The translations under genes and the position numbers were made by a program. Positions 1 through 14,342 of a stretch of DNA of 14,342 bases are shown here, piece by piece. Within the stretch, counting starts at the first letter, position 1. Each line of letters starts with the position of its first letter. The notes under the pieces are model-generated. The model ran no database searches. It had not been told where the DNA came from and saw only the letters and a list, made by a program, of their open reading frames with translations. The stretch comes from an uncultured Aquificales bacterium (GTDB lineage: Bacteria > Thermosulfidibacterota > Thermosulfidibacteria > Thermosulfidibacterales > Thermosulfidibacteraceae), in contig CAYVOC010000033.1 in the NCBI GenBank assembly GCA_964453345.1, positions 1-14,342 on the forward strand, read 5' to 3'.

Positions 1-419
1 ACTTTTTTAAGGATTGTGCCGAGTTTTCCTCCGAACATCATGCTGAAGAGCTTCATGTTTCTTTGGGCCACGTAGGTTTTCCCGTCTCTTTTTTCAAATA
101 CCCCGATTCCGCAGGGCATGAATGCGGACATGAATTTGGTGTTGTCGTTCTTCAACACCTCTGCTCCGTAGTCGGCCTTGCAGAACTCTATAACCTTTAG
201 CGGGCCTATGTCTATGTCCTTGGCTTTTTTGAGATTTTCTCCGAAGTTGTGGATTGTGGGGATGTTCCAGCCCAGCTTTTCTGCTCTGTTTTTTATCTCC
301 TCTACGGTCCTGTCAAAGGGATAGGGGCTTTCTGAGACCTTTATCATCATCTTGGGCGCGAGGTATTTGATTAAGGCAAGGGTGCAAACCACACCAACTA
401 TGAATCCGAATAGGAACAT
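1..419 (-). CDS. DUF302 domain-containing protein with an N-terminal hydrophobic segment (3' end outside the window)
   Basis: Not in the ORF track; translated by hand from ATG at 419: MFLFGFIVGVVCTLALIKYLAPKMMIKVSESPYPFDRTVEEIKNRAEKLGWNIPTIHNFGENLKKAKDIDIGPLKVIEFCKADYGAEVLKNDNTKFMSAFMPCGIGVFEKRDGKTYVAQRNMKLFSMMFGGKLGTILKK, open to base 1. The motifs SPYPFDRTV, IEFC and MPCGIGVFE match the DUF302 pattern. SD AGGAGGT lies at 431-425, 5 nt before the ATG. Confidence 0.8.
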   Translation of the reverse strand, partial: MFLFGFIVGVVCTLALIKYLAPKMMIKVSESPYPFDRTVEEIKNRAEKLGWNIPTIHNFGENLKKAKDIDIGPLKVIEFCKADYGAEVLKNDNTKFMSAFMPCGIGVFEKRDGKTYVAQRNMKLFSMMFGGKLGTILKK

Positions 420-456
420 TCGGCACCTCCTGTGCTCTGTTGGGCTTCTGTTTTTG

Positions 457-485
457 TGAATAACCTTTCAGGGCTGGTTTTTCAA
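457..485 (-). promoter_or_regulatory. Candidate sigma70-type promoter for the DUF302 gene
   Basis: Minus strand TTGAAA (485-480), 17-nt spacer, TATTCA (462-457). The -10 element is imperfect. Confidence 0.35.
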
Positions 486-502
486 GCCTCCAGCGGGCTT
501 GG

Positions 503-532
503 TTGACACGGATGGTGACAAGGATATACATT
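503..532 (+). promoter_or_regulatory. Candidate sigma70 promoter for the ribBA...tatC operon
   Basis: Perfect -35 TTGACA at 503-508, 18-nt spacer, -10 TACATT at 527-532. It lies about 30 nt upstream of the ribBA ATG at 563, with SD GGAGG at 548-552. Confidence 0.55.
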
Positions 533-562
533 CTAAGGACTTTTGCTGGAGGGATGTGCGTC

Positions 563-1792
563 ATGGGTGAGTTCAGGTTCAACACGATAGAGGAGGCCCT
601 TGAGGATCTCCGTCAGGGGAAGATGATTATCGTTGTTGATGACGAGGACAGGGAGAACGAGGGGGATCTGGTTATTGCCGCGGAAAAGGTTACTCCAGAG
701 GCCATAAATTTTATGGCGAAATACGGGAGGGGGCTTATATGTCTGGCTCTGACTCCTGAAAGATGTGAGGAGCTGAATCTGCCCCTTATGGCCCCCGACG
801 GCAATGCCCTGCACGAGACGGCTTTTACTGTTTCTATTGATGCAAGGGAGGGGGTGACCACGGGGATCTCTGCGGCGGACAGGGCCCACACCATAAAGGT
901 GGCGATAGACCCCAAGACAAAGCCCTCTGATCTTGTAAGACCGGGGCATGTTTTTCCCCTGCGCGCCAGAAAGGGAGGGGTGCTTAAGAGAGCGGGACAT
1001 ACGGAGGCTGCTGTTGATCTTGCAAGGCTTGCCGGGCTTTACCCGGCCGGGGTTATCTGCGAGATCATGAACGACGATGGGACCATGGCCCGCGTTCCCC
1101 AGCTTATGGAGTTCGCCAAGAAATTTGGTTTGAAGATAATCACCATTGAGGATCTGATCAAATACAGGCTCAAGAGGGAGTTCCACGTTAAGAGAATCGC
1201 TGAGGCAAATCTTCCAACGCCCTACGGTGAGTTCAGGCTTATTGCCTACCACAGCGAGATTGATGAGCAGACCCATGTGGCCCTCGTGAAGGGGGATGTG
1301 TCAACGGGTGAACCTGTGCTTGTGAGGATGCACTCCCAGTGTTTGACGGGAGATGTGTTCCACTCTCTTAGGTGCGATTGTGGCGCACAGCTTCACAGAT
1401 CCATGCAGATGATAGCGGAGGAGGGTAGAGGGGTTCTGGTCTATCTTTCCCAGGAAGGCAGAGGCATAGGGCTTGCGAACAAGATCAGGGCCTATCACCT
1501 TCAGGATGAGGGATGCGATACCGTTGAGGCCAACTTGAAACTCGGTTTTCCTCCGGATCTCAGGGATTACGGAACCGGTGCTCAGATTCTTGTTGATCTG
1601 GGTGTGAAGAAGATAAGGCTTCTTACCAATAATCCGAGGAAGATCGTGGGGTTGAAGGGATACGGGCTTGAGGTGGTTGAGAGGGTTCCCATAGAGATAC
1701 CTCCCAATCCCTACAACGCAGGGTATCTTGCGTGTAAAAAGGAGAAGCTTGGACATATGCTGACTCTGGAGGGCAAGGATGAAGGTGCTTGA
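563..1792 (+). CDS. ribBA: Bifunctional 3,4-dihydroxy-2-butanone-4-phosphate synthase / GTP cyclohydrolase II
   Basis: DHBP synthase motifs [36 protein letters not shown] and GVICEI. GCHII motifs [27 protein letters not shown] and LLTNNPRK. Start moved from 503 to ATG 563 because of SD GGAGG at 548-552; 409 aa. Confidence 0.97.
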
Positions 1793-2237
1793 GGGAAGGC
1801 TTGTTGGCAAGGGCTTAAGGTTTGCCATTGTGGTTAGCAGGTTCAACGAGTTTATAACAAGGAAGCTTCTTGATGGCGCCCTTGATGCCTTGAGGAGGCA
1901 CGAGGTGGATGAGGAGGCCATTGATATTGTGTGGGTTCCCGGTTCCTTTGAGATTCCCCTTGTGGCCAAGAAACTTGCAAAGAAGGATTACGATGCGGTT
2001 ATATGCCTCGGGGCTGTTATTAGGGGGGCCACACCCCATTTTGAGTATGTGAGCGCTGAGGTGAGCAAGGGAATTGCAAACGCCGCCCTTGAGACGGAAA
2101 AGCCCATAATATTTGGGGTGATAACTGCGGATACCATTGAGCAGGCGGTTGAAAGGGCCGGGACCAAGGCGGGCAACAAGGGGTTTGACGCCGCCATGAC
2201 TGCAATTGAGATGGCAAATCTTATGAGGAAGATTTAG
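1779..2237 (+). CDS. ribH: 6,7-dimethyl-8-ribityllumazine synthase
   Basis: Motifs [31 protein letters not shown] and [10 protein letters not shown]; 152 aa; overlaps ribBA by 14 nt. Confidence 0.98.
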
Positions 2238-2243
2238 CCCGCC

Positions 2244-2669
2244 ATGGGGAGAAGGAAGAAGGGATATAGATCGGTCTTCAGGGAGCTTCTGCTTTCCATT
2301 CTTTATCAATGGGAGTTTCGCAAGGATTACGAGAGCATAGATGAGATCATGGATTCGTTTATGAAGAACAGGCGCAATAGATTTGTTAAGGCTTTGAAGG
2401 AGCGGGCGAGGGAGTTTGTTGAGGTGAACGACGAACTTGAGGCAATAATAAGGAATAATTCTCATTATCCCTATGAGAAGATGGAGATAATGGACAAGCT
2501 GATTTTGAAGATAGCCATCTTTGAGATGCTGTATAAGGGTTTGCCTCCGGAGATATCCATAAGTGAGGCCGTTAAGCTTAGCAGGAAGTTTTCCTCCCCC
2601 AATTCCTACAAGTTTGTTCACGGGGTTCTTGCAGAGGTGTATAAGAATGTCTGTCAGAAGACTTCCTAA
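2244..2669 (+). CDS. nusB: Transcription antitermination factor NusB
   Basis: Basic N-terminus, RELLLSILYQ, DKLILKIAIFE, ISISEAVKLSRKF and KFVHGVL match a somewhat divergent NusB. The ribH-nusB order is classic synteny. Confidence 0.88.
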   Translation: MGRRKKGYRSVFRELLLSILYQWEFRKDYESIDEIMDSFMKNRRNRFVKALKERAREFVEVNDELEAIIRNNSHYPYEKMEIMDKLILKIAIFEMLYKGLPPEISISEAVKLSRKFSSPNSYKFVHGVLAEVYKNVCQKTS

Positions 2670-3957
2670 GATAGCCATTGTTGGAAGGCCCAATGTGGGC
2701 AAGTCTTCCCTTTTCAACAGGCTTGTTGGGCGCAGAAGGGCCATTGTTTCGCCTGAGCCCGGTGTGACCGTGGACAGGATTGAGGAGGAGGTTGAGCACG
2801 AGGGGCGCAGGTTTGTGCTCATAGATACCGGCGGGATAACCGAGAGGGAAGGGACCATAGAGAGGGAGATAAGGTCTCAGGTTGAGCGTGCCATAGAGGA
2901 GGCGGATCTTCTGTGGTTCATGGTTGACGCCAAGGAAGGACTTCATCCCCTTGATGAGTTTGTGGCCGAGAGGTTGAGGCAGACTGAAAAGCCGGTCTTT
3001 TTGGTGGTGAACAAGGCTGACAATGAGGTGCTTGAGGCATCGGCGGCCGAATTCTACAGTCTCGGTATAGAGCCCATGTTTACCATCTCGGTGGCTCAGA
3101 AAAGAGGTATAGCTGATCTCATTGAGGAAAGCTTCAAGGTGTTGCCTGAGGCTGTTTGTGAGGAGGAAGGGGAGGAGCTTTGCAGAATAGCGGTTGTTGG
3201 AAGGCCCAATGTGGGCAAGTCTTCAATTATAAACTATCTTGTGGGTGAGCCGAGGACGGTGGTTAGTGAGATACCTGGGACCACCAAGGATGCGGTTGAT
3301 GTGAAGCTTGATACCCCTGAAGGATCGGTGGTTCTGATAGATACCGCGGGCTTGAGGCGCAAGAGCAGGGTCTCTTCAAAGCTTGAGGCCTACAGCATAA
3401 CCAGAACGGTGGAGAGTATCAGAAGGTGCGATGTGGCTGTTCTTGTGGTTGACGCCAGCGAGGGGATAACCGAGCAGGATAAGAAGATCGCTGGACTCAT
3501 AATGAAGGAGAAAAAGGGAGTGATTGTCGCTTTAAATAAAATAGATCTCTTTTCCGGTTCCGTTCACGCCCTCGTCAGGGATGCAAGGGAGGAGCTCTAT
3601 TTTCTGCCGGCATGTCCCTTTCTGGTCACATCCGCAGTTACGGGAAGGGGGCTTCAGAGGATTGTGCCGGAGGCCATAGACATACACAGGATCATGGGCA
3701 TGAGGGTCAACACGGCGAAGGTGAATAGGGCCATTGAGGCCATTGTTGAGCATCACCATCCGCCGGCTGTTAAGGGTAAATACATTAAGATCTTTTACGG
3801 AACCCAGGTTGAGGTGAGGCCTCCTACCTTTGTTGTCTTTTGCAACTATCCGGAGGAGCTGCCGGATCACTACAAGCGCTATTTTGAAAAGTCCCTGAGG
3901 GAGCATCTGGGCTTTGAGAAGGTTCCCGTTGAGGTTCTGTGGCGCAAGCGCGCTTAG
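2647..3957 (+). CDS. der: Ribosome biogenesis GTPase Der (EngA)
   Basis: Two tandem GTPase domains (GRPNVGKSS twice; DTGG and DTAG; NKAD and NKID) plus a C-terminal KH-like domain (YGTQ...PPTF...YKRYFEKSLRE). Start moved to ATG 2647 because of SD GAGGTG at 2634-2639; 436 aa. Confidence 0.97.
   Translation: MSVRRLPKIAIVGRPNVGKSSLFNRLVGRRRAIVSPEPGVTVDRIEEEVEHEGRRFVLIDTGGITEREGTIEREIRSQVERAIEEADLLWFMVDAKEGLHPLDEFVAERLRQTEKPVFLVVNKADNEVLEASAAEFYSLGIEPMFTISVAQKRGIADLIEESFKVLPEAVCEEEGEELCRIAVVGRPNVGKSSIINYLVGEPRTVVSEIPGTTKDAVDVKLDTPEGSVVLIDTAGLRRKSRVSSKLEAYSITRTVESIRRCDVAVLVVDASEGITEQDKKIAGLIMKEKKGVIVALNKIDLFSGSVHALVRDAREELYFLPACPFLVTSAVTGRGLQRIVPEAIDIHRIMGMRVNTAKVNRAIEAIVEHHHPPAVKGKYIKIFYGTQVEVRPPTFVVFCNYPEELPDHYKRYFEKSLREHLGFEKVPVEVLWRKRA
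2678..3224 (+). repeat. Exact 31-bp direct repeat inside der (2678-2708 and 3194-3224)
   Basis: TTGTTGGAAGGCCCAATGTGGGCAAGTCTTC occurs at both P-loop (G1) coding segments. Confidence 0.9.
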
Positions 3958-4951
3958 CGTTTTGGGCTTGCTGGTTCTGGCGGCCCTTGTTGTCTCTTTT
4001 TTCTGGATTCAAATGGTTCTAAACACCCCCCTGGACTGGGCGAAGGGCACGGTGATTGAGGTTGAGAAGGGGGATACCGCAAGGGATCTTGTGGAGAGGC
4101 TTAAGGCCAAGGGACTTGTCGGCGATGGTTTTCTTTTACTTCTCTATATGAAACTTACGGGTCTGGACAAAAGAATACGGCCCGCAAGGGTGAGGGTTGA
4201 GGCCTCGGACACCCTTGGAGATCTGATTATGCGCATTGTGAGATACAGGCGTCCCCAGGTTGAGGTTGTTGTGTGGGAGGGGATGGATCTTTTTGATGTG
4301 GCGGATCTGCTTGACAGAAGCGGAATTGTGCGCAAGGGGGAGTTTCTTTCCTACGCCATGGATGAGAGCGTGGTTGAAGGATACGGGCTCTGGGGGAGGA
4401 CCCTTGAGGGTTATCTCTTCCCGGATACTTATCTTTTCTTCAAGGATAGCACGCCCCGTGAGGTTGTGGACAAGATGATTGATAATTTTAAGAAAAAGGC
4501 TCTTCCCCTCCTTTTGAGGGCAACCCTGCTTGATCCCTATAAGACCCTTATTGTTGCGTCCCTTGTCCAGAAGGAGACCTATGTTCCTGATGAGATGCCG
4601 GTTGTTGCGGGGGTTATATACAACAGGTTGATGAAGGGGATGCTTTTGCAGATAGATCCCACGGTTATTTACGCCTACAGGTTGAAGTATGGGGATGCTG
4701 TAAGGGTTAGGTTGACGAGGGAGAAGCTCCGGATCGATTCCCCATACAACACATACAGGGTGAAGGGCTTGCCTGAAACCCCCATATGCAATCCGGGGCT
4801 TGATGCCATAAGGGCGGCTCTAAGGCCCGCTGAGACCCCCTATCTCTACTTTGTGGCTGTGGGAAACGGAACCCACCACTTTTCGAAAACTCTCAGGGAG
4901 CACCTGAGGGCGGTTAGGAGATACAGAAAAGCGCATGGAGGTGTGAGATGA
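3914..4951 (+). CDS. mltG: Endolytic murein transglycosylase MltG (YceG family)
   Basis: N-terminal TM helix, then [43 protein letters not shown]...GLP..PICNPG and YLYFVA...HHFS. The TTG start is uncertain (3914 or 3929). Confidence 0.95.
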
Positions 4952-6228
4952 TACCCCGCTTCTGGTATAATGCGTTGCCCGATCTGCCGAGGCCCCTTGA
5001 TCCGCCTCTGCATCCCAAAACCAGGGAGCCGCTGAAGCCGGAGGACCTCTCCCCGCTTTTTGCGAAGGCCCTTATAGAGCAGGAGATGTCCCACGAGCGC
5101 TGGATAGAGATCCCGGAAAGGGTCAGGGAGATATACTCGCTCTGGAGACCCACTCCCTTGCGCAGGGCCAGAAGGCTTGAGGAGTATCTGGGCACCCCGG
5201 CGAGGATATACTACAAGTATGAAGGGGCAAGCCCCGCCGGAAGCCACAAGCCCAATACTGCGGTGGCCCAGGCCTACTACAACGCCGTGGAGGGGATAAG
5301 GAGGCTCACGACCGAAACGGGTGCGGGGCAGTGGGGCTCCGCCCTTGCCCTTGCCACCAACATGTTCGGGCTTGAGTGCAGGGTTTACATGGTGAAGGTC
5401 AGCTACCACCAGAAGCCCTACCGCAGGACCATGATGGAGGTGTGGGGAGCAGAGGTTGTTGCAAGCCCCAGCAATCTGACCGAGGCAGGTAGAAGGGCCC
5501 TGGAGGAGAATCCGGATCATCCGGGATCCTTGGGCCTCGCCATAAGTGAGGCCGTTGAGGATGCGGTGAGCAATCCGGACACCCACTACACCCTCGGCTC
5601 CGTTCTGAATCATGTGCTTCTGCACCAGACGGTTATAGGGCTGGAGGCGAAGAGGCAGCTTGCGGATGTGGGGGAGTATCCGGACGTGGTTATAGGCTGC
5701 TGCGGTGGGGGATCGAACCTTGGCGGGATAGCCCTGCCCTTTTACGCCGATGTCGCCTGTGGGAAGAAGGTTAGGCTTGTGGCCGTTGAACCCAAGGCAT
5801 GTCCCACCCTGACCGAGGGCCTTTACACCTACGATTACGGGGACGCAGCGGGGATGACACCGCTTTTGAGGATGTATTCCTTGGGATGTGGATTTGTTCC
5901 GCCTGCAATACACGCCGGCGGGCTGAGATACCACGGGGATTCTCCCATAATAAGCCTCCTGGTGAAGGAGGGTATTATGGAGGCGGTGGCCTACTCCCAG
6001 ACGGAGGTCTTTGAGGCGGCGGTGCTGTTTGCAAGAACCGAGGGGATCATCCCTGCTCCTGAGACAGCCCATGCTGTGAAGGCGGCCATAGACGAGGCGC
6101 TGAGGGCGAAGGAGGAAAACAGGGATGGTGTTATTCTGTTCTGCTTTTCCGGGCACGGCCTTCTGGATCTGTCCGCCTATGATGCCTATCTGAGGGGCGA
6201 ACTTAAAGATGCAGATCCTGAGGACTGA
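4948..6228 (+). CDS. trpB2: Tryptophan synthase beta chain type 2 (TrpB2, PLP-dependent)
   Basis: Motifs [20 protein letters not shown] (PLP lysine), [49 protein letters not shown] and [17 protein letters not shown] at 4937-4943; ATGA overlap with the mltG stop. Confidence 0.95.
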
Positions 6229-7276
6229 AAGGTTCGGGGAGGGACTCAGGGCCGAAGAGATAGTTTCCCTGATAAAGGAGCTGAACATTGATCGTGAAGT
6301 CAGGATTCTCAATGTTTGCGGTTCCCACGAGCATACCATATGCAGGTGGGGGCTGAGATCCCTTTTGCCCAAAAACATACGGCTCATTCCGGGACCAGGC
6401 TGTCCGGTGTGCGTTACATCTCAGGAGGACATATACAACGCTATTCTTCTCTCTTGTAGGGATGACACGATTGTTGCCACCTACGGGGACATGATCCGGG
6501 TCCCCACCCGTGCGGGAAGCCTGAAGAGCGCGGGGAAGAACGTTAAGATCATAACCTCGTGCCACCAGGTTTTCGATCTGTGCAGGGAGTTTCCGGACAA
6601 AAAGGTTGTCTTTTTCTCCATCGGTTTTGAGACCACGGCTGCCCCTGCCGCATCCCTCTTTTTTATGAACCCGCCTGCAAACTTTTGCTTTCTGTCTTCC
6701 CACAAGCTCACCACCGCCGCCATGAGAAGCATTATAGATACGGGGCTTGACGCCTTCATAGCGCCGGGGCATGTCTCTGCGGTTGTTGGCTATGAGGTTT
6801 GGGAGGAGTTCCCCCGAATATACGGGATCCCCGTTGTGGTTGCGGGCTTTACCCCGGAGGATGTGCTTCTTGCGGTTGCCGTTATACTTAAGCAGCTGAG
6901 GGAGGGGGAAAGCAGAGTCGAGAATGTTTACACGGGGGTTGTCAGAAGAGAAGGCAATGTGAGGGCAAAAGCCCTGATGGAGAGGGTGTTTGAGGTGGCG
7001 TCTGTGGTGTGGAGGGGGATGGGCAGGGTTCCCGATTCCGGCCTTGTATTGAGGGATGAGTTTGCCGGATACGATGTTAAGAGCTGGCATGGGTGGCAGC
7101 CCTTTGAGGACGAGGAGGAGGCCGGCTGCATCTGTGCCGATGTCATAGTGGGCAGGGCTTACCCCTCCGACTGTGCGCTGTTCGGCAGAAGGTGCACCCC
7201 CCACACCCCGGTTGGTCCCTGTATGGTTTCGGCTGAGGGGGCCTGCAACATCTGGTATAGGTTTGGCGGTTTCTGA
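6209..7276 (+). CDS. hypD: [NiFe]-hydrogenase maturation protein HypD
   Basis: Motifs CGSHEH, GPGCPVC, GFETTA and PGHVS, and the C-terminal Fe-S region C.C...P.DC..F...[15 protein letters not shown]. Confidence 0.96.
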
Positions 7277-7278
7277 AG

Positions 7279-9525
7279 ATGGGGTGCAGCAGGCTGAGGA
7301 TAAGGGTGCTCGGTGCGGTTCAGGGGGTGGGCTTCAGGCCCTTTGTTTACAGAACGGCGAAGGCCTTAGGGCTTAAAGGCTGGGTGAGGAATACGCCCGA
7401 CGGGGTGGAGATAGAGGTTGAGGGAGAGGACCCCTGGCGCTTTGTTGAGGCGCTATACAGGGATAAGCCTCCGCTTGCCACATTTTACAGCGTTGATGTG
7501 GTGAATCTCCCTTGTGCGGGATATCAAGATTTTGAGATAAGGGAAAGCGCAGGACACGGGCCGCCGAAGGTTTTTGTCCTTCCGGATGTATCAACCTGCC
7601 GCTTCTGTCTTGAGGAGATGCGGGATCCTTCAAACAGAAGATACAGATATCCCTTCATAAACTGCACGGATTGCGGTCCCAGGTTCACCATAATAGAGAG
7701 GCTTCCCTACGACAGGCCCAACACCACCATGAGAAAGTTTGCCATGTGCGATGCGTGCAGGGCCGAGTATGAGGATCCTTCAAGCCGGAGGTTCCACGCA
7801 CAGCCCATATCCTGTTTTGATTGCGGGCCGAGCCTGTGGCTGGTGGAGGGAGGTGGCAGGGTGGCCGAGGGGCTTTCGGCCCTGGAGGCGGCAGCCAAGG
7901 CCGTTCTTGATGGGAAGATAGTCGCGGTGAAGGGAATCGGGGGATTTCATCTTGTCTGTCTGGCTGAGGATGCCAGCGCGGTTCAAAGACTTAGAGAGAG
8001 AAAAAAGAGATACCACAAGCCCTTTGCCGTCATGTTTCCCGATCTGGAGACGGTGGAAAAATTCTGTTGCCTTGATCCCGTTGAAAAAAGCCTTCTCTCC
8101 TCTGTGGAGGCTCCCATCGTCATTCTGAGGGGGACCGGGAACCTTCCCGATGCCGTTTCGGGCGGGCTTAAAAGAACCGGGGCCTTTCTCCCCTACTCTC
8201 CGCTGCATCATCTTTTGCTTGAGATGGTGGGAAAACCGGTTGTTGCCACAAGCGGCAACGTCAGCGATGAACCCATGGTTTACAGAAACCGGGAGGCGTT
8301 GCGGAAGCTGTCGGGCATAGCGGATCTTTTCCTGCTGCACGACAGGGACATTGCGAGAAGGTGCGATGATTCTGTCTGCTTTGGGGTTAGGGATAGGAGG
8401 GTTCTGATTCGCAGGGCAAGGGGATTTGCTCCCCTTCCTGTGGAGCTGCCGGGAAGGCTCGACAGGCCCGTTCTGGCGGTTGGGGGGCATCTCAAGGGTT
8501 GCGTTGCCCTTGGGATTGAGGACAGGGCCTTTGTCTCCCAGCACATCGGGGATCTGGAGAGTCCCGAGGCCAGAGGTTTCTTTGAAGATGTGGTGAGGGA
8601 TCTTTCGGAGCTTTTCGGCATAGAGCCGGAGATTGCCGTCGCCGATCTTCATCCGGGCTACTTCTCCACCCGCTGGGCGCTAAAGAACTTTGATGAGGTG
8701 CGCATGTGCCAGCATCATCTTGCCCATGTTCTCTCCTGCGCCTGTGAGTTTGGGCTTGAAGAGTTTATAGGCTTTGCCTTTGATGGGACGGGACACGGGG
8801 AGGATGGCACCGTCTGGGGAGGCGAGGTCTTTTACGTCTCTCCTGAAGGTTGCGAAAGATTCTGCCATCTTTATCCCTTCGCCCTTCCGGGAGGGGAAAG
8901 GGCTGTCAGGGAGGGGTGGAGATGTGCCATCTCCCTCATGCTGCTGGCCGGGGTTGAGCCTCCCTCTTCTTTTGTTGAGAGGGTGGGAGCCGATAGAATT
9001 GAGTTTATCAGGCGGATGCTTCTGAAGGGGATGAGGGTTGTGAGAACCACAAGCTGCGGCAGGCTGTTTGACGGCTTCGCCTCCATGGCCGGTGTTGCGG
9101 ATGTTTCCCACTACGAAGGACAGGCCGCCATGCTCTTTGAGGATTGTGCGGAGGATGTGGAGGGGGCATACACCTTCCCGGTTGATGGGCAAATTATGGA
9201 CTGGCGCTGTGCGGTGGAAGAGGCCGTGAGGGATGTGGGGAGGGGCGTTCCTGCAGGGATTGTATCCGCCAAGTTTCACAACGGCCTTGCGATGGCGATG
9301 CTTGAGGTTGCTGAGGCGGCGAGGGAGCGTTTTGGAACCTCGAGGGTTGTTCTTTCGGGGGGCGTTTTTCAAAATAAAAGACTGCTATCCCTTGCACTTG
9401 ACCTGTTTGAGGAAAGGGGGTTTGAGGTGTATGTTAATCAATCGGTGCCGGTGAACGATGGCGGGATATGTTTGGGACAGATATACTGGTATCTACTTTT
9501 CGGGGATGGCGGGCCATGTGCATAG
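7279..9525 (+). CDS. hypF: Carbamoyltransferase HypF
   Basis: Acylphosphatase domain (GAVQGVGFRPFVY), two zinc fingers (CRFC/CTDC and CDAC/CFDC), YrdC-like domain (KGIGGFHL, KPFAVM, TSGN) and Kae1-like domain (DLHPGY, QHHLAH, DGTGHGEDGTVWGGE, GRLFD, LSGGVFQN, NDGG). Confidence 0.97.
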   Translation: MGCSRLRIRVLGAVQGVGFRPFVYRTAKALGLKGWVRNTPDGVEIEVEGEDPWRFVEALYRDKPPLATFYSVDVVNLPCAGYQDFEIRESAGHGPPKVFVLPDVSTCRFCLEEMRDPSNRRYRYPFINCTDCGPRFTIIERLPYDRPNTTMRKFAMCDACRAEYEDPSSRRFHAQPISCFDCGPSLWLVEGGGRVAEGLSALEAAAKAVLDGKIVAVKGIGGFHLVCLAEDASAVQRLRERKKRYHKPFAVMFPDLETVEKFCCLDPVEKSLLSSVEAPIVILRGTGNLPDAVSGGLKRTGAFLPYSPLHHLLLEMVGKPVVATSGNVSDEPMVYRNREALRKLSGIADLFLLHDRDIARRCDDSVCFGVRDRRVLIRRARGFAPLPVELPGRLDRPVLAVGGHLKGCVALGIEDRAFVSQHIGDLESPEARGFFEDVVRDLSELFGIEPEIAVADLHPGYFSTRWALKNFDEVRMCQHHLAHVLSCACEFGLEEFIGFAFDGTGHGEDGTVWGGEVFYVSPEGCERFCHLYPFALPGGERAVREGWRCAISLMLLAGVEPPSSFVERVGADRIEFIRRMLLKGMRVVRTTSCGRLFDGFASMAGVADVSHYEGQAAMLFEDCAEDVEGAYTFPVDGQIMDWRCAVEEAVRDVGRGVPAGIVSAKFHNGLAMAMLEVAEAARERFGTSRVVLSGGVFQNKRLLSLALDLFEERGFEVYVNQSVPVNDGGICLGQIYWYLLFGDGGPCA

Positions 9526-9821
9526 CGGTTCCCATGAGGATAGTTGAGCTCGACTACCCCATGGCGGTCTGTGAGGCCATGGGGGTCAGAAGAAGGGTGA
9601 ATTTGATGCTGCTCGATGAGGATAGCGTGAAGGTGGGTGATTATGTAGTGGTGCATGTGGGCACGGCCATAGAGGTTATACGGGAAAAAGAGGCGAAGCA
9701 GATCTGGGAGCTGTTCGACCAGCTTTTGGAGGATGGTGGTGCACGAGGCGAGCATAGCCATGAGCCTGATAGAGATGATCTTGAAGATAGCGGAGGAGAA
9801 TTCGGCAAAGAGGGTGCTTAG
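9516..9821 (+). CDS. hypC: Hydrogenase maturation chaperone HypC (HypC/HybG/HupF family) with an acidic, His-containing C-terminal tail
   Basis: Start moved to ATG 9516 to give the family signature MCIAVP; also VKVGDYVVVHVG.AI. 101 aa; the last ~27 codons overlap hypA. Confidence 0.93.
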   Translation: MCIAVPMRIVELDYPMAVCEAMGVRRRVNLMLLDEDSVKVGDYVVVHVGTAIEVIREKEAKQIWELFDQLLEDGGARGEHSHEPDRDDLEDSGGEFGKEGA

Positions 9822-10089
9822 GGTGTTTGTGAGGGTGGGAGAGCTTTCGGGTGTGGTTGTGGACAGTCTGGTTTTTGCCTTTGACGCCCTGAAGGAGGGG
9901 GACGACAGGGTGAAGGATACCGAGCTTGTGGTTGAAAGGGTCCCTGTGAGATACAGGTGCGGGGATTGCGGCAGGGTGTTTGAGGTGGGGCCTCCCTTCT
10001 TTGCCGAGTGTCCCCACTGCGGGGGGATGGGATGTGAGATGGTTTCCGGGGAGGAGCTTGATCTTGTAAACCTTGAGATGGAGGTGTAG
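9739..10089 (+). CDS. hypA: Hydrogenase nickel metallochaperone HypA
   Basis: GTG at 9739 yields the conserved Ni-binding N-terminus MHE and has SD GGAGG at 9728-9732 (6-nt spacing). Also VGELSGV, zinc sites CGDC and CPHC, and C-terminal GEEL; 116 aa. Confidence 0.95.
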   Translation: MHEASIAMSLIEMILKIAEENSAKRVLRVFVRVGELSGVVVDSLVFAFDALKEGDDRVKDTELVVERVPVRYRCGDCGRVFEVGPPFFAECPHCGGMGCEMVSGEELDLVNLEMEV

Positions 10090-10091
10090 CC

Positions 10092-10802
10092 GTGTGCGAT
10101 GTCTGCGGATGCGGAAAACCGGATGGCGTGAGGAGGGTTGTTGCTAATGTGGAGGAGAAGATCCTCAGCAAAAACCAGCAGTATGCCGAACACAACAGGC
10201 GCCACTTTGAGGAGCAGGGTATTGTTGCCGTCAACCTCATAAGCTCGCCGGGCTCCGGCAAGACGACCCTTCTTGAGAGAACCATTGAGGCCCTATCGCC
10301 CAGATACACCATAGGCGTGCTTGAGGGGGACATCGAGACCACCATAGATGCCGAAAGGGTCAGGGCAAAGGGGGCCTATGCGGTTCAGTTGACAACGGGA
10401 GGGGCGTGTCATCTTGAGGCCTCCCTTGTCCACAGGGGGCTTCACGCCCTTGAGCACGAGCTTGACGGCAAAAGGTGCGATCTTATCTTCATAGAGAACG
10501 TGGGTAATTTAGTGTGCCCCGCCTCCTTTGATCTGGGAGAGACGGTGAGGGTGGTTTTGGTTTCGGTGCCGGAGGGGGACGACAAGCCCTTGAAGTATCC
10601 CAAGGCCTTCAAGACCTCCCAGGTCTTTGTGATAACCAAGATAGATCTTGCACCCTACTTCGATTTTTCCATTGATAGGGTCAAGGAGAACGCCCTCTCC
10701 ATCAATCCGGACCTCAAGGTCTTCGCCCTTTCCGCCAAGACCGGCGAGGGGCTTGATGAGTGGATTTCCTATGTTGAATCCCTCGTGGGAGGCGGGGATT
10801 GA
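10092..10802 (+). CDS. hypB: Hydrogenase nickel incorporation GTPase HypB
   Basis: N-terminal CxxCGC Ni site (MCDVCGC), P-loop SSPGSGKT, GGACHL, ENVGNLVCPASFDLGE, EGDDKPLKYP and TKID. GTG start with SD GGAGGTG at 10080-10086. Confidence 0.97.
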   Translation: MCDVCGCGKPDGVRRVVANVEEKILSKNQQYAEHNRRHFEEQGIVAVNLISSPGSGKTTLLERTIEALSPRYTIGVLEGDIETTIDAERVRAKGAYAVQLTTGGACHLEASLVHRGLHALEHELDGKRCDLIFIENVGNLVCPASFDLGETVRVVLVSVPEGDDKPLKYPKAFKTSQVFVITKIDLAPYFDFSIDRVKENALSINPDLKVFALSAKTGEGLDEWISYVESLVGGGD

Positions 10803-11626
10803 TAGGTTCCAGCGAGCTTCTCCTCGTTGTTCTGGTGGCCCTCGTCTTTCTCGGCCCCAAAAGGTTTCTGGAAACGGTCAGGGCGCTTAGAGGGGAGCAG
10901 ACCCCGGATATAGAGCCGCTTAAGGAGCTGAGGGAGGAGGAAGACGAGGGGCTTGTCTTTCACCTTGAGGAGCTGAGGAAGCGGATAATCTATTCCGCCG
11001 TCAGTGTGGTGCCCACGACTGTTCTATGCTTCTTTTACGCTCCTAAGATAATAGACTTCCTCAGGAAGCCCTACGGCGGCAAGCTGATCTTCATTTCACC
11101 CCCTGAGGCCTTCATCGTCAACATAAAGGTTGCCATAGGCGCGGGGATAATACTTGCCTTCCCCTTCATAGCCTATCAGATATGGAAGTTTGTTGCTCCC
11201 GGACTTTATCCCAACGAGAAGAAAATTTTTGTGGGGTTGATTTTCCTTTCCACGCTGCTTTTCGTTGCGGGCATCTCCTTTGCCTACTTCCTCATAGTTC
11301 CCCTCGCCTTCAAGTTTTTGCTGAAGTTTTCCTACAACTGGTTTGAGCCCATGTTCACCGTGGGCAGATACTTCTCCTTTCTGTTCAAGCTGATGATAGC
11401 CTTCGGCGTGGTCTTTCAGACCCCCATAATAGTCATCTTCCTTGTGGCGACCGGGGTTGTCACCGTTGAGGCCCTGTCCAGATACAGGCGTCACATCTGG
11501 GTTGCAAGTTTTGTTTTGGGGGCGGTGCTCACTCCGCCAGATGTCCTCTCGCAGGTGATGATGTCCCTTCCCCTTATCCTGCTGTTTGAGCTGAGCCTCT
11601 TTGCAGGAAGGATGTTTGAGCGCTAA
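10799..11626 (+). CDS. tatC: Twin-arginine translocase TatC with an N-terminal fused TatB/TatA-like domain
   Basis: TatC motifs HLEELRKR, SPPEAF, YQIWKFVAPGLYPNEKK, FGVVFQTP and LTPPDVLSQ...PLILLFE. Residues 1-31 (MIGSSELLLVVLVALVFLGPKRFLETVRALR) match the TatA/B pattern. TTG start overlaps the hypB stop (TTGA), with SD GGAGG at 10788-10792. Confidence 0.92.
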   Translation: MIGSSELLLVVLVALVFLGPKRFLETVRALRGEQTPDIEPLKELREEEDEGLVFHLEELRKRIIYSAVSVVPTTVLCFFYAPKIIDFLRKPYGGKLIFISPPEAFIVNIKVAIGAGIILAFPFIAYQIWKFVAPGLYPNEKKIFVGLIFLSTLLFVAGISFAYFLIVPLAFKFLLKFSYNWFEPMFTVGRYFSFLFKLMIAFGVVFQTPIIVIFLVATGVVTVEALSRYRRHIWVASFVLGAVLTPPDVLSQVMMSLPLILLFELSLFAGRMFER

Positions 11627-12051
11627 CCGGCCTGCCTGCCCATGAGTTCCGCTATGAGTTTCACCTCGCTTATGGGGATGTTCAGTTCCGATGCCACATC
11701 GGCCGGGCTTTTACCCTTGCTCAAAAGGTGCTTTGCAAGCTCCCTTTTCTGCTTCTTCTCGCTCTCCTTTCTGCCGATGGATTCGGAAAGCATACGCAGC
11801 TTCTTTTCCACCTCAAGCTCCAGCTTTTTTAATTCTTTTATGGCCTTGTCCCTTTCGTAAACCACCAGATCCGCTGCTGCGGATAGCTCCTTCGCCTTAT
11901 CCTCTATGAGGACCTTCAGCCTTTCCTCGGCGGAGAGGACCCTTTCAAGATCTTCCTTCTCTACCCTTCGCCGGGATAGCAGAAAAAAGAGCAGCACCAC
12001 CACAACCACATCAAAGAGGATCTGCAGGGTCAGGAACACCTTGAGAAGCAT
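11623..12051 (-). CDS. Membrane-anchored coiled-coil protein with C-terminal HTH (DUF2802/DUF6115/SwrB-like, possibly motility associated)
   Basis: N-terminal TM helix (ILFDVVVVVLLFFLL followed by RRR), central coiled coil, and C-terminal HTH-like GKSPADVASELNIPISEVKLI. Its ATG overlaps the PilZ gene stop (TGATG). The family assignment rests on architecture only. Confidence 0.65.
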   Translation of the reverse strand: MLLKVFLTLQILFDVVVVVLLFFLLSRRRVEKEDLERVLSAEERLKVLIEDKAKELSAAADLVVYERDKAIKELKKLELEVEKKLRMLSESIGRKESEKKQKRELAKHLLSKGKSPADVASELNIPISEVKLIAELMGRQAG

Positions 12052-12623
12052 CAGCTTTTGCCCAGGGATCTTCTTGCCAGAAGTTCTCTCTGTTTGATGA
12101 AGACAAACTTTATGAGATCTTCTCTGTCGTCCTCTTTTATAAATTCAAAGGCCACTCTGATGAGATACTCCGCACCCTTCTTTTCGCAACTCACCACCTT
12201 CCCCAGCACCCTTATTCCGGATTTGGGAAAGAGGGGCACGCCTATCACTATATCCAGCAGGGTGTTCGGCGCTATCTGCTCCTTCCACAAAAAGGAAAGT
12301 CCCCCGCCCCCAAGATCGTTGGTTATCGCCCTGTGGGCGTAGGAGACCTGGCATGATGTTTCCAGCCTCTCCTCAAGCTCCTCCAGCTTCTTTTTGATAT
12401 AGACCAGAAGCTCCAGCAGGATGGGGTTTACCTCCTTGGTCTCCTGAAGCTTGTGCTTTTCCATTATGAGCTTGCTGAAGGCTTCAACATCCCTGTAGGT
12501 GTCCTCCTCACTTCTGTTGATGGATTCAACCACCCTCTCCTTGTCTTTGGGATCCACCGGATTGAAGCTGATCTTCACAGCAACCGGAACCCTTACGAAT
12601 TCTCTTTTGCCTGTGTTTTGCAT
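12051..12623 (-). CDS. PilZ domain protein (putative c-di-GMP receptor)
   Basis: RxxxR (R7-E-F-V-R11), variant D/NxSxxG motif (DLGGGG at D103), beta-barrel strands (GIRVLGKVV, YLIRVAFEFI) and C-terminal helix REDLIKFVFIKQRELL. SD GGGAGGT at 12634-12628. Confidence 0.85.
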   Translation of the reverse strand: MQNTGKREFVRVPVAVKISFNPVDPKDKERVVESINRSEEDTYRDVEAFSKLIMEKHKLQETKEVNPILLELLVYIKKKLEELEERLETSCQVSYAHRAITNDLGGGGLSFLWKEQIAPNTLLDIVIGVPLFPKSGIRVLGKVVSCEKKGAEYLIRVAFEFIKEDDREDLIKFVFIKQRELLARRSLGKS

Positions 12624-12638
12624 GAGAACCTCCCGGCT

Positions 12639-12851
12639 TCAGGCAAATATGTCTATTCCCCTGCCGATTTCCCTGTTACTTCCTGTTTCACCGGTCTCAT
12701 TTACCGTGGTTCTTCTCCTCTCAAAGAGGGCTGCATTTGTCTCAAGGTTCTTCTCCATGTTAACATCTCTGGGGGTGAGATGCACGGTCCCGACCGTATC
12801 CCAGACCAAGGAAAGCTTGCCTATGAGATGCAGGCTGCTTCTGGAATACAT
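12639..12851 (-). CDS. Small hypothetical protein (70 aa) ending in GRGIDIFA
   Basis: ATG preceded by AAAGGA. It fills the gap before the PilZ gene, stopping 15 nt upstream of it. The C-terminal G-x-x-I-D-x-x-A ending resembles small motility-associated proteins (YjfB-like). The start could instead be the internal MEKNL ATG. Confidence 0.5.
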   Translation of the reverse strand: MYSRSSLHLIGKLSLVWDTVGTVHLTPRDVNMEKNLETNAALFERRRTTVNETGETGSNREIGRGIDIFA

Positions 12852-12879
12852 CTTTCCGATCCTTTCTTGCTTTAAAACA

Positions 12880-12888
12880 TGCTATAGT
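12880..12888 (+). promoter_or_regulatory. Candidate extended -10 promoter for the GGDEF gene
   Basis: TG-C-TATAGT in the AT-rich intergenic gap, 56 nt upstream of ATG 12945. No good -35 at 17-nt spacing. Confidence 0.3.
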
Positions 12889-12944
12889 GTTAGATATTCC
12901 AAGATCTTTGGAGGATCAAGAGCATACTTGTTGGAGAGGGTATC

Positions 12945-14276
12945 ATGGAGGAGCAGCTGAGGAAGATTGCTGTGGCACTGATTGAGGTGGCTCTCCGCCA
13001 TCTTTCAAGGGACGAGATTGAAGAGATCATTGATACCGTAAAGTTTTCAGACGACCCTCAGGAGCTTGAGGAGCTTTACAGCAGACTGGAGGGGTTGCTC
13101 GAGGCCGGCAAACCTGAGGCTGAGGGGATTCTGGAGGAGGCCGGCAGAATCATCAGAGAGCTTGCGGAGATCGTGGGGGTTGATCCCCTTGAGATCAGGA
13201 CGCCCACAGATGCAGCCGAGGCCATAAAAACCATAGGAGAGCTGGTTTTTCTCGCAAGGGATCGTTTCGACTGTGTGGAGAGGGAGCGGATAGAGCGCAT
13301 AAAGGATTACATAAGGGATTTGATCACGCAGATAGGCTCCCGGTATCAGGGGACGGATGTCAACATCATTATTCAGTCAGCCCTTGACAGAATAGAGAAG
13401 GATGAAAAGGCCATCTTCAATCCCGAAATATACAAGCGCATACAGGACCTCATACTGGAAAGGGAAAAGGAGCTTGAATCCGAGAGGGCCAAGGTCAGGG
13501 AAAGGCTGAAACTTGTGATAAAGAGCATCGTGGATTCCCTCAACTCCCTTGGCAAATCCGAGGCAGCCATTGTGGATTCCCTCAGCGAGCATGTGTCGGG
13601 CATAGAGAGCATCATAGCCCTGGATAATATAGATGAGATAACAGATAAACTCGCTCAGCTCGCAAAGGATCTGAGACGCACTATTTCTAAGGTGAAGGAG
13701 GAGATCGGCAGAACGAGGGCCGAACTGCAAAGGGCTCAGAAACAGCTTGAGGAGCTGAAGCAGGAGGTTGAGAAATACAGGGAGCGTTCCATCATAGATG
13801 AACTGACCCAGATCCTGAACAGAAGGGGAATAATGGATCTGCTTGTGAGGGAGCTTGCAAGAAGCAAAAGGTTCAACACTCCCCTGTCCGTTTTGATGCT
13901 TGATATAGACGACTTCAAGGCGATAAACGACACCTACGGCCACATAGTTGGAGACAAGGTCCTCAGAGCCATCGCTTCCATAGTGAAGAATAATCTCAGG
14001 ATCACGGATGCCGTTGGTAGATACGGGGGAGAGGAGTTTCTGGTGGTTCTTCCCGATACCGATGCGGAGGCCGCACTTGTTGTGGCCGAGAAACTGAGAA
14101 AGGCTGTGGAAAAGAAAGTTTACAAATACAGGGACAGCACCTTTAAGGTGACGGTCAGCATCGGGGCTGCACAGGCAAAACCAGAAGACACTCCCGAAAG
14201 CCTCATAGATCGGGCTGACAAGGCCCTTTATCTTTCGAAACAGGCCGGGAAGAACAGGGTGACCTTGGCGGAGTAA
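12945..14276 (+). CDS. Soluble diguanylate cyclase (helical/coiled-coil N-terminus plus GGDEF domain)
   Basis: DELTQILNRR, DIDDFKAINDTYGHIVGDKVL, I-site RITD five residues before GGEEF, VTVSIG and RADKALYLSKQAGKNRV. About 275 N-terminal residues are charged and helical, with no TM segment. Confidence 0.95.
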   Translation: MEEQLRKIAVALIEVALRHLSRDEIEEIIDTVKFSDDPQELEELYSRLEGLLEAGKPEAEGILEEAGRIIRELAEIVGVDPLEIRTPTDAAEAIKTIGELVFLARDRFDCVERERIERIKDYIRDLITQIGSRYQGTDVNIIIQSALDRIEKDEKAIFNPEIYKRIQDLILEREKELESERAKVRERLKLVIKSIVDSLNSLGKSEAAIVDSLSEHVSGIESIIALDNIDEITDKLAQLAKDLRRTISKVKEEIGRTRAELQRAQKQLEELKQEVEKYRERSIIDELTQILNRRGIMDLLVRELARSKRFNTPLSVLMLDIDDFKAINDTYGHIVGDKVLRAIASIVKNNLRITDAVGRYGGEEFLVVLPDTDAEAALVVAEKLRKAVEKKVYKYRDSTFKVTVSIGAAQAKPEDTPESLIDRADKALYLSKQAGKNRVTLAE

Positions 14277-14283
14277 AAAAATT

Positions 14284-14342
<59 letters not shown>

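Follow-up and report, generated by a model that had tools for sequence, protein, structure and literature searches.

The window, that is, the whole 14,342-nucleotide stretch of DNA analyzed here, contains a single open reading frame in which a TatB-type module precedes a complete TatC. The sequence-only reading had placed this gene at the end of a hydrogenase maturation cluster. The upstream order, hypD-hypF-hypC-hypA-hypB, bears this out, but housekeeping genes with no relation to it (ribBA, ribH, nusB, der, mltG, and a gene for a PLP enzyme) lie ahead of the cluster. The features of the locus are as follows:

10092..10802, + strand: hypB, encoding a CobW/HypB/UreG GTPase (Pfam cobW, E 3.7e-25; open reading frame table)
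10787..10792, + strand: Shine-Dalgarno-like GGGAGG, 6 nt before the TTG start and within the 3' end of hypB
10799..11626, + strand: entire fusion gene, tatB-type module followed by tatC; 275 codons and a stop, TTG start
10802..10852, + strand: TatB-type transmembrane (TM) helix, residues 2-18, IGSSELLLVVLVALVFL (TIGR01410; alignment to PDB TatB; AF2 helix at residues 4-18)
10853..10858, + strand: Gly19-Pro20 hinge, aligned to G21-P22 of Escherichia coli TatB
10859..10894, + strand: short amphipathic helix, residues 21-32, KRFLETVRALRG, with invariant R31 (AF2 helix at residues 20-31)
10895..10960, + strand: poorly conserved acidic linker, residues 33-54 (homologue comparison; AF2)
10961..11623, + strand: complete TatC core with six TM helices, residues 55-275 (Pfam TatC; TIGR00945; Foldseek)

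The frame was confirmed as stop-free throughout its 275 codons, with the TTG start first proposed for it. Between codon 2 and H55, the sole in-frame ATG, GTG, or TTG is a GTG at codon 13, which upholds the earlier statement that no such codon lies between codon 14 and H55. The hypB TGA stop and the TTG start overlap by 4 nt, sharing the letters TTGA; the proposed linkage of the start to a Shine-Dalgarno element and to the hypB stop is thus present, and the overlap is consistent with translational coupling. In orthologues, the start codon is ATG or GTG and lies at a homologous M-[IL]-G.

The assignment of the C-terminal part is secure. Pfam TatC (PF00902) matches residues 55-258 over profile positions 2-208 of 208 (E 5.1e-70; 236 bits, above the curated cut-off of 25.1 bits), and TIGR00945 scores 222.6 bits relative to a cut-off of 132.7. 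An AF2 model of the protein (pLDDT 87.5, pTM 0.83) adopts the six-helix "glove" fold, with the best seven Foldseek matches all being TatC and a TM-score of 0.86 (normalized by target, rmsd 2.5) to Aquifex aeolicus TatC (PDB: 4b4a). The Foldseek comparison reports on the TatC fold only and is uninformative for the extra helix. A. aeolicus TatC (PDB: 4b4a, 4hts; E 4e-47) is also the nearest solved structure; it is unfused, and its alignment begins at query residue 50-52. The core is likewise homologous to TatC of the E. coli (TatBC)3 complex (E 3.4e-41; PDB: 9dzz/9e01), for which Deme et al. 2026 (PMC13323110) describe the roles of the signal-contact and polar-cluster residues. In the HMMER alignment to 9dzz_A, H55, E58, F131, Y137, and E140 correspond to H12, E15, F94, Y100, and E103 of E. 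coli TatC, and the polar cluster is retained as T245 (T208) and Q252 (Q215), T208 and Q215 being the E. coli partners of TatB E8 (PMC13323110). All seven residues are invariant across the 19 fused homologues, in line with the earlier view that the signal-binding motifs and the polar site of TM5 are intact. E. coli TatC M205 is replaced by A242 in the fusion.

We then considered the identity of the N-terminal module. The tatB model of NCBIfam (TIGR01410) matches residues 2-30 when residues 1-54 are searched alone (33.8 bits, E 3.8e-8) and gives 30.9 bits for the whole protein, with profile positions 3-31/32 of 80 covered. These scores fall below the curated equivalog cut-off of 56.5 bits because only ~30 of 80 model positions are present; the module is therefore a truncated TatB-type module rather than a full TatB equivalog. 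The tatAE model (TIGR01411) reaches only 13.8 bits (E 0.032) with residues 1-54, and across the fused homologues, the tatB model matched 19/19 and the tatAE model 3/19. Pfam TatA_B_E (PF02416) aligns residues 2-30 to profile positions 1-29 of 53, at 13.7 bits for the whole protein and 18.1 bits for residues 1-54, both under the gathering threshold of 21 bits. At E ≤ 0.1, 12 of the 19 fused homologues match this family, and the precomputed Pfam annotation assigns it to 17 of 19 full-length fused homologues. The sequence-only reading had expected both Pfam families to match this protein: the TatC family does so decisively, and a TatA/B-family match is indeed found at residues 2-30/31, within the first 35 residues where it was anticipated, but the Pfam score stays below the gathering threshold.

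Comparison with known structures points the same way. Searching the PDB with residues 1-54 gives four matches at E ≤ 10, all of them to TatB (2mi2, 9dzz_B, 9e02_F, 9e03_B) and none to a TatA chain. In these alignments, residues 2-32 correspond to residues 4-34 of E. coli TatB, E6 falls on E8, and G19-P20 on G21-P22. The claimed resemblance of the N-terminus to E. coli TatB, including the glutamate within the TM helix and the Gly-Pro hinge, is thereby borne out. The AF2 helix at residues 20-31 (pLDDT about 84) has a hydrophobic moment of 0.51-0.55, compared with 0.03 for the TM helix, and is only ~12 residues long. G3, E6, G19, P20, and R31 are invariant in 19/19 fused homologues. A homologue search confined to residues 1-75 was uninformative, as the single protein recovered from 430 candidates belonged to the cluster of the query itself.

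To place the fusion among the other Tat components, the genome, which is 99.9% complete, was inventoried. It encodes one TatC, the fusion itself, and no free TatB, as judged by the lack of any tatB-model match above the cut-off. Two free TatA genes lie on other contigs and exceed the tatAE cut-off, with 67.7 and 63.5 bits; the window, as noted earlier, contains no separate tatA or tatB. At least four proteins with twin-arginine (RR) signals, from two enzyme systems, are encoded in the genome: a hydrogenase small subunit and a HybA-like protein on one contig (C20), and a molybdopterin oxidoreductase and a ferredoxin-type subunit on another (C1). These findings do not support the suggestion that the fusion is dedicated to exporting a hydrogenase, given that RR proteins of both systems, non-hydrogenase ones included, depend on the sole TatC. 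Genomic linkage argues against it as well: hypB lies upstream of the fusion in only one of the seven relative loci holding the gene start, a locus from the same genus (L009), and tatA neighbors the fusion in three other relative loci.

The inventory also bears on whether the module could be of TatA type. Under this reading, a tethered TatA would sit in the TatB site or nucleate TatA oligomers, and the system would comprise a TatA-TatC fusion plus free TatA. There is structural precedent in Nitratifractor salsuginis TatAC (PDB: 9e07), in which a single TatA-family helix lies in the TMH5/TMH1 groove of TatC, filling the exact site of TatB (PMC13323110), and the short, probably mobile amphipathic helix of the module is akin to the behavior of TatA described in that work. 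Judged by sequence, the two families are close: Pfam treats them as one, the module shares 41-43% BLASTP identity with the genome's own TatA proteins, and the tatB model gives 42.9 and 36.6 bits with these TatA proteins as well. However, the free TatA proteins prefer tatAE over tatB, the opposite of the fused module, which scores 20 bits higher with tatB. The hinge is Gly-Ala in both free TatA proteins, compared with the invariant Gly-Pro of the fusion, and every PDB match is to TatB. Furthermore, according to the legend of Fig. 5i in PMC13323110, substrate is bound only by TatB-containing complexes, so a genome without any TatB function would be odd. Two-component TatAC systems also differ in employing separate TatA-type polypeptides, whereas here a fused, TatB-scoring module accompanies two free TatA genes. 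We consider a TatA-type fusion unlikely.

The fusion is a fixed trait of its lineage. An in-frame fusion occurs in all eight genomes of the phylum that were analyzed and have a readable TatC N-terminus, which were independently assembled and span three families; none is unfused. A rapidly built phylogeny of the TatC part alone (91 rows) groups the 19 fused proteins on a single branch (SH-aLRT 100). Most likely, the fusion arose once, from an adjacent tatB-tatC pair, in the ancestor of the Thermosulfidibacter lineage. On average, pairs of homologues share 26% identity in the linker, 54% in the TatB segment, and 72% in TatC. In 6/6 pairs, the TatB segment has a lower pN (0.20-0.36) than pS (0.50-0.86); because most pairs are saturated at synonymous sites, we rely only on pN being the lower of the two. 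Together with the invariant residues and the preference for the tatB model, these data corroborate the central proposal of the sequence-only reading, namely a single-chain fusion of a minimal TatB-type unit to TatC.

Such a module could also be a degenerate remnant of an upstream tatB, decaying into an extra membrane anchor while one of the free TatA paralogues performs the TatB role. The truncated amphipathic helix, the scores under the family cut-offs, the presence of two TatA paralogues, and the lower identity of the TatB segment relative to TatC would all fit. Decay is difficult to reconcile with hallmark residues (E6, G19-P20, R31) that are invariant in all 19 homologues and across three families, with pN < pS in every pair, and with the retention of the polar-cluster partners T245 and Q252. 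Moreover, both free paralogues are TatA/E proteins above the cut-off with a TatA-type hinge. We regard a remnant as quite improbable.

The linker raises a different question, as one frame could yield two proteins through internal initiation or proteolytic cleavage, leaving the fusion genetic only. This segment is net acidic in 19/19 homologues, and the R31-to-H55 spacing varies from 17 to 31 residues. AF2 assigns low confidence to residues 31-50 (pLDDT 67-68), although a predicted helix at residues 39-79 runs from the second half of the linker into the TatC N-terminal helix and TMH1. Variability of this kind, an in-frame ATG inside the linker in two orthologues (L010, L011), and the known processing of Providencia TatA by a rhomboid protease (PMC3712462) could accommodate separate products. 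The window, however, offers no start codon from codon 14 to H55, and in four of the eight genes compared, no start codon follows codon 30 before the conserved histidine; therefore, internal initiation is not the conserved mechanism. The alignment of the 19 fused homologues likewise reveals no conserved cleavage motif in the linker. Production of two proteins from this frame is very improbable.

Beyond the phylum, a search of 1.84 billion representatives with a profile covering residues 1-110 returned 1471 matches at E ≤ 1e-3. Pfam was run on 28 of the 150 matches listed (of 1471), chosen for an internal TatC start or a match at the N-terminus. One apparent TatA-TatC fusion (P0245) was rejected as an independent case owing to a frameshift-like junk middle. 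Two Chloroflexota representatives (P0227, P0261) were also rejected as fusions: in 18/18 informative loci of related genomes, the TatC frame is unfused and 250-276 amino acids long. A fourth protein (P0170) is contiguous as a fusion on one metagenome contig only (1/28 loci), and many other candidates among the matches listed are truncated fragments. Although databases evidently contain such cases, an assembly or annotation artefact, with two adjacent genes joined by sequencing error, is a negligible prospect for the present gene, given that the same fusion recurs in the eight independent assemblies and in the complete genome of Thermosulfidibacter takaii (P0004), neither relatives nor public-run contigs show a stop or frameshift, contigs from four public runs (four studies) cross the junction without an indel, and all seven variants inside the gene are synonymous.

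We therefore favor, with a probability of roughly 0.78, a natural TatB-TatC translational fusion that serves as the sole TatC and the sole TatB-type unit of the genome and acts as a general receptor beside free TatA. The chain would have seven predicted TM helices with the N-terminus outside, running from the truncated TatB-type module through an acidic tether of ~20 residues to the complete TatC. Being the only TatC and the only TatB-type unit, it would be the general receptor for twin-arginine signals, and the two TatA proteins encoded elsewhere would carry out the translocation step. We infer function, docking geometry, and oligomeric state, the latter two by analogy with the cryo-EM structure of E. 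coli (TatBC)3. By this analogy, one TatC would flank the fused helix with TMH5 and the TMH5-6 loop, bringing E6 into contact with T245/Q252, and another TatC would flank it with TMH1. As the tether is short, this TMH1 is likely to belong to the same chain as the helix, which would leave the TMH5 side to a neighboring chain. The resulting assembly would be a domain-swapped trimer with a fixed 1:1 ratio of TatB to TatC, in contrast with the native TatA1B2C3 core inferred for E. coli (PMC13323110).

Several differences separate the fusion from the E. coli system. TatB and TatC are separate there and form one polypeptide here. E. coli TatB has 171 amino acids, of which residues 1-63 are ordered and modeled (PMC13323110), whereas the TatB part of the fusion ends after ~32 residues, leaving an amphipathic helix far shorter than in ordered E. 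coli TatB. In the E. coli structure, this helix clamps the signal peptide (PMC13323110), so the full function of TatB is not assured for the module. Engineered E. coli fusions (Bolhuis et al. 2001; Cleon et al. 2015, PMC5102672) likewise place TatB N-terminal to TatC and, per the text of PMC5102672 citing Bolhuis et al. 2001, support transport, with partial dominant-negative behavior also described there. Those laboratory constructs contain full-length TatB (to residue 166 or beyond), while the fusion reported here occurs naturally, is minimal, and has become fixed in its lineage. A search of the openly accessible literature yielded engineered TatB-TatC fusions as the only precedents and no natural one, and the words "fusion" and "fused" do not occur in the main text of a survey of TatC diversity (PMC3827258).

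The TatB:TatC ratio and the position of TatA within the receptor are questions of current interest in the field. In the 2026 cryo-EM study (PMC13323110), excess TatB is described as expelling TatA and blocking transport, and a 2024 report (PMC11178869) disputes a strict 1:1 ratio. A lineage with covalent 1:1 TatB-TatC and two free TatA proteins thus represents a natural test of Tat models, and it suggests that the requirement for TatB is small: a TM helix, a hinge, and ~12 residues of amphipathic helix. More tentatively, and with less than even odds, each TatC throughout the phylum may be permanently tethered to its own TatB to form a "tethered-switch" receptor. If so, a TatA1B2C3 core could arise only by a tethered TatB helix swinging out of its groove while still attached; transport would proceed with all three TatB sites filled or with TatB-to-TatA exchange within the complex, and the minimal functional TatB would be ~32 residues.

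The closest named homologue, T. takaii ABI70S6 TatC (P0004; 279 amino acids, from another genus or species), is 78% identical over 99% of the length and has the same fused architecture, with PF00902 and PF02416 both present in the precomputed Pfam annotation. Given the thermophilic source, this homologue from a cultured organism, and the available Aquifex TatC structures, the fusion makes a good candidate for solving the structure of a stoichiometrically homogeneous receptor. P0004 is annotated solely as "sec-independent protein translocase protein TatC"; with the fusions labeled as TatC only, genomes of the phylum seem to lack TatB.

The gene directly behind hypB reads as a natural fusion of a predicted TatB-type module, an acidic linker, and TatC. 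The two genes at this junction are as follows:

10092–10802, forward strand: hypB, whose TGA stop shares four bases with the TTG start of the fused gene
10799–11626, forward strand: fused tatB-type and tatC gene, a single ORF

The sequence-only reading had described this ORF accurately, as one 275-codon frame with a TTG start coupled to the hypB stop and no internal stop. GGGAGG lies 6 nt 5' of the TTG, and the sole ATG, GTG, or TTG between codon 2 and His55 is a GTG at codon 13. A complete TatC was matched by Pfam at residues 55–258 (E = 5.1e-70).

Assignment of the N-terminal module rests on profile and structure-database comparisons. Pfam TatA_B_E aligned weakly to residues 2–30 (profile positions 1–29), scoring 13.7 bits with the whole protein and 18.1 bits with residues 1–54; both lie below the gathering score of 21, such that the Pfam evidence alone is sub-threshold. 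The NCBIfam tatB model (TIGR01410) matched the same residues significantly (33.8 bits, E = 3.8e-8), versus only 13.8 bits for tatAE (TIGR01411). The tatB score is under the equivalog cut-off of 56.5 bits because the fused protein has just ~30 of the 80 model positions. The two free TatA-family genes of the genome showed the reverse preference, with tatAE scores of 67.7 and 63.5 bits, both exceeding that model's cut-off of 53.9, and tatB scores of 39.7 and 38.5 bits. When residues 1–54 were compared with all PDB sequences (E ≤ 10), four were retrieved and all were TatB: 2mi2 and 9dzz_B from E. coli, 9e02_F from N. salsuginis, and 9e03_B from M. xanthus. In these alignments, residues 2–32 correspond to TatB 4–34, equating E6 with E8 and G19-P20 with G21-P22; the hinge of the free TatA proteins is Gly-Ala. 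An AlphaFold2 model (91-sequence alignment, pLDDT 87.5, pTM 0.83) predicted helices at residues 4–18, 20–31, and 39–79, the last a long one that continues from the latter half of the linker into TMH1 of TatC. The hydrophobic moment was 0.55 for residues 20–31 versus 0.03 for the transmembrane helix. From these comparisons, we conclude that the module is a truncated TatB-type domain, homologous to the transmembrane helix, hinge, and start of the amphipathic helix of TatB, rather than a full TatB equivalog. The anticipated match to a TatA/B model on the N-terminus was thus obtained with TIGR01410, albeit under both the Pfam and TIGR01410 cut-offs, and the proposal of a minimal TatB is favored by the model preference and the PDB matches.

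Against an assembly artefact, the junction was indel-free in public data: contigs from four runs (four studies), one of which may be the source sample, spanned 10700–11700 with zero inserted or deleted letters. The seven variant positions within the fused gene in these contigs were all synonymous third-position changes. A whole-genome search covering 41 genomes gave matches in 27. Within the phylum as sampled (18 genomes, three families), no broken frame was found in the linker, and the fusion was in frame in all eight genomes with a readable TatC N-terminus (G000, the source genome, and G002, G005, G006, G010, G011, G014, and G015). These proteins begin M-[IL]-G from ATG, GTG, or TTG. TatC was cut by contig ends in G001 and G008, and in G009 a contig end left just the N-terminal piece. 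None of the 18 genomes searched showed an unfused TatC, and seven lacked any TatC match. Rechecking five of these (G003, G004, G007, G012, and G016, three of them 92–94% complete) with the Pfam TatC model retrieved none, and some phylum members may lack the whole Tat pathway.

The protein database contained 19 full-length fused clusters (55–100% identity, 99–100% coverage) and one 155-aa fragment. One of the 19 (P0004, 78% identity) comes from the complete genome of Thermosulfidibacter takaii ABI70S6, where it is annotated simply as "TatC". Precomputed PF02416 annotations were present on 17 of the 19 and on none of the 100 TatC proteins listed after them. The cluster representative of the window protein (P0002), listed as 100% identical, has R at residue 220, where the window encodes G (…LVATGVV…), a one-residue variant in a 90% cluster. 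Across the 19 homologues, G3, E6, G19, P20, and R31 are invariant, and mean pairwise identity is 54% for the TatB segment, 26% for the linker, and 72% for TatC. The linker spans 17–31 residues and is net acidic in every homologue. For the TatB segment, pN was below pS in all six codon-level comparisons; only this inequality was used because synonymous sites were mostly saturated. When only the TatC part was used for a quick maximum-likelihood tree (n = 91; 19 fused proteins and 72 of 101 listed unfused matches), the fused group formed one branch (SH-aLRT 100), which fits a single origin.

An inventory of tatA and tatB across the source genome (99.9% complete, 64 contigs) yielded one TatC, two free TatA genes, and no tatB match at or above the TIGR01410 cut-off. 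Free TatA also exceeded its cut-off in four of five relatives tested and was not found in the fifth, G002. A crude all-frame motif scan, which may miss others, followed by Pfam, identified at least four twin-arginine proteins. The genes concerned are:

Contigs C1 and C25: two free TatA genes
Contig C20: [NiFe]-hydrogenase small subunit (SRRDFLK)
Contig C20: HybA-like 4Fe-4S protein (GRRNFLK)
Contig C1: molybdopterin oxidoreductase (SRREFLK)
Contig C1: ferredoxin-type subunit (SRRNFLA)

The C20 pair belongs to an operon that also encodes NrfD, the large subunit, and a maturation protease. Gene neighbors of the fusion vary: hypB is 5' of it in the same genus only (L009), and tatA lies directly upstream at loci L006 and L013 and directly downstream at L010. 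The non-hydrogenase cargo and varied neighbors argue that the fused protein is the organism's general Tat receptor, not hydrogenase-specific; its position behind hypB is a local rearrangement. Of the original interpretation, the fusion and minimal TatB stand, whereas dedication to export of a periplasmic [NiFe]-hydrogenase is not supported, given the single TatC, the molybdopterin oxidoreductase cargo, and the genus-only hypB linkage. About 2 kb separates the free tatA on C1 (76749–76898, reverse strand, L001) from the genes for the Tat-dependent molybdopterin oxidoreductase and ferredoxin-type subunit (79006–82354, forward strand, L038); this tatA is directly upstream of a radical-SAM-like ORF that, judged by eye, resembles MoaA.

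Engineered E. coli TatB-TatC fusions are noted as active in PMC5102672 (citing Bolhuis et al. 2001); the Thermosulfidibacter-lineage fusion, in contrast, is natural. In the main texts of the open-access literature searched, no paper describing a natural TatB-TatC fusion was found, and "fusion" and "fused" are absent from the main text of a TatC diversity survey (PMC3827258). As PMC13323110 describes E. coli (TatBC)3, the TatB transmembrane helix is flanked on one side by TMH5 and the TMH5-6 loop of one TatC and on the other by TMH1 of the adjacent TatC, TatB E8 is bonded to TatC T208 and Q215, and the TatB amphipathic helices pack on the TMH1 N-terminus and help clamp the signal peptide. The equivalents of T208 and Q215 in the fusion, T245 and Q252, are both invariant, and all five signal-contact residues are retained. 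The point at which the TatB-type module joins TatC is also where the corresponding TatB and TatC elements come together in E. coli (TatBC)3. By analogy, we infer that the simplest receptor model would be trimeric, with the TatB helix of every chain lying against TMH1 of that same chain and extending to the TMH5 polar cluster of the neighboring one. A natural, obligate 1:1 TatB:TatC receptor would bear on the TatA1B2C3 core proposed for E. coli (PMC13323110), and the fusion would also define a minimal TatB.

When 1.84 billion representative proteins were searched with a profile, the matches listed included other predicted TatA/B+TatC chains. Database entry P0245 was a frameshift artefact, P0227 and P0261 found no support in any of 18 related genome loci, and P0170 occurred on just one contig. 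Among the candidates checked, a fixed, lineage-wide fusion was verified for the Thermosulfidibacter lineage alone. One metagenome contig of an unrelated lineage (L059, 2025–3110) encodes a predicted 362-aa TatA/B+TatC fusion, seen on that contig only. Its acidic linker is long, its TatC part has an insert in periplasmic loop 1, and the gene follows a separate tatA-like gene.

Elsewhere in the window, the hyp cluster (6209–10802) is ordered hypD-hypF-hypC-hypA-hypB, hypE is absent from the window, and the structural hydrogenase operon lies on a separate contig (C20, L039). HypA usually begins with an M-H-E motif. The remaining features are:

9516–9821: hypC, with a ~34-residue C-terminal tail past the Pfam domain
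9733 or 9739–10089: hypA, starting at ATG (9733) or GTG (9739)
11623–12051, reverse strand: 142-aa ORF with weak DUF6115/DUF2802 matches only, convergent with the fused gene and sharing 4 nt at its end
12051–12623, reverse strand: PilZ-domain protein, next after the 142-aa ORF
12945–14276, forward strand: GGDEF diguanylate cyclase, divergent from the PilZ gene

The canonical MCIAVP start of hypC is codon 17 of the listed ORF, and its tail overlaps the hypA start by ~83–89 nt. From the GTG at 9739, and not from the ATG at 9733, hypA would open with M-H-E. By its annotations, the region downstream of the fused gene looks like a small c-di-GMP signalling neighborhood.
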